Shown: positions 1-63,947 of the stretch, one piece after another
How positions within the stretch are numbered: the stretch's first letter is position 1
How the letters are laid out: each line of letters begins with the position of its first letter
Source of the DNA: a virus
Direction: 5' to 3' (one strand)
IMG/VR virus record: IMGVR_UViG_3300045988_102022
Length of the DNA stretch: 63,947 nt
Program-made: the position numbers and the translations under genes
Notes under the pieces: generated by a model
The model's input: the letters and a program-made list of their open reading frames with translations, nothing else
The model's database searches: none
What the model was told of the DNA's origin: nothing

Positions 1-119
1 TGTACATCACTCTGCATATCAAGCATAGCGTTTATTTTACACAAATCGCCTAAAGTTACCGTGCCCTCTTTTAGTTCGGTCACAGTAACTATTTTTGCCA
101 ACACTGGCCGCCAAACAAA
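1..119. repeat. Terminal direct repeat, copy 1 (identical to 63829..63947); the contig closes into a circle of about 63,828 bp
   Basis: Read directly: both copies run tgtacatcactctgcatatc...ggccgccaaacaaa, 119/119 identical. Confidence 0.95.
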
Positions 120-218
120 AGATTCAGCTGCCAGAGTTGGCGATAAGGTACCGGGAATTTCTACTTGCTCACCAACATCTCGCGGACTCCAGAGAGGTTG
201 GGAATTAAAGCGAAAAAA
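1..218 (-). CDS. -1 frame extension of the tail assembly chaperone (G/GT-type fusion), 5' part; continues over the junction to TAA at 63774..63776
   Basis: The frame -1 relative to 161..634 is open from the slippery site through base 1 and on through 63828..63777 (88 codons, no stop), ending inside the tape-measure start region. Confidence 0.55.
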
Positions 219-634
219 TCTCCAAAGTTTACCTCAATAATAAATTTTTCCAGCTTTAGCATCTCAACAAGATTTCCGGTAAACAGTTCATTGATAACAT
301 CTTCGGTCAGCATAACAGCTTCCGTTTCGCCCTTAATCTTAACGCTGACATATTCAGCATCAAGCAGACGTTCAGAGAACTGTGCCAGCACTTCACCATT
401 AAAGCTTTCACCTAACTGCGCAAGGATAGCACCGATATTGATTTGAGCACCTAATAATGCTTCTTTCATATCTTCCGTTTCGCCGTTAGATGTTAGACCG
501 CCTTTTAAAGCAGCAGTAACAGCTTTCTGCAAGTCACCATACAGCTTCAAGCCTTCAAGCGCAGGAAAAGCGCGAACGTAGAATGTATTCGCGCCAATCT
601 TGCGGTTTTTAACTTCAAATTTTGCTTGCCTCAT
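161..634 (-). CDS. Tail assembly chaperone (XkdN/gpG position)
   Basis: 157-aa ORF between the tube gene and the tape-measure gene (across the junction); carries the slippery site near its 3' end. Confidence 0.6.
   Translation of the reverse strand: MRQAKFEVKNRKIGANTFYVRAFPALEGLKLYGDLQKAVTAALKGGLTSNGETEDMKEALLGAQINIGAILAQLGESFNGEVLAQFSERLLDAEYVSVKIKGETEAVMLTEDVINELFTGNLVEMLKLEKFIIEVNFGDFFALIPNLSGVREMLVSK
212..218 (-). promoter_or_regulatory. Candidate -1 programmed frameshift slippery heptamer T_TTT_TTC
   Basis: Zero-frame codons GAT TTT TTC (..GDFFA..); an X_XXY_YYZ heptamer located where the -1 frame opens. Confidence 0.5.
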
Positions 635-644
635 GTTTCACCTC

Positions 645-1088
645 TTAGCTATGTCCGCCAACCAAAAATGCTTCATCGGGAACAACAGCCATAAATACCC
701 ACTCACATTTACCGTCAGAAGCAGACTTGCCACGCTGGAAATTAGGCTTCTTAACAATCCATGCCTGGTCACTAACCATAACGCTGTCACCGCTCAAATC
801 CTTAATAATCAGCGGTAACAGACCTGCACCGCTTTGATTGTCCGCATCTTGAATCAAACTCAACGCTGCATTGCTGGAGCTGGACTGCAACAGCGTAACA
901 GTAACCTGCTTCAAGACTGAGGACGGGTCAATGCTACGGACAATTTCCTGGTCACAGCCGACAATAGCGGAAATGCCGTCACCTTGTGTTTCAACGTTGA
1001 TAAAAGTTCCTTCGTCAACGCCAGTCAAAATAAGCGAGCCGAACAGCACCTTAACTTTCTTCGGGTCATATGTTTTTACTCTTGCCAT
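645..1088 (-). CDS. Tail tube protein (contractile tail)
   Basis: 147 aa, immediately downstream of the sheath-sized gene and upstream of the chaperone; canonical sheath-tube-chaperone-TMP order. Confidence 0.65.
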   Translation of the reverse strand: MARVKTYDPKKVKVLFGSLILTGVDEGTFINVETQGDGISAIVGCDQEIVRSIDPSSVLKQVTVTLLQSSSSNAALSLIQDADNQSGAGLLPLIIKDLSGDSVMVSDQAWIVKKPNFQRGKSASDGKCEWVFMAVVPDEAFLVGGHS

Positions 1089-1102
1089 TTATTTCACCGT
1101 CC

Positions 1103-2185
1103 TTAATTCTGAATAAGGTTCTCGTAAGTCAAAGAGCCTTTGATGTTGACTGCGTGGATAGCACCAGCCAAGCGAGCGGTAAATGTAACATCATCAAGAA
1201 CTCTTTGAGCCTTCTTGGTTGCACTGATGTTCGCTGCTTTAGGAACTGTAATGGTATAGCCGAGATTTCTGTTGCCGTCATCGTCATATTCGGTTGGAGC
1301 GATACCGCCACGGTCTTGACCAAGCTTCAAGACTTTATTCAGCACGCCCTCAACAAGCGCAATACCTGCATCAGTGTACGGCAGTTTCTCACGATTGATA
1401 AGCATTGAAAATTCTTCGGTTTTGATTGTTTCCACAAGCCAGTCACGGAAACGGATAACGTCAATCCATTCGCCTGCACAAGTCTTGCCGTTTTGAGTAA
1501 TGCTGATGTTCTCCGAGAAGTTTTCAAAGGTATTGTAGTTTTTGGCAGTCAATGCAAGATATTCTGTTTCGGTTAATTCATCATTTGAAATGCCGGAAAG
1601 TTTCTTGTTTGCCCAGGTTTCACCGCCGGGATATACAGTAAAGCATCTGGACATTACAGCTGCTTCGGGGAATTCCTTTTCTGCTTCTTTATGATAAAAA
1701 ATAAAGGTACGATAATAATTTTTCGCTTTCAGCTTACTGCCTGTATCTGTTGCAACGCCAGCTTGCAACGCATCAGCTTCGGCAACAGATGTACCATACA
1801 GCTTTGTATGAGCTTCAACCCATTCTGCCATTTCCATGATTTTTGCAGATGTGCGGTCAACATAGCACAAGCCATACCAATCATTGTCAACAGCGCAAAT
1901 TTTATTCATATTATCAGCAGCGGAGCTATCAGAGTTCATTCTGCCGATTTTAACTTTCTCATAATGCGGAATCTGGCTAAAAGCTTGTAATGCAGCTTTA
2001 TACACAGCATCCTCAGCGGTCCAACCTAAATCTAAAAGCTGGTCAGCGTCCGTAATGGTCAATACATACGCCGGAGCAGCGTGCTCATGTGCAGATACAA
2101 TCATTAGCGTATTAAAGCCATTGGATGAAATGCCAGTTGTGTTTAAGGCAATCTGCACGTTGACTAATCTGTCAATATTCGCCAT
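1103..2185 (-). CDS. Tail sheath protein
   Basis: 360 aa, first gene of the sheath-tube-chaperone-TMP block; N-terminus MANIDRLVNVQIALNT resembles short sheath families as I recall them. Confidence 0.65.
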   Translation of the reverse strand: MANIDRLVNVQIALNTTGISSNGFNTLMIVSAHEHAAPAYVLTITDADQLLDLGWTAEDAVYKAALQAFSQIPHYEKVKIGRMNSDSSAADNMNKICAVDNDWYGLCYVDRTSAKIMEMAEWVEAHTKLYGTSVAEADALQAGVATDTGSKLKAKNYYRTFIFYHKEAEKEFPEAAVMSRCFTVYPGGETWANKKLSGISNDELTETEYLALTAKNYNTFENFSENISITQNGKTCAGEWIDVIRFRDWLVETIKTEEFSMLINREKLPYTDAGIALVEGVLNKVLKLGQDRGGIAPTEYDDDGNRNLGYTITVPKAANISATKKAQRVLDDVTFTARLAGAIHAVNIKGSLTYENLIQN

Positions 2186-2198
2186 TCAATTCACTCTC

Positions 2199-2765
2199 CT
2201 ATTCTAATTCACCAGTAATTTCAATTTTTACAATTTCACCATCTACAGCAGGGCGTTCTTCTTTATTCTTGCCGTTACTTGTCGTACCACTGATTTTTAG
2301 CTTATCGAACCAATCTGCGCTACTCGTCAGAAGTTCGCGGCTATATGATACTATAAGGTCAACGGAGCCTCTTTCTTGCCAGGTGGTGCCGTCAAGCGTA
2401 GCAGTTAAATTCTGTACCTGCTCAACGCTGTTTATAGCAACATTGGCTTCGCTACATAGGTCAACAATATTTGGCATTTCCACAAGATATTTTAGCTGGT
2501 CTAAAAGCTCTAACGAGCCTTCTCCGATAGCCTGTATATTTATAGTGGCTTCTTGATAACCTGCATTGCCGTATTGTTCGCTTTTGGGTAAAAAAACAAC
2601 CTCGTTGCCTAAATTTCTTTCAGACAAGAAGTCAACTACAATATTAAGCTCATTCGTAGCAGGAGCATTCGTTTTTGCCCTGCGTACTGGTATAGAAGGA
2701 TAAAGCTTCTGCATTAATGCAACAAAGAAGGTGTGTACTTCATTTCGGGTGTTAGCTTCACTCAA
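2199..2765 (-). CDS. Virion protein, tail terminator/completion position
   Basis: 188-aa ORF between the neck genes and the sheath gene; position only. Confidence 0.35.
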   Translation of the reverse strand: MSEANTRNEVHTFFVALMQKLYPSIPVRRAKTNAPATNELNIVVDFLSERNLGNEVVFLPKSEQYGNAGYQEATINIQAIGEGSLELLDQLKYLVEMPNIVDLCSEANVAINSVEQVQNLTATLDGTTWQERGSVDLIVSYSRELLTSSADWFDKLKISGTTSNGKNKEERPAVDGEIVKIEITGELE

Positions 2766-3109
2766 AATTTGCTCACCTCCACAGCATAAGCACGGTAATG
2801 ATTTATAACGTCGCTTTGAAAAATATCACTAGCAACAATCTCAAACGTCCTGCCACGCCATATAAAGCGGTCAGCCTGCGTTCCTGTATGTTGGTCAGCA
2901 GTGTACAGCTCAACGTCTGTATAAACCTTCACCGCTCTGCCTTGCCTGCGTCCTTCTGGCAGTGCTTCCATCTCATTCGCCTTTAACGCCTGTACGCTTG
3001 CATAAACTTCTAGCTCCGTTGCGTCGGGATAAAGATACGTTCCGTCAGCGAGTAATTCGGGTTTACCGTCATAACGTAGGACGGTGATAGGCTTGCGAAA
3101 ACTACTCAT
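2762..3109 (-). CDS. Head-tail joining (head closure)-like protein
   Basis: Start moved to the ATG at 3109 (ATGA overlap with the upstream stop). Motif FIWRGRTFEIV near the C-terminus is typical of small head-tail adaptors. Confidence 0.45.
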   Translation of the reverse strand: MSSFRKPITVLRYDGKPELLADGTYLYPDATELEVYASVQALKANEMEALPEGRRQGRAVKVYTDVELYTADQHTGTQADRFIWRGRTFEIVASDIFQSDVINHYRAYAVEVSKF

Positions 3110-3653
3110 CTTCACTACCGCCTTTCTCAATAACGTAGCGAATTGATTGACGCAGGTGTCCTGTATCAATCAATGGTCTAGAGCTGCCTTTGCGCTTAAT
3201 TGTTTCATTGGAGTTAGGCACAAATGGTCCATTAACGATTTTTTCTTTTACTTTGCCTTCCATGACTTGCCCAAGCTGATGTAATGCGTTTTGTATTGAT
3301 AAATCTTTGCGCAAGGAATTTGTCGCAATTCTATCAACCATCGTATCAATCAACTCCTTGTTATCGTCATAAGCTCCACGTAAAAAAGAACGTTGTGGGA
3401 CGTGCCCTAAACCAAATTCATGCACGGCGGCAATAGCTGCTAAAGGCTGGTCGGTCATTTTCATCTGCTTTTTAAAGCGTCTATCAAGAGCTGTTGTCGT
3501 AGTCGTGCGCTGTGCGTCTTTGCCTTTTACAGTTCTTTTAGCTGCTTTTGCAGAGCTTTGTACGCCAACGCGAATAACAACACCGTCAAGATCTTTGTTT
3601 AGCGTTCGTATGATACGGTTTAAACCTAAATCTTTATCTTCTACTCTACTCAT
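3102..3653 (-). CDS. HK97 gp10-like neck/tail-completion protein
   Basis: 183 aa; HEFGLGHVPQRSFLR motif; located in the neck module. Confidence 0.45.
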   Translation of the reverse strand: MSRVEDKDLGLNRIIRTLNKDLDGVVIRVGVQSSAKAAKRTVKGKDAQRTTTTTALDRRFKKQMKMTDQPLAAIAAVHEFGLGHVPQRSFLRGAYDDNKELIDTMVDRIATNSLRKDLSIQNALHQLGQVMEGKVKEKIVNGPFVPNSNETIKRKGSSRPLIDTGHLRQSIRYVIEKGGSEDE

Positions 3654-4048
3654 AACGCATTATCCAATCTTGTTACTATCGGAACAACGCACATAGAGCG
3701 CAGACGTTTAAATTCAATGCCATAGTACGTCTTGTCCAGCATATCAAAAGAAGCCGACCTGTTACCATATGAACGCTGCAAGTCACCTTCTTTTTCCGAC
3801 GTTACAGAGCCTGTAATACCAACATCAGATGAGCCGTTTTCTCCAGACTGCGCAATAAGCTGACGCAGGACAATGTGATGCGCCATGAGATAAACAAATG
3901 CTGTTATATACATATTACCAAAAGCACTTTCTGACAGCATCGGCGAAACAAGATTAATGTAGACTTCTAATTCTTCATCAGTAAGAATAAGTTCGGGGCA
4001 GATAACAGAAAAAACTTGCTTTATTTTATCTTTAGTTTCCGTTAACAT
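3650..4048 (-). CDS. Head-tail connector (gp6-like) protein
   Basis: 132 aa downstream of the capsid gene; pattern ..AFGNMYITAFVYLMAHHIV.. resembles gp6/DUF4054-type connectors. Confidence 0.45.
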   Translation of the reverse strand: MLTETKDKIKQVFSVICPELILTDEELEVYINLVSPMLSESAFGNMYITAFVYLMAHHIVLRQLIAQSGENGSSDVGITGSVTSEKEGDLQRSYGNRSASFDMLDKTYYGIEFKRLRSMCVVPIVTRLDNAL

Positions 4049-4376
4049 TTTTCTTTGCCATGTTTACAAAAGCAAAAATAACGGAATAAATATCTTCTGC
4101 GGTTTCTGCGCCCTCTACATTAATATTGTATTTCTTAGCGAAAGCAGTTAAAGAACGCTTGCTGGATTCAGCGGACAGTCCTGCAAGGTCTGCTGCCATA
4201 TCATCAACATTTGCTTCTTTAGCATTACCTTTCTCAACAGTAATCATTTGTTCTTTGATGTAGGCTTTTACAATAATGTTTTCGCCCCATTCATCACCAA
4301 CGATGCCGCACTGATCAGGCATGATATATTTACCGTCGATATTAATTACAGCTTTAGAGATGTTTTTAACTTTCAT
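4032..4376 (-). CDS. Hypothetical head-module protein
   Basis: 114-aa ORF directly after the major capsid gene, same strand, tight spacing. Confidence 0.45.
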   Translation of the reverse strand: MKVKNISKAVINIDGKYIMPDQCGIVGDEWGENIIVKAYIKEQMITVEKGNAKEANVDDMAADLAGLSAESSKRSLTAFAKKYNINVEGAETAEDIYSVIFAFVNMAKKNVNGN

Positions 4377-4434
4377 TTGTGTTCCTCCTAAAAAGAAAAT
4401 GCCCTCTCATGCGAAAGGGCAGTATATAGTCAGA

Positions 4435-5400
4435 TTAGATGCCAGAAGCCTTGTTCATGGACAGCGGATAGTAAATCAACACGCCAGCGGTACGAACCTC
4501 GCAAGGAACTTCAAATTCCAAGCCTTTTTGCTGAATAGTGTGCTGAGTGAACGGCAGCGGGACTTCCAAGGTTTGATGGTCTGCGTCCTTAACGTATGCA
4601 ATCATCATATCCAAGCCACCTACACCTGCGCCAGCCAGCTCATTGGCTTTCAATACAGTTACATCCGGGTTATTGCGTTTAAATACAGACAGGATGGAAT
4701 CTGCGACTACATCAGAATAAGGTGTGGAAGCAATGTAGTTGTATTGATCCGGCGGCAGTACCAAGGTATTAGGATTTTCTACGTCATTAGTCTGCTTGCT
4801 AACAGAATTAATAATGCCGTTCATATCACGCAGAATCTGAACAGCGGTTTTATCTTTGAATTTAGTAGAAGAACCGGAGCCGTCACTGGGAACGGTATAG
4901 TTACCAATGTTCGGATTGTCCAGGATACCAACAACACCATATTTAGCATCACCATGAAAAGCAATGCGGTTAATATATTCGTCGAGAGCACGGCGAACAG
5001 CAATAGCCTTGCGAGCAGTCAGCGGTTTTCTTGCCATAGCAGCACGGCGCAAGTCCTGCATGGTGTAGCCATATGCTGCGCCGCCAGCAATAACTTTAGC
5101 AATGTGTTCTTCAGCCAGCACATCTACACGAGTAAAGTCGGTTGCATAGTTGGCGATAGTCTTTGCCATGCCGACAGAACCCAAGGACTGATAGCTGATA
5201 GTATCAGCGCCGGGGTCAACGTCAGAGGACATATCAAACAGTTTCAGCGCATTAAGATTAGCGAATTTCTGGTCGTAGGTTTTTGCCTTTACAGCTTCGA
5301 GTTCTTTTGCGACAAAAATAGTATCGCCTGCGTCTTTACGCAAGCCGTCGCAACGCTCAATAACATTCAGGTCTAATTCATCATAGTGCATTTGAGTCAT
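4435..5400 (-). CDS. Major capsid protein
   Basis: 321 aa; follows the scaffold-like and small decoration-like genes; N-terminus MTQMHYDELDLNV...AKELEAVKAKTYD resembles DUF2184-type HK97-fold capsids. Confidence 0.7.
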   Translation of the reverse strand: MTQMHYDELDLNVIERCDGLRKDAGDTIFVAKELEAVKAKTYDQKFANLNALKLFDMSSDVDPGADTISYQSLGSVGMAKTIANYATDFTRVDVLAEEHIAKVIAGGAAYGYTMQDLRRAAMARKPLTARKAIAVRRALDEYINRIAFHGDAKYGVVGILDNPNIGNYTVPSDGSGSSTKFKDKTAVQILRDMNGIINSVSKQTNDVENPNTLVLPPDQYNYIASTPYSDVVADSILSVFKRNNPDVTVLKANELAGAGVGGLDMMIAYVKDADHQTLEVPLPFTQHTIQQKGLEFEVPCEVRTAGVLIYYPLSMNKASGI

Positions 5401-5425
5401 TACTATTTCACCTCTTCTTTTCTAA

Positions 5426-5893
5426 TCAACCAATTTCGATAACTGCCAAGCCTGCTTTATCGCAGGAAGTGATAAATTTAGCACCGCAGCCAAGAGCTTC
5501 AATAGTGCCAGCAGCAACAGTATCTTTAACAAAAGTACCGTCAGCAAGTTTCAGATGAGCTTCATCACCAGCGTTAACCGCACCTCCGGTAGTTACCCAT
5601 ACACGACCTTTAGTTACAACAGGAACAGTATAATTCTGCGGATAATATTTTTTGCCAGCTTCAGGCGGCTCAATATGGGTATGCAGAGTAACGCCGATAA
5701 CTTTCGCACCGTCACCGGATGCGGACGGAGATCTTACCTGATGTTCTGCGTCAGTACCACGGATAACGGCGCAAGCAGCACCAATACCGTCAGTTTCTTC
5801 AACAGCAAAGGAATCTACAGTATGAGAGGACAAATCATACAGCGCACCAGCAAAAGCTTTGTCCATGGTTAATGCATAATTAGTAATTGCCAT
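5426..5893 (-). CDS. Capsid decoration/cement-like protein
   Basis: Start set at the ATG at 5893 (SD AAGAGGTGA upstream); 155 aa between the scaffold and capsid genes. Confidence 0.4.
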   Translation of the reverse strand: MAITNYALTMDKAFAGALYDLSSHTVDSFAVEETDGIGAACAVIRGTDAEHQVRSPSASGDGAKVIGVTLHTHIEPPEAGKKYYPQNYTVPVVTKGRVWVTTGGAVNAGDEAHLKLADGTFVKDTVAAGTIEALGCGAKFITSCDKAGLAVIEIG

Positions 5894-5909
5894 TGTATTC
5901 ACCTCTTTC

Positions 5910-7067
5910 TTATTCTTCGCCGCGCATACGTGCAATCATGCGGCTACGTGCATCGTTAGCAGAATCATTCTTAGTTTCTTGCTTTTCAGCACCGCCTTTA
6001 GCTTTTAAGGCTTGATTTTTTGCGTTATCATTGCGAAGCATCTCTTTAGCGGCAGAATATGCGCCGTTAATATAAGCATCAGATACACCGTCAAGCTTAA
6101 AGCTTTCACCGAATGCAGCTTTGACAATGCCTTCTTTTAACTCAGCGTTGGTCAAGCCATCGGTTTTTTCAACCTTTGCAATTTTAGCGGTTTCTTCAAG
6201 CTCCGCACGTTCCTGCATATCAGCCTTTACAGCTTCAACAGCCTCTTTTACAGCTTTCTCTTTTTCAGCGTCAGCAGCATCAACTTTAGCTTTCAAAGCA
6301 TCACGCTCTGCGGTCATTGCATCAGCTTTAGCTTTTAAAGCGTCAGCATCAGCTTTAAGAGTGGTATTTTGTTCTTTTACAGTTTTAAGCTCAGTGTTAG
6401 CAGTATCAAGCTTTACACGAGCATTTTCTTCTTTGTTTTGCAGAGAGTTGACGTAGTTGGCAATTTTCTCGTCAACTTCAAAATCAACAGAATCAATTTT
6501 AATTTTCATTTTCGTTTCTACTCCTTCGATAATTTCGTCACCGTCAAGATTCAGACGTGCTTTTGCTCCTGCACGTCCCCTATCAACAACGGCTAAATGA
6601 TTGATACGAATGTTGCGCTGGATAACATCATATTGCTGTCCGTCAGGTGTAATGCCTGGGGCTTCTTCGATATCCACTCTGTAGCCTAAAGACAAGCCAC
6701 GCTTTTCACCGATGGCAGAGGGATTATGGATAACAATATCGCAGGCAATATTTGTTTCGTCCTTCTGATAGCCGCTGGATAGAATTGTACCAATGGCTAA
6801 ATCTTGTGCGGTATCGCTGTTTACAATGCCGCTGGCAGGATGTCCTACCACAATAGGCTTGCCGACAAAGCTTGCTTCGCTGTCAGTGTCAAATACTTCC
6901 TCAGGCGGTCGGTATTCTCGTATAATAGTCCCGTCTGGCTGTTGATATATATATATGCCAGTACGTGCCACGATTGGAGAGTCACGCAAGAAGCCGTCAG
7001 CGTCAGTAACTGCACAGCCAACAAGCATCCATGAGTCAAGGCGCTCATATCGTTGTACACTTCCCAA
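5910..7067 (-). CDS. Prohead scaffold (possibly protease-scaffold) protein
   Basis: Start set at the TTG at 7067, 5 nt after AAGGAGGTGA. The C-terminal half is an A/K/E-rich coiled coil ([33 protein letters not shown]). Confidence 0.55.
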
Positions 7068-7128
7068 AAAATTCACCTCCTTATTTTGGGGTATATAAAA
7101 AACATATACAATTTCTCGCATATGCCTT

Positions 7129-8007
7129 CTAGCTTAATTCTTTACTTTTCTTTACATCTACCCTACCCATTGGAACTGCTGTTGTCATGTTCCATTGTTC
7201 CAGGTCAATAACAGGTAATGCTACGCAACGGCAGTTATAATCCATGCACGGATGATATTTCGGAGAAGGATAAACTTTTATGCCGTTAATCTCCCCCACC
7301 TTGTCGCTGTTCCAATAGAAGTATTTCCCATCCATTTCAGCATGAGAAGGTCTGACGCGTTCATCATGTGACGATGACCATTGATACACGCCTATGCCAC
7401 AGTCAACCTGCCTACGCATTGTTATAATGCCGTTCAGATTGCCTACCTCGTTCCTTGCGATAAATTTTGCTCGCTTGTCGGTACTGTTAAGCAATACTTT
7501 TATTTCTTTTTCTACCTCGCTCATAACAGTACCACGCTGAACAGCGTTGCTGACAATGATTTGCAGCTTTTCAATGTAGGTATTGACTATGCTGTCTACA
7601 AGCCTGCTCTGCTGCGCTTTCCATTCCGCTTTTACTGTATCAAGTAAGGCTGAATCATTTAGAAACACATCAACGCTGACTGCTTCTGCAAAAGCACTAA
7701 TAACATTAGCATCGACAACGCTGGACACGCCAGCAAGAATAAGCTCTAATTCGCTTATAGCTTCCTCGATAGTCATGCTCTTTAAAAGCTCGGCAAGTAT
7801 CGCCTGAACGAAAGCATCTGTAACGGTGCTGTCATCGTCCTGGCGCAACGAATATGCCAGCATAGGTATATTGCTATTCGTGGCACTTCTTAAACGTCTT
7901 ACAACGGCTCTGAGGACGCGATAATAATCACGCTCAAAATTCTTTGGATACTTCGGACGCTTCTTTACTTTAAGGTAGCGTATCGATTTCTTCTGTTTCT
8001 TCATCAT
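7129..8007 (-). CDS. Minor head morphogenesis protein (Mu F / SPP1 gp7-like)
   Basis: 292 aa after the portal gene; motifs [11 protein letters not shown] and [10 protein letters not shown] are typical of this family. Confidence 0.65.
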
Positions 8008-9298
8008 CTAAATCCAGCTCACTTTCTGTAACTGGAATATCGCCACGCTCTTTAAGGTATTGGCGAGCTTGCGTTGCGTCTAACAGTTGATTATCAACCA
8101 GGTCAAAAACAAGCTTAACAACGGCAGCTCTTACTTCCGCCTGTGTCTTGTCAACGTTGGCTTGCTCCAGATCATTTAGCGGTTCGATTGCCTTAAACTT
8201 AATGCTCCACTTTTCAAGTTCCTTGCCGTTGGTCGGCCCTTCTTTCGCAAGCTGAATAAGTCTTACAAGATACTCTAACGCAGGACGAATTTTCCTGCGT
8301 TGAATACGTCTGACGTTATCGTAATAAATCTGCAGGTCGCTCTTGCCTGTGCTGTTCATGCCAGCCGGAGAACGCCCAAACAATACAGTAAAAGGATACC
8401 CGGTAACAGCGCATAAAGCTTGTTCAAACTCTTGAATAATATCCGTCAAGCCTGTGAGCGGAATGTTGAAAATGCCGTATTCATCTTCCTTGTCAACGGC
8501 TACACTGCCATTAATTCTGCGTGAGTAGTCTATCAGCTCTAAACGCCGAATAACAGCTTGCGTGCCGTCTTCTCTTGCCAGTAAATTGCTTAAGCCTTCT
8601 AGCTTTAACAGTGACGTGCTAACCTTATCCATTATGTCGATTGTTTTATTCATTGCAGTTTTTACACGGTTCAGCGCAGCCGGAACACCATCCAGGCAGG
8701 ATAAGCCAGCACCATTATTAGCAACGCGCTCTATCTTTGGCAGCATTTCGCCGTCAAAAACCAGCAGTCTGCTTCTGTGTGCTTTGAACTGATTTCCGTT
8801 CGGTGGCGAAATTGTGTAAAACTCCGGCTTGCCAAAGTTCGCATCTCGAATATCTGTATCAAGATAAATTGAGGTTGTGTCCGGGTAAATATCTCGCTTA
8901 TCAAAAATTTCTAATCCGTTAATCCTGCGTAAACGGTTGATATTAATAGGCTCGCTTAATTCCTGCCCATCGTCAGCAAGGATAAGAGCACAAGACATAC
9001 CGAACAGTCTGTCCCAATATAAAGCCTCTGTAAGCTTTTCCTGAACAAACAGCGTTTCAAGCTCCTGCAAGATACAATCGTCAGAATCGCCTTCGATTTC
9101 TATAAAATTTTTCATAGCATCATCGGCAACAAGTGTAACAATCCTTCGCACGAGAGCATTTCTGTACATTGTAGCCAATGTTAAGTCTGTGAGCTTTCGC
9201 TCATTTAACAGACCTTCATAATTGCGAGCTTTACGTGTAATGAAAGCATCTTTAAAGCCGCTATCTGCACGAATTGAATTATCTTTTCTTTTTACCAT
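7970..9298 (-). CDS. Portal protein
   Basis: 442 aa directly downstream of the large terminase gene and upstream of the Mu F-like gene. Confidence 0.7.
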   Translation of the reverse strand: MVKRKDNSIRADSGFKDAFITRKARNYEGLLNERKLTDLTLATMYRNALVRRIVTLVADDAMKNFIEIEGDSDDCILQELETLFVQEKLTEALYWDRLFGMSCALILADDGQELSEPININRLRRINGLEIFDKRDIYPDTTSIYLDTDIRDANFGKPEFYTISPPNGNQFKAHRSRLLVFDGEMLPKIERVANNGAGLSCLDGVPAALNRVKTAMNKTIDIMDKVSTSLLKLEGLSNLLAREDGTQAVIRRLELIDYSRRINGSVAVDKEDEYGIFNIPLTGLTDIIQEFEQALCAVTGYPFTVLFGRSPAGMNSTGKSDLQIYYDNVRRIQRRKIRPALEYLVRLIQLAKEGPTNGKELEKWSIKFKAIEPLNDLEQANVDKTQAEVRAAVVKLVFDLVDNQLLDATQARQYLKERGDIPVTESELDLDDEETEEIDTLP

Positions 9299-9306
9299 TA
9301 TTCCTC

Positions 9307-11085
9307 CTAGCTCGTTAAGCCGCCCCAGCTGCGGGAGTTCATGAGCTTGTTAAATGCATCACTTGAAGCATCCACCATATCATCATGCTTGCTTTCCGGG
9401 AACGATTCAAGTTCTGACAGATACATATCATTCCATTCACTTTTAAGGATAAGGACGTTTCCTGCCTGTACCTGTGAAGCAAATGGAGTAGCACGAACCT
9501 CTTTGCTGCCTGTCGGCGATACAATCTCCACCGAGTAACCTGCAAGCATTGATACAAGACTTTGAGCTTGCGCCTTGCCTGCCTGTCCTGGGTCTTGCGG
9601 TATGGTGATTTGTACAAATTTATATTTGCCCTGGTCTATTGCTGCCATGTTGCGCAGAAGATTCCTAGCGTCATTAGCCTTTATCTGCTTGCGCTTTACA
9701 TCAAGGACGATTACTCTGCCATCGTCAAGCAGTCCCATTAACACGCCTGCTGTTGCGTCAGGATCAGGGTTGAGCGGCGTAGGCTCTGTTGCTGCCAAGT
9801 CCCAGGAACGTGCATAAGCAACGATATTTTTCGGTACAGCATCAACAAAGGTGAAGTTTTCTGTTTTGAAGTACATGCCAGCAGCAGGACGGATTTTCCA
9901 GTTGCCATATAAAAGACGTTCTTTGTCAATCTCTGCCAAAGCTTTAAGGTTAGCCATATACGAAGGGTCTTTAGCCATTAAAACCTTATTGTCTGTCAGT
10001 TTAGCCGCGATAAACGTAACCGACTTACATTCTTCAACATTTACTCCGTGTTCCTTTGCGAGTTCATGCGGATTACTTCCCCAATAAATCGTATCATTCA
10101 GGACGCACATATAACGCACAACACCGCTGCGCTCATAAATAGGATAGCCTGTATCTTGATTTATCCACCAGGAAATAAAATCAGCTACCCAACTATCGCT
10201 GTCCGGGTTGCACGTCGCTCTTACATAAGGGCGAATACCGCACGTTGAACGGTTACGAGAAAGCATATACAAAAATTGGTGTCGGCTAAAATGCGTCAGC
10301 TCGTCAAATGCTAGATAGCAGATTTCTGAGCCTTGCCAGCCTTGTAAATCTTCGTCACGCTCCAAATGCGCAAAATGAATTCTTGCTCCGCTGGGACTAA
10401 AAAGCCAATGTAGTTTTGGAGTTTTCTTGGGTTTTGCGCCTTGCACTTGTCCATATATTTTGTTAGCAGCCTCCCACAAACCGCCGGAAACTGTGATTTG
10501 AGTATAATTTTTTCGAAACACAACGCCGCTAAATCCTGCTATATCTTTATGCCTTAATCCTTCCAGAAGAAGTGCAAAGGTTTTTCCACCGCCAGCTGCT
10601 CCACCATAAATTACTATGTCAGCAGAAGAACACATAAAAGCTGTTTGCGGTCCTGGTTGCGGAGTTAGATACAGAGGCTCAAATGTATCTCTGCCGTTAT
10701 TTGGAATGTAGATAGATTGGTAAGCGTCTATTGTTTCAACGCTTGCATCTTCCGCCAGCGACAATATACCTCCGTCAGCTCCTGCCAATGTAGCAAGAGT
10801 GCGAATTGCATTAACATCGCTTTCTTTTAAAGCTTTGTTAAGCAACTTTGCTATCATTAAGGCTTGATAGTTTTGGTCTTGCTCGTCTAAGCCGAAAGCG
10901 TGTAAAAAGCTTTTTGCTTTATCGTCGTGTACTTGTGATTCAAGTATCGTTTTTGCTATCTGCTGTAAGTTCTTTTTCGCCCGTCTTATTTCCCCGGATT
11001 TTTTGCCGCCAACAGTTCCTCTTTTCCTTGCTTCATCCTTGCTTCGGACAGGCCTTAAATTGCTAACATTTCCTCGTGCTGGCAC
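9307..11085 (-). CDS. terL: Terminase large subunit with an N-terminal small-terminase-like extension
   Basis: Walker A IYGGAAGGGKTF; LAFDELTHF; C-terminal nuclease-like half. The first ~135 aa are basic and helical (GGKKSGEIRRAKK...ALKESDVNAIRTLATLAG). Confidence 0.8.
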   Translation of the reverse strand: MPARGNVSNLRPVRSKDEARKRGTVGGKKSGEIRRAKKNLQQIAKTILESQVHDDKAKSFLHAFGLDEQDQNYQALMIAKLLNKALKESDVNAIRTLATLAGADGGILSLAEDASVETIDAYQSIYIPNNGRDTFEPLYLTPQPGPQTAFMCSSADIVIYGGAAGGGKTFALLLEGLRHKDIAGFSGVVFRKNYTQITVSGGLWEAANKIYGQVQGAKPKKTPKLHWLFSPSGARIHFAHLERDEDLQGWQGSEICYLAFDELTHFSRHQFLYMLSRNRSTCGIRPYVRATCNPDSDSWVADFISWWINQDTGYPIYERSGVVRYMCVLNDTIYWGSNPHELAKEHGVNVEECKSVTFIAAKLTDNKVLMAKDPSYMANLKALAEIDKERLLYGNWKIRPAAGMYFKTENFTFVDAVPKNIVAYARSWDLAATEPTPLNPDPDATAGVLMGLLDDGRVIVLDVKRKQIKANDARNLLRNMAAIDQGKYKFVQITIPQDPGQAGKAQAQSLVSMLAGYSVEIVSPTGSKEVRATPFASQVQAGNVLILKSEWNDMYLSELESFPESKHDDMVDASSDAFNKLMNSRSWGGLTS

Positions 11086-11113
11086 ATTAAAACACCTGTC
11101 CTTTCTTTAGATT

Positions 11114-11680
11114 TTATTTGTTGTCTACAAGGTAAAATTCTTTTCGCAGTTCGGCGTTTACCAAGAATTGTCCGCCACATGAAGCAGTCTTTGTTTTTAC
11201 TCCTGGCTTTTTAATTCCTCTAGCAGTCATACAAGAGTGTTCGCCCTGAATAACTACAATAACGTCCTCTGTCTCTAAAATTTTTGTAAGAATGTCGCGA
11301 ATTTCCTTGCCGATACGCTCTTGGATTTGTAAACGTTTTGTTACTGCGTCAGCAATACGTGCAATTTTGCTAATGCCGATAACTTTACCGTTAGGGATAT
11401 AGCCTACATCAACAGTCATGTTATACATGAGTGCGATATGATGCTCACAATAAGAAAAGCAGTTAATGCCTTTTAACACCACCATATCATCGTTATCACA
11501 GGAAAAGCACTTGTTGAATTTCTTTGCGATTTCATCGTTGCTGACACTTGCGTACTCTAATTGCTCCATTAGCATTTTTGCGAACCGTTTAGGAGTTTCA
11601 AGAAGTCCCTCTCGGTTCGGGTTTTCGCCGATGCCCTCAATAATAAGCCTTGCGGCTTGTTCTAGCTTTTTAGCGTCCAT
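11114..11680 (-). CDS. folE: GTP cyclohydrolase I
   Basis: CEHHIALM and QGEHSCMTARG motifs; LLETPKRFAKM; 188 aa. Confidence 0.85.
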   Translation of the reverse strand: MDAKKLEQAARLIIEGIGENPNREGLLETPKRFAKMLMEQLEYASVSNDEIAKKFNKCFSCDNDDMVVLKGINCFSYCEHHIALMYNMTVDVGYIPNGKVIGISKIARIADAVTKRLQIQERIGKEIRDILTKILETEDVIVVIQGEHSCMTARGIKKPGVKTKTASCGGQFLVNAELRKEFYLVDNK

Positions 11681-11681
11681 G

Positions 11682-12335
11682 TTACACGCCCCTTTTATCT
11701 TTATCCCAAATAATTTTATGAAGCTGCACTTGTACGCAGATGTTATGCGGCGATTTTTTTGCGTACTCTACAAGCTCCGCAGGTTCGATTGCGCCCCACA
11801 CTGGCGAGATGTAAATTTTTGCCTGGCATTTGATTTTTTTGCAATGGTCAAGCACCCGGTCTACGTCGTTAAAATCTTCTTTGCTGCCAACTACAAATTT
11901 TATAACGTCCTTTGCGTTAAGGTGCTTGTAATTATCCATTAGCATTTTATTAGATTCACCAGACGTGCCGCACTTGTAATCAATGGTATAAAAAATACCG
12001 CTTAACCTTTTTTTGTAAAGCGGTACAGCACCATTTGTTTCAATATTCACCTCATATTTGGCTTTGTGCAGCAGTTCAAGAAGTGGTTGCAAGTCGTGCA
12101 GGAGTGGTTCACCGCCGGTAATAGTTACACGCTTGCAGTTATACTCGCTTATCTCATCCATAAGCTCCTGCTCATTAAAACTGCTGGCAGCATCTGCGAA
12201 TCGTTGAGCATAGATTGTATCGCAATAACTACAACGTAGGTTGCAGCCAGCCAAACGAACAAATACAGAAGGATAGCCGGTTCGCTTTCCTTCTCCTTCG
12301 ATACTTTTAAATATTTCCACTACATTATATTTCAT
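11682..12335 (-). CDS. queE: 7-carboxy-7-deazaguanine synthase (radical SAM)
   Basis: Start set at the ATG at 12335 (MKYNVVEIFKSIEGEG); CNLRCSYCDT cluster; TGGEPLL. Confidence 0.8.
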   Translation of the reverse strand: MKYNVVEIFKSIEGEGKRTGYPSVFVRLAGCNLRCSYCDTIYAQRFADAASSFNEQELMDEISEYNCKRVTITGGEPLLHDLQPLLELLHKAKYEVNIETNGAVPLYKKRLSGIFYTIDYKCGTSGESNKMLMDNYKHLNAKDVIKFVVGSKEDFNDVDRVLDHCKKIKCQAKIYISPVWGAIEPAELVEYAKKSPHNICVQVQLHKIIWDKDKRGV

Positions 12336-12654
12336 ACACGGCAACATTCCCTTCGCTTTCCTGCACTGACACCTTAACGCAGTGCGGGACTTTTTCGCAA
12401 ATCCAACGAGCAATGTTTTCTGCTGTCGGATTGCATTGTAAAACGTCGTTTAAATATTGATGGTCAAGCATATCAGAAACAAGGTTTTTAATATGCTTGA
12501 AATCTACTACCATGCCGTTAGCGTCTAAGGTTTCGCTTTGGCAAGTTACGCAGATAATCCAATTATGGCCATGTAAATTTTTGCACTTACTTTCATAATT
12601 TAAAGAAAGTTGGTGTGCTGCCGAAATTTCTAATCGTTTTGTTACTGTATACAT
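12325..12654 (-). CDS. queD: 6-carboxy-5,6,7,8-tetrahydropterin synthase
   Basis: 109 aa; AAHQL...LHGHNW...DANGMVVDF motifs. Confidence 0.8.
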   Translation of the reverse strand: MYTVTKRLEISAAHQLSLNYESKCKNLHGHNWIICVTCQSETLDANGMVVDFKHIKNLVSDMLDHQYLNDVLQCNPTAENIARWICEKVPHCVKVSVQESEGNVAVYEI

Positions 12655-12655
12655 A

Positions 12656-13345
12656 TTAATCCTCCAACGCAGGGTCTTTCACGCCGTTAGCTTCAAATGC
12701 CATCGCACGGTCAATACACGTTCCGCAAGTTCCGCAAGGCTTTTCTCCGCCCTCGTAGCAGCTCCATGTAAACTGATATGGTGCGTTAAGCTCTAATCCA
12801 AGCTTAACAACGCCTGCTTTATTTAGATTGATAAGCGGTGCTTCAAGATGTGTGGTTCGTCCGCTACCCTCAAAAATCGCTTTATTCATATAATCAACGA
12901 ATTCAGGTGTACAATCAGGATATGCTCGCCCCGCTGCATCGTCAGCATGAGCACCATAATAAATAGCTTCTGCTTCTACGCTTACAGCAACAGCGGCCGC
13001 ATAAGAAAGTAACAGACCGTTTCTGAACGGCACATAGGTATCAACAGTACCTTCACCGCCAAGCTCTTTAAGTTGTTCTGCATAGGATTCATGTTTAATA
13101 TCATGCTTGCTTTTAGCCAGCAATGGGCAATCGCTCATAGAGAACGCCAGCGACAAATCAGTTTCTTTATGGTCTACGCCATAAAAAGCAGCGACTTTTC
13201 TTGCGCTTTCAATTTCTCTTTTATGTCTTTGTCCATAAAAAGCAGATAAGGCTAAAACTTTTTCTGTACCATATTTTTTGACTGCAATAGCTAAACAAGT
13301 AGTGCTATCTACACCGCCGCTTAATAAAACAACTGCTTTTTTCAT
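12656..13345 (-). CDS. queC: 7-cyano-7-deazaguanine (preQ0) synthase
   Basis: PP-loop VVLLSGGVDST; C-terminal CGTCGTCIDR zinc motif; 229 aa with no extra amidotransferase domain. Confidence 0.85.
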   Translation of the reverse strand: MKKAVVLLSGGVDSTTCLAIAVKKYGTEKVLALSAFYGQRHKREIESARKVAAFYGVDHKETDLSLAFSMSDCPLLAKSKHDIKHESYAEQLKELGGEGTVDTYVPFRNGLLLSYAAAVAVSVEAEAIYYGAHADDAAGRAYPDCTPEFVDYMNKAIFEGSGRTTHLEAPLINLNKAGVVKLGLELNAPYQFTWSCYEGGEKPCGTCGTCIDRAMAFEANGVKDPALED

Positions 13346-13361
13346 TTGTTATTACCTCTTT

Positions 13362-14201
13362 TCAAAAATGAGTCTTTGCATACTCTTGAAATTTTACCCA
13401 TTCTACAAAATTATTAATAGCTACTTCTTTATTTTTTACTCGCATACCAGTAGGCTTATTATATTTAACCATCGTTTTTCCATCGAACTTATATACTGCC
13501 CCGAATCTATTTCCAGATACCCACGCAGTAGAATCTACACTGTCAAAATGAAAGCGCGGCAAATATTTTAATTGAGTAAATCCCAAACCGTGAATTTTAG
13601 CTCCATGCGAGTGTGCTTCTTTGATAAGCAAAGGAAATTTTTCAACTTCACCTTTTGTAAATTCGCCGCTAACATAACCGCCTATTGCAACATACTTATA
13701 CCGCTTGCACATTTCAATAAAATCTTTCATGCCACGGCTTTTATGCCATACAGGAATCGGTGACCTTCCAACTTTTTCAGCAATGTATTTTCTGATTTTC
13801 AAAACTTCTTCGTAGCCTGCAATAGGGTCAATGTCAAGCTCAAAAAATTTCTGCACATTGTATTTTTGGATATACGCAATATAAGAATCTACATAAGTTT
13901 TTAAATCAACTTTTTTCGCATTGCCCATCAACATGCTGAATGCTCCAGAATCGAGCATATAATCACTATACAGCGGCAAGTATTCTACTGATTTCGGCGT
14001 TGTCATAAGGAAAGATTCAAGGATATACGGTCGAAGAACTTTTGATTGTTCGGAAAGTTCTTCAACCCTGCTTTCTATTCCCGCAAGATGAATTTTCATG
14101 TTAAGGATGCTCTCCTTTGCTTTTATGTTCTCTTGATCTGGCCAAAATGCTCTTTGGAACCAGTTCCATCCTCCCCCGGCTGCTGCCAGAAAGATTTTCA
14201 T
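13362..14201 (-). CDS. dpdA: DpdA-like DNA (guanine) transglycosylase, TGT superfamily
   Basis: TGT-like motifs MLDSGAFS, YVAIGGYVSG, KIHGLGF, HFDSVDSTAW. Adjacent to queCDE-folE. An alternative start is the ATG at 14099 (MKIHLAG..). Confidence 0.65.
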   Translation of the reverse strand: MKIFLAAAGGGWNWFQRAFWPDQENIKAKESILNMKIHLAGIESRVEELSEQSKVLRPYILESFLMTTPKSVEYLPLYSDYMLDSGAFSMLMGNAKKVDLKTYVDSYIAYIQKYNVQKFFELDIDPIAGYEEVLKIRKYIAEKVGRSPIPVWHKSRGMKDFIEMCKRYKYVAIGGYVSGEFTKGEVEKFPLLIKEAHSHGAKIHGLGFTQLKYLPRFHFDSVDSTAWVSGNRFGAVYKFDGKTMVKYNKPTGMRVKNKEVAINNFVEWVKFQEYAKTHF

Positions 14202-14341
14202 TACGTTTTACCCCTCCCATTTCTTTTAACGTAGGAGCAACATTTTATTCCATTGTCCACCGCCTATTGCAAGATATAAATTCATTATTGCCCCCCCAAA
14301 TAGCAACTCACGGTAGCTCATACCGCCAGCTAAATACAGTT

Positions 14342-14830
14342 TCATATTTCAAATTCTTCGCCGCAATGTGGGCAAGTAACAGTTTTAGGCTTATGCTCGT
14401 TACTATTAGATGTAGGAGCATTTTCGAAAAAATCCCCTATTTCGCCGCCTAAATCATGTGATTCAAAACCAAACTCACCCATATCTAAACTTTCGATTTG
14501 TTCCAGCTCTAACGCCAACTTTTCAAAATCCCAGCCAGCAAGTTCCCCGGTTTTATTATCTGCCAGGCGATAAGCTCTTGCTTGCTCATCGGATAAGTTT
14601 CCGGCAACAATTACCGGTGCTTCAGCCAAACCTAACTCCTGTGCTGCAAGATAGCGTGTATGACCTACAATGATAACATTATCTTTGTCTACTACGATAG
14701 GTTGATTGAAGCCAAACTCTTTGATAGAGTTAGCAACCTTTTCAACAGCTTCTTCGTTGTTTCTTGGGTTGTTTTCATACGGCGTAATGTCTGATAACGC
14801 CATTAATGTAATTTTGTTTCTTAAATCCAT
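14342..14830 (-). CDS. ParB/Srx-like N-terminal domain protein with a C-terminal zinc ribbon
   Basis: ITPYENNPRNN...VDKDNVIIVGHTRYLAA; ends CPHCGEEFEI; SD TGGAGGT upstream. Confidence 0.6.
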   Translation of the reverse strand: MDLRNKITLMALSDITPYENNPRNNEEAVEKVANSIKEFGFNQPIVVDKDNVIIVGHTRYLAAQELGLAEAPVIVAGNLSDEQARAYRLADNKTGELAGWDFEKLALELEQIESLDMGEFGFESHDLGGEIGDFFENAPTSNSNEHKPKTVTCPHCGEEFEI

Positions 14831-14852
14831 GATGTACCTCCATTTTTTACAA

Positions 14853-14883
14853 TAAAAAAGGACAGTGCTTTTTTACACTGTCC
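14853..14883 (-). terminator. Intrinsic terminator immediately upstream of the late (modification/packaging/structural) gene string
   Basis: Minus strand GGACAGTG-TAAAAAAG-CACTGTCC followed by TTTTTT. Only 22 nt remain before the ParB-like ATG. Confidence 0.65.
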
Positions 14884-14890
14884 AATAAAA

Positions 14891-15076
14891 CTATAATAAT
14901 TTTAGCAACTCTTCCGCTCGCTGACGGTCAGTTTTGACGATTTTTGCGAATTGCTTTATAAGCTCCCATTCATCATCGAACGCTCTAATATTGCGTCCCT
15001 TGCGTTCGCCAGCAGCAGTCTTTCCTTTCGGTCTGCCTGCTCCCTCACGAACACCGCCCCATTTTTTACTTTCCAT
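14891..15076 (-). CDS. Small basic protein (GAGRPKG motif), putative DNA-binding
   Basis: 61 aa; WGGVREGAGRPKGK..; SD AGGAG lies in the upstream ORF's end. Confidence 0.45.
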   Translation of the reverse strand: MESKKWGGVREGAGRPKGKTAAGERKGRNIRAFDDEWELIKQFAKIVKTDRQRAEELLKLL

Positions 15077-15077
15077 G

Positions 15078-15227
15078 TTAACTCCTACTTATCCACCAAT
15101 ACAACATTACAATTCCACTAGCTAAGCCATGCGCCCACAATACCCATTCATGCAGGCTCATTTGAGGAAAATTTCTTACTGCTTCGACTACAATGCCAAT
15201 AGTGAACAACCAAATTAGTATTTTCAT
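15078..15227 (-). CDS. Small membrane protein (49 aa; below the ORF-track cutoff)
   Basis: Hand translation MKILIWLFTIGIVVEAVRNFPQMSLHEWVLWAHGLASGIVMLYWWISRS; the stop abuts the next ATG. Confidence 0.35.
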   Translation of the reverse strand: MKILIWLFTIGIVVEAVRNFPQMSLHEWVLWAHGLASGIVMLYWWISRS

Positions 15228-15290
15228 TTTTGTTAAAACGTGGTAGAATATAGGCAGGAGGACGATTGCTCGTCCTACCTGCCGCCCTCT

Positions 15291-15437
15291 TTATTTACGC
15301 TTTCTGGACTTGCGATTTACAGGGGGCTTCTTTTTTTGCTGCTTTTTCTTTAACTTCTCCTGTATTTGGAGAGCCGTTAATACGGAACTTAATATAAGTG
15401 AAACCGTTTCGGCAGCATCTTTTAAATTCTGATCCAC
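15291..15437 (-). CDS. Small lysine-rich protein (48 aa, GTG start)
   Basis: GAAAGGAGG is followed 8 nt later by the GTG; VDQNLKDAAETV...KKKQQKKKPPVNRKSRKRK; directly downstream of a promoter. Confidence 0.35.
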   Translation of the reverse strand: MDQNLKDAAETVSLILSSVLTALQIQEKLKKKQQKKKPPVNRKSRKRK

Positions 15438-15463
15438 GTTTTGTACCTCCTTTCTATACTTAT

Positions 15464-15492
15464 ATTATACTACGTTTTTGTTTATTTGTAAA
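15464..15492 (-). promoter_or_regulatory. Sigma-A/70-type promoter (TTTACA-17-TATAAT)
   Basis: Minus strand: -35 TTTACA at 15487..15492, exactly 17-nt spacer, -10 TATAAT at 15464..15469. Confidence 0.65.
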
Positions 15493-15512
15493 GTGTTTTT
15501 TCAAAAATAATT

Positions 15513-15540
15513 ATAAAAAGACGGTACTTTTTGTACCGCC
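15513..15540 (-). terminator. Intrinsic terminator after 15547..15981
   Basis: Minus strand GGCGGTAC-AAAAA-GTACCGTC followed by TTTTTAT. Confidence 0.55.
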
Positions 15541-15546
15541 TTGCTT

Positions 15547-15981
15547 TTATTTTACTCTAAACTGCAACGCAGGAACTTTTTCGCTATCTCCATAAGCATC
15601 GGTATATCTGCTGTTGATTTCAACAAATCCTTCAAGAACGTAACCTTCTTGCTGGAACAGCCAAGCAGTTCTAATTGCTTCGGTATACGTTGCTGAAAAT
15701 GTAAATCTTTCAATTCCGTTTGCTTTCATGCAAGCCACTATTTCAGGTACTTGTTCATCCCAGATAACCTCGGAAAGGTTAAGATTGAGATTGCCATGCT
15801 CCCTGGAGCTTTGATATTCACGCCAAATATGAATAGCACTTTTGCCAAAGTTATTTATTTTGGCAATGGCTTCATAATGAAGCTTTCTGGCTTTTTCTTT
15901 TTCTTCGTCATTTTTTGCTGCATCAAACGCAGCGATTGCTTGGAGTTCCTTTTGATAAGCTTCTTCAAAAATATTTTTCAT
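15547..15981 (-). CDS. Hypothetical early protein
   Basis: 144 aa; preceded by the conserved promoter-leader-SD cassette. Confidence 0.55.
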   Translation of the reverse strand: MKNIFEEAYQKELQAIAAFDAAKNDEEKEKARKLHYEAIAKINNFGKSAIHIWREYQSSREHGNLNLNLSEVIWDEQVPEIVACMKANGIERFTFSATYTEAIRTAWLFQQEGYVLEGFVEINSRYTDAYGDSEKVPALQFRVK

Positions 15982-16038
15982 TTTAACCGACTTCCTTTAC
16001 TCTTTATTTAGCAGGTACTTTATCTTCCCTACACTTAT

Positions 16039-16067
16039 ATTATACTACATTATACTATTTTTGTAAA
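16039..16067 (-). promoter_or_regulatory. Sigma-A/70-type promoter (TTTACA-17-TATAAT)
   Basis: -35 at 16062..16067, -10 at 16039..16044, 17-nt spacer; part of a conserved ~90-nt cassette. Confidence 0.7.
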
Positions 16068-16106
16068 GAGTTTTCTTTATAGAACATCGGTTGTGTTTTA
16101 TATATT

Positions 16107-16140
16107 TAAAAAGCCGTCTACATTTGTAGGCGGCTTTTTG
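16107..16140 (-). terminator. Intrinsic (bidirectional-looking) terminator
   Basis: AAAAAGCCGTCTAC-ATTT-GTAGGCGGCTTTTT; A-run and T-run on either side. Confidence 0.65.
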
Positions 16141-16248
16141 AGTACACAACATATTTTGAGGAGAAGGGTTGATCATCCAACTGTTGCATCTTAATTATAT
16201 CATTCCTTTAATTGCCTTGTAAATGACACCTTACTGACATGATTTTAA

Positions 16249-16644
16249 TTAGCAAATCATGTAACCGAAAACAACGGCCGGTTTAAGCTTGCGTTCAGGC
16301 ACTCTTACGCAAGCATTACCTTTGCTATCTGTGCACACATCGTCGCTAACAAATCCCTTGCACTTAAACTTAAATTCGCCGTTCTCGGTGCTGACGAAAA
16401 TGTCATTATCTTCGCCAATGTTAGCAATAACTCCGTAAACACGCTTTGCATCAGCGCTTTTGTGCTGGCTGAAACCGTCTGAGTTGTGCCACAGCGGAAT
16501 AAGCACGGTTTCGTCGGTTCTAAGCCACTCGGTATAGCGAGGACGGTAGCCAATAAAAGATTTTTTTCCGGTCGCTTCCAAAAGATAGCATTTTGTAAAC
16601 CACAGCCACATATTACCAACAGTGCCGTCTTCGTAGCATTCCAC
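16249..16644 (-). CDS. Hypothetical protein. It is in frame with 16705..17157 across a single TGA, so it may be the readthrough/C-terminal part of that gene
   Basis: The only candidate start is a GTG with an SD-like AAAGG just 1 nt upstream. The frame is open for 19 more codons back to the TGA at 16705. Confidence 0.45.
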   Translation of the reverse strand: MECYEDGTVGNMWLWFTKCYLLEATGKKSFIGYRPRYTEWLRTDETVLIPLWHNSDGFSQHKSADAKRVYGVIANIGEDNDIFVSTENGEFKFKCKGFVSDDVCTDSKGNACVRVPERKLKPAVVFGYMIC

Positions 16645-16650
16645 GCCTTT

Positions 16651-16683
16651 CCATGCGTTACGGTCTTCATCGTAACAGCATGG
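16651..16683 (-). promoter_or_regulatory. Strong stem-loop 21 nt downstream of the in-frame TGA
   Basis: Minus strand CCATGC-T-GTTACG-ATGAAGAC-CGTAAC-GCATGG (12 bp, one bulge). Confidence 0.5.
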
Positions 16684-16704
16684 GAAGAATGCGTACCTAG
16701 TGGA

Positions 16705-17157
16705 TCAGCTTCTCGCCCTCTTTCCGTAGCAGTACAAATTCCACGCTTGGTCATCTTGTTTCCACAAGTCTACCAATGCTTGACGCTCAGCACGAATTTC
16801 TGCGTCAATTTTACGCTCATATTCGATTGGGTCAACACCTTCAGGAATGTACTGTAACGCTTCACTGAAAGAAAACTCCTTAATATTGCCAACACCTTCA
16901 CGATTGATGTCGGCAGCTTGCTGAGCGCATTCACCGCACAGAAAGTTGTGCGAGTTTACACCGAAGTAATGCTTGCCGCAATGCTGACAAACCTTTTCAG
17001 TGCCTGATGCTTCTGCAATTAAGGAGCGAATTTTCGCAAACAGCTCTCTGTGAGCCGTTTTTTTATTGAAGCGGAAAACTCTTTGCTCGCCGCCGATTCT
17101 GATTGCAAAAGCTTGACGATGTGCACGCCAGGTAAATTCAACTTGTCCTATCTTCAT
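16705..17157 (-). CDS. Hypothetical zinc-ribbon protein
   Basis: 150 aa; CQHCGK...CGEC; preceded by the promoter-leader-SD cassette. Confidence 0.55.
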   Translation of the reverse strand: MKIGQVEFTWRAHRQAFAIRIGGEQRVFRFNKKTAHRELFAKIRSLIAEASGTEKVCQHCGKHYFGVNSHNFLCGECAQQAADINREGVGNIKEFSFSEALQYIPEGVDPIEYERKIDAEIRAERQALVDLWKQDDQAWNLYCYGKRARS

Positions 17158-17203
17158 AACCGACTTCCTTTCTTGTAAGTTCTTATATCTTCCTTACAAT
17201 TAT

Positions 17204-17232
17204 ATTATACTACATTTTTCCGCTTTTGTAAA
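17204..17232 (-). promoter_or_regulatory. Sigma-A/70-type promoter (TTTACA-17-TATAAT)
   Basis: -35 at 17227..17232, -10 at 17204..17209, 17-nt spacer. Confidence 0.7.
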
Positions 17233-17251
17233 GAGTTTTCTTTATAATGTA

Positions 17252-17485
17252 TTAGTTTTCTTCTAAATCTTCTCTAGTTACCTCATACTCAATACTGCCG
17301 TCACGCTTGCGCAGAACTACCTCAAAGTCACAGGCAGTTGCAAGCTCCAGCAGAAGCTTAAGTGATTTGCATTTTTTAACCTTGTAGTTCAGGGACATTG
17401 GCGTAATGCCCATTTCCCTAGCTAATGTAGCCTGATTTTTTCCTGTTGAAGCGATTAATACCTTGATTTTGTTTTCTATTGACAT
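17252..17485 (-). CDS. Small HTH DNA-binding protein
   Basis: 77 aa; GKNQATLAREMGITPMSLNYKV helix-turn-helix. Confidence 0.55.
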   Translation of the reverse strand: MSIENKIKVLIASTGKNQATLAREMGITPMSLNYKVKKCKSLKLLLELATACDFEVVLRKRDGSIEYEVTREDLEEN

Positions 17486-17518
17486 AGTAGCACCACCTTA
17501 ATTATTATATCTCTTATC

Positions 17519-17547
17519 ATTATACAGCGTTCTCTTTATGTAATCAA
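17519..17547 (-). promoter_or_regulatory. Sigma-A/70-type promoter (TTGATT-17-TATAAT)
   Basis: -35 at 17542..17547, -10 at 17519..17524, 17-nt spacer. Confidence 0.6.
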
Positions 17548-17557
17548 TATAATCTTT

Positions 17558-17591
17558 TATAAAAATACTGCCTGCGAGATTTCCCGCAGGC
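17558..17591 (-). terminator. Intrinsic terminator after 17598..18446
   Basis: GCCTGCG-loop-CGCAGGC followed on the minus strand by AGTATTTTTAT. Confidence 0.55.
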
Positions 17592-17597
17592 TTTTTG

Positions 17598-18446
17598 TTA
17601 AGATACTTCAATCATCGTGTTTAACCACGAATCGCTTGACGCATTAATGAGCCATTTCTTGTTATAGCCGTTATAATGCCTGATCAAGTAAAACTTTGTC
17701 TTGTCGCCTTCGTCATTGTACAGAGAGAAGTTAGGGAACTTCTTGCCTTCTGATTGCTCCAGCTGGTAAAAGTATTCGCGAATTTCTTTTGCTCTCTTTA
17801 TAACCTCCCAGTCTGGCGTAAACTCATCAGCATAGTTGTATCGCTTTGCCCGGTCATCTGAATGTACTCTATATCCGGCAAGGTTTGGCAGCACACATAT
17901 TTTATCAAACGATGCTCCCAGGCTATTCACAAAAGCAAGAATCGAATCGCAGTCATAAGCAAAATGAGTGTTACGCATACCGGGCAATTTATGCTTATTG
18001 CAGTCATCGTTCGGTTCTTCATCTGTAATGTAGAATAAGAAGTCTACGAAGCCTACATACTGTAAGCCGCCATAAAGCTTCTTTCTTTCGCCAAGCATTT
18101 CACCGCAAACAATTTCAAGATAAACGCCCTTGCCGTTATCGAGGTGAAATGCTGTTCTAACACGGCAGTTGCCTATGGTGTTGATGCTGCGCTCCGCCTT
18201 TTCCCAGCCAGCACCTTCAAAATACAATGTTTTCACGTTAACCACTACCTTTCTATTGCTATTCCGCAGGACATAAATACCGTTATCGTAGTCCTGAATC
18301 ACGTAAGGCATCCTTCTTTCTCCCCAGCGTTCTGTCTTTTCAACTACACCACCATTAGAAGCTATTAAGTCATTGAATTTCAAGATAACATCCTCGACTA
18401 TTTCCTGCTCCGGGCGCATAACGTACATAATTTCATAAGCGTTCAT
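17598..18446 (-). CDS. Ribosomal protein bS6-like N-terminal domain fused to a ~215-aa unknown domain
   Basis: Start set at the ATG at 18446 (AAGGAGG 8 nt upstream). MNAYEIMYVMRPEQ...LIASNGGVVEKTERWGERRMPYVIQDYDNGIYVL follows the bS6 hallmark pattern. Confidence 0.55.
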   Translation of the reverse strand: MNAYEIMYVMRPEQEIVEDVILKFNDLIASNGGVVEKTERWGERRMPYVIQDYDNGIYVLRNSNRKVVVNVKTLYFEGAGWEKAERSINTIGNCRVRTAFHLDNGKGVYLEIVCGEMLGERKKLYGGLQYVGFVDFLFYITDEEPNDDCNKHKLPGMRNTHFAYDCDSILAFVNSLGASFDKICVLPNLAGYRVHSDDRAKRYNYADEFTPDWEVIKRAKEIREYFYQLEQSEGKKFPNFSLYNDEGDKTKFYLIRHYNGYNKKWLINASSDSWLNTMIEVS

Positions 18447-18459
18447 TTTTCTTTCCTCC

Positions 18460-19053
18460 TTACATTTGTTCATCTTCCTGGAAACTGTAATAACTGCCGT
18501 CACCTATAATGATATGATCATAGCAAGGTATTCCCATTATTGCCCCGGCTTTAACAATATCCCTGGTTAACTTTTTATCATCAGCACTAGGTGTTGCAAC
18601 ACCGGAAGGATGATTATGCGCTACAAAGATTGCAGCAGCATTTTTCATAATGGCATACTTGAAAATCTCTCTAGGATGAACATAACAGTTAGTCAGCGTT
18701 CCTTTCAGTATAGCTCTTGCCTCAATTATTCTGTTCTTGCTGTCTGCTGCAATTACCCAGAATTCTTCATGATTCAGATACCGCAACTTCGGCATCATAT
18801 ATTCAGCTAAGTCTTGCGGAGCACAGCAGTATCTTTTTTCCTCAGCTTTGGTTTCGGTAAAAGCTCTTTTGCCTAACTCTACACCACACAGGAACGCTTC
18901 TGCTTTCTGTTTGTCTAATCCATATGCTTTCAGCTCGTCGGTATCTTCCAGGCGATACAATTTCTGTGCCGTCAGTTCGGAAACCTTATAAGCTTCCTGC
19001 CCGAGCAACGCTTCGCATAACTCTTTATAACTTTTCTCTACTACTTTACACAT
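18460..19053 (-). CDS. radC: RadC-like JAB/MPN domain protein
   Basis: VAHNHPSGVATPSADD JAMM motif; start set at the ATG at 19053 (TGGAG SD). Confidence 0.8.
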   Translation of the reverse strand: MCKVVEKSYKELCEALLGQEAYKVSELTAQKLYRLEDTDELKAYGLDKQKAEAFLCGVELGKRAFTETKAEEKRYCCAPQDLAEYMMPKLRYLNHEEFWVIAADSKNRIIEARAILKGTLTNCYVHPREIFKYAIMKNAAAIFVAHNHPSGVATPSADDKKLTRDIVKAGAIMGIPCYDHIIIGDGSYYSFQEDEQM

Positions 19054-19287
19054 AACTTTTACTCCAATCTTTTTCCAGCGCACACCTTTCGGTGTACGCT
19101 GGTTCTTTTATTTATAATTATTTATAGGGATAGTAGCTTGCTGGCATCAGAAGCTTTTCACGCAGTGCCTCGATTCTCTTTTTGCGGCGTTCAATATTTG
19201 CCATGATTTCATGGTATTCATCTCCGGCAAGAGGGAGCGTTTCCAGTATCAGCACATATTTTATAAGTTGTCTTGTTCTCACATCAA

Positions 19288-19734
19288 TCACATCCAATCT
19301 TCACATTCCTTAAGATATTCTTTCTTTGCTTCAAGTAAAGCTTTTTTCATAACCGGGTCAGAGTTAACTTGCTCATAAGTCAAAAGCAGAGCATCCAGCG
19401 TATCGTCAAGCTCATAAGTTATACAAAACTCATGGTTAGCAAGTTCGTAATGAAAAGCCGATTTTAAGAAGTCGAAATCTTTCATGTGTTCCTTCTTTTC
19501 GATGTTCAGGCGTTTTACTAATTCATTATGAGCCTTAGACTGGGCACGAAGGATATATCCTCCGAAGCCGATTTGATAAACCTTGTCGGTATCGTTAGGA
19601 GCTAACCCAAATCTTTTCATGCCTTCGTTGAACTGTTCTTCAGTAAAAGCAAAGAACATTTTATCTTTGGTAAAGCTTTCGTATTCCTTTTGCTGTTCGT
19701 TGATTAAGGTTGAGTAATCTTTGTATTTTAACAT
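19288..19734 (-). CDS. Hypothetical early protein
   Basis: 148-aa ORF, operon-oriented. Confidence 0.5.
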   Translation of the reverse strand: MLKYKDYSTLINEQQKEYESFTKDKMFFAFTEEQFNEGMKRFGLAPNDTDKVYQIGFGGYILRAQSKAHNELVKRLNIEKKEHMKDFDFLKSAFHYELANHEFCITYELDDTLDALLLTYEQVNSDPVMKKALLEAKKEYLKECEDWM

Positions 19735-19747
19735 CCTAGCATCCCTC

Positions 19748-20212
19748 CTAAAAAGTCATAAATTTCATCATTGGTTTTTGAACTTTAAATTCCATATCTC
19801 CAATATGATTGTTGATTCTTGTCAAGCATTTTACGATAGCGTTCGTTTCACCCTCACTGAACGGCATGCAGTAGCCTTCCTTGTCTGTATTGCACAGCAG
19901 CACGTTACCGCACAGGCACTGATCATGTAAACGGCCGTAACCATAAATAGCACTTGCCAGCTCATTGGCCACCGGGTTTTCATTTTTCAGAAGAAATTCT
20001 TCATCGAAAATCAGTGTAACACCGGGAATGATTCCGAGTTGTCCGTCGAACTCTACCAGCTGAAGCGGAACTTCTTTAATGTCGACGTACTCGCATTCGC
20101 ACAGTTCATACATTGACTTAAGCGTGATAGCTCCCTCGTATGGTACTTTCTCAACAGAATTGGTTTTGCCACTGGCATCAACCACAGTTTTCAGTAAAAT
20201 TGCATAGTTCAT
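19748..20212 (-). CDS. Hypothetical early protein
   Basis: 154 aa; preceded by the conserved GAAAGGAAGTCGATTTT-ATG initiation region. Confidence 0.5.
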   Translation of the reverse strand: MNYAILLKTVVDASGKTNSVEKVPYEGAITLKSMYELCECEYVDIKEVPLQLVEFDGQLGIIPGVTLIFDEEFLLKNENPVANELASAIYGYGRLHDQCLCGNVLLCNTDKEGYCMPFSEGETNAIVKCLTRINNHIGDMEFKVQKPMMKFMTF

Positions 20213-20230
20213 AAAATCGACTTCCTTTCT

Positions 20231-20305
20231 AAAGCTATTGGCAAGGACTTTGAACCTTCTGCCCGGTAGCTTTACAGGAGCTTAAGCTCCTGTCATCAGC
20301 TTTTA
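20231..20305 (-). ncRNA. Conserved two-hairpin RNA element, copy A
   Basis: Starts at the stop codon: TAAAAGCTGATG-ACAGGAGC/TTAA/GCTCCTGT-AAAGCT..GGCA-GA-AGG/TTCAAAGT/CCT-TGCC..AGCTT. Paralogous to 21053..21126 with compensatory changes. Confidence 0.45.
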
Positions 20306-20503
20306 AAGCTCTATACCTCTTTCCGCTGCAATTTCTTCCAGCTCTTCAAAGTGCTCATTCAAGCATTGATGATGCCATGGGTCGCGCGAGCTGTTGTAAA
20401 TCTTAATCAGCCTAGCGTTTTCCTGCTTTAATTCTTCGTTAGTCATGTCTTTAGGTTCTTTCATTGGTTCTTCCTCCTTAAATTTCAATCTCGCCTTCAG
20501 CAA
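20303..20503 (-). CDS. Hypothetical small acidic protein
   Basis: 66-aa ORF. Confidence 0.45.
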   Translation of the reverse strand: MLKARLKFKEEEPMKEPKDMTNEELKQENARLIKIYNSSRDPWHHQCLNEHFEELEEIAAERGIEL

Positions 20504-20762
20504 ATGCCTGATAAATATCTTGAGCCATCAAGTAAGCATCACTAGCTTTTTGGTATCTCTCGTCAGCTTCTTCAGTAATTTCATCATACACATCGGCTTG
20601 TTCTGCTCTGGAAGCATTAGGATTATTCTCAAGCCATGCATAGTAATCATTTTTGGCTTCTTCCAAAGCTAGCTCTTGCTTCCTCTTTTCTTGGTAAAAT
20701 TTGAGTTCTGCTTCTTTCAGCACACCTACAATGTAGGTTAACTGCTTGTAGTTTAATTTCAT
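20478..20762 (-). CDS. Hypothetical protein
   Basis: 94-aa ORF. Confidence 0.45.
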   Translation of the reverse strand: MKLNYKQLTYIVGVLKEAELKFYQEKRKQELALEEAKNDYYAWLENNPNASRAEQADVYDEITEEADERYQKASDAYLMAQDIYQAFAEGEIEI

Positions 20763-20778
20763 TTTGTTCTACTCCTTC

Positions 20779-21030
20779 CTATTGTTCAATCATGGTAACA
20801 TCGTAGCGGCAATATTTATATTCCACTGTATCTTTACCCCAGGAGCAGGTTCTTCTGAGCTGGAATTCTCTTCCGTTATAACCGATGCTGAACAGAAGAT
20901 AATCAACTGTATATCCATTGCTTGCACTTTCAAGCAGAACAATCTGTTTCATCGCCGGAGCAAAGCCGAAGTATTTTTCTAGGCATTTGCAAGCAAGCTT
21001 TTTCATTTCTTGTTTTTCTTGATAAGTCAT
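20779..21030 (-). CDS. Hypothetical protein
   Basis: 83 aa; AAGGAGG SD upstream. Confidence 0.5.
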   Translation of the reverse strand: MTYQEKQEMKKLACKCLEKYFGFAPAMKQIVLLESASNGYTVDYLLFSIGYNGREFQLRRTCSWGKDTVEYKYCRYDVTMIEQ

Positions 21031-21052
21031 TTTTAAGTCCTCCTTAAAGTTT

Positions 21053-21126
21053 AAGCTTTAGGCACAGGGTTTGAACTGTCTGCCTGCCAGCTTTACAAGG
21101 GCTATCGCCCTTGTCATCAGCTTTTA
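21053..21126 (-). ncRNA. Conserved two-hairpin RNA element, copy B
   Basis: TAAAAGCTGATG-ACAAGGGC/GATA/GCCCTTGT-AAAGCT..GGCA-GA-CAG/TTCAAACC/CTG-TGCC..AGCTT; begins at the stop codon of the 38-aa ORF. Confidence 0.45.
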
Positions 21127-21240
21127 TTTAGCTTCTTCGATTGCTTGCAGCATATTTGCAAGCTCTTTAACCTCTTTTTTAAGGTCGCACCAAACTAGCA
21201 CTGCTTCCATTAATGCTGATTTTAATTCTTCTTGTGTCAT
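21124..21240 (-). CDS. Small ORF (38 aa; below the track cutoff)
   Basis: Hand translation MTQEELKSALMEAVLVWCDLKKEVKELANMLQAIEEAK; conserved leader/SD GAAAGGAAGTCGTAAAA-ATG. Confidence 0.4.
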   Translation of the reverse strand: MTQEELKSALMEAVLVWCDLKKEVKELANMLQAIEEAK

Positions 21241-21288
21241 TTTTACGACTTCCTTTCTTGTATGTTACTCTATCTTCCCTATACTTAT

Positions 21289-21317
21289 ATCATACTATAA
21301 AACTCGCCTTTTATAAA
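21289..21317 (-). promoter_or_regulatory. Sigma-A/70-type promoter (TTTATA-17-TATGAT)
   Basis: -35 at 21312..21317, -10 at 21289..21294, 17-nt spacer; same cassette family as 16039 and 17204. Confidence 0.55.
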
Positions 21318-21344
21318 GAACTTTCTTTATAAAAGGCGAGTTTT
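21299..21344 (-). terminator. 22-bp perfect inverted repeat (terminator and/or operator) overlapping the -35
   Basis: aaaactcgccttttataaagaa-ct-ttctttataaaaggcgagtttt; lies directly after the stop of 21350..22039. Confidence 0.55.
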
Positions 21345-21349
21345 TCTTA

Positions 21350-22039
21350 TTATTTTTTGGTATTTTTTTCTTCAGAAAGGCGAGCTGCCCTTCTGCGCTT
21401 TTTATCTTCCAGCAGGTTTACGCCATCTACGCCAAACAGCAAAGCGGTTAGCTGCTCAACGGCATCGTTTGTATCTCTCCATATCTGCCTTTCGCTTACT
21501 GACCATTTTTGCGCAAGGCTTGCTACTATATCAGTGACATACGCTTCCGGCGGACAAGGTTTAAGGAACAGCACGTCAAGCACATCTGCCCGGCGCAAAT
21601 CTTCCTGCTTGCCGCTGTTATACCTGGTCTGCTTGTAAAGTGCTATCATATCATCCATATAGTTTATCAACACTTTGGTTCGCATGGTTGAGCTTATAAT
21701 GCTTTCAAGTTTTAGCTCATTTGCTCCCATGCTTTTCAGGTTTTGGAATGAATCAAGAATCTCGATAGCTGAAATCTGCTCATCGTCGATATTGACAATC
21801 TCGCTAGTCTTTAACGCTGCGTGTTCCTGAAGGCTTCTGTAATTCTTTAGCAGCAAGCGCACATTATACAGCCGCTTATCGAAATCCCTTCGCTGTGCTT
21901 CTTTGCTATACAAATCATCACACAGCTTTTTAGAGGTCTTCTTGGCGGTCTGCTCTGCCACACGTTCGATAAGGTTTTCGAAATACGCCAGCGGAACGGT
22001 TATCGTGCTTTGATTTTCATTTACAGTCATGTCTTCCAT
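21350..22039 (-). CDS. Putative transcription regulator with a sigma region-4-like C-terminal HTH
   Basis: 229 aa; C-terminal LAQKWSVSERQIWRDTNDAVEQLTALL resembles a region-4 HTH; function is inferred. Confidence 0.35.
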   Translation of the reverse strand: MEDMTVNENQSTITVPLAYFENLIERVAEQTAKKTSKKLCDDLYSKEAQRRDFDKRLYNVRLLLKNYRSLQEHAALKTSEIVNIDDEQISAIEILDSFQNLKSMGANELKLESIISSTMRTKVLINYMDDMIALYKQTRYNSGKQEDLRRADVLDVLFLKPCPPEAYVTDIVASLAQKWSVSERQIWRDTNDAVEQLTALLFGVDGVNLLEDKKRRRAARLSEEKNTKK

Positions 22040-22056
22040 GCGCTTACTCCCTTCTG

Positions 22057-22380
22057 TTATTTAAGTTCTTCAATAAGGCGGTCAAGATACCACCTTGCTT
22101 TTAGGCAATCTTCTACGCCGTTTTTTTCTTCGTAACGCCATAAATATTTGATGATGTTGGCAACGCAGACAGCTTCAATGCCTGTTTTGCCCACTGTAGC
22201 AGCCTTTAGGGCATCTATACACTCAATACCACCTTTGGTGTAGTGTTTCGGATGATTTACGTTATCCTCAGGGAGCGGCATTGTAAAGCTATCTTTTGAA
22301 TTCTTCGGTGCTCCTTTGACAATAACGTATTTATCATCTTTTAATCCGATAAAACTAAATGGAGATTTAAACGCACTCAT
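22057..22380 (-). CDS. DUF3310-like phage protein
   Basis: NHPKHYTKGGIECIDA...KYLWRY motifs. Confidence 0.55.
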   Translation of the reverse strand: MSAFKSPFSFIGLKDDKYVIVKGAPKNSKDSFTMPLPEDNVNHPKHYTKGGIECIDALKAATVGKTGIEAVCVANIIKYLWRYEEKNGVEDCLKARWYLDRLIEELK

Positions 22381-22559
22381 TATTTATGCTCCTTTATCCA
22401 TTTTTCGTGTCTGGCAACTGCTCCAGCTGTAGGTGAAAGCGTTTCAAGATACATGGCTTTCAGTATTTTACACTGCTGGATTTTCCATTCGATAAAAGCA
22501 TTACAAGTAGCGTGGCAGCCTATTTTTCTTTCTGTGCATCCTCTGCATGGTGTTTTCAT
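22380..22559 (-). CDS. Small Cys-rich protein (59 aa; below the track cutoff)
   Basis: Hand translation MKTPCRGCTERKIGCHATCNAF...; TAATG stop/start overlap with the next gene. Confidence 0.4.
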   Translation of the reverse strand: MKTPCRGCTERKIGCHATCNAFIEWKIQQCKILKAMYLETLSPTAGAVARHEKWIKEHK

Positions 22560-22666
22560 GTAGCACCTCTAAAATAATTCTTGTTGGTTGCTTATATCAT
22601 TCGATGTTTTAGTGGTAATGCCGGGATATGATCCTGCAAACTTTTTCATCCGGTATAAGATAAAGC

Positions 22667-23107
22667 TCAGCGTCCTGTTGAGCCATAACCGCCACCACGA
22701 ACAGCACTTGCTTCATCGTCCGAGGTTACGCAGTAACGGACGAAGATTCCCTGTGCACAGCGTTCACCTTCTCTGATGATGATGGTTTCGCTGCCGTTGT
22801 TTCTGAATTTAACACCTATATTGCCGTCATTGTCCTGGTTGTTAGCATAATCGCTATCAATAATGCCTACGCTGTTAACCAGCGACAAATTGAATTTAAC
22901 CGCAAGACTACTGCGGATGAACAGCATCAAAACCATATCGCCAGGCATAATAGCTTTGACGTTTAGCGGAATAAGTACGCTTTCGCCGCCAGCTGGAACT
23001 AAAATATCTGTCGGTGCGTAAAAGTCATAGCCAGCAGAAAACTGTGTGCTACGCTGCGGAATCTTCGTGTTCGCTGGTGCGTCAATCGTCGGTAAAAATT
23101 TAATCAT
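22667..23107 (-). CDS. dut: dUTP diphosphatase
   Basis: SAGYDFYAP, GIIDSDY and C-terminal RGGGYGSTG motifs. Confidence 0.85.
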   Translation of the reverse strand: MIKFLPTIDAPANTKIPQRSTQFSAGYDFYAPTDILVPAGGESVLIPLNVKAIMPGDMVLMLFIRSSLAVKFNLSLVNSVGIIDSDYANNQDNDGNIGVKFRNNGSETIIIREGERCAQGIFVRYCVTSDDEASAVRGGGYGSTGR

Positions 23108-23290
23108 CTTAAAAACCTCCTAAAATATCTCTCCAAATTATAACCAGGATTCCAATCGTGCCAAAGATTGCAAAAATATCAACAAAAATCATCGCAGCAA
23201 GATTTAAATATTTCAATCTACCACTCCCTATTTAACATCCATAAAGCTACACACATAACAGCCACGTCAAGCAGTGTGCAATAGATAATA

Positions 23291-23608
23291 TCAGTTAAGC
23301 CTATTTCCATTGCCTGCACCTCTACCAATCTTCACTAATTTAGCTCTTTGCTTCTTTATGGTATCTAACAAATATTGCTGAAAGCGACAATCGTTATCAA
23401 ATGCAATTTCTCCTGTTTCTTCCAGTTTTCTTTCCATGTAGTCGAAATTGCTTTCAAGTTCAGTCTGCATTTGCAACAGCATCCAATCTGGAAAGTTTTC
23501 CATGTTAGCATTCAGCTCATTTTCAATTTGAGTTAATGTCTGTGTGCCTATCCTATGCACGGCATAGCGAAAAGCAAACAGCAGGACAATTAATTTTTCA
23601 TCTTCCAT
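23291..23608 (-). CDS. Hypothetical protein
   Basis: 105-aa ORF. Confidence 0.45.
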   Translation of the reverse strand: MEDEKLIVLLFAFRYAVHRIGTQTLTQIENELNANMENFPDWMLLQMQTELESNFDYMERKLEETGEIAFDNDCRFQQYLLDTIKKQRAKLVKIGRGAGNGNRLN

Positions 23609-24026
23609 TTTTTATCTCCACCTTTCTTATCCAAATACCATTGGCCAGCTTCTCTAAATCTATTTTCTCACGGCAATGCGGACAAATTGGCATCATTTCA
23701 TTCTTTCGCCCCATATGTTCCTGTAGCATCTTCAACACACGCTTATAAGGCCTAAACTTCGTGCCAATCTCGTAGCATCTTAACGTCTGTTTCCTGGCTC
23801 TGTCATATTCCTTTGCTATTGCTTGCCAATCGTTACACATCAGCTCCAGCACCACAATAGGCTCAACCATGTTTCCGCAGTGATTGCAGTAACAGATTTT
23901 TGTGTCCGGGTCTACTGTAAAACTGATAGGCTTTTTACTGCCACCATAGATGTCTGTTTCTTTATAGCAATGACATGTATTTCTGCCCTGTTCACGCTTA
24001 ATCGGCAAAAACTTTAATATTTTCAA
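23598..24026 (-). CDS. Hypothetical zinc-finger protein
   Basis: 142 aa; CYCNHCGN and CPHCREK pairs. Confidence 0.45.
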   Translation of the reverse strand: MKILKFLPIKREQGRNTCHCYKETDIYGGSKKPISFTVDPDTKICYCNHCGNMVEPIVVLELMCNDWQAIAKEYDRARKQTLRCYEIGTKFRPYKRVLKMLQEHMGRKNEMMPICPHCREKIDLEKLANGIWIRKVEIKNGR

Positions 24027-24087
24027 TATATATCACCCCTTTACCGGAACGCTATACTTTCCCACCATACAAGGTAACGTTTCATTC

Positions 24088-24360
24088 TTATTTGTTGTCC
24101 TCTTCCTTAGCTCTCAGCCGTTCAAGCACTGCGCTTGCCATCGCAAAAACCTCGCCAGAAGCCATTCCGACGCCGCACTGACTATACACGTCTTTAATTG
24201 CCTGCCACATCGCTGCGATGATGAAACCCTTAATCATCGGATACTGTCCATTCACTCTGCTGCTGCAATGTTTGTCGCCTTTATCGTAAGCGAGCATATA
24301 CTCCACGCCGCTTTCTTCCAACAGTTTCTCTGCCTTTTTGGCTTTCTCGTAATCAATCAT
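24088..24360 (-). CDS. Hypothetical protein
   Basis: 90-aa ORF. Confidence 0.45.
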   Translation of the reverse strand: MIDYEKAKKAEKLLEESGVEYMLAYDKGDKHCSSRVNGQYPMIKGFIIAAMWQAIKDVYSQCGVGMASGEVFAMASAVLERLRAKEEDNK

Positions 24361-24372
24361 TTTTCTACCTCC

Positions 24373-24645
24373 CTAAATGCAACCACCGCAGCAGCCGTGC
24401 GGGATTTCATCGTTTACTAAAGATTCTAATTCTCTCCAGTCGTCTTGCAGTTCTGGTGCAAGAGCGTTGCGGTCTATTGACCAGTCGCCTTCTTCGACGT
24501 TCGCTTCCCAATCCGCGTCAAAACTTACGCTTCCTCCGGATATTAAAACATTCTTCATGGAATATTGCTTTCCGTCCTTCTCGACAACCAGAGTTCCACG
24601 GCACAAATTTGGCCATTTGCCGTTGTAAGAAATAAACTTAATCAT
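24373..24645 (-). CDS. Hypothetical protein (C-terminal HGCCGGCI)
   Basis: 90 aa; AAAGGAGG SD upstream. Confidence 0.5.
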   Translation of the reverse strand: MIKFISYNGKWPNLCRGTLVVEKDGKQYSMKNVLISGGSVSFDADWEANVEEGDWSIDRNALAPELQDDWRELESLVNDEIPHGCCGGCI

Positions 24646-24796
24646 TTCTACCTCCTTTATAAAAAGCGGCGGCGTGGGAATTCTTGGATTTTACACAGGC
24701 CTGTTTCATCAGTCCATAACAATAATGGGCCTACCGTTGCCAAGTCCGCAACCTACTGCCGTTCGGCAACCCAGCCACCGCGTCCCATGGGCTTAA
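24646..24796 (-). other. GC-rich structured non-coding island (candidate cis-regulatory RNA or sRNA)
   Basis: No ORF. Long-range helix GCGGTGGCTGGG (24770..24781) pairs with CCCACGCCGCCGC (24666..24678), followed by TTTTT. Internal hairpins GTTGCC/GGCAAC and ACAGG/CCTGT. Confidence 0.4.
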
Positions 24797-24979
24797 TTAG
24801 TTGCCAACAATGGCAACATCATTATCAACTATTACCCAATTATAACCCTGTATCGTTACAACACCACCTAGTATCGTTACAACACCACCTACATCATACG
24901 TATTGCCTTTTACACTAATGCATACTTTTGAATTACTAGGTTTTTCTTTTAATATTTCAATCAATTCATCTACTGTCAT
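24797..24979 (-). CDS. Hypothetical protein containing a 21-bp in-frame tandem duplication
   Basis: 60 aa; GGVVTIL/GGVVTIQ encoded by the perfect repeat 24850..24870 / 24871..24891. Confidence 0.4.
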   Translation of the reverse strand: MTVDELIEILKEKPSNSKVCISVKGNTYDVGGVVTILGGVVTIQGYNWVIVDNDVAIVGN

Positions 24980-24991
24980 TTTCTTACCCCC

Positions 24992-25207
24992 TTAATTTAA
25001 ATCAATATAGCACCAGCGAACCACAGATATTTCGCCGCATATTTCGGTATCGTTCATATCACGAATGCCGTTACCTTCTCTGAACCCAATCAAATACTCT
25101 CTTGTCAATTTAATTTTGTTTAGATTGATTTCAAAGAGGCAGTCTTTCAATTCTACCGGCATAACATCATTACCATGCCACCTACCACATATAGGTTTGT
25201 TATTCAT
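24992..25207 (-). CDS. Hypothetical protein
   Basis: 71-aa ORF. Confidence 0.4.
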   Translation of the reverse strand: MNNKPICGRWHGNDVMPVELKDCLFEINLNKIKLTREYLIGFREGNGIRDMNDTEICGEISVVRWCYIDLN

Positions 25208-25217
25208 TTTCTTACCC

Positions 25218-25580
25218 CTAAACTTTTTGTGAGTTGTTGCGGTTTTTTATTCCACTTTCTACCCACTCATTAAAACATTTCTTGCAGCAGTACCCTCTGC
25301 TGTTGACATGGAAGTCTGCTACATCTTCTATCTTTGCGCCACAGGTATTGCAAATAAAATACCAACCGTGGTTTAACCATTCCTCAACAGGAATACTATC
25401 AACATCACCGTATTTGTCAGCCCAAGGCAAACGTCGCACTCTGATGTCCTTGTAATGGATTCCGCTCCCCATGCTAAAATCTTGTTTTGCTTTGCCTGCT
25501 GTTTCAGCAAATGTTACTTTTTCTGATATATCTTCAATATCGTAGTCTGCGGCGTTCGCAAAAACATATGCTTTATTCAT
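25218..25580 (-). CDS. Hypothetical zinc-ribbon protein
   Basis: 120 aa; CNTCGAK...CCKKC. Confidence 0.45.
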   Translation of the reverse strand: MNKAYVFANAADYDIEDISEKVTFAETAGKAKQDFSMGSGIHYKDIRVRRLPWADKYGDVDSIPVEEWLNHGWYFICNTCGAKIEDVADFHVNSRGYCCKKCFNEWVESGIKNRNNSQKV

Positions 25581-25646
25581 GCATTTTCACCTCCTAAACT
25601 TTTCAAAGAAGTTTTTGTCCCCAGCTACAACTTTTTCAAGGGAGTT

Positions 25647-25829
25647 TTAGAAGGGAAAAGTGCAACATGTTGCAAAAATCTCTTTTATAATCCCCATCTG
25701 CCACCGCCAATCATCCGTATAGTACTGCCTGCGAGGCTTTGTTACCTTGATTTGGTCGAACACTAAATAGACGCGGTTGCTACGCCTAGAGCTAATAACT
25801 GTTGTTTTCGTCCTTCCTTCTGTTTTCAT
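25647..25829 (-). CDS. Hypothetical small protein
   Basis: Start set at the ATG at 25829 (ATGA overlap with the upstream stop). Confidence 0.35.
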   Translation of the reverse strand: MKTEGRTKTTVISSRRSNRVYLVFDQIKVTKPRRQYYTDDWRWQMGIIKEIFATCCTFPF

Positions 25830-26326
25830 CGCTCTCTCACCCACTTTTTGGCAAACAGTCGCAGGTAATGAATATACCCGTTATCGGTCAGCGGTTTAAC
25901 TTCTTTGCGCACTTTAGGCTTTAAAACTGTTGTGATTGGATAACCATCTACAATTAAGCCTGCGCCCTTTTCCTTGCACGTAGCTCTAATTTCGTTTTTA
26001 TACTTGCTGTAAAGCTCCTGCGGGATGAAATAATAAAAACCTCTAACATCGGGGTGGTTATGGTATTTATTCTTTTTTTGGTCTGCTCTAAAATCAGCAA
26101 TGCTGATTTTAACTTCGACCTCATAAAGATAATAGCTTTTAGTGATGTACAAGAAGTCTGCTTCATAGTACCATTTGTATCGGTCTTGCCGTTCTCCGCC
26201 GTCCCACACCTTCCAGTACTGGTCCATTATGATATTCGGACCGCAATCTAAGCCACGTTCAATGCCGTATAAGCGCCCTAAACGTGAGCTAAGACTATCT
26301 TCTGTATGTTTATCGCCATAATTCAT
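25826..26326 (-). CDS. PD-(D/E)XK nuclease-fold-like protein
   Basis: 166 aa; ..EADFLYI...YEVEVKIS.. is a D...E.K-type motif; the fold assignment is inferred. Confidence 0.35.
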   Translation of the reverse strand: MNYGDKHTEDSLSSRLGRLYGIERGLDCGPNIIMDQYWKVWDGGERQDRYKWYYEADFLYITKSYYLYEVEVKISIADFRADQKKNKYHNHPDVRGFYYFIPQELYSKYKNEIRATCKEKGAGLIVDGYPITTVLKPKVRKEVKPLTDNGYIHYLRLFAKKWVRER

Positions 26327-26336
26327 TTAAAGCCTC

Positions 26337-26753
26337 CTATAGCTCATACTTCACACCCATTTCCGCAGCCACGGCAGGGAGTGCAGTTTCAGCTTCTGCA
26401 CGAGTACGATATACCCAGCCTGCTTTGTAGAGTGCAAAATCTGCGGGATTGTTAGCCCAAGTGTACAAAAGCACAAGCCATGCGTCATTTACTGACGAGT
26501 ACCAAAACCCCCAGTATTTTTCGCCTTTCTTCGGCTTCCACGGCAGTTTGATAAGTTTTGCGTCGCCTTTCGCCAGACTAGCAAGCATCATGTTAGCAGT
26601 TACGTATCCATGATTTGCGTTCTCCTCGCCGCACACTATTAGTTCGTCGATGATAAATTTATAAGTTTTATCGGCTACGCCCTCAACTTTAAATTCTTCG
26701 CCCAGCTCCACGCCGAGCATTTTAGCGATTTGCGGAATCAAATTTTTAGCCAT
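26337..26753 (-). CDS. Hypothetical protein, paralog of 28827..29267
   Basis: MAKNLIPQIAKMLG..PWKPKKGEKYW..YKAGWVYRTRAEAE versus MSKNLIPAVAEMLG..PWLPNRDEDYW..YKAGWVFATQDDAE. Confidence 0.55.
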   Translation of the reverse strand: MAKNLIPQIAKMLGVELGEEFKVEGVADKTYKFIIDELIVCGEENANHGYVTANMMLASLAKGDAKLIKLPWKPKKGEKYWGFWYSSVNDAWLVLLYTWANNPADFALYKAGWVYRTRAEAETALPAVAAEMGVKYEL

Positions 26754-27237
26754 TATACGATTCACCTCCTAAATATTTACAGAAAAACGTCCAACGTGTC
26801 TTGCCTGTCTTATCGCCAGCAATCGGCTTGTACGGCAAGGCACAACGCAGAACTGCATGATGTGGAATATCCTCTTCATTCCACTTAAATAACAACATCC
26901 CACCCGGCTTTAATACTCTAAAACATTCAGTAAAAGCCTTATTCATCCACTCTTCCCACAATAACGGCAGATGTCCGTACTTCTGAGCAAGCCAGCTTTT
27001 CTCTCCGACTTGCACTAGATGCGGCGGGTCAAAAATCACACAGCAAAAAGTGTTATCCTCGATTCCTTTCATATTGGTTGCGTCCATCAGTTTGTCTGGT
27101 TGGATATGCAATTCTCGTCCATCGCAGAGCTTTGTGTGCAGCTCTCGTATGTCACAAAACATAACAGCGTCGCTCTCTTTGTCATGGTAGAACATCTTGC
27201 TCCCACAGCACGGGTCTAAGATAAACGGCTTAGTCAT
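26746..27237 (-). CDS. Small SAM-dependent (probably DNA amino-) methyltransferase, copy 1
   Basis: Motif I-like LDPCCGS, motif IV-like FDPPHL, VLKPGGMLLF; paralog of 29469..29942. Confidence 0.6.
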   Translation of the reverse strand: MTKPFILDPCCGSKMFYHDKESDAVMFCDIRELHTKLCDGRELHIQPDKLMDATNMKGIEDNTFCCVIFDPPHLVQVGEKSWLAQKYGHLPLLWEEWMNKAFTECFRVLKPGGMLLFKWNEEDIPHHAVLRCALPYKPIAGDKTGKTRWTFFCKYLGGESYNG

Positions 27238-27442
27238 TATTTCTCTCCTTCTTCATTTTTTCTTGGCATTTAGGGCAATAAGCTTTATAGCCTATTTGTT
27301 TATCCTTAACAAATTTCCAATCTGTTTGTGCTTTGATTATAGATTTTTCAGACGGCAAGTCTCGTCTGCGCATAACTCCTGTCGGGTCAAAGAAATCACC
27401 ACACCCATCGCAGAAAAGCGTTAGCTCGTATTGAAAACTCAT
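27230..27442 (-). CDS. Small zinc-ribbon protein
   Basis: 70 aa; CDGCGD...CPKCQEK. Confidence 0.45.
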   Translation of the reverse strand: MSFQYELTLFCDGCGDFFDPTGVMRRRDLPSEKSIIKAQTDWKFVKDKQIGYKAYCPKCQEKMKKERNND

Positions 27443-28029
27443 TATCCTTCCTCCCCTTTTGCCAACTTTGCCATTTTCTCAAAAAACTCAATAGCAGCCA
27501 TGTATTGACCGTAGTATTTTTTGTTAGGTGTTTTGCCTTCTTCGCCGTATACACTTTCTACACGCTCCTTAAATTCGGCTAGTGTACCACCTTCATAACT
27601 GTTCCAACAACCGCAATGAACATTATCGTCGTCTACACAATATGTAGTAGTTGCTTCTCTACTGCCTATACGGACAACCTGATAGTAGGTTTTGCTAAGG
27701 CTCGTAGCACTGAGGTTTGCATTGTCGAAGCTCGAATTACTGAGGTCTGCACCAAAAAGACTCGAATTACTGAGGTCTGTATGACGGAGGTCTGCGCCAC
27801 GAAGGCTCGAATTACTAAGGTCTGCTCCACGAAGGTTTACTCCATAGAGGTTTGCGTTACAGAGATTTGCTCCACAGAGGTTAACATATCTTAAATCTGT
27901 GTGGCAGAGATTAATGCAGCTAAGGTCTACATTGCTGAGGTTTGCTTTTCTCCCCCCGCCATACTCATCTTGTAGCCATTTACCATGGCTCGCGATAATT
28001 TCCTTTAATTTCTCTTGCGTAATTTTCAT
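27442..28029 (-). CDS. Pentapeptide-repeat protein with a C-terminal non-repeat domain
   Basis: About 17 consecutive A(D/N)LxX units: ANLSNVDLSCINLCHTDLRYVNLCGANLCNANLYGVNLRGADLSNSSLRGADLRHTDLSNSSLFGADLSNSSFDNANLS. Confidence 0.75.
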   Translation of the reverse strand: MKITQEKLKEIIASHGKWLQDEYGGGRKANLSNVDLSCINLCHTDLRYVNLCGANLCNANLYGVNLRGADLSNSSLRGADLRHTDLSNSSLFGADLSNSSFDNANLSATSLSKTYYQVVRIGSREATTTYCVDDDNVHCGCWNSYEGGTLAEFKERVESVYGEEGKTPNKKYYGQYMAAIEFFEKMAKLAKGEEG

Positions 28030-28376
28030 TGTTCCCACCCCTTAATTTTATTTCCACACCATGGACAAAAATCATAGTATTCATAATTCTGCACCTCAGA
28101 GCCACATTGAGAGCATTTGTATACGCCCATAGCTGCATCACCTCCTGCTCCTACATATTCCATTGTAGAGCCTGTGTTTTTCTGCAATCCTTTAGCTAGT
28201 TCTTTATCTCCATCAACATAAAACATCATCGTTACATTGTTGGGATTGTAATCAAAATCAGCAAAACTAAAATAATCTGGATAATAGATGCAATTATCAT
28301 CGACAAAGCCATATTGAAGCGGCAGATTCTCAACGCCGTTAGCTTTTGCCCATTCATAAAGCTCTCTAATCGTCAT
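28026..28376 (-). CDS. Hypothetical protein with a C-terminal zinc ribbon
   Basis: 116 aa; CSQCGS...CPWCGNK. Confidence 0.45.
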   Translation of the reverse strand: MTIRELYEWAKANGVENLPLQYGFVDDNCIYYPDYFSFADFDYNPNNVTMMFYVDGDKELAKGLQKNTGSTMEYVGAGGDAAMGVYKCSQCGSEVQNYEYYDFCPWCGNKIKGWEQ

Positions 28377-28379
28377 TTT

Positions 28380-28577
28380 TCACACCACCCAAGCACCGTA
28401 GATTATCAAAAAAATCAATATGTCAACAAAACAACCAAACAAAAGACCTTCTGTCCATCTGTCCCATTTTTCATCTGCTATCGTTGCGCAAATTATCATT
28501 ATCCAGCAGCCACCGAGAATGGAAACAACAGTGAATGTAATTGCCAATAATATTTTTGCAATCAAAACGCTGGTCAT
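28380..28577 (-). CDS. Small membrane protein
   Basis: Start set at the ATG at 28577 (ATGA overlap); two hydrophobic helices. Confidence 0.4.
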   Translation of the reverse strand: MTSVLIAKILLAITFTVVSILGGCWIMIICATIADEKWDRWTEGLLFGCFVDILIFLIIYGAWVV

Positions 28578-28834
28578 TTTTTCAGTTCTCCACATTTCTC
28601 TATGAATCCGGGATTGCCTGTGCCATCAATGCTCAATTTAAAGCCGTTGATTTCAATTTCAGCCTTGCCGTCAAACGGTTTCTTGCTTTCAGCCATATAA
28701 CATAGCTTTTCCATAACAGCTTCAACGGCTGAATCTGTAACCTCTACTCTTTGACCTACCATAATGCCTTCTTCTTCGTTGACATCGGTATAATAAATTT
28801 TTCCACGAAAACCACAACATAATCTTTTAGCCAT
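28574..28834 (-). CDS. Hypothetical protein
   Basis: 86-aa ORF. Confidence 0.4.
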   Translation of the reverse strand: MAKRLCCGFRGKIYYTDVNEEEGIMVGQRVEVTDSAVEAVMEKLCYMAESKKPFDGKAEIEINGFKLSIDGTGNPGFIEKCGELKK

Positions 28835-29267
28835 TTAATTGCCCCCTTAATATATATGGCGTCTTTAGCTCTTTAGCTACATTCGACAATGCCTTTTCCG
28901 CATCATCTTGCGTCGCGAACACCCACCCAGCTTTATAGGCTGCATAATCGTCAGGCTCGCCGTTCCAAGTCATCCTAGTTGCAATCCACTTCAGCTTTGA
29001 AGATTTATCACAATACAATCCAAACGTCCAATAATCTTCGTCACGATTCGGCAGCCAGGGAATTTTAATAATCTCGCATTCTCCCTTGATTAACGCTTCC
29101 AACACATCAGACGATGCAAGTAATGGTATATTTTGAGGATATGCCTTGTTTACTTCTAAATTTTCCTCGGTGAAAAAATATACTTCGTCATACCTGTCAA
29201 TCCTAAATTTTTCTCTCAATTTTAGCCCCAGCATTTCAGCGACTGCCGGAATAAGATTTTTGCTCAT
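28827..29267 (-). CDS. Hypothetical protein, paralog of 26337..26753
   Basis: See 26337..26753. Confidence 0.55.
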   Translation of the reverse strand: MSKNLIPAVAEMLGLKLREKFRIDRYDEVYFFTEENLEVNKAYPQNIPLLASSDVLEALIKGECEIIKIPWLPNRDEDYWTFGLYCDKSSKLKWIATRMTWNGEPDDYAAYKAGWVFATQDDAEKALSNVAKELKTPYILRGQLNG

Positions 29268-29295
29268 TGCTACTACCTCCGCTTTCTTTCAACTT

Positions 29296-29463
29296 TTATC
29301 TCAAATTAATAACCACTTCCTTGCCTTGACGTTCTTCGATGCACCGGTCGTTAATGAGCCAGCATTCATCTTCTTTACCATTTTCGTCATAGCATTTGAC
29401 TGTTATTTCCATTCCTTCGCAGTCATGTTTGACTGCCCATTTATAAAACTCTTCGACGGTCAT
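29296..29463 (-). CDS. Hypothetical small protein
   Basis: Start set at the ATG at 29463 (AGAGGTGA SD). Confidence 0.4.
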   Translation of the reverse strand: MTVEEFYKWAVKHDCEGMEITVKCYDENGKEDECWLINDRCIEERQGKEVVINLR

Positions 29464-29468
29464 TATTA

Positions 29469-29942
29469 TCACCTCTCTATTTTTACAAAAAACGTCCAAC
29501 GTGTTTTCCCTTGCTTATCTCCGGCAAGCGGAAGATAAGGTAACGCACACCTCAGCACATCCTTATGCGGAATGTCCTCGTCGCTCCATTTAAACAGCAG
29601 CATCCCACCAGGTTTAAGCACTCTAAAGCACTCAGCAAACGCCTTTGTCATCCACTCTTCCCATAGCACCGGAAGTTGCCCATACTTCTGTGCCAACCAG
29701 CTGCTCTCGCCAACTTTTACCAGGTGCGGCGGGTCAAAAATGATGTAGCTAAATGCTTCATCTGCTATATTCTCCATGTTGGTCACATCAATTATCTTGT
29801 CTAGCTGAATATGTAATTCTCTTCCGTCGCAGAGCTTTGTATGCAGCTCTCGTATGTCACAAAACATAACAGCGTCGCTCTCTTTGTCATGGTAGAACAT
29901 CTTGCTTCCACAGCATGGGTCTAAGATAAACGGCTTATCCAT
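29469..29942 (-). CDS. Small SAM-dependent (probably DNA amino-) methyltransferase, copy 2
   Basis: Start set at the ATG at 29942 (AAGGAGG SD). MDKPFILDPCCGSKMFYHDKESDAVMFCDIRELHTKLCDGRELHIQ is nearly identical to copy 1. Confidence 0.6.
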   Translation of the reverse strand: MDKPFILDPCCGSKMFYHDKESDAVMFCDIRELHTKLCDGRELHIQLDKIIDVTNMENIADEAFSYIIFDPPHLVKVGESSWLAQKYGQLPVLWEEWMTKAFAECFRVLKPGGMLLFKWSDEDIPHKDVLRCALPYLPLAGDKQGKTRWTFFVKIER

Positions 29943-30162
29943 TATTGCCTCCTTGCGCTGCATTGATTTTTTTAGCAAGCTCATCCATAGCTTTCTCTGC
30001 TTCTTCATAATCGCTACATTCTTTATAGCCGAATTTTTCTCCGTTTTTCATGCTTACGAGGATTGTATAATAGCAGCGACTTATACCTTTGCACAGCGTC
30101 ACTGTTAAGCCAACAACATTGCTCATATCTTGCCACGTGCCATTCTTAAGCTTAATTAACAT
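29935..30162 (-). CDS. Hypothetical protein
   Basis: 75-aa ORF. Confidence 0.4.
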   Translation of the reverse strand: MLIKLKNGTWQDMSNVVGLTVTLCKGISRCYYTILVSMKNGEKFGYKECSDYEEAEKAMDELAKKINAAQGGNNG

Positions 30163-30386
30163 TCCTTTCGCTCTTCCTCCTTGCGTCCGCTGACATTCTC
30201 CAGCTCATCGCCGATGCGTCTAATGGTGCGTCCCAGGATTTTACAAGTGCTTTTGAGCCATTGAACGCTATGTCCTTCCAGCACCTTGTCCATTTCTTCG
30301 TCGGTCAAGTCCGAGAAGCAAACGCTTTCCCAACGATTGTTACGTTTAACTCTAAAATAAATTCCGTCTAAATCTCTATTTACCAT
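30156..30386 (-). CDS. Hypothetical protein
   Basis: 76-aa ORF. Confidence 0.4.
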   Translation of the reverse strand: MVNRDLDGIYFRVKRNNRWESVCFSDLTDEEMDKVLEGHSVQWLKSTCKILGRTIRRIGDELENVSGRKEEERKEC

Positions 30387-30510
30387 ATTTTTTCCTCATT
30401 TCCATACGCACTTCATAGTCTACAACGCTCACCCGGAACAGCGGATGTGCTTTACGCAAGCAGTAACGATAATATTTCAGCTTCTGCTGTCTTCGCTTTA
30501 CCACAGCCAT
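30376..30510 (-). CDS. Small basic ORF (44 aa; below the track cutoff)
   Basis: Hand translation MAVVKRRQQKLKYYRYCLRKAHPLF...; overlaps both neighbours. Confidence 0.25.
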   Translation of the reverse strand: MAVVKRRQQKLKYYRYCLRKAHPLFRVSVVDYEVRMEMRKKYGK

Positions 30511-30617
30511 ATTAACCACCCAATCGCAGCACCTAACAGAGCACCAAACATAGCAGGTATGCCGATGATTAGTATAACCGTGATCATGTCGATGATTACA
30601 TTTAGCAATTTACTCAT
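30498..30617 (-). CDS. Small membrane peptide (39 aa; below the track cutoff)
   Basis: Hand translation MSKLLNVIIDMITVILIIGIPAMFGALLGAAIGWLIWLW. Confidence 0.3.
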   Translation of the reverse strand: MSKLLNVIIDMITVILIIGIPAMFGALLGAAIGWLIWLW

Positions 30618-31014
30618 TTGCATTACCTCTGTTTGGATTCTGTTTCCAGCCACCTACAGGACGATACAGATGTAAAACATCGTATATCCCGCCTACGCCG
30701 TGTAAATACTCGCTTTCCTTCGGGTGTATCTGATGCACTTCTTCTTCCGGCAGCCAGAATACATCTTTTACCTGGCACATAACATCCCATGACGGCGTTT
30801 TATTCGTTGTGCCGCAGAATTTTACGCTCACGTGCTCCCATTGGTTACCTTCCTGGTCAGGCTCAACACCTACAACACATTGCAATTGCTTCTTTACGCC
30901 TGGCAAGGTTAAGAAACCGCTGACAAGCAAGCCCTCAAAAGAAAACTCTTTGTTCTTGTCCTCGATAAACCTATCACTGGCAAGAATTTCCTTAATGTCT
31001 TTCATTTTTACCAT
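30610..31014 (-). CDS. Hypothetical protein
   Basis: 134-aa ORF. Confidence 0.5.
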   Translation of the reverse strand: MVKMKDIKEILASDRFIEDKNKEFSFEGLLVSGFLTLPGVKKQLQCVVGVEPDQEGNQWEHVSVKFCGTTNKTPSWDVMCQVKDVFWLPEEEVHQIHPKESEYLHGVGGIYDVLHLYRPVGGWKQNPNRGNANE

Positions 31015-31017
31015 CCT

Positions 31018-31785
31018 TTAAAACATCGAAATTGCTTTAAATTTTCTCGGCGCAAGCATTTTATTTTTTGCTAATTTATACATATTACGGCTTATTTCAA
31101 AACCGTAACTGCTTCTGCCTAACTCCTGCGCAGCTCGTAATGTCGCTGCGCTTCCTGCCACTGGGTCAATAACTACATCGTTAGCGTCGGTAAAAATCGT
31201 AATAAGTTGCTTTAACAATCCTACTGGCTTCTGCGTCGGGTGGATTTTAGGATAAGCTTTGCTATCTCTTACCCATTTAATCCAATCAAACACCATTTTA
31301 CCGTTGTTATTAAACTTTGGTAGTTTTTCACGATACAGCACAAGGGCGTGCTCCGTTGCTCCTACAATACGCATATTAGCTTTAAGTACCTGCGCAGAAT
31401 AATCTTTGATAAACGTCAATGGAATGTAATTTTTAAATCCATGTTTAGCGGCGTACTTGATGACCATTTCCATTTGTTCAAAAGAGCAAAATACAATCAT
31501 GCACGGTGCCTTGCCTTTTTCCTTCGGCTCTTTTTTTAGTAAGCGATTGCAAAAATGGAAATACTCGGCAATGTTAAAATTGTAATCGCTGTTAAAAAAC
31601 GCCTTGCCAGCAAGCTTGCTTTCACCGTTTTTTCTGTCTCCGCCGACATACCACATTGGATTACTGCCGTAAGCATCATGGCCTACGTTATACGGTATGT
31701 CAGCAATTACTAGCTGTGCTTTTGGGATTCCATACCGCTTGAAATTTTGAAAATTATCGTTATAAAGCTCAGTCTTGATGCTCAT
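31018..31785 (-). CDS. DNA methyltransferase (N6-adenine/N4-cytosine type, motif IV before motif I)
   Basis: Start set at the ATG at 31785 (AAGGAG SD); LVIADIPYNV (DPPY-like) then C-terminal VVIDPVAGSAAT. Confidence 0.75.
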   Translation of the reverse strand: MSIKTELYNDNFQNFKRYGIPKAQLVIADIPYNVGHDAYGSNPMWYVGGDRKNGESKLAGKAFFNSDYNFNIAEYFHFCNRLLKKEPKEKGKAPCMIVFCSFEQMEMVIKYAAKHGFKNYIPLTFIKDYSAQVLKANMRIVGATEHALVLYREKLPKFNNNGKMVFDWIKWVRDSKAYPKIHPTQKPVGLLKQLITIFTDANDVVIDPVAGSAATLRAAQELGRSSYGFEISRNMYKLAKNKMLAPRKFKAISMF

Positions 31786-32255
31786 GCTCTTAATCTCCTT
31801 GCTCCGCATAGTTGCGGATTATTACTGCATTGCTTACATTCCTTGTCGCACTCCCAACAGCATACGTGGCAAACCTCACTTCTCACGCAGCCGGGAAACG
31901 GAAAAGGGCAAACATATTTATTTTTCAGCTTTTTCGTGATTATTGGCTCTTCATCTTTTGAAAATTTCTCGGCAGGCTTCTGAGCTATAACCTTGTTTTT
32001 GTTAGTTTCCTGCCTTCTTATTTGCGCAAGGCTCATGATTTTGTGCTTGCACTCCTTGCCGCCGCAGCTCATTCCTTGCCGCCGGGCTAGGTTAGATACA
32101 TCTCTGTAACATTCAGTGCCACATTCGCAAAGGCATTTTGCAACAGAAACCTTCTTTTTAGGTCTGATACTGATAACGCCTGGAGGATAAATTTCAAGCA
32201 CTGTCAGCATACCTATTTTCTGCCCTAGCAGATAGCTCCAATCCTTATTCTGCAT
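31782..32255 (-). CDS. Cys-rich (multi zinc-finger) protein
   Basis: Start set at the ATG at 32255 (GAAAGGAAGTCGGTTTA-ATG); CLCECGTEC ... CHVCCWECDKECKQC. Confidence 0.5.
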   Translation of the reverse strand: MQNKDWSYLLGQKIGMLTVLEIYPPGVISIRPKKKVSVAKCLCECGTECYRDVSNLARRQGMSCGGKECKHKIMSLAQIRRQETNKNKVIAQKPAEKFSKDEEPIITKKLKNKYVCPFPFPGCVRSEVCHVCCWECDKECKQCSNNPQLCGARRLRA

Positions 32256-32275
32256 TAAACCGACTTCCTTTCGCT

Positions 32276-32440
32276 TTACTTTAACCAAATCGTGCCATAG
32301 CACGATGAGCATCTAAACGCCCATTTCACAGCACCTTTTCTGTCTACAATCTTTGCGCCGTAGACAAGCTTTATTTTTTCCTGCTTGCAATGAGGGCAGC
32401 ACTGCTTGCCTTCTGCTGTTGTTCCAAGTAGATATTTCAC
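32276..32440 (-). CDS. Small zinc-ribbon ORF (54 aa, GTG start; below the track cutoff)
   Basis: Hand translation VKYLLGTTAEGKQCCPHCKQ...CSSCYGTIWLK; the GTG overlaps the upstream TGA. Confidence 0.35.
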   Translation of the reverse strand: MKYLLGTTAEGKQCCPHCKQEKIKLVYGAKIVDRKGAVKWAFRCSSCYGTIWLK

Positions 32441-32958
32441 TGTTGCTCCTCCGTTACAGCCAGAAATTTTAACACTCTGCCTGTATTACTGATTCTGTAT
32501 TCTTCCAGGTCATCACGATTTAGGTACTGCCTTCCATATAGTGACTTCATGTTCTCCCATACAAGAAAAGGCACGTTGTAAAAATCTGTCAGATTAAACG
32601 ATACCAGGATAAAGCACCTTGCTCCTAAAAAGTGATGAACCTTAAGGTATTCTAGCTGGTGCGGTTCAAGTCTGCTTCGCAGCATCTTGTCGCCGTCGGT
32701 GTGCTTCGCTTCAAAGCACACCGCTAAACCACCTCTTAACGTTCCCTTATAGTCAACGCCGCTTTTCTTTGCATAATTCGCAATGAACTGTCCATGCGCT
32801 CCATAAGGGCGGATATAATGCACAGGCTCGCTCTGTTTCTCAATCTTCGCAATACCGTGTTCCTCGTAATACTGGCAGCCTGCGTCAATCATCTTTTCAA
32901 AAAACGAACCGCTTGCCTTGCTACGCTTGCCTACAAGGATGCTTTTAAGCTGATTCAT
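32437..32958 (-). CDS. recU: RecU-like Holliday junction resolvase
   Basis: GSFFEKMI...IAKIEKQ...VDYKG...CFEAKHT pattern typical of RecU. Confidence 0.65.
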   Translation of the reverse strand: MNQLKSILVGKRSKASGSFFEKMIDAGCQYYEEHGIAKIEKQSEPVHYIRPYGAHGQFIANYAKKSGVDYKGTLRGGLAVCFEAKHTDGDKMLRSRLEPHQLEYLKVHHFLGARCFILVSFNLTDFYNVPFLVWENMKSLYGRQYLNRDDLEEYRISNTGRVLKFLAVTEEQQ

Positions 32959-33229
32959 GTTTCTTGTACCCCTTGAATTTCATCCTGCTGAAAGCGTATC
33001 TCAGATAAGCTAAGTCCTGAAGCACGTCGATGTATTCAAACTTATCAACATACACCTTGCTTCTTCCCCACGTGCTAATCAGCTTCATACTAGGATTGTA
33101 GGTCTGGTGATATATCGTTCTGTATAAAAAGCAATATTCGCTGCAAATCTTCTTGAAATCATCTTTCTTTAATTCGATTTCAGTCCACGCCAGCTTACGC
33201 AAGCGGTTAACTTCATCTTTAATCTTCAT
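32945..33229 (-). CDS. Hypothetical protein
   Basis: Start set at the ATG at 33229 (GTGAGGT SD). Confidence 0.45.
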   Translation of the reverse strand: MKIKDEVNRLRKLAWTEIELKKDDFKKICSEYCFLYRTIYHQTYNPSMKLISTWGRSKVYVDKFEYIDVLQDLAYLRYAFSRMKFKGYKKHESA

Positions 33230-33241
33230 GTTATACCTCAC

Positions 33242-33652
33242 TTAAAACGGAATTTTCTCATTAAAAGGTACTGCGCTGCCAAAACCTTGGAAGTCCTGGC
33301 TTTCTTCTCCCGGTGTATGCTGAGATTCGCCGCCTTGCTCTCTACGCTCAATGAATTCAAAATGCTCTGCAATAACCTCGGTTACATATTTCTTTTGACC
33401 GTCTTTAGCGTCATAGCTGCGAATTTGCAGTCTGCCTTCAACTAACACACGCTGTCCCTTACTAAGATAATTGCCACAGATTTCAGCCTGTTTACCCCAG
33501 ATAACCACAGGAATGAAGTCCGCTTCACGCTGTTTGTCTTTGGAATAAGGTCTGTCCACAGCAAGCGTGAACTGAGCAACAACCTTGCTTGTAGAAGTGT
33601 ATCTTACCTCCGGGTCTTTTGTTAGTCTTCCTAATAAAATGATTTTGTTCAT
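33242..33652 (-). CDS. ssb: Single-stranded DNA-binding protein
   Basis: MNKIILLGRLTKDPEVRY OB-fold N-terminus; acidic C-terminal tail ending IPF. Confidence 0.85.
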   Translation of the reverse strand: MNKIILLGRLTKDPEVRYTSTSKVVAQFTLAVDRPYSKDKQREADFIPVVIWGKQAEICGNYLSKGQRVLVEGRLQIRSYDAKDGQKKYVTEVIAEHFEFIERREQGGESQHTPGEESQDFQGFGSAVPFNEKIPF

Positions 33653-33873
33653 GCTTTTTGTTCCTTTCTCTTTAACGGATTGTCCTGGCAGAAAATTTCG
33701 CCGCCTTCTTTTTTGATTTTTGCTTTGATTTCGGCAATAGCTTTATGCAGATAATAAACCTCGCCGCTGTCATGATACATATTGATATAAAAATTTACTA
33801 TTGTCGTAAAATATCTCTTATCTTTATCACGATTTGCGCTTTCAGTGATTCTTGTAAGCTCTTTAGCGTCCAT
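33649..33873 (-). CDS. Hypothetical protein
   Basis: 74-aa ORF. Confidence 0.45.
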   Translation of the reverse strand: MDAKELTRITESANRDKDKRYFTTIVNFYINMYHDSGEVYYLHKAIAEIKAKIKKEGGEIFCQDNPLKRKEQKA

Positions 33874-33882
33874 AATTCCCTC

Positions 33883-34740
33883 CTATAATCCTAATAATTT
33901 GTTGGTAGCAGCAAAGCCTTCTGCAACTTTCTTCCTGCGTCTGCTTACGTGTGTAACCTCTACCGGGTGGCACATCTGCAAAATGCGGTCATAGATTCTT
34001 GTTTCCGTTATCGTCTGCGGCTTTTTGATTGTTTCAATCGGCAAATTTGTTGTGATGATTGTAGGCAATCCGCTCCGGCAACGGCTGTCGATGATCTGGA
34101 ACACCAGCTCCTGAGCAAACTCCGTGCGCCGTTCTGTCCCTAAATCATCAAGCACTAACAACTCAAATTGATTAAATCCGTCAAGATACGCTTGCTTTTG
34201 TTCAGTGCCCCACAGTGTATTGAACACTCTGCCAAAATTAGTCATTAAGCAAGCTACGCCTTTATCAATTAGTGCATTGACCACACACGCAGCGGCGAAC
34301 GTCTTTCCGCTTCCGGAATTTCCGTAAAGCAGCAATCCTTTATGCATCCCGCGAAAATCATCGTAATGCTCAACGAAATTCTTCATTGCTCGCATCGTCC
34401 GCTCGTCTGCGCCGTCATCGTGGCTAAACGTCTGTGACTGAAGCTCACGCTCCGGGAAGCCAGCTTTTCTAAGCTCTTGTACCCTAGCAAGTCGCTTTTC
34501 ATGTTCCTCACGTTCACGCTCTGCCTGAAGCTCTTCCGCTCTGCACTTGCAGATACAGGTTACAGTTCGTTCAACACCAAACAAGAAACCTCTGCATTGC
34601 TTCGGCGTGTGACATTTACCACACATAAGCAATCCGTTTTCGTAATAATCATTTGCGTTTTGCTTATTAAGCTGTGAAGCATTTTTAGCAATGTGATTTA
34701 CAGCAAGCGTAATTGAATTCTGAACATCATTCGCATTCAT
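33883..34740 (-). CDS. DnaC/IstB-like helicase-loader ATPase
   Basis: Walker A GNSGSGKT, Walker B LLVLDDLG, N-terminal CGKC zinc motif. Confidence 0.7.
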   Translation of the reverse strand: MNANDVQNSITLAVNHIAKNASQLNKQNANDYYENGLLMCGKCHTPKQCRGFLFGVERTVTCICKCRAEELQAEREREEHEKRLARVQELRKAGFPERELQSQTFSHDDGADERTMRAMKNFVEHYDDFRGMHKGLLLYGNSGSGKTFAAACVVNALIDKGVACLMTNFGRVFNTLWGTEQKQAYLDGFNQFELLVLDDLGTERRTEFAQELVFQIIDSRCRSGLPTIITTNLPIETIKKPQTITETRIYDRILQMCHPVEVTHVSRRRKKVAEGFAATNKLLGL

Positions 34741-34752
34741 GCTATCACCTCA

Positions 34753-35664
34753 CTAAAAATATTTGTCCAGGTCTGTTTGGTCGTCCGGCGGTTTAAAATC
34801 ATCCGGCGGTTTCTTTGGCTTTTGATTGTCACCGCTCGCAAGGTTTCTTGCAACTCCCTCACAATAGGCTATTGACTTCTTGCCTTGCTGCGCTGTTATC
34901 GTAACCGCCTGCATAGCTATAAGCTCGCCGTGCTCCTTAGCAATAGCCTGTAACCGCTCTGCAATGTATGGCGTTATCGGCGTAACATTTTGATTCCAAA
35001 AGCCAACAGGATTATTATCGCTCGTAACATTTTCGTAACTGTTACACGTAACGGCAGCATTTTTATCGTAACAACCACTACTAAAGTTGTTGTTGTTACT
35101 CTTACTCTTATTCTCTTTCTTATTCTTACTCTTATTCTTATCCGTAACATCTGTGTTTGTTACATCGTTGTTACGTGTAACATCTTGACTTGTTACGCTT
35201 TTGTTACACGTAACATCTTCGTAACATTTCGTAACATCTGTGTTTGTTACGTCATTGTTACAGGTTTTGGATTGCTTCTCACGCTGCCTTTTAACTCTCA
35301 TTGCTTCCTTGCACCGCTCACGCTCCTTGAGCTTTGAAAGCTCTTCGGCGTTCTGATACTCACCCCAGCCTACAATATAGATATAGCCGTTATCCTCTAT
35401 ATCTATCATGTTATACTGCTGAAATACTTCTAATGCAGCTTCCGCAATTTTAGGCTTAAAACCACCAACAGCAGCTAAGGTTTTGGGTGTATACGCTACA
35501 CCTTCGGTAGCGTATACATAACCACCATCATTTTTTTTGCGAGCTAGAGCTAACAGGAAGAACCACATTAATGCCAGGCTATCACCAATCTTCGTATCAG
35601 CACGCAGTATCTTAATCTTGTCACTGTCGAATACATCAGCACTAACCTTGAACCAGCTCTCCAT
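34753..35664 (-). CDS. Replisome organizer / replication initiator (DnaD-like)
   Basis: N-terminus MESWFKVSADVFDSDKIKIL...LMWFFLLALA is typical of the phage replisome-organizer N-domain; iterons lie inside the gene. Confidence 0.65.
   Translation of the reverse strand: MESWFKVSADVFDSDKIKILRADTKIGDSLALMWFFLLALARKKNDGGYVYATEGVAYTPKTLAAVGGFKPKIAEAALEVFQQYNMIDIEDNGYIYIVGWGEYQNAEELSKLKERERCKEAMRVKRQREKQSKTCNNDVTNTDVTKCYEDVTCNKSVTSQDVTRNNDVTNTDVTDKNKSKNKKENKSKSNNNNFSSGCYDKNAAVTCNSYENVTSDNNPVGFWNQNVTPITPYIAERLQAIAKEHGELIAMQAVTITAQQGKKSIAYCEGVARNLASGDNQKPKKPPDDFKPPDDQTDLDKYF
34982..35262. repeat. Iteron cluster (candidate replication origin) inside the initiator gene
   Basis: At least 15 GTAAC/GTTAC units; 20-mer gtaacatctgtgtttgttac at 35144..35163 and 35231..35250; palindrome gttacacgtaac at 35041 and 35203. 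Confidence 0.6.
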
Positions 35665-35741
35665 GTTGCCCTCCTACAATAATTTCTTCCATAATGGCTG
35701 CCGTCTAAGTAATCTTACATACTTCATGAGTGCTTTCTTTC

Positions 35742-36023
35742 TCATAGATAATTTCTACCTACTTTCTCTAACCACTCGTCCCGGCTATGTTTATCTTCAT
35801 AACAGGTTTGAGCAAATCGCCTTAACCGCAAGTCTGTTTCCCTGTCCAAATGAGGTCCGAGTTTTCCTTTGTGATGTTCGTAGCATAGCCAGATTGTTAA
35901 ACCCAGCTTGTCCGAAATCTTTCTCCCGGCTGCTTCAAATATCACATGATGGCGCTCCAGGTTACAGGTTGTACCGCACATAAAGCACTCCTTGTCACTC
36001 TGTAATATGCTTTTCTTACTCAT
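35742..36023 (-). CDS. HNH-like zinc-binding protein
   Basis: Start set at the ATG at 36023; CFMCG...LERHHV...LCYEHHKG. Confidence 0.45.
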   Translation of the reverse strand: MSKKSILQSDKECFMCGTTCNLERHHVIFEAAGRKISDKLGLTIWLCYEHHKGKLGPHLDRETDLRLRRFAQTCYEDKHSRDEWLEKVGRNYL

Positions 36024-37026
36024 TTTTTTCGCTTTCTGGCGTCTTGAACACCGCATTATCAGAAACAACATTAAGAGGCTTAACATTGGCAGCTTCTTCA
36101 ATTTCTGCTGCGCTAAAATCTTCTTGCTGTTCTTTCATCTCGGGGATTTCTGCCTGTGCTGCTTCTATCAGCTCTAAGCGTTCCCTTATTGCGTTATGCG
36201 CTAAACTATAATTTGGAGCTTGAAGCAGTTGCTCTAGCTGATCGTATGTCAGTTCTACAATATCTGTCATACCATTACGAGTACGCACATACGCTTTTCC
36301 ATATTCAAGCTTAACGAATTTATTTTCCGTGATTTCTACACCACTATCACACCATTGACGAATCTTTTTGCCGATCTGCGGAGTAATTACTTCACACCAA
36401 TCAACAAATAATCCGGTTCTGTCTTTTGTAGCAGCGGCCATATGACGCTCAACACTAATGTCAAACATTACTGTAAATTCATATTCTAAGCCGTCTCGCT
36501 GAATAGGAGCTAATCCCATTTTTATCGGCATTTTTTTGCCTTTTTCATTCTCTACAATCTCATATGCCTGCTTGCTTCTCATGCAAACAATTACGTCCAT
36601 TTTTGCTTGGAGAATTGCGTCAACAAGCTTATTTTGCTTCGGAGTAGCGTCCTTCCATGCAGTAAAGCTATTACCGCTTCTTGTTGTCGCCGCTTTCTTA
36701 TCAACAAAATCAAGAACGCCGCCTTCACCTGCCCACGCATGAGATAAACTGTCAATAATCAACACGTTATATCCTGCTTGCTCTGCCTCATGGATGTAAT
36801 CAATGTACTTTTCCGGTGTAAAGGGTGCTGACATCGGAGCTACATCGTATTCGCACAGATTACTGTACAGCTCACCGCTGCCGTTTTCCGTATCTATCAT
36901 TGCAATCTTATCACCTAATCCTTGCGCCAACTGCAATGCGCTGTAGGTTTTACCGCTGCCACTAACACCGGTAATAGCAATTTTCAAAAACGCTTTTTTG
37001 CGTTCAGCCTTTTTAAACAGTCCCAT
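36016..37026 (-). CDS. Sak4/AAA_24-like RecA-fold ATPase
   Basis: FLKIAITGVSGSGKTYSAL Walker A; LIIDSLSHAW. Confidence 0.6.
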   Translation of the reverse strand: MGLFKKAERKKAFLKIAITGVSGSGKTYSALQLAQGLGDKIAMIDTENGSGELYSNLCEYDVAPMSAPFTPEKYIDYIHEAEQAGYNVLIIDSLSHAWAGEGGVLDFVDKKAATTRSGNSFTAWKDATPKQNKLVDAILQAKMDVIVCMRSKQAYEIVENEKGKKMPIKMGLAPIQRDGLEYEFTVMFDISVERHMAAATKDRTGLFVDWCEVITPQIGKKIRQWCDSGVEITENKFVKLEYGKAYVRTRNGMTDIVELTYDQLEQLLQAPNYSLAHNAIRERLELIEAAQAEIPEMKEQQEDFSAAEIEEAANVKPLNVVSDNAVFKTPESEKNE

Positions 37027-37032
37027 AATTCA

Positions 37033-37233
37033 CTACTCCTTATTTGCCCGGTCAATTTTGTACGCTTCTTCGTACTCTTTGATGCTATTCAGAATTCTTT
37101 CGCAGTTTGATTTCATAAGCATTGCGGCTTTGTGAAATTCCTCATCGTTTTTGCCAAGCCCGGCAAAATCGGTAAAGTTAGCTGTCTCAACGTCGAAACA
37201 TAAGCCGTATCTTGCGTCAGTCAATGCGTTCAT
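37033..37233 (-). CDS. Hypothetical protein
   Basis: 66-aa ORF. Confidence 0.45.
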   Translation of the reverse strand: MNALTDARYGLCFDVETANFTDFAGLGKNDEEFHKAAMLMKSNCERILNSIKEYEEAYKIDRANKE

Positions 37234-37601
37234 ATAACTTCACCTTCCTTAACCAGTTCTTTAAGTCTACTGTGAAGCTTAAGAGTAGTTTCAGCATCCC
37301 AGTGACAGCATTCACAATAACTGCCAACTTTAGGATATGTTTGCATATTTACCGACAAGCTGTTAACGTTATAGCTTAACACATCACCTTCACGCACAGC
37401 CTGTTTTTCCTGGTGGTATCCGAAGTGTTGATATTTACATTTGCCATCCCTGGTACAGTGCGAACACGTCTTAAAGTCTTTCAACCAGCTCTCTTTCGTC
37501 TGCTTGTGCTCACCATGCTTCCTTTTTCTGAAAGCTTCAAATCCTTCCATGCTAAGTCCGCTGCGAGCTAACACGGCGTTGACCTGTTCATTAGTTACCA
37601 T
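37230..37601 (-). CDS. Hypothetical Cys/His-rich protein
   Basis: Start set at the ATG at 37601 (AAGGAGG SD); CSHCTRDGKC ... CECCHW. Confidence 0.45.
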   Translation of the reverse strand: MVTNEQVNAVLARSGLSMEGFEAFRKRKHGEHKQTKESWLKDFKTCSHCTRDGKCKYQHFGYHQEKQAVREGDVLSYNVNSLSVNMQTYPKVGSYCECCHWDAETTLKLHSRLKELVKEGEVI

Positions 37602-37791
37602 ATACATCCTCCTTTTGAATTCCGAAACCAAGCTTTAAATCAGCATAGGCTTTAACCACTCTTCCTTGTGCAGTTGTATAGCCTTTTTGCTGAAGCTCTT
37701 TGTTCCATTCCCTTATAAGCGAGTAGCCTTTTCCAACGCCTACGCCTAAAAGGTTGGCAATATCTTTAGCTGTGTAGAATCTGCTTTCCAT
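37591..37791 (-). CDS. Excisionase/MerR-type HTH protein
   Basis: Start set at the ATG at 37791; YTAKDIANLLGVGVGKGYSLI. Confidence 0.5.
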   Translation of the reverse strand: MESRFYTAKDIANLLGVGVGKGYSLIREWNKELQQKGYTTAQGRVVKAYADLKLGFGIQKEDVYGN

Positions 37792-37860
37792 GTTTGACAA
37801 CCTCTTTTCCGTATGCTATACTATATATGACCTATTTTTTAAACCGATTTCCTTTCGACT

Positions 37861-38331
37861 TTATTTATAGGTTAAAGGCTCTCTATTAGCGTGGGGGGTC
37901 TTTTCTTTTTGCTCTTCTTCAATACCAATCAATACAAGCAAAGCCTGTGCACCTTCACGGCACTCTTTTAAAAGATTGTCACCGAGGTGCTTTTTTTGTA
38001 CCGTTTTCGCTACCATTTGCGGAAACAATTCAACCACTTCACCGACTTCTTTTTGCGCCCTCAACATATTCACTGCTAAATCATCAGCAGGAGGAATAAG
38101 TCCAAAAACGTCGCAGAACACAATGTTCTTTTGCAGGTGCTGTACACGTAACCATGGTGTACGATAGAGTTTTGACATTGCTAGTGCAATAACATCAGGG
38201 CATTGCCGCCAGTCAATCTCATAGTCTTTCAAGCAGCTAGAAGAAATCCCTAGTTTTTCTGCCGCCTTAATGCGGTTCAAACCTGCATATTCTCTAGCTG
38301 TTTTGTAGATATTAGTTTGAGTTTCAGACAT
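37861..38331 (-). CDS. XRE-type HTH regulator with a C-terminal domain
   Basis: TAREYAGLNRIKAAEKLGISSSCLKDYE. Confidence 0.55.
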   Translation of the reverse strand: MSETQTNIYKTAREYAGLNRIKAAEKLGISSSCLKDYEIDWRQCPDVIALAMSKLYRTPWLRVQHLQKNIVFCDVFGLIPPADDLAVNMLRAQKEVGEVVELFPQMVAKTVQKKHLGDNLLKECREGAQALLVLIGIEEEQKEKTPHANREPLTYK

Positions 38332-38396
38332 CTTAAAAAAACTCCTTTATGGTATAATACAAGTATGGCAGTTAACCAATCGTTATAAATCTGCCA

Positions 38397-38693
38397 TCAT
38401 TGATTTTTCACTGTGTAGTAATTAACAGTGACCACATCTCCAGGCTGGAGATAACGGCGGTTGGCGGTCAGGTGCTTATTATCCTCAGATAAGTTGTACC
38501 AAAACTCGTCAAAGCAAATTCTTGTTTTGTTAAGCAGGAAATACTTGTCTGCGATTCCATACATGGTTTCGCCTTCTTGTACAACGTGCGTAATCGTATG
38601 CCTTTGTACCTGGCTGTCCGAAAATCCGCCAATCAAGCTTAAGCAACACCAAGCAAAGATAATGCATACACAGATTTGCAATACCTTTTTCAT
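38397..38693 (-). CDS. Membrane-anchored LysM-domain protein
   Basis: Start set at the ATG at 38693 (AAAGGAG SD); N-terminal TM helix, then HVVQEGETMYGIADKY...LQPGDVVTV. Confidence 0.6.
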   Translation of the reverse strand: MKKVLQICVCIIFAWCCLSLIGGFSDSQVQRHTITHVVQEGETMYGIADKYFLLNKTRICFDEFWYNLSEDNKHLTANRRYLQPGDVVTVNYYTVKNQ

Positions 38694-38698
38694 CTTTT

Positions 38699-38881
38699 TC
38701 ACTCCTTTGTAGCAATTTCCGGTTTTTCTACTACCGTTAAAATTTTGTAATTTCCATGACGATAGCAAGCCCTGAAGCATTTACATGCTTCAGTTTCATT
38801 TTTCTCAGTAAACGTATCAAGTTTTACCTTGCCAGTTTCCAAGTTTTGAAAAACAACTACCCAGTCTTTACATTTATACAT
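38699..38881 (-). CDS. Hypothetical protein
   Basis: 60-aa ORF. Confidence 0.4.
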   Translation of the reverse strand: MYKCKDWVVVFQNLETGKVKLDTFTEKNETEACKCFRACYRHGNYKILTVVEKPEIATKE

Positions 38882-38896
38882 CTCTTCTTCTCTCCT

Positions 38897-39085
38897 TTAC
38901 GCCATTTCATCAATGGTCTTTCCAAAAAATCTAGCAATGTTTTTTGCTACTGTAACATCTGGCTCGTATTTGCATTGCTCAAAATCGCTAATTGTTGTTT
39001 GCGGAATTCCGAGCATCTCTGCCAGTTTTGCTTGGCTAAGACTTCTTGCAAGTCTTAACTGTTTTAGCTTTTGACCAAAACTCAT
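38897..39085 (-). CDS. Cro-like XRE HTH protein
   Basis: LKQLRLARSLSQAKLAEMLGIPQTTISDFE; downstream of the promoter at 39126..39154. Confidence 0.65.
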   Translation of the reverse strand: MSFGQKLKQLRLARSLSQAKLAEMLGIPQTTISDFEQCKYEPDVTVAKNIARFFGKTIDEMA

Positions 39086-39125
39086 ATTTTGCTCCTTTCT
39101 GCGTTAACGGTTTTTCGTTAGCTTT

Positions 39126-39154
39126 ATTATACTACATTTTGCTTCATTTGTAAA
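39126..39154 (-). promoter_or_regulatory. Sigma-A/70-type promoter (TTTACA-17-TATAAT)
   Basis: -35 at 39149..39154, -10 at 39126..39131. A divergent plus-strand extended -10 (TGCTATAAT) lies at 39186..39194. Confidence 0.6.
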
Positions 39155-39229
39155 CGATTTTCCGTTAAAAGATTTTCCTTAACCTTGCTATAATATTCAA
39201 CGAATAAACGTTGAAAGGTGGTCTTTCCA

Positions 39230-39466
39230 ATGACTTCTAACGAATGGATTGCAAACAAGATTAAGGCTCTTTGCGCTCAACACAATATGTCAATCAATAA
39301 GCTTGCTCTTAATGCTTGCATCACGCAATCTACGCTAAACAGTATCATTCAAGGCGAAAGTAAAAATCCTAAAATCTCAACTCTTGCTAAAATCTCGAAT
39401 GTTTTCGGCTTAACGCTTTCACAGTTTCTTGTTGGCGTTGAAGCTGAAACTGACATTTTAGTGTAA
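39230..39466 (+). CDS. XRE-type HTH protein
   Basis: Start set at the ATG at 39230 (AAAGGTGG SD); IKALCAQHNMSINKLALNACITQSTLNSI. Confidence 0.6.
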   Translation: MTSNEWIANKIKALCAQHNMSINKLALNACITQSTLNSIIQGESKNPKISTLAKISNVFGLTLSQFLVGVEAETDILV

Positions 39467-39482
39467 AGCGAGGGGTAATTTC

Positions 39483-39836
39483 ATGAGATTAAACTATGAC
39501 TTAATTCGTGACATTATGTTAAAAATTGAGTTTGAAACTGACGGTCACAGCAACATCTCCCCAACAGGACTTGCTGAAGAATATTTCAATAACTATGACT
39601 TAGATGTAATTTTGTACCATATCAAGTACATTAGAGACGCTGAATTAATCGAACCAGCAAGCGATACTATAATTCTTGACTTAACACCTAAAGGTCACGA
39701 ATTTCTTAACAATATTCGTAGTGCTTCAATTTGGAAAACTACTAAAGAAAAGGTTTATTCTGCTGCTTCTTCTGTTTCTTTAGCTTTGTTAGTAGAATGT
39801 GCTAAACGAGCAGCTGCCAGCTCAATAGGACTATAA
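39483..39836 (+). CDS. Hypothetical (DUF2513-like) protein
   Basis: MRLNYDLIRDIMLKIEFE..; 16 nt after the previous gene. Confidence 0.45.
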   Translation: MRLNYDLIRDIMLKIEFETDGHSNISPTGLAEEYFNNYDLDVILYHIKYIRDAELIEPASDTIILDLTPKGHEFLNNIRSASIWKTTKEKVYSAASSVSLALLVECAKRAAASSIGL

Positions 39837-39982
39837 GGTGTCGTATACAGATTAGCTAAATCTTTAGCTTCATTAAACGCATTATCGAACAAGAAAAACG
39901 GAATTTCTTCCTCATGCAGCACTTGCACGATGCGTTCAGCTGCTTTCCGTGTAGATATTTTCATTTTTGCATTCATGCCCAT
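39755..39982 (-). CDS. Hypothetical protein
   Basis: 75-aa ORF downstream of the Cro-like gene at 39995. Confidence 0.4.
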   Translation of the reverse strand: MGMNAKMKISTRKAAERIVQVLHEEEIPFFLFDNAFNEAKDLANLYTTPYSPIELAAARLAHSTNKAKETEEAAE

Positions 39983-39994
39983 AACATCACTCCT

Positions 39995-40189
39995 TTACGC
40001 TACATCATTTAAGAAGTAATCAACGCTTACACCGAAGTATTCGGCGAGTTTTTGCAATGTCTTTAAACTTGGGGTGTATTTGCCTTGTTTCCAATAGGTA
40101 AGCGACGGAGCGTTAATCCCTGCCTCTTTAGCAATCCTATTAGCCGACAAGCCCTTTTCAAGCATCAGTTTCTCAAATTTACTATACAT
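39995..40189 (-). CDS. Cro-like XRE HTH protein
   Basis: Start set at the ATG at 40189; LMLEKGLSANRIAKEAGINAPSLTYWKQGK. Confidence 0.65.
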   Translation of the reverse strand: MYSKFEKLMLEKGLSANRIAKEAGINAPSLTYWKQGKYTPSLKTLQKLAEYFGVSVDYFLNDVA

Positions 40190-40237
40190 TTTTCGCTCCC
40201 TTCCTTGCACAAAATAATCTACTGTGGTAGAATTGAA

Positions 40238-40340
40238 TTAAAGTAGTTTAATACAAGTACATTTTTAAAGTACTTTAATTTATGTATTAACTTACTATAA
40301 TTATTATACTACTTTAACGTGATTTTGTAAAGTAGTATAA
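40238..40340. promoter_or_regulatory. Operator array (TTAAAGTA-type half-sites) in the divergent switch region
   Basis: ttaaagtagtttaa at 40238..40251; perfect palindrome ttaaagtactttaa at 40265..40278; half-sites tactttaa at 40310..40317 and taaagta at 40328..40334. Confidence 0.55.
40303..40331 (-). promoter_or_regulatory. Sigma-A/70-type promoter (TTTACA-17-TATAAT), lytic-direction switch promoter
   Basis: -35 at 40326..40331, -10 at 40303..40308; an operator half-site lies in the spacer. Confidence 0.6.
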
Positions 40341-40373
40341 CGAAATTTTTTAGGTTTTTTTGGAGAGTTTTAC

Positions 40374-40763
40374 ATGTACGAAAAACTTGCATTACTGCTA
40401 AAACAGCACGGCATCAGTGCTTCAAAGTTAGCAAAAGAGACCGGCATTAGTGCACCTAGCTTGACTTATTGGAAGCAAGGAAAATACACACCGCAAGCAA
40501 AAACCATTCAAGCTATCGCTAATTACTTTAATGTTCCTGTTGCATATTTTTATGATGACACTGAATATGCTTTAGGCATAACGGAGCAGCAAGCTCATGA
40601 CCTGGGCATAGACACCGAAGCAGTAAAACAGCAACTTAACGCCCAGCTTCTCGACGAACAGGCTATTAAGATTGCTAAACAGATTCAGAAGCTTGATGCC
40701 ACCCAAAAAATGGCTATCGAGCAAATTATAAAAGGGCTGTTGCAAGGCAAAGGCAAGGCCTGA
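40374..40763 (+). CDS. CI-like repressor (XRE HTH plus C-terminal domain)
   Basis: LLKQHGISASKLAKETGISAPSLTYWKQGK; divergent from the Cro-like gene. Confidence 0.65.
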   Translation: MYEKLALLLKQHGISASKLAKETGISAPSLTYWKQGKYTPQAKTIQAIANYFNVPVAYFYDDTEYALGITEQQAHDLGIDTEAVKQQLNAQLLDEQAIKIAKQIQKLDATQKMAIEQIIKGLLQGKGKA

Positions 40764-41024
40764 CTTCCCCTTCGCCAGCATGGCATAATACCTTGCAATC
40801 TAAAGGAAGGAGGTTAAAACGAAGTCGATGTCATACCACTAACGAGTATGCACAGCTGATTCGACAATTATCAACAGAGCATGTGTATTTCCTGCTACTC
40901 TGCATAGAAATTGCCAACCAACTGGTTGCAAAAAAGCAAGCTGAGACAACACGGACTTAATGATTCAACTTGATGTTAGGGGGATTCCTTTTGGGAGTTA
41001 TTTTGTAGAAAAACTACAGCGAAA

Positions 41025-41053
41025 AGAGGGCGCATATGTCCGTCCTCTTTTTT
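41025..41053 (+). terminator. Intrinsic terminator
   Basis: AGAGGGCG-CATATGTC-CGTCCTCT followed by TTTTTT. Confidence 0.5.
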
Positions 41054-41082
41054 CGTATGTATATTAAAGAAGAGGTTGTATA

Positions 41083-41790
41083 ATGAAAAAAATAGCAGTT
41101 TTTATCATGTTAGCGCTTTGCTTGCTCACTGTTGCCTGCGGAGGACCTTCACCCAAAGAAGAAGCGGAGCGGTTACATAAAGAACACGCACTGACTACAA
41201 GGGCAATATGGAATGATAATTTTGTTCCTAAATTAAAGAAAATTCACAAGGAAATACCGGACGAAAAAAAGGATGTAGAAGCAGCTAAATTAGCGGAAGA
41301 GTACAAGCCAAAATTAGAAGATGCATACAAAAAAATTCAAGCAGAGAAGGTACAGGAACAAAACAAGCACCTTTCTGAGCTGATTCAGATGCAAGACAAA
41401 AACTCGCTGGAATTTTTAAATTTGCTGATAGTTCTTAAAGACAAGCAAAACCTAAAGCAACAAAATTGGAATCAAGATTTCGCAAACGTAACAATGCGCT
41501 TGTTTAACACCAAGTTGGAATATGACAACGAATATTCTAAGATTACTACCGGAAAAGGCACTTACGAATTGACATTGGCCAACTTCCAGAAAATCCATAA
41601 AGGCGATACATATCAGCAAGTTGCCGAAACATTCAAGATGCCAGGCGTTTTAAAAGGTTCCAGCACATCCCAGCTCAGCTACGGACCTCATACGCTTGAT
41701 ACCTGGGAATGGGAGCTTAACGATTCCAGGGTGGACATAATTTTTGAAAACAATAAGGCAAATTTAATTCACCAATTTAATTTGAAGTAA
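41083..41790 (+). CDS. Lipoprotein (prophage-expressed; superinfection-exclusion candidate)
   Basis: MKKIAVFIMLALCLLTVAC signal peptide with a lipobox-like TVAC; lies between the repressor and integrase genes. Confidence 0.6.
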   Translation: MKKIAVFIMLALCLLTVACGGPSPKEEAERLHKEHALTTRAIWNDNFVPKLKKIHKEIPDEKKDVEAAKLAEEYKPKLEDAYKKIQAEKVQEQNKHLSELIQMQDKNSLEFLNLLIVLKDKQNLKQQNWNQDFANVTMRLFNTKLEYDNEYSKITTGKGTYELTLANFQKIHKGDTYQQVAETFKMPGVLKGSSTSQLSYGPHTLDTWEWELNDSRVDIIFENNKANLIHQFNLK

Positions 41791-41820
41791 CAGACTATTC
41801 CCTAGCCTGTTAAAACAATT

Positions 41821-41850
41821 AGCAGGCTTTTAGCCTGCTTTTGTGTTTTT
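41821..41850 (+). terminator. Intrinsic terminator
   Basis: AGCAGGCT-TTT-AGCCTGCT followed by TTTGTGTTTTT. Confidence 0.6.
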
Positions 41851-42106
41851 CAAAACAAAACAGGCTTGAAAAACAGTCTGAAAGTAAAATTCCAGGTTGC
41901 TTTTCAAGCCGATGTTTTTATATAGATTATATGTGTTTTTGTAAAGATTAAAAATCTTATCAGAGCTTCATATTTAGCTTATATGAGCATTTAAATTTTA
42001 CTAATATAAATATAAGTAGAAGCCTAAAAAAGCCGCTTATAAGCTAAATATGAAAGAGATTTTTTTGCGGTTTTTGAAAAAAATTGCATAAAAGGAGATG
42101 CGGGAC

Positions 42107-43216
42107 ATGGCAGTAACAAAAAATCAGAAAACAGGGAAATGGGACTGCTCTTTTTGGTATAAAGATTGGCAAGGCGCAAGAAAGCACACAACAAAAAGAG
42201 GTTTTGACAAAAAGCGTGACGCTGAAAAGTATGAAAGCGATATGCGAAACAAAACTCATACGCATGACCCGAAATTCAGCGAAGTTATTTCGGCGTATCG
42301 TGAAGAGCTGGCCAGCAAGCTACAGCTAGGGGAATTAAAGCAATCTACCGTTGACGGAAAAATCCAGGCATTAGAATACTACATTCTCCCATTCTTCGAA
42401 AACTTGAACGTCGATAAAGTAACTCCGCTTCAAGTTATGCGCTGGCTTGCACTTCAAAACGAAAAATCAGAAAAGGAGCGTCTTTCAAGCAGACTGCTGA
42501 ACCGCATCCGCTCAGAGCTTAACCAGGTCTTTGAATTTTCAAAAAGAAACTTCGGGACAAAAAATAACCCTGTCACTCTAACGGACAGGGTAAAGCCATA
42601 TTCGAATGATACACGAGCCAAACTGTGGACAGTCGACCAGTACAAGGTTTTCTATGATGACATTGAGATAGCTTCGCATAGAGTGCTGTTTAATATCATT
42701 TTTTGGGCAGGCTTGCGAATAGGTGAAGTTTTGGCGTTAAAAATCGAGGATATTTCCCCCTATAAAATTCACGTTGATAAATCACTAATGCGTATAAACA
42801 ATAAAGACGAATACGTCATCAGCACCACCAAAACAAGAAGTTCCGTCCGTGATGTAGAAATACCGAAATATCTCTATCATCAAATCACGGACTACATCAG
42901 CACGCTTTACAAGGTGAAAGCAGAAGATTATATCTTCGACGGCATCAAGCCGACAGCCATTAGAACATATATGCGTTATCATTGCAGCAAATTAGGTTTG
43001 CCAAGAATCAGTCCTCACATTCTCCGACATAGCTATGCTTCTATGCTTTATGCGACTACCGGGGATATTTTGGCAGTCGCTGAGCAGATTGGCCACGCAG
43101 ATACAAATACAACCTTTAAATTTTACGCTCACATGATGCCGGAAGCAAATAGAAAAGCTGTTGACAAATTAGAGAGCTTGACTGTGGATAACTCACCCAA
43201 AAATAACGAATTTTAA
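42107..43216 (+). CDS. int: Tyrosine integrase
   Basis: Start set at the ATG at 42107 (AAAGGAG SD); GLRIGEVLAL, HILRHSYAS, GHADTNTTFKFYAH catalytic-type motifs. Confidence 0.85.
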   Translation: MAVTKNQKTGKWDCSFWYKDWQGARKHTTKRGFDKKRDAEKYESDMRNKTHTHDPKFSEVISAYREELASKLQLGELKQSTVDGKIQALEYYILPFFENLNVDKVTPLQVMRWLALQNEKSEKERLSSRLLNRIRSELNQVFEFSKRNFGTKNNPVTLTDRVKPYSNDTRAKLWTVDQYKVFYDDIEIASHRVLFNIIFWAGLRIGEVLALKIEDISPYKIHVDKSLMRINNKDEYVISTTKTRSSVRDVEIPKYLYHQITDYISTLYKVKAEDYIFDGIKPTAIRTYMRYHCSKLGLPRISPHILRHSYASMLYATTGDILAVAEQIGHADTNTTFKFYAHMMPEANRKAVDKLESLTVDNSPKNNEF

Positions 43217-43218
43217 TT

Positions 43219-43240
43219 TTTGGAACTCATTTGGAACTCA
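43219..43240 (+). repeat. Tandem 11-mer TTTGGAACTCA x2 (candidate integrase arm site / att element)
   Basis: Identical 22-mer recurs at 43409..43430. Confidence 0.6.
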
Positions 43241-43255
43241 AATAACAAAAAAAGA

Positions 43256-43295
43256 ACCGCCAAACCCCATGAATGCTAGGGTTTGGCGGTTTTTG
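43256..43295 (+). terminator. Intrinsic terminator after int
   Basis: ACCGCCAAACCC-loop-GGGTTTGGCGGT followed by TTTTT. Confidence 0.7.
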
Positions 43296-43408
43296 CTTAT
43301 AGTCCCTTTTACTGATTTTACCAAATCAGCCACTTTTTTGCAAGTGTTTTTTTACTGCATAGTGCATATCTTTGCGCTTATTTTTTTCATTTTTTCAGTT
43401 GCTTTTAT

Positions 43409-43430
43409 TTTGGAACTCATTTGGAACTCA
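43409..43430 (+). repeat. Tandem 11-mer TTTGGAACTCA x2, second locus
   Basis: Identical to 43219..43240. Confidence 0.6.
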
Positions 43431-43435
43431 CAAGC

Positions 43436-43468
43436 AAAAAAGCAGGCTGACTAAACCTGCTTTTTTTA
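43436..43468. terminator. Bidirectional intrinsic terminator
   Basis: AAAAA-AGCAGG-ctgactaaa-CCTGCT-TTTTTT. Confidence 0.6.
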
Positions 43469-43576
43469 GCCGTATGTAATAGTAAGAAGATAATTGAGAT
43501 ACCGAAATGGAAACAAATTCAAACCAAACCACACATATATTATAGCATATGCTTACAGCAGGTGCAAATAATATAA

Positions 43577-44038
43577 TTATTGTCTTTCCTTTGCTCTCAT
43601 TTGAGCTACCCATAAGTCAAGCACTTTTCCGCTAGGAGCATCAGGATCACACATATAAGCTTTAGCAATCTTAACGAGTGTTCCGGTATCGCCGCTGAAA
43701 GCTGCGCCATAATCACTATACACCATGTTCAGCACATAATACCAATCTGCTTTATGTTTGATATTGTGTTGCTCTGCTAGTTGGTTAGTCTGCTCATACG
43801 TCCAATGCTCACCATTAGTGCCATCTGTGTTCTGCATTTTACTAACAGCAAGCTTTGCAAGTGCTTCGTCAAAGTGAGGACCATAAGCCACACAGTGCAA
43901 GTCATACAATGTGCGATAAAAAAGGTCTGGGCAATGCATCTTAAGCTTTTCGAGCGCATCGCAAACAATTTCTTCCATTGCTCTCTCTTTTGTATCATCA
44001 CCTATGATCTTGTTCCAATAGTCTTTATAGGAGTGCAT
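43577..44038 (-). CDS. Hypothetical accessory protein
   Basis: 153 aa; GGAGGTG SD. Confidence 0.5.
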   Translation of the reverse strand: MHSYKDYWNKIIGDDTKERAMEEIVCDALEKLKMHCPDLFYRTLYDLHCVAYGPHFDEALAKLAVSKMQNTDGTNGEHWTYEQTNQLAEQHNIKHKADWYYVLNMVYSDYGAAFSGDTGTLVKIAKAYMCDPDAPSGKVLDLWVAQMRAKERQ

Positions 44039-44050
44039 AACTACACCTCC

Positions 44051-44485
44051 TCACGCAAGTTTAACCACACTGATAGCTGCTCTGTTGATAGTTGCCGCTG
44101 CCGTTGCCTGTACCTGCAAGCTAGTTGTATTATTCACAGCGCAGCAGGACGGACGAACACGCACAAGCGTGGTAAAGGAAATATTCACCGCCGTATCAGC
44201 AGCACCAGTAACAACGCTTTCTGCGCCATTAATGACAGAAGAAGTGCTTTCCGTGGTGCTTAAAAGCTGCAAGCCTACATTGCCAGCAGCAGCAGGAACA
44301 ACATCAGCATTTACGCTAACCAGGTATAAGCCACGAATAAGGCTAACACTTGAGCTACCAGCAGGATGTTTAATAGCGACGCCAGTCAGAAGATTGTTAA
44401 TAGGAAAACTAACAAAACCATTAGCGGTAACAGGCTGAGCCGCAATAACAGCAGCGTTTAAAGAAGATTTTTCGTAGCAAATCAT
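44051..44485 (-). CDS. BclA C-terminal/C1q-like domain protein (no collagen repeats)
   Basis: Start set at the ATG at 44485. A beta-rich A/V/S/T sequence ending ..INRAAISVVKLA resembles exosporium BclA C-terminal domains from memory. Confidence 0.4.
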   Translation of the reverse strand: MICYEKSSLNAAVIAAQPVTANGFVSFPINNLLTGVAIKHPAGSSSVSLIRGLYLVSVNADVVPAAAGNVGLQLLSTTESTSSVINGAESVVTGAADTAVNISFTTLVRVRPSCCAVNNTTSLQVQATAAATINRAAISVVKLA

Positions 44486-44608
44486 TATTCTCACCTCTTT
44501 ATGCAATCAAGGTATTTACTCAATACCTTTAAAATTTTCTCTTTTTTAAAGCAATAGGGACGGCTTGCACCGTCCCTAGCAGTGCAGTTAATGCACATAA
44601 ATTTATTA

Positions 44609-45355
44609 TCAGCCAACATTGTAAGCACAGCCACAAGCACCAGCAACATTAGCAGCAATGCTTTGATATGGACTGTTCGTCAGATAAGCGGGCTGCGGAT
44701 AAGGTCTCAGTGTGCCGATAAGGTTAGCGCTCTGGGCCTGTTGAGATAATTGGAAGTTAGCGGTCTGCAAATCACGGTCGCGGTCTGCGAGCTTGTCACG
44801 CAAATCTTGAATCTGGTTGGCTACCATAATTGCTCTAGTTTTCTCGCCGTCCTCTTTCACTGCGTTTACGATAGCGCAAGTGTTTTGTGCATTTTCGTAA
44901 CGCACTGCGTCAATATTGCGGTTGGTTTCGTAGCCAAGAGAAGCAATAGCCTGTTTTTGCTCGCAGCAGCACTGTTGAGCTGCGAAACGATTCTGCGCAA
45001 TCTCGCTACCAAGCTGGTAACCAGTCTGCATAATATCACGTTGAACGCCATTGAAGCCATTAAGCATGGTAGTGTTTTGAGCATAGAAGCCATCACACAA
45101 GCCATTCTGAACGCCACGAATACCGTCTTTAATATCCTGCATGGAGAATTGGTCTGCAATCTGGTCACGTGTCAGAGAACCATTTGCAAAAATTTCAGCG
45201 CCCATGTTGCCACGGTTGTTCCAATTGCCGCCCCAGCCGCCCATAAGAGCGAAAAGAACGATAATCCACATAAACCACATACCGCCGCCCCAGCAGTCAC
45301 CATAACCATTGTTTCGATTCATGTCCACAACAGGGACAATGTTTGTACCTTCCAT
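44609..45355 (-). CDS. Hypothetical membrane-anchored Gly/Trp- and Cys-containing protein
   Basis: 248 aa; N-terminal GGGMWFMWIIVLFALMGGWGGNW, QQCCCEQ, C-terminal GACGCAYNVG; GGAGGTGA SD. Confidence 0.5.
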   Translation of the reverse strand: MEGTNIVPVVDMNRNNGYGDCWGGGMWFMWIIVLFALMGGWGGNWNNRGNMGAEIFANGSLTRDQIADQFSMQDIKDGIRGVQNGLCDGFYAQNTTMLNGFNGVQRDIMQTGYQLGSEIAQNRFAAQQCCCEQKQAIASLGYETNRNIDAVRYENAQNTCAIVNAVKEDGEKTRAIMVANQIQDLRDKLADRDRDLQTANFQLSQQAQSANLIGTLRPYPQPAYLTNSPYQSIAANVAGACGCAYNVG

Positions 45356-45400
45356 ATTTTTTCACCTCCGTAAAAATCTATCTAAAGCTTCAGTGCGCGC

Positions 45401-45631
45401 CTATTGAAGCCTTAAACCAAATTGATTCAAGAATTGATTAAGCTGTTCATCATTCATGCCTTTTTGTTTGGCAAGATTCCTTACAATATCTTGTATCTGT
45501 TCAGGCGATTTACCTTGCCCCATCTGCATCGCCCTACTCATTAGCGGATTTTGCCCTGCGAACTGCTGCATTATTCCCATTGGGTTTCCTGCTTGCTGCA
45601 CCATCTGCATCATCTGGAATATGTTCATCAT
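45401..45631 (-). CDS. Small Gln/Met-rich protein
   Basis: 76 aa; GGAGG SD 8 nt upstream, located inside the 3' end of the upstream ORF. Confidence 0.5.
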   Translation of the reverse strand: MMNIFQMMQMVQQAGNPMGIMQQFAGQNPLMSRAMQMGQGKSPEQIQDIVRNLAKQKGMNDEQLNQFLNQFGLRLQ

Positions 45632-46046
45632 TTGTTATTCCTCCAATCTGTTCTTCGAGCTTTTCAATGCGTCTTTGCAATGCCAGCACTGTGTTATTAT
45701 CAGCATACGCAGGAGCTTGCATACCGCCGTCCTGCTGAAGCTGATACACTCTAAAAATCGGCAAGCCGTCCATACCTATAAGCTTTTCATAAATTTTTCC
45801 TTCGGCAGGAGCCGGGAAATATGTGCTGCTTCCATCAAGGTCAACCTGCGCTGCTCGTGCTTCTTCAACGCTCGTAACAGGTCTGCCTTTAATTTGCTGC
45901 ACAGGCTGATAAGCGTTCGGCTGTACAGGTGGCATCATCGTCGGCATTTGTTGCTGGTACATTTGCTGTTGTTGCTGTTGCAGGTTAGCTAACCTTTGCT
46001 GCATCTGCTGTGTTGCTCCATAAGGGTTATAATAATTTCCGTACAT
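45534..46046 (-). CDS. Gln/Pro/Met-rich low-complexity protein
   Basis: Start set at the ATG at 46046 (GAGGTGA SD); QQMQQRLANLQQQQQQMYQQQMPTMMPP; the 3' end overlaps the next gene by 98 nt. Confidence 0.5.
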   Translation of the reverse strand: MYGNYYNPYGATQQMQQRLANLQQQQQQMYQQQMPTMMPPVQPNAYQPVQQIKGRPVTSVEEARAAQVDLDGSSTYFPAPAEGKIYEKLIGMDGLPIFRVYQLQQDGGMQAPAYADNNTVLALQRRIEKLEEQIGGITNDEHIPDDADGAASRKPNGNNAAVRRAKSANE

Positions 46047-46141
46047 CTTTATCACCTCACTTATATTTTAAGTAATAGCAACAAAAACAATCCCTAAAGA
46101 TAAAGATATATTTCCCCACATTTTCAGACATGAAAATGAGC

Positions 46142-46195
46142 AAAAAAAAATAATCCCCATCCAAAAAAGCTTTTAAACTTTTTTGAATGGGGATT
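46142..46195 (-). terminator. Strong intrinsic terminator insulating the accessory cluster
   Basis: Minus strand AATCCCCATTCAAAAAAG...CTTTTTTGGATGGGGATT followed by a T9 run. Confidence 0.7.
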
Positions 46196-46198
46196 ACT

Positions 46199-46435
46199 TC
46201 ATTTGGAAAGCACTCGATTAATAGCCTTGTACGCAGTGCTTATTTCTCGGTCAACAGTTTTCGTAGAGATGTTCAGTTCCATTGCGATTTGGTAATTCAT
46301 TTTACCATCAACAAATTTCATCTCACAGATTTTCATTTGTCTAGGCGTTATCTTCGCTTCGTGAAGCACTGCATAAAATGAGCGGCGCGAACTTTCGGTC
46401 AACCATATCCTCGCGCTTTTTAGCAGTTTTCTCAT
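46199..46435 (-). CDS. Small sigma-70 region-4 / LuxR-type HTH protein
   Basis: ITPRQMKICEMKFVDGKMNYQIAMELNISTKTVDREISTAYKAI. Confidence 0.55.
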   Translation of the reverse strand: MRKLLKSARIWLTESSRRSFYAVLHEAKITPRQMKICEMKFVDGKMNYQIAMELNISTKTVDREISTAYKAINRVLSK

Positions 46436-46439
46436 TAAA

Positions 46440-46607
46440 TCACCTTTTTAAAACATAAGCAAGCAGTGCAATCAAACCAATGTTGGCAATCAACATTCCG
46501 GTCATGATATAAAACTGCTTATCAATAATTCTTTTGTTCTCAGCAAACAACATTGTCACCACGCCAGCTGGCAAAACTTCCTGCTGAACGTTTTCTTTAT
46601 CCATCAT
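46440..46607 (-). CDS. Small C-terminally anchored membrane protein (55 aa; below the track cutoff)
   Basis: Hand translation MMDKENVQQEVLPAGVV...MTGMLIANIGLIALLAYVLKR; GAGGTGA SD. Confidence 0.4.
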   Translation of the reverse strand: MMDKENVQQEVLPAGVVTMLFAENKRIIDKQFYIMTGMLIANIGLIALLAYVLKR

Positions 46608-46801
46608 CTTATCACCTCAATATAACGTGTTAGTTAAGCACATTATATCACATCAGCAAACAGATAGTCACTAAACAATTTAAGCAAAATAAAAGCGTTC
46701 TGCTTATACAGAACGCTTTAATGGATACCGAATGGAATCCACCAATCAAATTCGGATGTTAATTATAACACCCCCATATATATATTATACCATAGCGAAA
46801 A

Positions 46802-47269
46802 TCATTTTACAACAGCAAAAGCAATGGCAAACACTGCACATCCAGCGTAAACATTTCGCTGATGCTTAATTCTTCTCGCTTTCCTGCGCTCCGATTCCAT
46901 TTGCTCTGTCAACGTCTTGTATAATTCTTCGCTGTTCTTCAACGATTCCTTGGCAGTCGCTAATGAGTTTTTGGAGCTGTTCAATGCCTTCTGTGTTTCT
47001 TGTAACTGCATCTTCGCTTCTGCTAATTGCGTCAGCAGCTCTTTCGACGTGCCCTTCTGCGTTGTTAATGCTGATTCCAGCAGATTCAATTTCGCTTGCA
47101 GCAGATTGGTTTGATTTTTTAATTGATTCCACTGTTCTGTTGACATTGTTATTTGAGTCGGTGCTGCTTCTGCTGTGCCAACGCCAATACATATCATTGC
47201 AGATAAGCAAAATGCCAGCAACAATAAGACTGATTTTAATATATTTGTCAATTTTGCGTCGTGTTTCAT
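46802..47269 (-). CDS. Signal-peptide coiled-coil protein with a C-terminal TM anchor (frame B of an overlapping pair)
   Basis: 155 aa; LLLLAFCLSAMICIGVGTAEA-AP, heptad-like Q/L/K/E region, C-terminal AGCAVFAIAFAVV. The SD is 12 nt from the ATG. Confidence 0.4.
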   Translation of the reverse strand: MKHDAKLTNILKSVLLLLAFCLSAMICIGVGTAEAAPTQITMSTEQWNQLKNQTNLLQAKLNLLESALTTQKGTSKELLTQLAEAKMQLQETQKALNSSKNSLATAKESLKNSEELYKTLTEQMESERRKARRIKHQRNVYAGCAVFAIAFAVVK

Positions 47270-47276
47270 CTGTCAT
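46866..47276 (-). CDS. N-terminal TM plus coiled-coil protein (frame A of an overlapping pair; i-spanin/holin-accessory-like topology)
   Basis: 136 aa; KISLIVAGILLICNDMYW TM; AAGAGG SD 5 nt from the ATG. Confidence 0.45.
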   Translation of the reverse strand: MTDETRRKIDKYIKISLIVAGILLICNDMYWRWHSRSSTDSNNNVNRTVESIKKSNQSAASEIESAGISINNAEGHVERAADAISRSEDAVTRNTEGIEQLQKLISDCQGIVEEQRRIIQDVDRANGIGAQESEKN

Positions 47277-47485
47277 TATAACCTCTTAGCAATACTAACA
47301 TTTGCAAAATATAATAAATCGCATCAGACGCACAGGAATCGTCTACAAGCGATTTTAGTTGCCGACACGATAAATCATAAGCGGCATTATTTTTAAATCA
47401 CTCATAGACGATGCAATTTGTGCGTGATTTTTGTCCAAAACCGTAAAATTATAGTCTACTTGTAAGATAGGTATTCAGAATAACT

Positions 47486-47584
47486 TTAGAGAGCAAAATA
47501 ATGATGCAGTGCACCCAGTACAAAACCTGCAGCTAAACCAACTACAAATTTTCTGTCAGTAACAAACGCTTTCAGCTCTTCCAT
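47486..47584 (-). CDS. Small membrane peptide (32 aa; below the track cutoff)
   Basis: Hand translation MEELKAFVTDRKFVVGLAAGFVLGALHHYFAL; GGAGGTGA SD. Confidence 0.3.
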   Translation of the reverse strand: MEELKAFVTDRKFVVGLAAGFVLGALHHYFAL

Positions 47585-47719
47585 TATATCACCTCCATTC
47601 ATTATAAAATGTGCCACCGATTGTTGCGCAAATAAAGTTATCGAAAATGCTACACGTATAGGAGAGGGAATAACTAAGACCTCTTATCGGTGACTATATC
47701 TAAAGCACTATGCTTTAAA

Positions 47720-48346
47720 TCATCTGCCGTTACCTGCTTTGCCATAGGCAGGAATGCCATAAGGAGTAGTCAAGTCAATACCTGCAACATACTGATATGT
47801 AGTTTCTGCCCTATTGGCATAACCTACTCGATATATCTCGCCAACGTCTGCTGCAATCCAATAATAATTTTTAAACAGTTTGTTCAATGCTTCTAAACTA
47901 CGCAAGTTGACGTGCATATATCTATTAGCTAAAAAGCGTTTAACTACCCAGGTAGAAGTCGGACACCACATTCCAGCGTAAATAAGGCAGCGTGTATCAT
48001 CAAGCGTAGGCACCTGCTGCAAGACTTCGACGTATTGCAGACAGTCACGGGAAAGCTGTTCTAACTGTGCCTGCTGTCCTGCTTCGCTCCTCAAAAGCTC
48101 TTTTAACATCGGCAGCTCGCCGCTTGCCTTGATGTCAATATAGGTGCGGTCTGCGTATTCTGCACCGCCGGGGATAGCTTTCAAAAGGTCATTTGCTCTA
48201 TTGCCTTCCCATTGGCTGACACCGATTGACGGATAATCATATGCGGTGCTTTTGGCAACGCTATCATATCCGCCCTCAATGCCTGTGTTAATCAGTCCTT
48301 TTGCTATTTCTTTTGCAAGGCTTTTGTTCCAATCCATTACTATCAC
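47720..48346 (-). CDS. Putative endolysin / cell-wall hydrolase
   Basis: 208 aa downstream of two holin-like genes; the GIEGGYDS motif is reminiscent of GH108-type muramidases; weak. Confidence 0.4.
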   Translation of the reverse strand: MIVMDWNKSLAKEIAKGLINTGIEGGYDSVAKSTAYDYPSIGVSQWEGNRANDLLKAIPGGAEYADRTYIDIKASGELPMLKELLRSEAGQQAQLEQLSRDCLQYVEVLQQVPTLDDTRCLIYAGMWCPTSTWVVKRFLANRYMHVNLRSLEALNKLFKNYYWIAADVGEIYRVGYANRAETTYQYVAGIDLTTPYGIPAYGKAGNGR

Positions 48347-48448
48347 TCCTTTAATCAGATGATTTCACTTCTTAATTTCAGATTTCAGTTGTTTTGTTAA
48401 GTTTTAAAGTATACTTACGGAAATTCACTAAAAACTGAAAGTATACTT

Positions 48449-48688
48449 TTAAATTTGCTCATCATTCTTCACTTTAATCATCTTAGTTTCAACGTACTTA
48501 TTGCCAAGCTGCGCAAGCATAAAAGATACGCAAGCCATAGCAAAGGCTTCGTAGTTGCCCCATGTCTTAACGAAAAACGCAAGGTAAAGAGAAATTACAC
48601 TGAACAAGATAAACGCCAGCACGGCACACATTCTGCCGATACTCAGTGTGTTCTCGTCTTTCTTTAACATATTCAATAACTTTTTCAT
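48449..48688 (-). CDS. Holin-like membrane protein
   Basis: 79 aa, two hydrophobic helices, charged C-terminus. Confidence 0.5.
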   Translation of the reverse strand: MKKLLNMLKKDENTLSIGRMCAVLAFILFSVISLYLAFFVKTWGNYEAFAMACVSFMLAQLGNKYVETKMIKVKNDEQI

Positions 48689-48691
48689 TTT

Positions 48692-49006
48692 TTATCCTTT
48701 CTCGTGCGGCTCGTAGTTCGGCAAACCGTTTAACTGTTCCATTAGGCCGTTGATAACTCCGTTCTCGCCAAGAGCTTCATAGCTTTTGTAGCAAGCGTTA
48801 ATGCTTTCTATAGCATAGATGGGTATCCAGCCTTTTTCGTCTACATAGTGATTGTAAGCCTGGATAATTCTGTCACGGAGCAAAGCTTGCAGTCCTGCTT
48901 TCAAAGCATTATTTTCCTTCTTCTTCGCACGGTATAAAGCAAAAAGATAAGAGATAACAGCACCAGCAATAATATTTATTACAGTTTGTACAGTTGATTC
49001 AATCAT
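48692..49006 (-). CDS. Holin-like / membrane protein
   Basis: Start set at the ATG at 49006 (GGTGAGGTG SD); N-terminal TM VINIIAGAVISYLFALY. Confidence 0.4.
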   Translation of the reverse strand: MIESTVQTVINIIAGAVISYLFALYRAKKKENNALKAGLQALLRDRIIQAYNHYVDEKGWIPIYAIESINACYKSYEALGENGVINGLMEQLNGLPNYEPHEKG

Positions 49007-49014
49007 AAAACACC

Positions 49015-49515
49015 TCACCACTCCAATTTCGGCAGCTCTGCCAGCAACTCACTGATGGTCGGAATATCTCTGCTTCCGCTTACAACCTGGGCTACTACAT
49101 CATAACAATGACGCCATACCTTATCGCGCCACTCCTTTGCTGCTTTGCCCTCAGCGGCAAATTTCGCGTCTGTGCTATCAGCGTAGGTGCACGCGCTGAC
49201 AATGTTGTCATAGCCGCGCTCTTGTACCTTGCCGTCCATCCATTTTTGGACAGATGCTGTAAACTGCTTTGTAAGCTGCTCCGTCTGTTCCTGCTCGCCC
49301 TGCTGCCAATACCAGCTAAAATTAGCCTCGATGCTATGCGCCAAGCCGTCAAAATTGCGACGGCGAAAGCTCAAAACATTAGCAGTGATATGTAGGTTAT
49401 TATCGCTATCGTATTCCTCGATAGGATTTCTATACAACGTAATTTGTACTTCGCCGTTTGCCGACGGAGTAAGTTCATAGCTTTTCTCTGGCACGCTAGT
49501 AACGCCTATTCGCAT
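49015..49515 (-). CDS. Tail fibre assembly/chaperone-like protein
   Basis: 166 aa immediately after the large fibre gene; ..KVQERGYDNIVSACTYADS..AAKEWRDKVW.. resembles DUF4376-type proteins. Confidence 0.4.
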   Translation of the reverse strand: MRIGVTSVPEKSYELTPSANGEVQITLYRNPIEEYDSDNNLHITANVLSFRRRNFDGLAHSIEANFSWYWQQGEQEQTEQLTKQFTASVQKWMDGKVQERGYDNIVSACTYADSTDAKFAAEGKAAKEWRDKVWRHCYDVVAQVVSGSRDIPTISELLAELPKLEW

Positions 49516-49538
49516 ATCTTTTCAGCTCCTTTCTACCT

Positions 49539-51824
49539 TTAAGATTGAGGACGGAATACGCCGAACGCCCCACAATAGAACCTAGCGTTCCCGAGCCTGC
49601 TGTTGAGATAAACATAGAAGGGGCCAGCATCGTGGCTGCTGCTGAGCGCGCCACCAAACTGCACAATTTTCAAATCCGCATCGCTGTTAATGTAGAAATA
49701 ATCTCCTACGGGTTTAGAAGAATTGCTGCCTACAGTTTTAGGGATACTGATTAGCGGATAACTGTTGCTATAAGACAGCTCGTTAACGTAGCCGGAAGTC
49801 GGTGAAAAATCTATGTCGAATTTAATCCAGCCTTTAGCCAGCGCATCTTCTACGCTTGACGGCCACGCAGGAGCGGTCAAGGGAGCAGGGTTAACATATA
49901 GTCCCATGCCTTGCCTAAAAGCACCACCTAAGAGCTTCCAATCATTGGCGTAGAAGTTTTCGATTCCCAGCGTCAGCACCGACTTTCTACCATTCGTGCC
50001 GCCACTGATTTCGCCGTCCAAGCCGAGAACTGTGTCGCAGCCGCCGGAATAGCTCACTGCGCGATAAAAACCGCTAGCGCCTGCCACTGTTTTAAAAGCC
50101 GGACCGTCGACGTTGATTGCCTTATTGCTCTCGTCATAGTCGGTGATGGACAGAATCTTGCGTGTGTAGATACCTGCGCTCATACTCGTGCTGCTAAAAT
50201 AAATCGCATCGCCAGCGGTAAAATCTTTAGCAGTGTCATTGGCTACGATGATAGATGACGCACTATCTTGTGATACTGTACAACATTTTTCTTTCGCAAG
50301 GTAACCCCTCATTACGCCATTGCCTACAACTGATTGCCAATTTCTGTCAGCGTATTTAATGCAGCCAAGATGCTGCAACCAGGTCACATCAGCAAAGTTC
50401 ATCGCGTGAATGCCTGCGCCACGTGCAACAGATTTTGTTTCAAAGTCTTGCCAATTAATAGATACGCGCTTAGGTTTGCCAGCGCGGGAACAGATACCGC
50501 CGCTGCCGTTGTCGCACCAGCCATATTTAGTTATGCCCACAACATTGTATTCCGTGTTTTCAACAAAATGCAGCGGTGACGGGACGTATCCAGATAGCTT
50601 TTTGTCTGAGATGTAACGATACTCGTTGCCTTCGCCGTCAATGTATCTGCGGCCGTAGCCTTTGGGGAACATGACAAACACGTCAGCGTCGTATTCATCA
50701 TCATCTTTGTACTTCTCAAATTCATATGAGCCTTCTGTAGCTACAATCTTTCCACCTTTAACTAAGGCTTCATAAGTATTGTAGCAATTAAATTTTGTTG
50801 GAAAGTCATCTCTGCCTGCTATAAGGTCAGTAGATTTTTCCCATATCATGCTTTCCGCCATATCAAGCCTGGCGCCTGCTGATTCTGTAGGCGTAAATTT
50901 AACACCAGCAGTATAACGCCCGGAATTTTCTACAACATTCGCCGCATATTCGGCAGCTCTATTTGCTTCCATCTCGGCGGCCGCTCGTGCTGTTTCTGAT
51001 TGTTCCGCGCTGTTAGATGCTTCTCCCGCTTTCTGCGTTGCAAGGGTGGCAGATTCGGCAGCCCGCGCGGCAGACGAGGCGGCTTGTTCTGCTAAATCAC
51101 TAGTTTGCTGTTCACTGTTGGCAGCATTGCTTTCGCTATTCGCAGCTGCTTTTTGTGCGTTTTGCGCCTCGGTAATAAGCTTACCCATGGCCTGTAATGC
51201 GCTGTCAGTGATTGTCTGCGTGTCAGCCTTGCTTGCCTCTGCATCATCAGCATAACCTCTTGCAGCATCTTCACTAGTTTTGCTGTTGGCTTCACTCTGA
51301 GCCGCCGCCTCTTTACTAGTCTCAGCAGCCTTTTCGCTCGCCTTAGCGTTCTTTTCAGACTGTAACGCTGCTGCCGCACTGTCTGCTGCTTCCTGCGCGC
51401 TCTGAGCGGCGTTAGCTTCGCTCTCAGAAGTTTTTAAACTTTCATCGCGTACCTTGCCAAGAACTTCTTCCAGATAAGTCGGCGTTAATCGTTCTTCGTC
51501 AGGATTGTCAAAAGCTCGACCGGAGATAAGTAACAATTTGTCTTCTGCTGTTGCCGTTATATTCTTACCGTTGTTTCGTCCAACAACTGACATAATAACT
51601 TCGCCTTGATCAGAAATGCATTGTGCAGGAATGATACATTTGTTATCTTGGATATACATTTCGTAGGTATTTCGCCCATCCTTAAATAATGCCCATTTTT
51701 CAAGTTCGGTCCAGTCAGAAGACTGAAAATCAAATAAACATTCAATAAAATTATTAGTTCCACACACAATTTTATTGCTGCTTAAAGTAAGGCGTTGTGT
51801 TTTTATAATAATTTTAATTTGCAT
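49539..51824 (-). CDS. Tail fibre / receptor-binding protein
   Basis: 761 aa; Ala/Glu/Ser-rich coiled coil (SEANAAQSAQEAADSAAAALQSEKNAKASEKAAE...) followed by a large C-terminal globular part. Confidence 0.7.
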   Translation of the reverse strand: MQIKIIIKTQRLTLSSNKIVCGTNNFIECLFDFQSSDWTELEKWALFKDGRNTYEMYIQDNKCIIPAQCISDQGEVIMSVVGRNNGKNITATAEDKLLLISGRAFDNPDEERLTPTYLEEVLGKVRDESLKTSESEANAAQSAQEAADSAAAALQSEKNAKASEKAAETSKEAAAQSEANSKTSEDAARGYADDAEASKADTQTITDSALQAMGKLITEAQNAQKAAANSESNAANSEQQTSDLAEQAASSAARAAESATLATQKAGEASNSAEQSETARAAAEMEANRAAEYAANVVENSGRYTAGVKFTPTESAGARLDMAESMIWEKSTDLIAGRDDFPTKFNCYNTYEALVKGGKIVATEGSYEFEKYKDDDEYDADVFVMFPKGYGRRYIDGEGNEYRYISDKKLSGYVPSPLHFVENTEYNVVGITKYGWCDNGSGGICSRAGKPKRVSINWQDFETKSVARGAGIHAMNFADVTWLQHLGCIKYADRNWQSVVGNGVMRGYLAKEKCCTVSQDSASSIIVANDTAKDFTAGDAIYFSSTSMSAGIYTRKILSITDYDESNKAINVDGPAFKTVAGASGFYRAVSYSGGCDTVLGLDGEISGGTNGRKSVLTLGIENFYANDWKLLGGAFRQGMGLYVNPAPLTAPAWPSSVEDALAKGWIKFDIDFSPTSGYVNELSYSNSYPLISIPKTVGSNSSKPVGDYFYINSDADLKIVQFGGALSSSHDAGPFYVYLNSRLGNARFYCGAFGVFRPQS

Positions 51825-51836
51825 TGTTTTAACCTC

Positions 51837-52415
51837 TTACAATTCTATGTTGTCGAGTTCAAAAACTGTTTTGCAAGCATCTACTTCTGCCTGCTTTGCC
51901 CAGCCTGCTTGTTTGCAGGTGCCGATATGCATCGACAAATCCGCCATCCACTGCATAACCTGTTCGGGCGTGAGCCAATATACAGTTTTGCTTTCTGCAT
52001 CCTCAGCCACGCCACGCACAGGGCAGCCGTAAGGATACTTTGCAGCAAAAAGCGGCGTGCTGACATTGAGGGCTATACCTTGCATCGTAAGCTGCGTTTC
52101 CTTGTCGCTGTCATAGCGTACAGCCTCGCCGCTGGCACTGCTAACAAAGCCGCCTGTAATGTTGCTTGCTGTCCACTCGTTAATCTCTTTCAGTTTAAGT
52201 TTCTTTTGAAACGCTAAAACAAGCTCCTCATCATCTTTAGGAAAAACAACATCACCGTTTTCATTAAGGGCTAAATCAGTAGGAGTAGCAGAAGAACTAA
52301 TATTTTTAATAACATACTCGTCAACACCGTTATCCATGCCTGCAATGTAGTTTTTTAAAGAATCTTCGGAAGCACTAATAGCAATACCTTTTTTGTTTTT
52401 AAACAGATAAAACAT
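51837..52415 (-). CDS. Tail fibre assembly-like protein
   Basis: 192 aa in the fibre block. Confidence 0.35.
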   Translation of the reverse strand: MFYLFKNKKGIAISASEDSLKNYIAGMDNGVDEYVIKNISSSATPTDLALNENGDVVFPKDDEELVLAFQKKLKLKEINEWTASNITGGFVSSASGEAVRYDSDKETQLTMQGIALNVSTPLFAAKYPYGCPVRGVAEDAESKTVYWLTPEQVMQWMADLSMHIGTCKQAGWAKQAEVDACKTVFELDNIEL

Positions 52416-52428
52416 TTATTTCACCTCC

Positions 52429-53013
52429 TCAATACTTAACGCCATAAATTTCAATGATAGAGCTGTTTTGTTCGTCTATATACCAAGTTGTATCAGTAGA
52501 TAGTAAATGAGTGCCTGTACCAGATTGCACTCCACTAAGCACAATCCAATAAGTGCTATTAGATAGATTAAGTCGAAAACTGTACCCTTCTGAAAATGCT
52601 TTTTGTAATTCCCAAACATCATACAACTCATACTGACAGTAATATCCATTATCGTCACTACCAACCAACAAAATCTTATCATATAGCGTATAAGATTCTT
52701 TAAGCATTATTGTGCCTTTTCTACTGTCACTTCCACCCGATGTTGTCGGGAAAGAAGCATCACCACCATAGGCTTTAATGCCTCTAGAAGTATTATTAAT
52801 GTTCCTTACATCCGTACCGCCATTTCTTGTCTTCATCGTGTCCCAATCAATCAACGCTACAAGGGTAGGTGTAGTATTTCCTGACAGTTTATCTAACAAA
52901 TCTGTTTTTACAAAAGCAAAATCATCACTCCCTACACTAGAGATATTTTTATTGAAGCTGTTATAACTAGGGAATACATGAATTTTCTCTAGTTTACCTG
53001 TTGTACTTGCCAT
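52429..53013 (-). CDS. Hypothetical fibre-module protein
   Basis: 194 aa; AAGGGGG SD. Confidence 0.45.
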   Translation of the reverse strand: MASTTGKLEKIHVFPSYNSFNKNISSVGSDDFAFVKTDLLDKLSGNTTPTLVALIDWDTMKTRNGGTDVRNINNTSRGIKAYGGDASFPTTSGGSDSRKGTIMLKESYTLYDKILLVGSDDNGYYCQYELYDVWELQKAFSEGYSFRLNLSNSTYWIVLSGVQSGTGTHLLSTDTTWYIDEQNSSIIEIYGVKY

Positions 53014-53024
53014 TTTTTACCCCC

Positions 53025-54185
53025 TTATTTATTTACTGTAGATATATATGGTGTTGCTCCGCCGTATTCAATAATAACAAAACCTTGTGTTCCGTCGCTT
53101 ACTCTAAAACGTCCTGCACGGCCGCCGTCATTACTATAAAAGGTGTTTTTACCTCCTGCACCTACAACAATCTGAATCGTGCTGTTTGGAATTACTTCAA
53201 CTTCTGCATCAGCAACATAAGCACCGCTATTTCCTGCAACACCAATTTGATTAGAAGTTCCATCAGTATCAAAGAAGTGAAACGAACCGCCACCTGCACC
53301 ATAGATGTTAAACGATTCAAACGTTCCTGTAGATGCATAGGTTACGCTATCTTTAGTTCCAAGCACATTAGCATAGTAATATCCAACCTTACCCATTACG
53401 TCTGCTAAAGTAGCAATACCATTCTTGTTAAGCGGAAAACCGTATCCATTTACGGAAAAATCTCTATTTCTAGTGGTAACATATTCCCCTCTTACGCCGT
53501 TTTTAGAAGCAGCAGGCTGATTAACAGTCATTACATTACCACTTCTTAAAGTAGCAGTTGCACCTTGTCCACCGGGAATAACATAACTGCCAACTTTCGT
53601 ATCTCCGCCGTTTCCTGCTTGCATATCCAACGTGGGGCAGGAATTATAAGCACCAACAGTAATACCGCCTGCTCCACCACCACAACCAGTAACATATATT
53701 TTTGTAACGCCAGCAGGAATTCTTAAACTGTATGTGCCTACGGTTTTATATATAAGCCTGGTACGCTTCAACGTAACTACATCTTTATACATCAGATACT
53801 TCGAGCCATCTTTTTTTCGCATCTCAAAAACAGTTTTCGGAATGCTACTAATTTTTCGGGAATACTTATCTTTATCAACCTTATAAGATAAAATGCAAAA
53901 TCCGTCTACACCGTTACCGCCTGTACTGCCTTGCGTAGAACTCGACTTACCAACAGGAGAACCACTATCAGCATAGTTGGATGTATTACTCGCATTATAA
54001 ATTCCACCTCTGGCAGTTACACCTAATGCAGAAGAATCCTCTCCTGTTGTACCATAAACATAGTTAGAATTATTGGCTGTTACACCCTTGCCACCTTTTC
54101 CACCAGCACCAATAGTAATAGTGTACTGTGTTCCAGGTATAACACTAATAACTCTTGTTACACGTTCTCCATAACCTATAGTCAT
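53025..54185 (-). CDS. Glycine-rich fibre-like protein (one partial plus one complete glycine-rich domain)
   Basis: Start set at the ATG at 54185 (AGAGGTGA SD, 2 nt after the rSAM stop); IGAGGKGGKG, GCGGGAGG, GAGGGSF, GAGGKN motifs; ends GFVIIEYGG. Confidence 0.6.
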   Translation of the reverse strand: MTIGYGERVTRVISVIPGTQYTITIGAGGKGGKGVTANNSNYVYGTTGEDSSALGVTARGGIYNASNTSNYADSGSPVGKSSSTQGSTGGNGVDGFCILSYKVDKDKYSRKISSIPKTVFEMRKKDGSKYLMYKDVVTLKRTRLIYKTVGTYSLRIPAGVTKIYVTGCGGGAGGITVGAYNSCPTLDMQAGNGGDTKVGSYVIPGGQGATATLRSGNVMTVNQPAASKNGVRGEYVTTRNRDFSVNGYGFPLNKNGIATLADVMGKVGYYYANVLGTKDSVTYASTGTFESFNIYGAGGGSFHFFDTDGTSNQIGVAGNSGAYVADAEVEVIPNSTIQIVVGAGGKNTFYSNDGGRAGRFRVSDGTQGFVIIEYGGATPYISTVNK

Positions 54186-54187
54186 TT

Positions 54188-55252
54188 CTACATCACCTCT
54201 TTTATTGCTCCCCAAAATTCTCGCAAGTAATCACAATAACATAATTCACCATCTTTCTGCACTGCAATGGGACAAATGCAACGGCAAATATCCAAATGCT
54301 CGCAAGTTTTGCATTTAACAGGCAGAAGTTCCTCAAAAATTTTTCTATGTTTTTCTTGCAACTTCATAAAGTTATCTGTAATATAACCCACAATTCTATC
54401 AGTATTGTGACACAGCATAACTTCTCCATTAAAATTAACGCTAAGGCTTACAATGGCAGGACGGCAAGGCGGATAAGGATATTCATAAAATTCTTCTTTA
54501 TCAAAATTCCTTACACGCAAAATTTTTGAGTAAAACCAATGTCGAATATAAGGAGCAATTTTACTATCAGAATTTGCAGTTAACCACAAATTCTTAACCG
54601 CTTTTTTTACTGCACTAGGTTCAAATTGATATAGGTCAAGAGGCGTATGCTCACTCAGCACATTGATAAAACCGCAAGTAATTTCTGTTCCAGGAAACGT
54701 ATAATGTAGCCAGTCGAAAGCTTCTACCATATCATCATTAATAGCATTGAAAACAGTATTAACCGTTCTTTTTCTTATACGTAAAAACTTCTTGCAAGCT
54801 TCTTTACTAGGTACTGCATTTCTCGCCGCTCTTGCATTTGGTGCATCATAGCTCATGACAAACCAAATATCATTCTCGTTACAAAAGTCAACTATTTCAT
54901 CATTTAAAAGCAATCCGTTGCTAAAAATTCTATAACTAACATTCTTCACGCCGATTTTCTTAAATTCAAGCACAAGCTTCTTAATGGTTTCCCAATAAAG
55001 CAAAGGTTCTCCACCCCAAAAATATAATCGGCGCGGATTATTTTCAGCGTATTTCCAAGGCAGGTTACTCCACGCAACTATAAAGTCTTTAACCTCTTGC
55101 GATAAGTTTTCCCCTTGCGGAGAAAGGTTAAAGCAGCTTTTTATAGGGGTCTGAACGCAATGCCTACATGACATATTACAGGCAGCACCAAGAAGAAGGT
55201 AAATAGCTCCAAGGTCATTAAGCTTATGTATTTCTTCACTAAAGTTTTTCAT
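54188..55252 (-). CDS. Radical SAM / SPASM-domain maturase
   Basis: Start set at the ATG at 55252; GAACNMSCRHC (CX3CX2C), GGEPLL, SPASM pattern C-x12-G-x4-C ... C-x2-C-x5-C-x3-C ... C. Confidence 0.85.
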   Translation of the reverse strand: MKNFSEEIHKLNDLGAIYLLLGAACNMSCRHCVQTPIKSCFNLSPQGENLSQEVKDFIVAWSNLPWKYAENNPRRLYFWGGEPLLYWETIKKLVLEFKKIGVKNVSYRIFSNGLLLNDEIVDFCNENDIWFVMSYDAPNARAARNAVPSKEACKKFLRIRKRTVNTVFNAINDDMVEAFDWLHYTFPGTEITCGFINVLSEHTPLDLYQFEPSAVKKAVKNLWLTANSDSKIAPYIRHWFYSKILRVRNFDKEEFYEYPYPPCRPAIVSLSVNFNGEVMLCHNTDRIVGYITDNFMKLQEKHRKIFEELLPVKCKTCEHLDICRCICPIAVQKDGELCYCDYLREFWGAIKEVM

Positions 55253-55259
55253 GATCGTT

Positions 55260-55448
55260 TTAGTTACCTTCACCGCCGCTTCCTTCGCCAGCGCTACCGC
55301 TACTACCGCTATTATTGTAGTTTCTTCCGCGACCACCAGCTCCTGCCCCCGAAATTTCTACTGTAATTTCAGTAACACCTTCGGGAACAGTAAATGTATG
55401 CGTCCCTGCTGTGCTCCATGATGTAATTACATCTACCTTATTATCCAT
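55260..55448 (-). CDS. 62-aa glycine-rich peptide (candidate rSAM substrate, or N-terminal fragment of a split glycine-rich domain)
   Basis: Own SD (AGAGG 6 nt upstream); stops 7 nt before the rSAM ATG; THTFTVPEGVTEITVEISGAGAGG + RGRNYNNSGSSGSAGEGSGGEGN. Confidence 0.55.
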   Translation of the reverse strand: MDNKVDVITSWSTAGTHTFTVPEGVTEITVEISGAGAGGRGRNYNNSGSSGSAGEGSGGEGN

Positions 55449-55458
55449 AAGCTACCTC

Positions 55459-55881
55459 TCATTCTGTATAGGTAATCATTGTTACACCTATACTATCTAT
55501 TCCAAGATTTTTTCTTGCGGCTTCGGCAGTTGTAGCTCCTGTGCCGCCATTAGCAATAGGCAATGCGCCGCTCGTGTTGCCTAAACCCAAAACATTGCGA
55601 ATACCGGCAACAGTTGTTTGCCCAGTGCCACCACCAGCAATAGGAAGAACCTTAAATGTTGCATCGCCGCACAATGCCATATCCTGCTTTCCTGCCGCTG
55701 GAATAGGAACAAGTCCTGCTTTGCCAGCGGCGTTAGATGTTGCCCCTTCCATATTAGCAATATTGACATTGCCTTTAGAATCGGGTTTTGCGCCATTAAC
55801 CGAACGAACAAATTTTGCTTTTATTTGTCCTAAAAAATAGCTTAATCCGTCAAGATCAATTAATTTTTGCAAGTTAGCCAT
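55459..55881 (-). CDS. Tail fibre N-terminal (baseplate-attachment) protein
   Basis: MANLQKLIDLDGLSYFLGQIKAKF and PIANGGTGATTAEAARKNLG motifs are common at phage fibre N-termini. Confidence 0.55.
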   Translation of the reverse strand: MANLQKLIDLDGLSYFLGQIKAKFVRSVNGAKPDSKGNVNIANMEGATSNAAGKAGLVPIPAAGKQDMALCGDATFKVLPIAGGGTGQTTVAGIRNVLGLGNTSGALPIANGGTGATTAEAARKNLGIDSIGVTMITYTE

Positions 55882-56330
55882 TATGCCAGCTCCTTTGTAA
55901 TCAAATTCTGAATTTCAGTTTCGGTTGCCGTCTTTAATTTGTACGCTCTCGGAATAACCTCCCATGTCACTGAGCCATCAGTATAAGTTGCTCCGAGCAC
56001 AGCTTCTCGAAAATCTGCCTCACTCACAGCTGTATCGCCACCAACAGTACATGCTAACACAAGACTTTTAGGCAAGTTGGGTGACAATACGATATCGCCA
56101 TTAACATAAGATGTATTGTTTTTACGAATGTTTAAGCTGTTAAAAAGGTACTGACTTTTTAAATCACTCCCATTCTGTAATTTGTTAAAGTATTCAAGCG
56201 GCGGTGCTTCTCCTTTGTCAAGATAGCCCCAACCACGCAGGTAATCAAGCTCAGGCCAAGAATCAATCATCTCACCAATGCTTGCGCTACTACCAAAAAT
56301 CAAATCAAAAGTAGGCTGTTTCATTACCAT
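55881..56330 (-). CDS. Baseplate/fibre connector protein
   Basis: 149 aa between the baseplate and fibre genes. Confidence 0.4.
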   Translation of the reverse strand: MVMKQPTFDLIFGSSASIGEMIDSWPELDYLRGWGYLDKGEAPPLEYFNKLQNGSDLKSQYLFNSLNIRKNNTSYVNGDIVLSPNLPKSLVLACTVGGDTAVSEADFREAVLGATYTDGSVTWEVIPRAYKLKTATETEIQNLITKELA

Positions 56331-57022
56331 TATTCAACAAGTCCCCCTTTCACTTTAATAATCCTTGCGAATGTCCCCTGGTTGAATCCTTTAAAATTAT
56401 AGGGATTTTCTCCGCTTCTGCTAAAGCCGAACGTATTTGCAGCATCAAAAGAATAAACATAGATAATGCCGATGCCAGCTCCGCGAATAATAAGATTTAG
56501 TGCGTCTATTAGACGGCTTTCTTTGCTGGTTACCAAACGTCCTATTCCTATGCGCATTTTAGCATTTCCGGCATTCACAGCGGAAACACGTGCAACATTA
56601 AAAACTTTTTTTATGCTATGTATGGTACTAACACGAGAACAGTCTGTAGTGTTCTTTTCAATCTTCGAGATAACAGCAAGTCGGTAATAACTGTCGTTTA
56701 AATCGCTGGATGTAAGATAATTATCATACATACGTCTAAACGGAGCTTGTCCGAATCCCATGTTGCCATGATCGGGAAAACCAAAAAAATCCATTGCAAT
56801 AGCATTTTCAACACGGCGAGAAATATCAGCGACTTCACCGCACATATCAAGCTGCTTGCCAACTGCCGTATCTGGCCATATTTGTGTCCGTATCTGCTCC
56901 CTTGCTTTATCTATGCTGTCGAGTTCGTTTCCGACGGCATTAAGAAAAGCTTTAATGTTGGGTTTGTTACGAAACTGACTTAACAAATGATTATACATTC
57001 TTTCGCTTGTAGTCATAATCAT
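56330..57022 (-). CDS. Baseplate protein (P2 gpI / DUF2612-like position)
   Basis: 230 aa directly after the J-like gene. Confidence 0.45.
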   Translation of the reverse strand: MIMTTSERMYNHLLSQFRNKPNIKAFLNAVGNELDSIDKAREQIRTQIWPDTAVGKQLDMCGEVADISRRVENAIAMDFFGFPDHGNMGFGQAPFRRMYDNYLTSSDLNDSYYRLAVISKIEKNTTDCSRVSTIHSIKKVFNVARVSAVNAGNAKMRIGIGRLVTSKESRLIDALNLIIRGAGIGIIYVYSFDAANTFGFSRSGENPYNFKGFNQGTFARIIKVKGGLVE

Positions 57023-58434
57023 AACTCCAAAGCTACAGTAACATTAGCAAGCTTTGTTACTGCCAGCTCATTACGTTCAATCGAAATGTTTTCCTGCTTA
57101 TACGTTTGACCATCTTTAGACACGCTACACTCAATATAGCTAATGCCGTCAACGCCGCTGTAAATAGGACCAAGCAAACGCTGATAAATAACATCATTGC
57201 CCATAGACAGCTTGCTAATCTGTTCGACAACGATATTTTTAATTTTATCGATTGCATCACCGGGTAAAATTTCTTCGTTATATTCTTTAATAATGACTTT
57301 GACATAAATCTGTACCTCATGCGGACGGCTAAAGCATACCTCTTGCTCTGCACCTTCGCTATCCTCAATGCGAACGCAAATATCACCATTTGTATCAATG
57401 CCTAAAGGCGCAACATTTAAAATGGTGCGAGCAATAGCTTCTTCATCGCCACCGAAAACAATAGCCTGGAAGGAGTGAGGTTTTAAGCCATCAACTGTTT
57501 CATCACTGCGGTTCTCATAGATGGTTACGCTTGTAACATCCTGCAATTCAAGCAACGCAGCTTTAATGCTTTCTTTCATGCCTATGCTGTTTCGGAATAC
57601 CGCAGACGCATAACGTTGACGCACTTCGGATGCTGTTTCATAATCACGTCCCACGTATGTTTCAGATTCGTTACTGACGGAAAACCAGCCGTCATAATTC
57701 GTGTTGATATAGTTAACGCTGTTCAGCAAAGGTTCTATTTCTCCGTATTTTTCGCAATCAAAGCGAATAGGACTGCCAACCTGTGTAACTGTGAACGATT
57801 CATTAGGTACAACCACAGCTCCATACCGCCTGTCAGAGCGTTCAAAAACCAGCTTGCCATTAACTACATTGCCCTGCCATTTTGAAACGCTCTGTGAAGC
57901 CAAGGCAACGGCAACAACAAGAGCCGTTTCTCCTGCTTTGGCTGTGTACTTAATAACTACATCATTGTCAAATTGCACGCTGTAAACCTTGCCTTGTGTA
58001 GGTGCAGCAACATCAAGCGTAACGTGTACGCAGTCATTAAGGGTAATGGTGCTTTCCTCGATAATATCCCACTTATAGCCGGATGTATCTTTAATCTGGC
58101 AGTTTGCAGGAAGAACCATGCCACTACGTCCATAACAAACAGCATAAAGGTAGCTTGCCTGAGCTTTCTTTCGTTGCACATTGGTGTATGCAAGTGTGTT
58201 ATCCAAACTGCCTTCGCTGGCACTAATAGGCGAGCGGTCATAATAATCACGCTCCAAAAGCTGCCACATCCTGTCAAGCTCTGCTGCATATACACCAACA
58301 AGAACGCCTATCATGCTGTTAGGTTGACGGCTGACTGTTGAGCCTAAATTTTGTTCCAAGCTTTTAAAAATATCTTCCCGAATCTCTGGCAGACGCTTTC
58401 TGACAAAACCGTTAACCGTTACTCCGTACTCCAT
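57019..58434 (-). CDS. Baseplate J-like wedge protein
   Basis: 471 aa, position after the W/gp25-like gene. Confidence 0.55.
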   Translation of the reverse strand: MEYGVTVNGFVRKRLPEIREDIFKSLEQNLGSTVSRQPNSMIGVLVGVYAAELDRMWQLLERDYYDRSPISASEGSLDNTLAYTNVQRKKAQASYLYAVCYGRSGMVLPANCQIKDTSGYKWDIIEESTITLNDCVHVTLDVAAPTQGKVYSVQFDNDVVIKYTAKAGETALVVAVALASQSVSKWQGNVVNGKLVFERSDRRYGAVVVPNESFTVTQVGSPIRFDCEKYGEIEPLLNSVNYINTNYDGWFSVSNESETYVGRDYETASEVRQRYASAVFRNSIGMKESIKAALLELQDVTSVTIYENRSDETVDGLKPHSFQAIVFGGDEEAIARTILNVAPLGIDTNGDICVRIEDSEGAEQEVCFSRPHEVQIYVKVIIKEYNEEILPGDAIDKIKNIVVEQISKLSMGNDVIYQRLLGPIYSGVDGISYIECSVSKDGQTYKQENISIERNELAVTKLANVTVALEL

Positions 58435-58798
58435 AGCCTAAAACCTCCTTCCTTGTAATCATGCCGTATTCTGTTTCTGCTTCATAGCTCAATGACATTT
58501 GCCGTGTAGCAGGATTAAAATCAATGTCGATGTTAACTAAATTGGTTACTCCGTCAACCTTCAAAATCTGCTCACGGAAAAGCTCTCTGATTAGGGTAAA
58601 GTTTGGATTTTTAATAAGCACATAATCAAGATAAGGTACGCCGTGCGTAACATCCAAAAACCACTCACCAAGGAACGTGAGAAGCTGAATTTTTATCTGC
58701 TGCGCCACACGCTCGGCATTGTCGATAAACATCACATCACCATTTAAAGCAAGGTCATGTGTCTTTGCATTTAAAGCAAGGTCAAGCATTGCCAACAC
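58412..58798 (-). CDS. Baseplate wedge initiator (W/gp25-position) protein
   Basis: 128 aa; ..AQQIKIQLLTFLGEWFLDVTHGVPY.. Confidence 0.45.
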   Translation of the reverse strand: MLAMLDLALNAKTHDLALNGDVMFIDNAERVAQQIKIQLLTFLGEWFLDVTHGVPYLDYVLIKNPNFTLIRELFREQILKVDGVTNLVNIDIDFNPATRQMSLSYEAETEYGMITRKEVLGYGVRSNG

Positions 58799-59444
58799 CT
58801 CCTAAATAGCTAGGAACGTATACATACAAATTATTGTCTTGAATCTGCGTCAACAAGCCACAATCAAGATAGAGCTTCTTTACAATACTTTTTTTATCGG
58901 GCGTTTCCACAACTTTGCCCCTATCCTCTACAAGGCAAATAAAGTCCATCTTGCTGTTAGACTGCCAGAACGATTCCGCATAATCATTAATTTGCGCAGC
59001 TTCTACGGCCCTGGCTTGCAGAACATCTTCTATAACAGCATCAAGCTCCGGCTGTTCAGCATCAACAACTTTTCCCCCGGAACTTCCTTCTGCATGCGCA
59101 GATGTTTCAGCCGTAGTATATTTGATTTTGTCGGCAAGGCTTTCTTTTAGCCAATCCCACGCATACCAATACGGCGTTAAATCAATACTGCCTACATCAG
59201 CATTGTATTTGATGCCATATTTTTCATCATCTTTGCATTTTAACGCTGCTTTTGTCTGCGATGTATAAGCACCACGGATAACAGCGCGAACAGAATCCGA
59301 TACACCATCAACATTGCTAAAATAGTTATCAATAGCTTTTTCTAGCTGGACAAAATACGTCCACGAGCTTGTCAGCGTAGGAAACGCCGCAATACAAGCA
59401 GCTTTTTGTTTTTCATAAACAATCGTAACTTCTTCTTTTTTCAT
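58782..59444 (-). CDS. Hypothetical baseplate-module protein
   Basis: 220-aa ORF. Confidence 0.4.
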   Translation of the reverse strand: MKKEEVTIVYEKQKAACIAAFPTLTSSWTYFVQLEKAIDNYFSNVDGVSDSVRAVIRGAYTSQTKAALKCKDDEKYGIKYNADVGSIDLTPYWYAWDWLKESLADKIKYTTAETSAHAEGSSGGKVVDAEQPELDAVIEDVLQARAVEAAQINDYAESFWQSNSKMDFICLVEDRGKVVETPDKKSIVKKLYLDCGLLTQIQDNNLYVYVPSYLGGVGNA

Positions 59445-59455
59445 TGTTTTTTACC

Positions 59456-60040
59456 TCAATGCGACGAACTTGTTTCGCCGTGCGGAGCTGTATGCGTATG
59501 TCCTATAAGGCTAATACCGCCACCCTGTACATCACCAGTGCAAGTTATCGTCCCTTGCACATTGATGTTACCAACAACATTTATCGTGTTGCCGGGCGTA
59601 AGGCTAAGCCTTGTGCCACCGTTGATAACTTCAACATTTTCAGCAGAAATTGACTGCGAGGGCATCATGCCGACAAAACAAAAGCCGTCGGTCAAATCAT
59701 ATTGCCGTGGGTCATGGTTATCATCACTGCCAGCTCCAAGCCATTCATCAATGCTGCGCTCAGAAAAGACTATCAAGCAGCTATCACCAGGCTTTACCGG
59801 ATAAGTAATCTGCGCCGCTCCTGCGTGGGGCATAAAAACAGGAACACCGTCGATAACAGGATATTCCAATACCCTATCATCGGCGGTGTATTTCTTCAGC
59901 GTTGACTTTACGCTTGCAAGGCAGGTTGCAGCATCAAAAGACAAAATTGTACCAGGCAGGCAGGTATGAATGTTGCCTATCTTCTGCTGCATAAGATTCT
60001 CCAATCCTTCCAGCGTATCAGCTGCTGCGTCAAGGCTCAT
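59456..60040 (-). CDS. Baseplate central spike (gpV / gp138-N-like)
   Basis: ..VPVFMPHAGAAQITYPVKPGDSCLIVFSERSIDEW.. OB-like core; C-terminal GHTHTAPHGE His-rich apex. Confidence 0.55.
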   Translation of the reverse strand: MSLDAAADTLEGLENLMQQKIGNIHTCLPGTILSFDAATCLASVKSTLKKYTADDRVLEYPVIDGVPVFMPHAGAAQITYPVKPGDSCLIVFSERSIDEWLGAGSDDNHDPRQYDLTDGFCFVGMMPSQSISAENVEVINGGTRLSLTPGNTINVVGNINVQGTITCTGDVQGGGISLIGHTHTAPHGETSSSH

Positions 60041-60046
60041 ATCTAA

Positions 60047-60943
60047 TCACTCCTTCGGCACAATCTCATACACTTCAAGCTCCGTATACCAGTTTTGACC
60101 GCTATACGAGCCGTTGTGTTTTAAGCTTTCTATCTTAAACCAGCCTTTAATTTCCTGTGAGTCGATGTATACCAAATCACCAGGGTTCAATACAGGTTGC
60201 AAAAGGCACTTAACATTCCAGCCTGCTTTTTTGTCCCTTTTCGGCTGAATGTTGCTTGCTTTTTTTTTCGCCGCTTTTGTCGGACCTTTAAGAAGTTTTT
60301 CGACAAAACCAATCAATCCGCTTTCGGGAGTAAGCTTTATTGCTTGCACATTGGTATTACCGCCTTGCTTGATAATTTGCAAGGTGTTGTTCTGAATGCT
60401 CCATTCCAAGTCAGTACCAGCGCACACCTTATCAAGACATTCACGCCCAGCGCCGACAAAAGAAAAGCCGTTGGCAAAGGTAGAGAACTCGCAATCATTA
60501 GCATAGGTTACTACCAATCCCATATCTACTGCAACATCGTCAATAGCTTTCTTCCTGCTAACATCTTTAGCATAAGACAAGGACACGATACTGTCACGGA
60601 TAGCAACATGGCCGTCATAAAGCTTTAGCTCAGTAACCTTGTCAGAACCGCTCATGTAGGAATAGCAGTCAGTTACCCAGCCTATAAAAATTCTTTTTAA
60701 GCCTGCGTCCTCGCTGTACCCTACCTCCAGGATGCAGATTGTATCTGCTCTTTCCAATTTGTCGGCAGTCGCTTTTGACAGGTTAAAAATCTTCAGCGAG
60801 CAGGAATTGCTTTGTTTGGCAAGGCTTTTTGCAATGTCAAATTCAATCTCCAATCCCTGCTCTTTCGCTTTTGCTTCGATAACTACGCCGTCAGAACCTT
60901 GCACGCCTAAAGTAATCTTATAAATGCGGTCAAACTGTGCCAT
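60047..60943 (-). CDS. Baseplate hub protein (XkdQ / gpD-position)
   Basis: 298 aa, two genes downstream of the tape-measure gene. Confidence 0.45.
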   Translation of the reverse strand: MAQFDRIYKITLGVQGSDGVVIEAKAKEQGLEIEFDIAKSLAKQSNSCSLKIFNLSKATADKLERADTICILEVGYSEDAGLKRIFIGWVTDCYSYMSGSDKVTELKLYDGHVAIRDSIVSLSYAKDVSRKKAIDDVAVDMGLVVTYANDCEFSTFANGFSFVGAGRECLDKVCAGTDLEWSIQNNTLQIIKQGGNTNVQAIKLTPESGLIGFVEKLLKGPTKAAKKKASNIQPKRDKKAGWNVKCLLQPVLNPGDLVYIDSQEIKGWFKIESLKHNGSYSGQNWYTELEVYEIVPKE

Positions 60944-60945
60944 AG

Positions 60946-61266
60946 TTAACCTCCATAAAATTCATCTTCTGTGCAATATACAAGCGTCGCTGCTCCGCTT
61001 TGAAAATCATTCCTGCCGACATTTTCTTTATCTGTTAAGACAAGAAATTCTCCCCTTGGAGCATTGACTTTATGATGGTTCATAAGCAAGGGAAATTTCG
61101 GCACAATACAGGCATTAGCAAGAATAACATTGTTGTTGGCGTCCCAAAGGTGCAATGTCCAAAACTGCCCTTCGTGATTCCAGCACATCCTTACTTTATA
61201 TTTTTCGCCGTCCAAAGGAACGCTAAAAACAACATCATTGCCATCAGCAAAATTAATTGTAATCAT
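60946..61266 (-). CDS. Hypothetical tail protein
   Basis: 106-aa ORF. Confidence 0.4.
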   Translation of the reverse strand: MITINFADGNDVVFSVPLDGEKYKVRMCWNHEGQFWTLHLWDANNNVILANACIVPKFPLLMNHHKVNAPRGEFLVLTDKENVGRNDFQSGAATLVYCTEDEFYGG

Positions 61267-61274
61267 ATTCCCTC

Positions 61275-61943
61275 CTAAAACAGCAAGCCTAATCCGCTTT
61301 TAATATTATCCACTCCACCAGCAAGCCAGCTTTTATTTGTTGCGGTTTCGCTCCCTAAGGAATCACCAAGGCCACCAGAATCACTACCGCTGGGAATATC
61401 AACAGAACCTCCGCCAACATCAACAGAAGATGTTTTTCCTGCGCCTGCGTTTGCAGCAGTTTCCCCGGCGTTTTCCTCCTGCGACGCTGTAACAACATTT
61501 TCGGGTATTGCCGTTGTCTGCGTGGTTACCTTAATAATCTGCTGAAAAGATAAATCGGCATAAATAATACTTTTAGAAGAATCTTGCTTGCTTACCCGGC
61601 AGGAAGTCATAACCATATTGTCATATTTCTTTTCAGGTCTAACGATGGTAACAGGCTCTTTCTTATCTCTAATTTCTTCCAGGAGCTGTAAGCCGTTGGC
61701 GAATTTCTTCTCTCCCCGCCCGTTCTGATAAAACCACGTTACAGGAGCAGACGAAATGCCGATGGTCATTGTCAGCTTTAAAGGCTTATTGACAATATGG
61801 TCAGCGATTTCAAACCCTGTTTCTACCGGGTGTCCTGTAACATCCTGGTCATAGGTGTATTCAAAAGATTTTACAATGTCAACCTTTAAAGAGCCGACTT
61901 GCGTAGGATTCTTGATGTTGTAACCTAAAATATCTGCCAGCAT
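61275..61943 (-). CDS. Tail/baseplate hub-associated protein (post-TMP position)
   Basis: Start set at the ATG at 61943 (1 nt after the TMP stop). Confidence 0.4.
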   Translation of the reverse strand: MLADILGYNIKNPTQVGSLKVDIVKSFEYTYDQDVTGHPVETGFEIADHIVNKPLKLTMTIGISSAPVTWFYQNGRGEKKFANGLQLLEEIRDKKEPVTIVRPEKKYDNMVMTSCRVSKQDSSKSIIYADLSFQQIIKVTTQTTAIPENVVTASQEENAGETAANAGAGKTSSVDVGGGSVDIPSGSDSGGLGDSLGSETATNKSWLAGGVDNIKSGLGLLF

Positions 61944-61944
61944 T

Positions 61945-63783
61945 TTACTTCGCCTCACTTAAAGGAAAATAGTTAGCAACAGGCCAACCGCTATTACGGC
62001 CAACGGCATTACCTACCGCAGTCGCTGTTGCTTCCGGGGAGGTGCTTGCAGTTGTAACCTGGATATAATTTGTTGTATTGCCACTATTGGAAATGTTGGA
62101 TGAAGTGTTTGTAGCACCGGGATTACCCAACAGGCGGTTTGTTGCAGTGCCGGCAAAATCTGTAATAGGATTAATGATATTGTTGTTTACAAAATCTTTC
62201 ACACCTTGCAGGATGTTTAACTTGCTGATTAATTTGTCAACCCAATTAATAGCATCTTTCACCCACTTGATTATACTGTCGAAAAAGCCGTTTATTAACT
62301 GCCATCCAAAATTTATGGTATCGGCAAAGAACGTAGCCACTGCCGTTAAGCCATCCTGGATAAATCTAAAAGCGTTAACAAACAGCATGATGATTCCTGC
62401 TATGACATAGCCTATTGCAGCAAGTCCGGAAACAAACGCATTGCCTATTCCTTGCCACAGCCAAGAAGTTAAATTCCAAATGCCTTCAAACGCCAATTTA
62501 AACAGCTCATAGATAAGCTTGGGCACAAAAGCAATAGCCGTTCCAATGTCGCTGAACCATTGAACAACGCTATTTTTGAAGTCGATAAATTTATTTTTTA
62601 TCGGCTCAAAATCTCCGAACCAACGCTTCATCATCGTGTCCGCTTTCGGGTCGGTCACCCATTTGTAAAAATCCTGGATAAGCAAAACAAGAAGCGCAAT
62701 TACAGCTGCAATCAGCAAGAATTTACCCATTACTAACATCTGCAAAGCAGCTCCCTTTCGCGTTTGGCTGTTGAACACTATTTGTGCACCTGTTGCCAGG
62801 AATAAAGCATCTCGTATAGCAACAATCCACTTTACAGCGGTTCCGAGCATCATTACAAAGCTGCTCCATTTTGCCATACCAAAAAGAATACCTGCATAAA
62901 TCGCTGCAATTCGCAGACCGGAAATAAAGTTATCAAGATTGATATTCTCTAGGTAGTCTGCAAATTTTGCCATGCTTTTCGCTATGCCGTCGACAATGCC
63001 CGTCTTGTCCTCAAATTCTTTAAAAAATTTTCCAAGCGCATTTTGCATCTTGTTTGTTGCCTGGCCAACAGTCCAGGGCATCTTACCTAACTCCATTTTT
63101 AAGCGGTCAGACTGTCCACGGATAGCATTAAAAACATCCTGCGCAGTCAATTTGCCTTCACTGCCCATCTGTCTTAATTGTCCGATTGTAGTTCCCATGC
63201 CTTCGGCAATAGCCTTTGCAAGCCTTGGTGCTTGCTCCATAATGGAGTTTAGTTCATCACCACGCAATGTACCGGAACCTAAAGCCTGTCCCAACTGTAC
63301 CAATGCAGCTTCTTGTGATGCAGCAGAACCGCCACCTAACAGCATTGCGTTTGAAACGTCCTCGGTAAACAGCAATATATCTTTAGTGCTTTTCTTTAAT
63401 TCCTGCGCATTACGTGCAACAGACGTATAAAGCTCAGCTGTAGAACCGTATTGCTGCCTGGTTCGGCTGGCAATGTTGTAAATCTCTTTCTGCACAGCTT
63501 TTGATTCCTGCTGGCTTTTGGTTACGTTATTTACCTGGCCTTCAATAACCTTCCATTCGTCAATCGTTTTAACGATACTTCCAAGAGATAGCGTAACGCC
63601 AGCGAACATAGCCAGTCCGCTTAACTTCGAAAACAAGCCATCTACTTTATTGCCAGCTTTATCGGCAGAATCGCCAACACGTTCAAGTCCTGTTTTAACT
63701 TTCTTGGTTGTCTGCTCTACATTCTTGACATTCGAGTTGTTTACCTTAAAGCCAATCGCAATAGCTAGGCTTCTTACGTCCAC
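61945..63783 (-). CDS. Tail tape measure protein
   Basis: 612 aa, GTG start after AAAGGAG. Helical N-terminal half and hydrophobic central segments; follows the chaperone gene across the junction. Confidence 0.75.
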   Translation of the reverse strand: MDVRSLAIAIGFKVNNSNVKNVEQTTKKVKTGLERVGDSADKAGNKVDGLFSKLSGLAMFAGVTLSLGSIVKTIDEWKVIEGQVNNVTKSQQESKAVQKEIYNIASRTRQQYGSTAELYTSVARNAQELKKSTKDILLFTEDVSNAMLLGGGSAASQEAALVQLGQALGSGTLRGDELNSIMEQAPRLAKAIAEGMGTTIGQLRQMGSEGKLTAQDVFNAIRGQSDRLKMELGKMPWTVGQATNKMQNALGKFFKEFEDKTGIVDGIAKSMAKFADYLENINLDNFISGLRIAAIYAGILFGMAKWSSFVMMLGTAVKWIVAIRDALFLATGAQIVFNSQTRKGAALQMLVMGKFLLIAAVIALLVLLIQDFYKWVTDPKADTMMKRWFGDFEPIKNKFIDFKNSVVQWFSDIGTAIAFVPKLIYELFKLAFEGIWNLTSWLWQGIGNAFVSGLAAIGYVIAGIIMLFVNAFRFIQDGLTAVATFFADTINFGWQLINGFFDSIIKWVKDAINWVDKLISKLNILQGVKDFVNNNIINPITDFAGTATNRLLGNPGATNTSSNISNSGNTTNYIQVTTASTSPEATATAVGNAVGRNSGWPVANYFPLSEAK

Positions 63784-63828
63784 GGCGTATCAGCTCCTTT
63801 CTTTTTAGGATGGTCAAGATAATATCTC
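63774..63828 (-). CDS. 3' end of the chaperone -1 frameshift extension (continuation of 1..218)
   Basis: ..QRYYLDHPKKKGADTPWT-stop; overlaps the TMP SD and start codon. Confidence 0.5.
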
Positions 63829-63947
63829 TGTACATCACTCTGCATATCAAGCATAGCGTTTATTTTACACAAATCGCCTAAAGTTACCGTGCCCTCTTTT
63901 AGTTCGGTCACAGTAACTATTTTTGCCAACACTGGCCGCCAAACAAA
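63829..63947. repeat. Terminal direct repeat, copy 2 (identical to 1..119)
   Basis: Read directly. Confidence 0.95.

Follow-up and report, generated by a model that had tools for sequence, protein, structure and literature searches.

The presence of a gene for a radical-SAM/SPASM enzyme among the tail-fibre genes of a virus, between two pieces of one glycine-rich domain, raises the question of what such an enzyme does there. We addressed this question in a window of 63,947 nucleotides, the whole stretch of gut-phage DNA analyzed (IMG/VR record IMGVR_UViG_3300045988_102022). A sequence-only reading of this DNA had offered two options: (a) a maturase paired with a glycine-rich precursor or fibre protein, or (b) insertion of a gene into a fibre gene, the divided parts of which come together again. 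Comparison with related loci makes it probable that the locus is a portable module, consisting of a C-terminal tag on a tail or fibre protein and a coupled radical-SAM/SPASM enzyme that acts on the tag.

The genes of interest lie on the minus strand. First is the tail-fibre N-terminal anchor, a 140-aa protein with matches to PHROG tail fiber proteins, which occupies a separate ORF (55459..55881, minus strand) as initially read. This anchor is common to related phages with differing distal fibre modules, and in related contigs it precedes all module types, A-D. It is followed by a 62-aa ORF with its own SD (55260..55448, minus strand), composed of a Gly_rich_2 head and a C-terminal tag and matching PF21722 and PHROG minor tail and tail fibre families. 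The head is formed by a beta-hairpin, THTFTVPEGVTEITVEIS, plus GAGAGG; after it comes the core tag GEGSGGEGN (residues 54-62; 55263..55289, minus strand), a motif that lies at the C-terminus of the upstream protein in all loci of this enzyme family and is the proposed site of recognition and modification. The enzyme gene (54188..55252, minus strand; 354 aa from its ATG) is next, followed by a glycine-rich fibre protein of 386 aa from its ATG (53025..54185, minus strand) and, by inspection, a 194-aa distal fibre-module protein (52429..53013, minus strand). The 194-aa protein has no family match in Pfam or PHROG; its N-terminus resembles, by inspection, proteins that follow the enzyme in two other lineages, L025 and L162. 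The exchangeable fibre module is closed by a DUF4376 protein (51837..52415, minus strand; PF14301 and phrog_1348 'tail fiber protein'). In related contigs, module types A-C are closed by a DUF4376 protein or a homologue sharing the same C-terminal sequence.

Translational coupling of the enzyme gene on both sides, an earlier observation, is borne out. Only 7 nt separate the TAA stop of the 62-aa ORF from the ATG of the enzyme gene, and 2 nt separate the TAG stop of the enzyme gene from the ATG of the 386-aa gene, whose SD, AGAGGTGA, lies inside the 3' end of the enzyme gene. The final tag codons in the window similarly double as the SD for the enzyme gene. More than 15 independent contigs share the order of a 62-67-aa ORF, enzyme and fibre gene, with lengths that differ by multiples of 3 nt, and the layout is therefore not an assembly accident.

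The 354-aa ORF is a radical-SAM/SPASM enzyme, in agreement with its first reading. It scores above the cutoffs of Pfam PF04055 (Radical_SAM; 32.9 bits, cutoff 29.5) and, marginally, of the NCBIfam SPASM model TIGR04085 (28.0, cutoff 27; residues 266-333), while PF13186 was not reported for it in the Pfam search. The CX3CX2C cluster motif, CNMSCRHC (C25-C32, with cysteines C25, C29 and C32; 55157..55180, minus strand), is invariant among 31 family sequences, and GGEPLL is found at residues 80-85. The SPASM region (54233..54466, minus strand) contains the full seven-Cys pattern, C263-x12-G-x4-C281, C314-x2-C317-x5-C323-x3-C327 and C340, and an invariant H282-N283. In the alignment of the 31 sequences, C25, C29, C32, C314, C317, C323 and C340 are invariant and C263 is nearly so. 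At the level of sequence, the full catalytic equipment is present. Structure prediction, proposed earlier as a check, leads to the same assignment: the AF2 model has a pLDDT of 92.4 and its best Foldseek matches are the SPASM modifiers anSMEcpe (top), CteB, ChlB, TigE and SuiB. By sequence, TigE is the best match among solved structures (E 7e-28), and the best NCBIfam similarities are to the RiPP maturases CcpM, PapB and SCIFF. The mechanically defined ORF extends beyond the ATG to a GTG at 55336.

The family comprises approximately 77 clusters. One member is found in a cultured strain, Succiniclasticum ruminis DSM 9236, in an apparent prophage with tail, lysis and recombinase genes. Distant members (L005, 31-36% identity) are located in a bacterial chromosomal array without a tagged protein nearby, suggesting that the fold is not confined to a role with the tag. 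L002-type enzymes have a 55-aa N-terminal extension in the family alignment. In the window's enzyme, the cluster motif begins at residue 25, and neither the sequence, the alignment nor the AF2 model contains an N-terminal domain of RRE size; the ORF list and Pfam search revealed no RRE-like ORF, protease or exporter gene in the module. An RRE or PqqD-like domain, in the enzyme or a partner, is one criterion for leader-dependent RiPP maturases, and the module has none. Another is a dedicated short precursor peptide as substrate; the window has the 62-aa ORF, and other lineages have the tag on structural tail proteins of 170-626 aa. The lack of an RRE-sized domain in the enzyme suggests protein modification, not a classical leader-guided RiPP pathway.

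What is conserved across the loci compared is not an enzyme inside a broken domain but the combination of a tail-module protein that terminates in (S/C)GGEG-stop and the enzyme encoded after it. In the tag, the unit (S/C)-G-G-E-G is present one to three times and ends 0-3 residues ahead of the stop codon; the (S/C)GGE unit of the window contains Ser57 and Glu60. Approximately 16 enzyme lineages (32-95% identity), distributed among myo-, sipho- and podovirus-like tail modules, all have the tag on otherwise unrelated proteins (W, L088, L158, L160, L162, L002/L017/L018, L289, L164, L019/L090, L089, L292, L294, L315, L025/L293, L030 and L449). The bodies of these carriers include the Gly_rich_2 head, fibre proteins of 441-581 aa that are rich in repeats and not assigned to a family, and a fragment of the phrog_376 tail protein. 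In other lineages the tag is on structural tail or fibre proteins of 170-626 aa that are not Gly_rich_2, and the next gene encodes a holin, a DUF4376 protein or another product. As a control for specificity, the tag pattern was found at 8 of 1234 other plus-strand ORF ends in the family loci, and all 8 were L002-type carriers one gene away from the enzyme. The enzyme gene overlaps the carrier stop or begins within 7 nt of it in 10 of the 11 lineages in which it is the next gene; the L019 enzyme probably starts at an overlapping GTG. The L002 and L289 enzyme genes do not directly neighbor the ORFs that bear the tag. Deviating tails occur in L164 (...GGHGGGGGDF), L089 (...SEGEGGGF) and L021 (...GEGGGGE). 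Given that the Ser codons of the tag switch between AGC/AGT and TCT/TCC/TCA and that Gly codons vary, as does repeat number, the tag appears to be constrained at the protein level. Part of the GGEG conservation could also be at the nucleotide level, since the last GGEG codons double as the SD of the next gene.

Tag and enzyme also vary together. In one carrier family (P0125), the enzyme gene is directly downstream when the tag is present (L162, L025, L030 and L449) and is missing when the tag is absent (L445, L446 and L448). In a further member of this family, L447, the tag DNA is deleted, the start of the enzyme gene is lost and the enzyme gene is frameshifted. Within the window's own phage group, in which fibre modules are exchanged between otherwise near-identical phages, tag and enzyme are both present in module types A and B and both absent from types C and D. 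Enzymes associated with Ser tags and Cys tags form separate clades, a correlation that rests on only two independent Cys-type lineages. The carrier bodies of L162 (Ser) and L025 (Cys) are homologous, with 47% identity, and have Ser and Cys at the same position of the tail. Cys-type tags contain CGGGE and CGGE, and C-x2-3-E is found only in tags of the L025/L030 type. In the loci examined, tag and enzyme co-occur, co-vary and are lost together. Comparative genomics supports option (a) to the extent that an enzyme is paired with a fibre protein; the conserved partner, however, is the upstream (S/C)GGEG tail and neither the glycine-rich domain as such nor the 386-aa protein, and the system does not resemble a classical leader-guided RiPP.

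That one glycine-rich domain is broken in two in the window, as the sequence-only reading claimed, could be measured. By Pfam, the 62-aa ORF covers positions 2-43 of Gly_rich_2 (PF21722; E 2e-4, 21.9 bits, under the 24.3 cutoff) and residues 7-95 of the 386-aa protein cover positions 43-129 (E 2.8e-9, 37.7 bits), placing the break at a single point, profile position 43 of one domain; neither of the two proteins matches over the whole domain. A fusion of the 62-aa protein and the 386-aa N-terminus can be aligned colinearly, through the junction, with P0124, a Gly_rich_2 protein that is continuous (BLASTP E 9e-13). P0124 has a second G-motif, GAGGSGG, whereas the window has the acidic tag AGEGSGGEGN and then a stop. 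Residues 1 to approximately 112 of the 386-aa protein constitute the second half of the split domain, and residues from approximately 165 to 380 form a second glycine-rich domain, complete by eye. We infer that the split domain reassembles from the two pieces; modeling of their fusion by AF2 from a single sequence was not informative (pLDDT 41.5). Similar divisions are found elsewhere. In L158/L160, a protein of phrog_376, a tail-protein family of 712 positions that is normally continuous, is in two parts with the cassette between them, and in L289 one glycine-rich domain is spread over three ORFs. Glycine-rich domains, and in podovirus-like loci a whole tail protein, are made as two or three fragments, each N-terminal fragment ending in the tag. 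In L002 and L289, the breaks fall between adjacent overlapping ORFs (ATGA) upstream of the enzyme gene, indicating that this gene is not the cause of the break. Thus, the splitting postulated in option (b) is real and recurrent (L158/L160 and L289), but its attribution to the enzyme gene does not hold (L002 and L289).

One interpretation of these divisions is that tail proteins are deliberately encoded as fragments and that the enzyme staples tagged C-termini into or onto the next fragment, creating a new Ser/Cys-Glu or aldehyde-based linkage. We regard this idea as unlikely. In the related proposal of inter-fragment stapling, fragment 2 would be covalently attached by the enzyme to the tag-bearing end of fragment 1, for example by formylglycine and an amine or by a radical C-C or C-X bond, and tail proteins divided in the genes would be made whole again as proteins. 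Where a domain or tail protein is split (the window, L088, L158, L160 and L289), each N-terminal fragment does carry the tag, the next structural protein has a matching half-domain at its N-terminus, and the pieces align in order with a domain that is continuous. However, for many tagged proteins there is no second fragment to complement them: the tagged protein and enzyme are followed by lysis genes in L019 and L030 and by an unrelated small fibre protein in L162 and L025. No conserved nucleophile is evident at fragment-2 N-termini, and we consider such a linkage quite improbable.

Alternatively, the enzyme gene could belong to a selfish or neutral mobile cassette, comprising the gene and a 5' leader that encodes GEGSGGEG-stop and the SD, that recombines into GGN-rich hypervariable tail genes and splits or truncates them. 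The tag would then be a scar or cassette end and not a substrate, and the enzyme would have a different role, for example as a moron or in anti-defence. Occurrence in unrelated myo-, sipho- and podovirus-like tail genes, the splitting of the phrog_376 protein, the swapping of fibre modules between near-identical phages and the overlap of the tag end with the SD are all consistent with such a cassette. The enzyme gene was described as AT-richer than its flanks, and its GC content (0.362, compared to 0.417 for the window) indeed falls within the bottom 2.6% among segments of the same size. At third codon positions, its GC content (GC3, 0.304) nevertheless equals that of its neighbors (0.24-0.30); the difference is explained by the Gly-rich (GGN) codons of the flanking genes and not by a foreign origin of the enzyme gene alone. 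The fibre module as a whole has lower GC3 than the baseplate genes, which is also consistent with a cassette. On the other hand, the locus has no intron match in Rfam (gathering or E<=1 thresholds), no flanking repeats beyond short chance ones, and no nuclease or integrase around the enzyme gene. The tag is also maintained as a protein sequence despite switches of Ser codon family and variable repeat number, it ends ORFs that do not have the enzyme gene next in L002 and L289, its Ser or Cys type follows the enzyme clade, and it decays jointly with the enzyme gene in L447. A mobile cassette is therefore an improbable explanation. Splitting of the gene by an intron or homing endonuclease was rejected on the basis that intron RNA, a HEG domain and flanking repeats were not found and the intervening ORF is the radical-SAM gene. 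Least likely is a classical RiPP, in which the modified Gly/Ser tail would be cut from the 62-aa precursor to give a free, small bioactive peptide that has no connection to the virion: a small precursor followed by a coupled radical-SAM/SPASM gene and the similarity to CcpM, PapB and SCIFF fit this reading, but the module has no RRE domain, protease or exporter gene, the carrier elsewhere is a structural tail protein of 170-626 aa, including the phrog_376 fragment, and the neighboring fibre domain lacks precisely the part that the 62-aa head supplies.

If the locus is a portable tag and enzyme module, as we favor, we envision that it is expressed late in a strictly anaerobic host of the Phascolarctobacterium or Succiniclasticum type, where the enzyme would bind the free C-terminal tag directly. 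Direct binding of a protein substrate, as in anSME, is suggested by the lack of an RRE domain. Hydrogen abstraction by the enzyme would then take place in the (S/C)GGE unit. Most likely, the Ser/Cys heteroatom would become bonded to a Glu carbon to form a small intramolecular (thio)ether ring, resembling the products of PapB or QhpD; we favor this product because Ser/Cys and a Glu three residues on are conserved and because Ser is replaced by Cys in a separate clade. Formation of a Ser-O ether by a SPASM enzyme is rare chemistry. A second candidate is oxidation of Ser/Cys to formylglycine. Because a free C-terminus is proposed to be needed, an internal glycine-rich motif could be modified only if the gene is cut immediately after it. 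Once modified, the 62-aa piece may complete the N-terminal half-domain of the 386-aa protein, and the distal fibre domain would thereby be rigidified or chemically armed.

The known radical-SAM/SPASM enzymes produce peptide natural products or mature a small number of cellular enzymes. The recurrence of the tag and enzyme pair in tail genes of many unrelated phages points to an undescribed modification of tail proteins. In agreement with the sequence-only reading, the literature searched contained no description of a radical-SAM/SPASM enzyme acting on phage tail fibres, and members of this family are absent from GenBank phage records. If our proposal is correct, virion tail proteins are a new class of substrate, probably with a new linkage, and receptor-binding-protein biology has an additional layer of oxygen-sensitive post-translational chemistry restricted to anaerobic hosts. 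The proposal would also provide a reason for the division of gut-phage tail genes and glycine-rich domains into small ORFs that annotation pipelines call junk. A short tag with its enzyme is potentially useful for protein engineering, and the apparent prophage of S. ruminis DSM 9236 makes the hypothesis directly testable.

Several known systems share features with this module. Like the family described here, anSME (anSMEcpe, PDB 4K37) is a minimal radical-SAM and SPASM protein of approximately 360 aa without an RRE; it takes a folded protein substrate and accepts Ser or Cys as its target. The SPASM region of anSME has eight cluster-ligating Cys, whereas seven Cys and an invariant His-Asn are conserved in the window's family, and the anSME substrate motif is C/S-x-P/A-x-R in sulfatases compared to a C-terminal (S/C)GGEG tag here. 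Identity with anSME was rejected (TIGR03942 score 38.9, cutoff 349.45), with no sulfatase or CxPxR motif found.

PapB and QhpD crosslink a Cys sulfur to an Asp or Glu carbon a few residues away, with CX3D repeats in PapA, and QhpD acts on a protein subunit. Among NCBIfam models, that of PapB alone aligns along the full length of the enzyme (residues 15-327). The module differs in that its carriers are phage tail proteins and that Ser, without Cys, is present in most tags, the window's among them. Assignment as a PapB-family ranthipeptide maturase (NF047865), for which the substrate motif is Cys-X3-Asp/Glu, was rejected, with a score of 50.4 against a cutoff of 340 and a window tag that lacks Cys. 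PapB is also reported to couple the thiol of Cys to a peptide's C-terminal residue (PMC12373016).

The cyclopropylglycine synthases TigE and TvgB (PDB 8VPO) modify a residue in a short repeated motif (TIGSVS or TVGG), whereas the tag has no Val or Ile. TigE has an N-terminal extension containing an RRE, and the alignment with the window's enzyme begins at TigE residue 102. According to PMC10878394, all CP synthases have a unique GYW motif, the Tyr of which ligates Aux I. Cyclopropyl synthase identity was rejected: the positions aligned with TigE G338-Y339-W340 read R-H-W-F and vary across the family.

In contrast to the continuous Gly_rich_2 domain of the phage tail protein homologue P0124, the domain is here spread over two or three chains. 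Its division is also reminiscent of gene splitting in other phages. The nrdA gene of Aeromonas phage Aeh1 is split by mobE, and the products of such split phage genes reassemble. Common to both cases is a structural or enzymatic gene that an intervening gene separates into two ORFs, with function presumably depending on non-covalent reassembly. In contrast to Aeh1, the intervening gene here encodes a radical-SAM enzyme and not a homing endonuclease, breaks also occur without this enzyme gene between the pieces, and every break carries the conserved tag.

We find that the genomic presence, the clade and the decay of an intact family of SPASM enzymes go with an (S/C)GGEG tag at the C-terminus of phage tail proteins, and we consider it quite probable that enzyme and tag are paired. 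In the window, the genes concerned all lie on the minus strand, 3' of P2-type baseplate genes. A 140-aa fibre anchor with PHROG tail-fibre matches (55459..55881) is followed by a 62-aa ORF carrying a Gly_rich_2 (PF21722) head and the tag (55260..55448), the 354-aa radical-SAM/SPASM enzyme with its Pfam and NCBIfam profiles (54188..55252), a 386-aa glycine-rich fibre protein (53025..54185), a 194-aa protein and, last, a DUF4376 protein (Pfam). The sequence-only reading had described a tightly spaced gene set and a glycine-rich domain broken in two, and both descriptions stand: 7 nt separate the 62-aa ORF from the enzyme gene and 2 nt separate the latter from the 386-aa gene, with Shine-Dalgarno sequences inside the preceding genes, and Pfam places the break at position 43 of the Gly_rich_2 profile, the 62-aa product covering positions 2-43 and the 386-aa protein continuing from 43. 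When joined in silico, the two pieces run colinear, through the junction, with P0124, whose Gly_rich_2 domain is continuous (E 9e-13), and the window's AGEGSGGEGN aligns to the second G-motif of P0124, GAGGSGG. P0124 was the one useful match among four returned by a word-indexed protein search with the fused domain. The enzyme gene had also been judged AT-richer than its flanks. This holds for overall GC (0.362 vs 0.417). GC3, by contrast, is the same as in the neighbouring genes, so the contrast reflects the GGN-rich flanking genes; the idea of a foreign GC content was dropped, amino-acid composition accounting for the difference.

The fibre region is variable in other respects. GC3 is 0.24-0.30 throughout the distal fibre module (52429..55881) and 0.39-0.43 in baseplate J and a 761-aa tail protein (57019..58434 and 49539..51824), and related phages exchange the module, which comes in types A-D and is bounded by the anchor and by a DUF4376-type gene with a common conserved C-terminal sequence; these observations are consistent with cassette exchange. 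The fibre protein 3' of the enzyme gene, 386 aa in the window, is 587-588 aa in six close relatives (L006-L009, L016, L086), which have an additional C-terminal domain of about 200 aa; in L001 this domain is a separate ORF (396 + 183 aa). These length differences are further modular variation at the fibre tip.

Profile searches bore out the earlier assignment of the enzyme to the radical-SAM and SPASM families (Pfam Radical_SAM, 32.9 against a cutoff of 29.5; NCBIfam TIGR04085, 28.0 against 27), and the motifs read by eye, CX3CX2C at residues 25-32, GGEPLL and seven SPASM cysteines, are all present. The family is compact, comprising about 77 clusters with 31-94% identity, followed by a gap to generic SPASM maturases at E of about 1e-6. 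Its alignment conserves the radical-SAM cluster cysteines, FWGGEPLL and SYDAP; SPASM cysteines C314, C317, C323 and C340 and the His-Asn after the second SPASM cysteine are invariant, C263 is nearly so, and C281 and C327 fall under the 90% conservation mark. An AlphaFold2 model built on this alignment has a pLDDT of 92.4, and Foldseek does not discriminate among anSMEcpe, CteB, ChlB, TigE and SuiB as structural neighbours (TM 0.58-0.65). In sequence comparison, the cyclopropyl synthase TigE is the closest enzyme with a solved structure (E 7e-28). The cyclopropyl-synthase group is defined by a GYW motif (PMC10878394), which the family lacks, and membership in that group was rejected. All NCBIfam equivalog scores are far under their cutoffs, which makes this a new subfamily of SPASM peptide or protein modifiers.

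Members of the family were found in gut and rumen metagenomes, in contigs of Phascolarctobacterium-assigned metagenome-assembled genomes and in what looks like a Succiniclasticum ruminis DSM 9236 prophage (contig NZ_FONL01000010.1, L090). GenBank phage records yielded no members, only generic radical-SAM proteins with <35% identity over the N-terminal core, and the only label that PHROGs gives to phage relatives is "radical SAM domain-containing protein" (phrog_1802). A 130-kb bacterial contig (L005, 7500..16100) encodes six intact tandem paralogues with 31-36% identity, several without the SPASM cysteines, and one disrupted copy, adjoining a glycosyltransferase gene and a TupA-like ATP-grasp gene; this locus has no tagged protein and therefore represents a different, cellular context for the fold.

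We read about 20 independent genomic contexts from the roughly 77 clusters. In every one the enzyme gene sits in a tail module, and the phages are very different, with P2-like baseplates (window, L001, L162), siphovirus-like tails of the Phage-tail_3 type (L002, L019) or T7-like podovirus tails with connector, nozzle and gp14 (L158, L160). The gene 3' of the enzyme varies (it may encode the second half of a Gly_rich_2 domain, a small fibre protein with DUF4376 after it, or holin/lysin), as does the body of the protein encoded upstream, which can be a 62-67-aa Gly_rich_2 head, a 170-200-aa beta-rich protein, a 441-626-aa repeat-rich fibre or an N-terminal fragment of the tail-protein family phrog_376. 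What is conserved in this carrier is its last 8-25 residues, which end in SAGEGSGGEGN (window), GEGGSGGEGSGGEG (L088), MGEGSGGEGA (L158), GSGGEGSGGEA (L160), STGSGGEGSGGEGG (L162), SSGEGSGGEGA (L002), SSGEGSGGEGSGGE (L019), SSSGEGSGGEGGA (L292), SSGEGSDGEGNE (L315), SSCGSEGGCGGGEA (L025) or DSSGCGGEGG (L030). The unit (S/C)-G-G-E-G is present in 1-3 copies, the last of them 0-3 residues from the stop codon. An aromatic-x-Asn/Asp cyclophane motif upstream of the tag (YNN, YDD, WDD) was considered as the target and rejected, as it is not universal and is absent in L088 and L294. In ten of the eleven lineages in which the enzyme gene comes next, its start codon overlaps the carrier stop or lies no more than 7 nt past it; for L019 an overlapping GTG is the probable start. 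Read in the +1 frame, the DNA that encodes the tag has no stop (window 55253..55336) and translates to an Ala/Val/Lys-rich stretch, and gene callers therefore start the enzyme 17-43 aa too early, at GTG or ATG. Public entries of 371-397 aa (P0001-P0006) probably carry a spurious N-terminus.

Breaks like that of the window's domain recur in other loci. The family phrog_376 (712 positions), continuous in PHROGs, is divided in L158 and L160, where a first ORF of 227 or 234 aa contains phrog_376 positions 3-198, a Gly_rich_2 head and the tag, the enzyme gene comes next, and an ORF of 692 or 699 aa then opens with the second half of Gly_rich_2 (about 100 aa) and continues into phrog_376 positions 162-711. 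In L002, a 268-aa head ends in the tag and a stop, the 164-aa remainder of the domain begins at an ATGA overlap, and the enzyme gene follows only after it. In L289 the same domain is spread over three ORFs (286, 56 and 107 aa), the first two both tag-terminated (SSGGEA and SSGEGSGGEGG). Thus, the proposal that an inserted gene had split a fibre gene is half right: splitting is real and recurrent, but the L002 and L289 breaks have no enzyme gene at them, so the enzyme gene is not what breaks the domain. At every break in the split loci examined, a tagged C-terminus is created.

Mobile or recoding elements were considered as well. Neither at the gathering threshold nor at E<=1 did Rfam give a relevant intron or ribozyme in the enzyme region, a look for excision or inversion sites beside the gene showed nothing beyond short chance repeats, and no homing-endonuclease domain was found at the locus. 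Frameshift fusion across the breaks was rejected on the L289 downstream frame, which is closed by a TGA just 5' of the overlapping ATG when codons for the SSGGEA tail are inferred by inspection from the protein rather than read from L289 DNA; termination-reinitiation is therefore the simple reading. Elsewhere in the window, two Twister-P5 ribozymes (20243..20301 and 21064..21122, minus strand; 48.3 and 45.4 bits, gathering score 37.6) lie about 820 nt apart in intergenic gaps of a minus-strand cluster of small ORFs, and may process a polycistronic early transcript.

Covalent stapling of the fragments to each other is an attractive explanation of the split cases, but the many tagged proteins that lack a second fragment keep it from being general. 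Release of the tagged product as a RiPP is unlikely, since the carriers are mostly large structural proteins and a protease or exporter gene is absent.

Several comparisons bear on the pairing of tag and enzyme. Only 8 of 1234 other plus-strand ORF ends in the family loci match the tag pattern, and all 8 are L002-type carriers, one gene upstream of the enzyme. Serine codons of the tag are AGC/AGT in some lineages and TCT/TCC/TCA in others, glycine codons vary freely and repeat number changes; the constraint acts on protein rather than DNA, and the terminal GGEG is the sole part of the tag partly attributable to the Shine-Dalgarno sequence of the next gene. Body-domain relatives of the L162 carrier (P0125), collected by full HMMER search, are of two kinds: those with a terminal tag have the family enzyme next (L162, the L025 group, L030, L449), and those without it, which end in YSTWSVGT (P0133), YDDDYDDSGDRG (P0130) or YDSYDDGGGE (P0127), have a DUF4376 or other fibre gene directly next and no enzyme gene in the locus. 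The 200-aa protein of type C modules was considered as a tail-less homologue of the L025 carrier and rejected, as BLASTP detected no homology; a word-indexed search with the L162 carrier matched only itself. Among contigs sharing the 140-aa anchor, type A modules have the window's layout, type B modules pair a Cys-tag carrier with an enzyme of 39% identity, and types C and D, at the same position, have neither tag nor enzyme. To the question whether small ORF and enzyme are co-conserved, the answer is that tag and enzyme are present or absent together but the body of the protein encoded upstream is not conserved. In a decayed type B module (L447, 560..1406), the tag-coding segment and enzyme start are deleted and the enzyme is frameshifted after 182 codons, although an assembly error is possible in this short Logan contig. 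In a neighbour-joining tree, Cys-tag enzymes form their own clade (47% identity among themselves, 32-41% to the rest), and the carriers of L162 and L025, homologues with 47% identity, have Ser and Cys, respectively, at the same tail position, so tag type follows the enzyme and not the carrier. Weak evidence comes from an IMG/VR scan for DNA encoding GEG[S..]GGEG: the matches listed were mostly GC-rich noise and scaffold-protein N-termini, and among them the motif was at a real C-terminus only in known enzyme loci. A selfish cassette that just happens to encode the tag at its 5' end would account for the mosaic distribution, but it leaves unexplained the codon-level pattern, the tags on ORFs without the enzyme next, the Ser/Cys-clade correlation and the joint decay, and we regard it as improbable.

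Under the preferred reading, the tag would be the substrate and would be recognised directly by the enzyme. As the family alignment contains no N-terminal domain of RRE size, binding of the protein substrate would be of the anSME kind. The motif would need to lie near a free C-terminus, which would explain why internal Gly_rich_2 G-motifs are exposed by a gene split right after them. In the window, the 62-aa piece, once modified, would complement the half-domain with which the 386-aa fibre protein begins; a single-sequence AlphaFold2 model of the 62-aa piece fused to the second half, run without an alignment, was unusable (pLDDT 41.5). Any particular chemistry is doubtful. The tag conserves the Ser/Cys, a Gly-Gly spacer and the Glu at +3, and its Cys-type forms are CGGGE and CGGE. 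A PapB/QhpD-like crosslink that joins the heteroatom to a Glu carbon would fit these features, giving a thioether for the Cys clade and an ether for the Ser clade. The SPASM region conserves seven rather than eight cysteines, a number we take, from the CteB and anSME structures, to be compatible with an open, substrate-binding Aux I site. Ser/Cys interchange is a hallmark of anSME substrates, so formylglycine oxidation is the main alternative. PapB, the sole curated NCBIfam model that aligns with the enzyme over its full length, is also reported (PMC12373016) to link a Cys thiol to the C-terminal residue of a peptide.

Other phage loci are related but distinct, with Cys-rich tails (CNCKCDCACSNNDEE) followed by two to four radical-SAM genes, and suggest a broader theme. 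A second, related-looking system is found in the viral contigs L037 (4267..8720), L041 (4426..8729), L035 (2890..7059) and L031 (3995..10251), where a 147-285-aa carrier with a Cys-rich acidic tail (SNCNCKCDCACSNNDEE, GNCDCCGSDS) precedes two to four radical-SAM/SPASM genes and a conserved protein of about 230 aa. By eye, the L035 and L041 loci adjoin tail-like and fibre-like genes; PHROGs gave no useful annotation for the carriers. L002 (7225..9957) has a second, more distant radical-SAM gene (335 aa, phrog_1802) after a 573-aa fibre protein ending in HGIVGSYDDYGGDS. This acidic tail may or may not be a substrate; similar YDD-type tails are found in L446 and L448 without a radical-SAM gene.

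The sequence-only reading knew of no radical-SAM/SPASM enzyme acting on phage tail fibres, and our full-text literature searches on such enzymes with phage tail fibres, receptor-binding proteins, phage-encoded RiPPs or Gly_rich_2 likewise found no such enzyme-substrate pair described. A radical-SAM/SPASM maturase with an adjacent substrate is a system of a known kind; what is new here is the proposed substrate class, virion tail proteins, together with the tag and an unusual tie to gene fragmentation.
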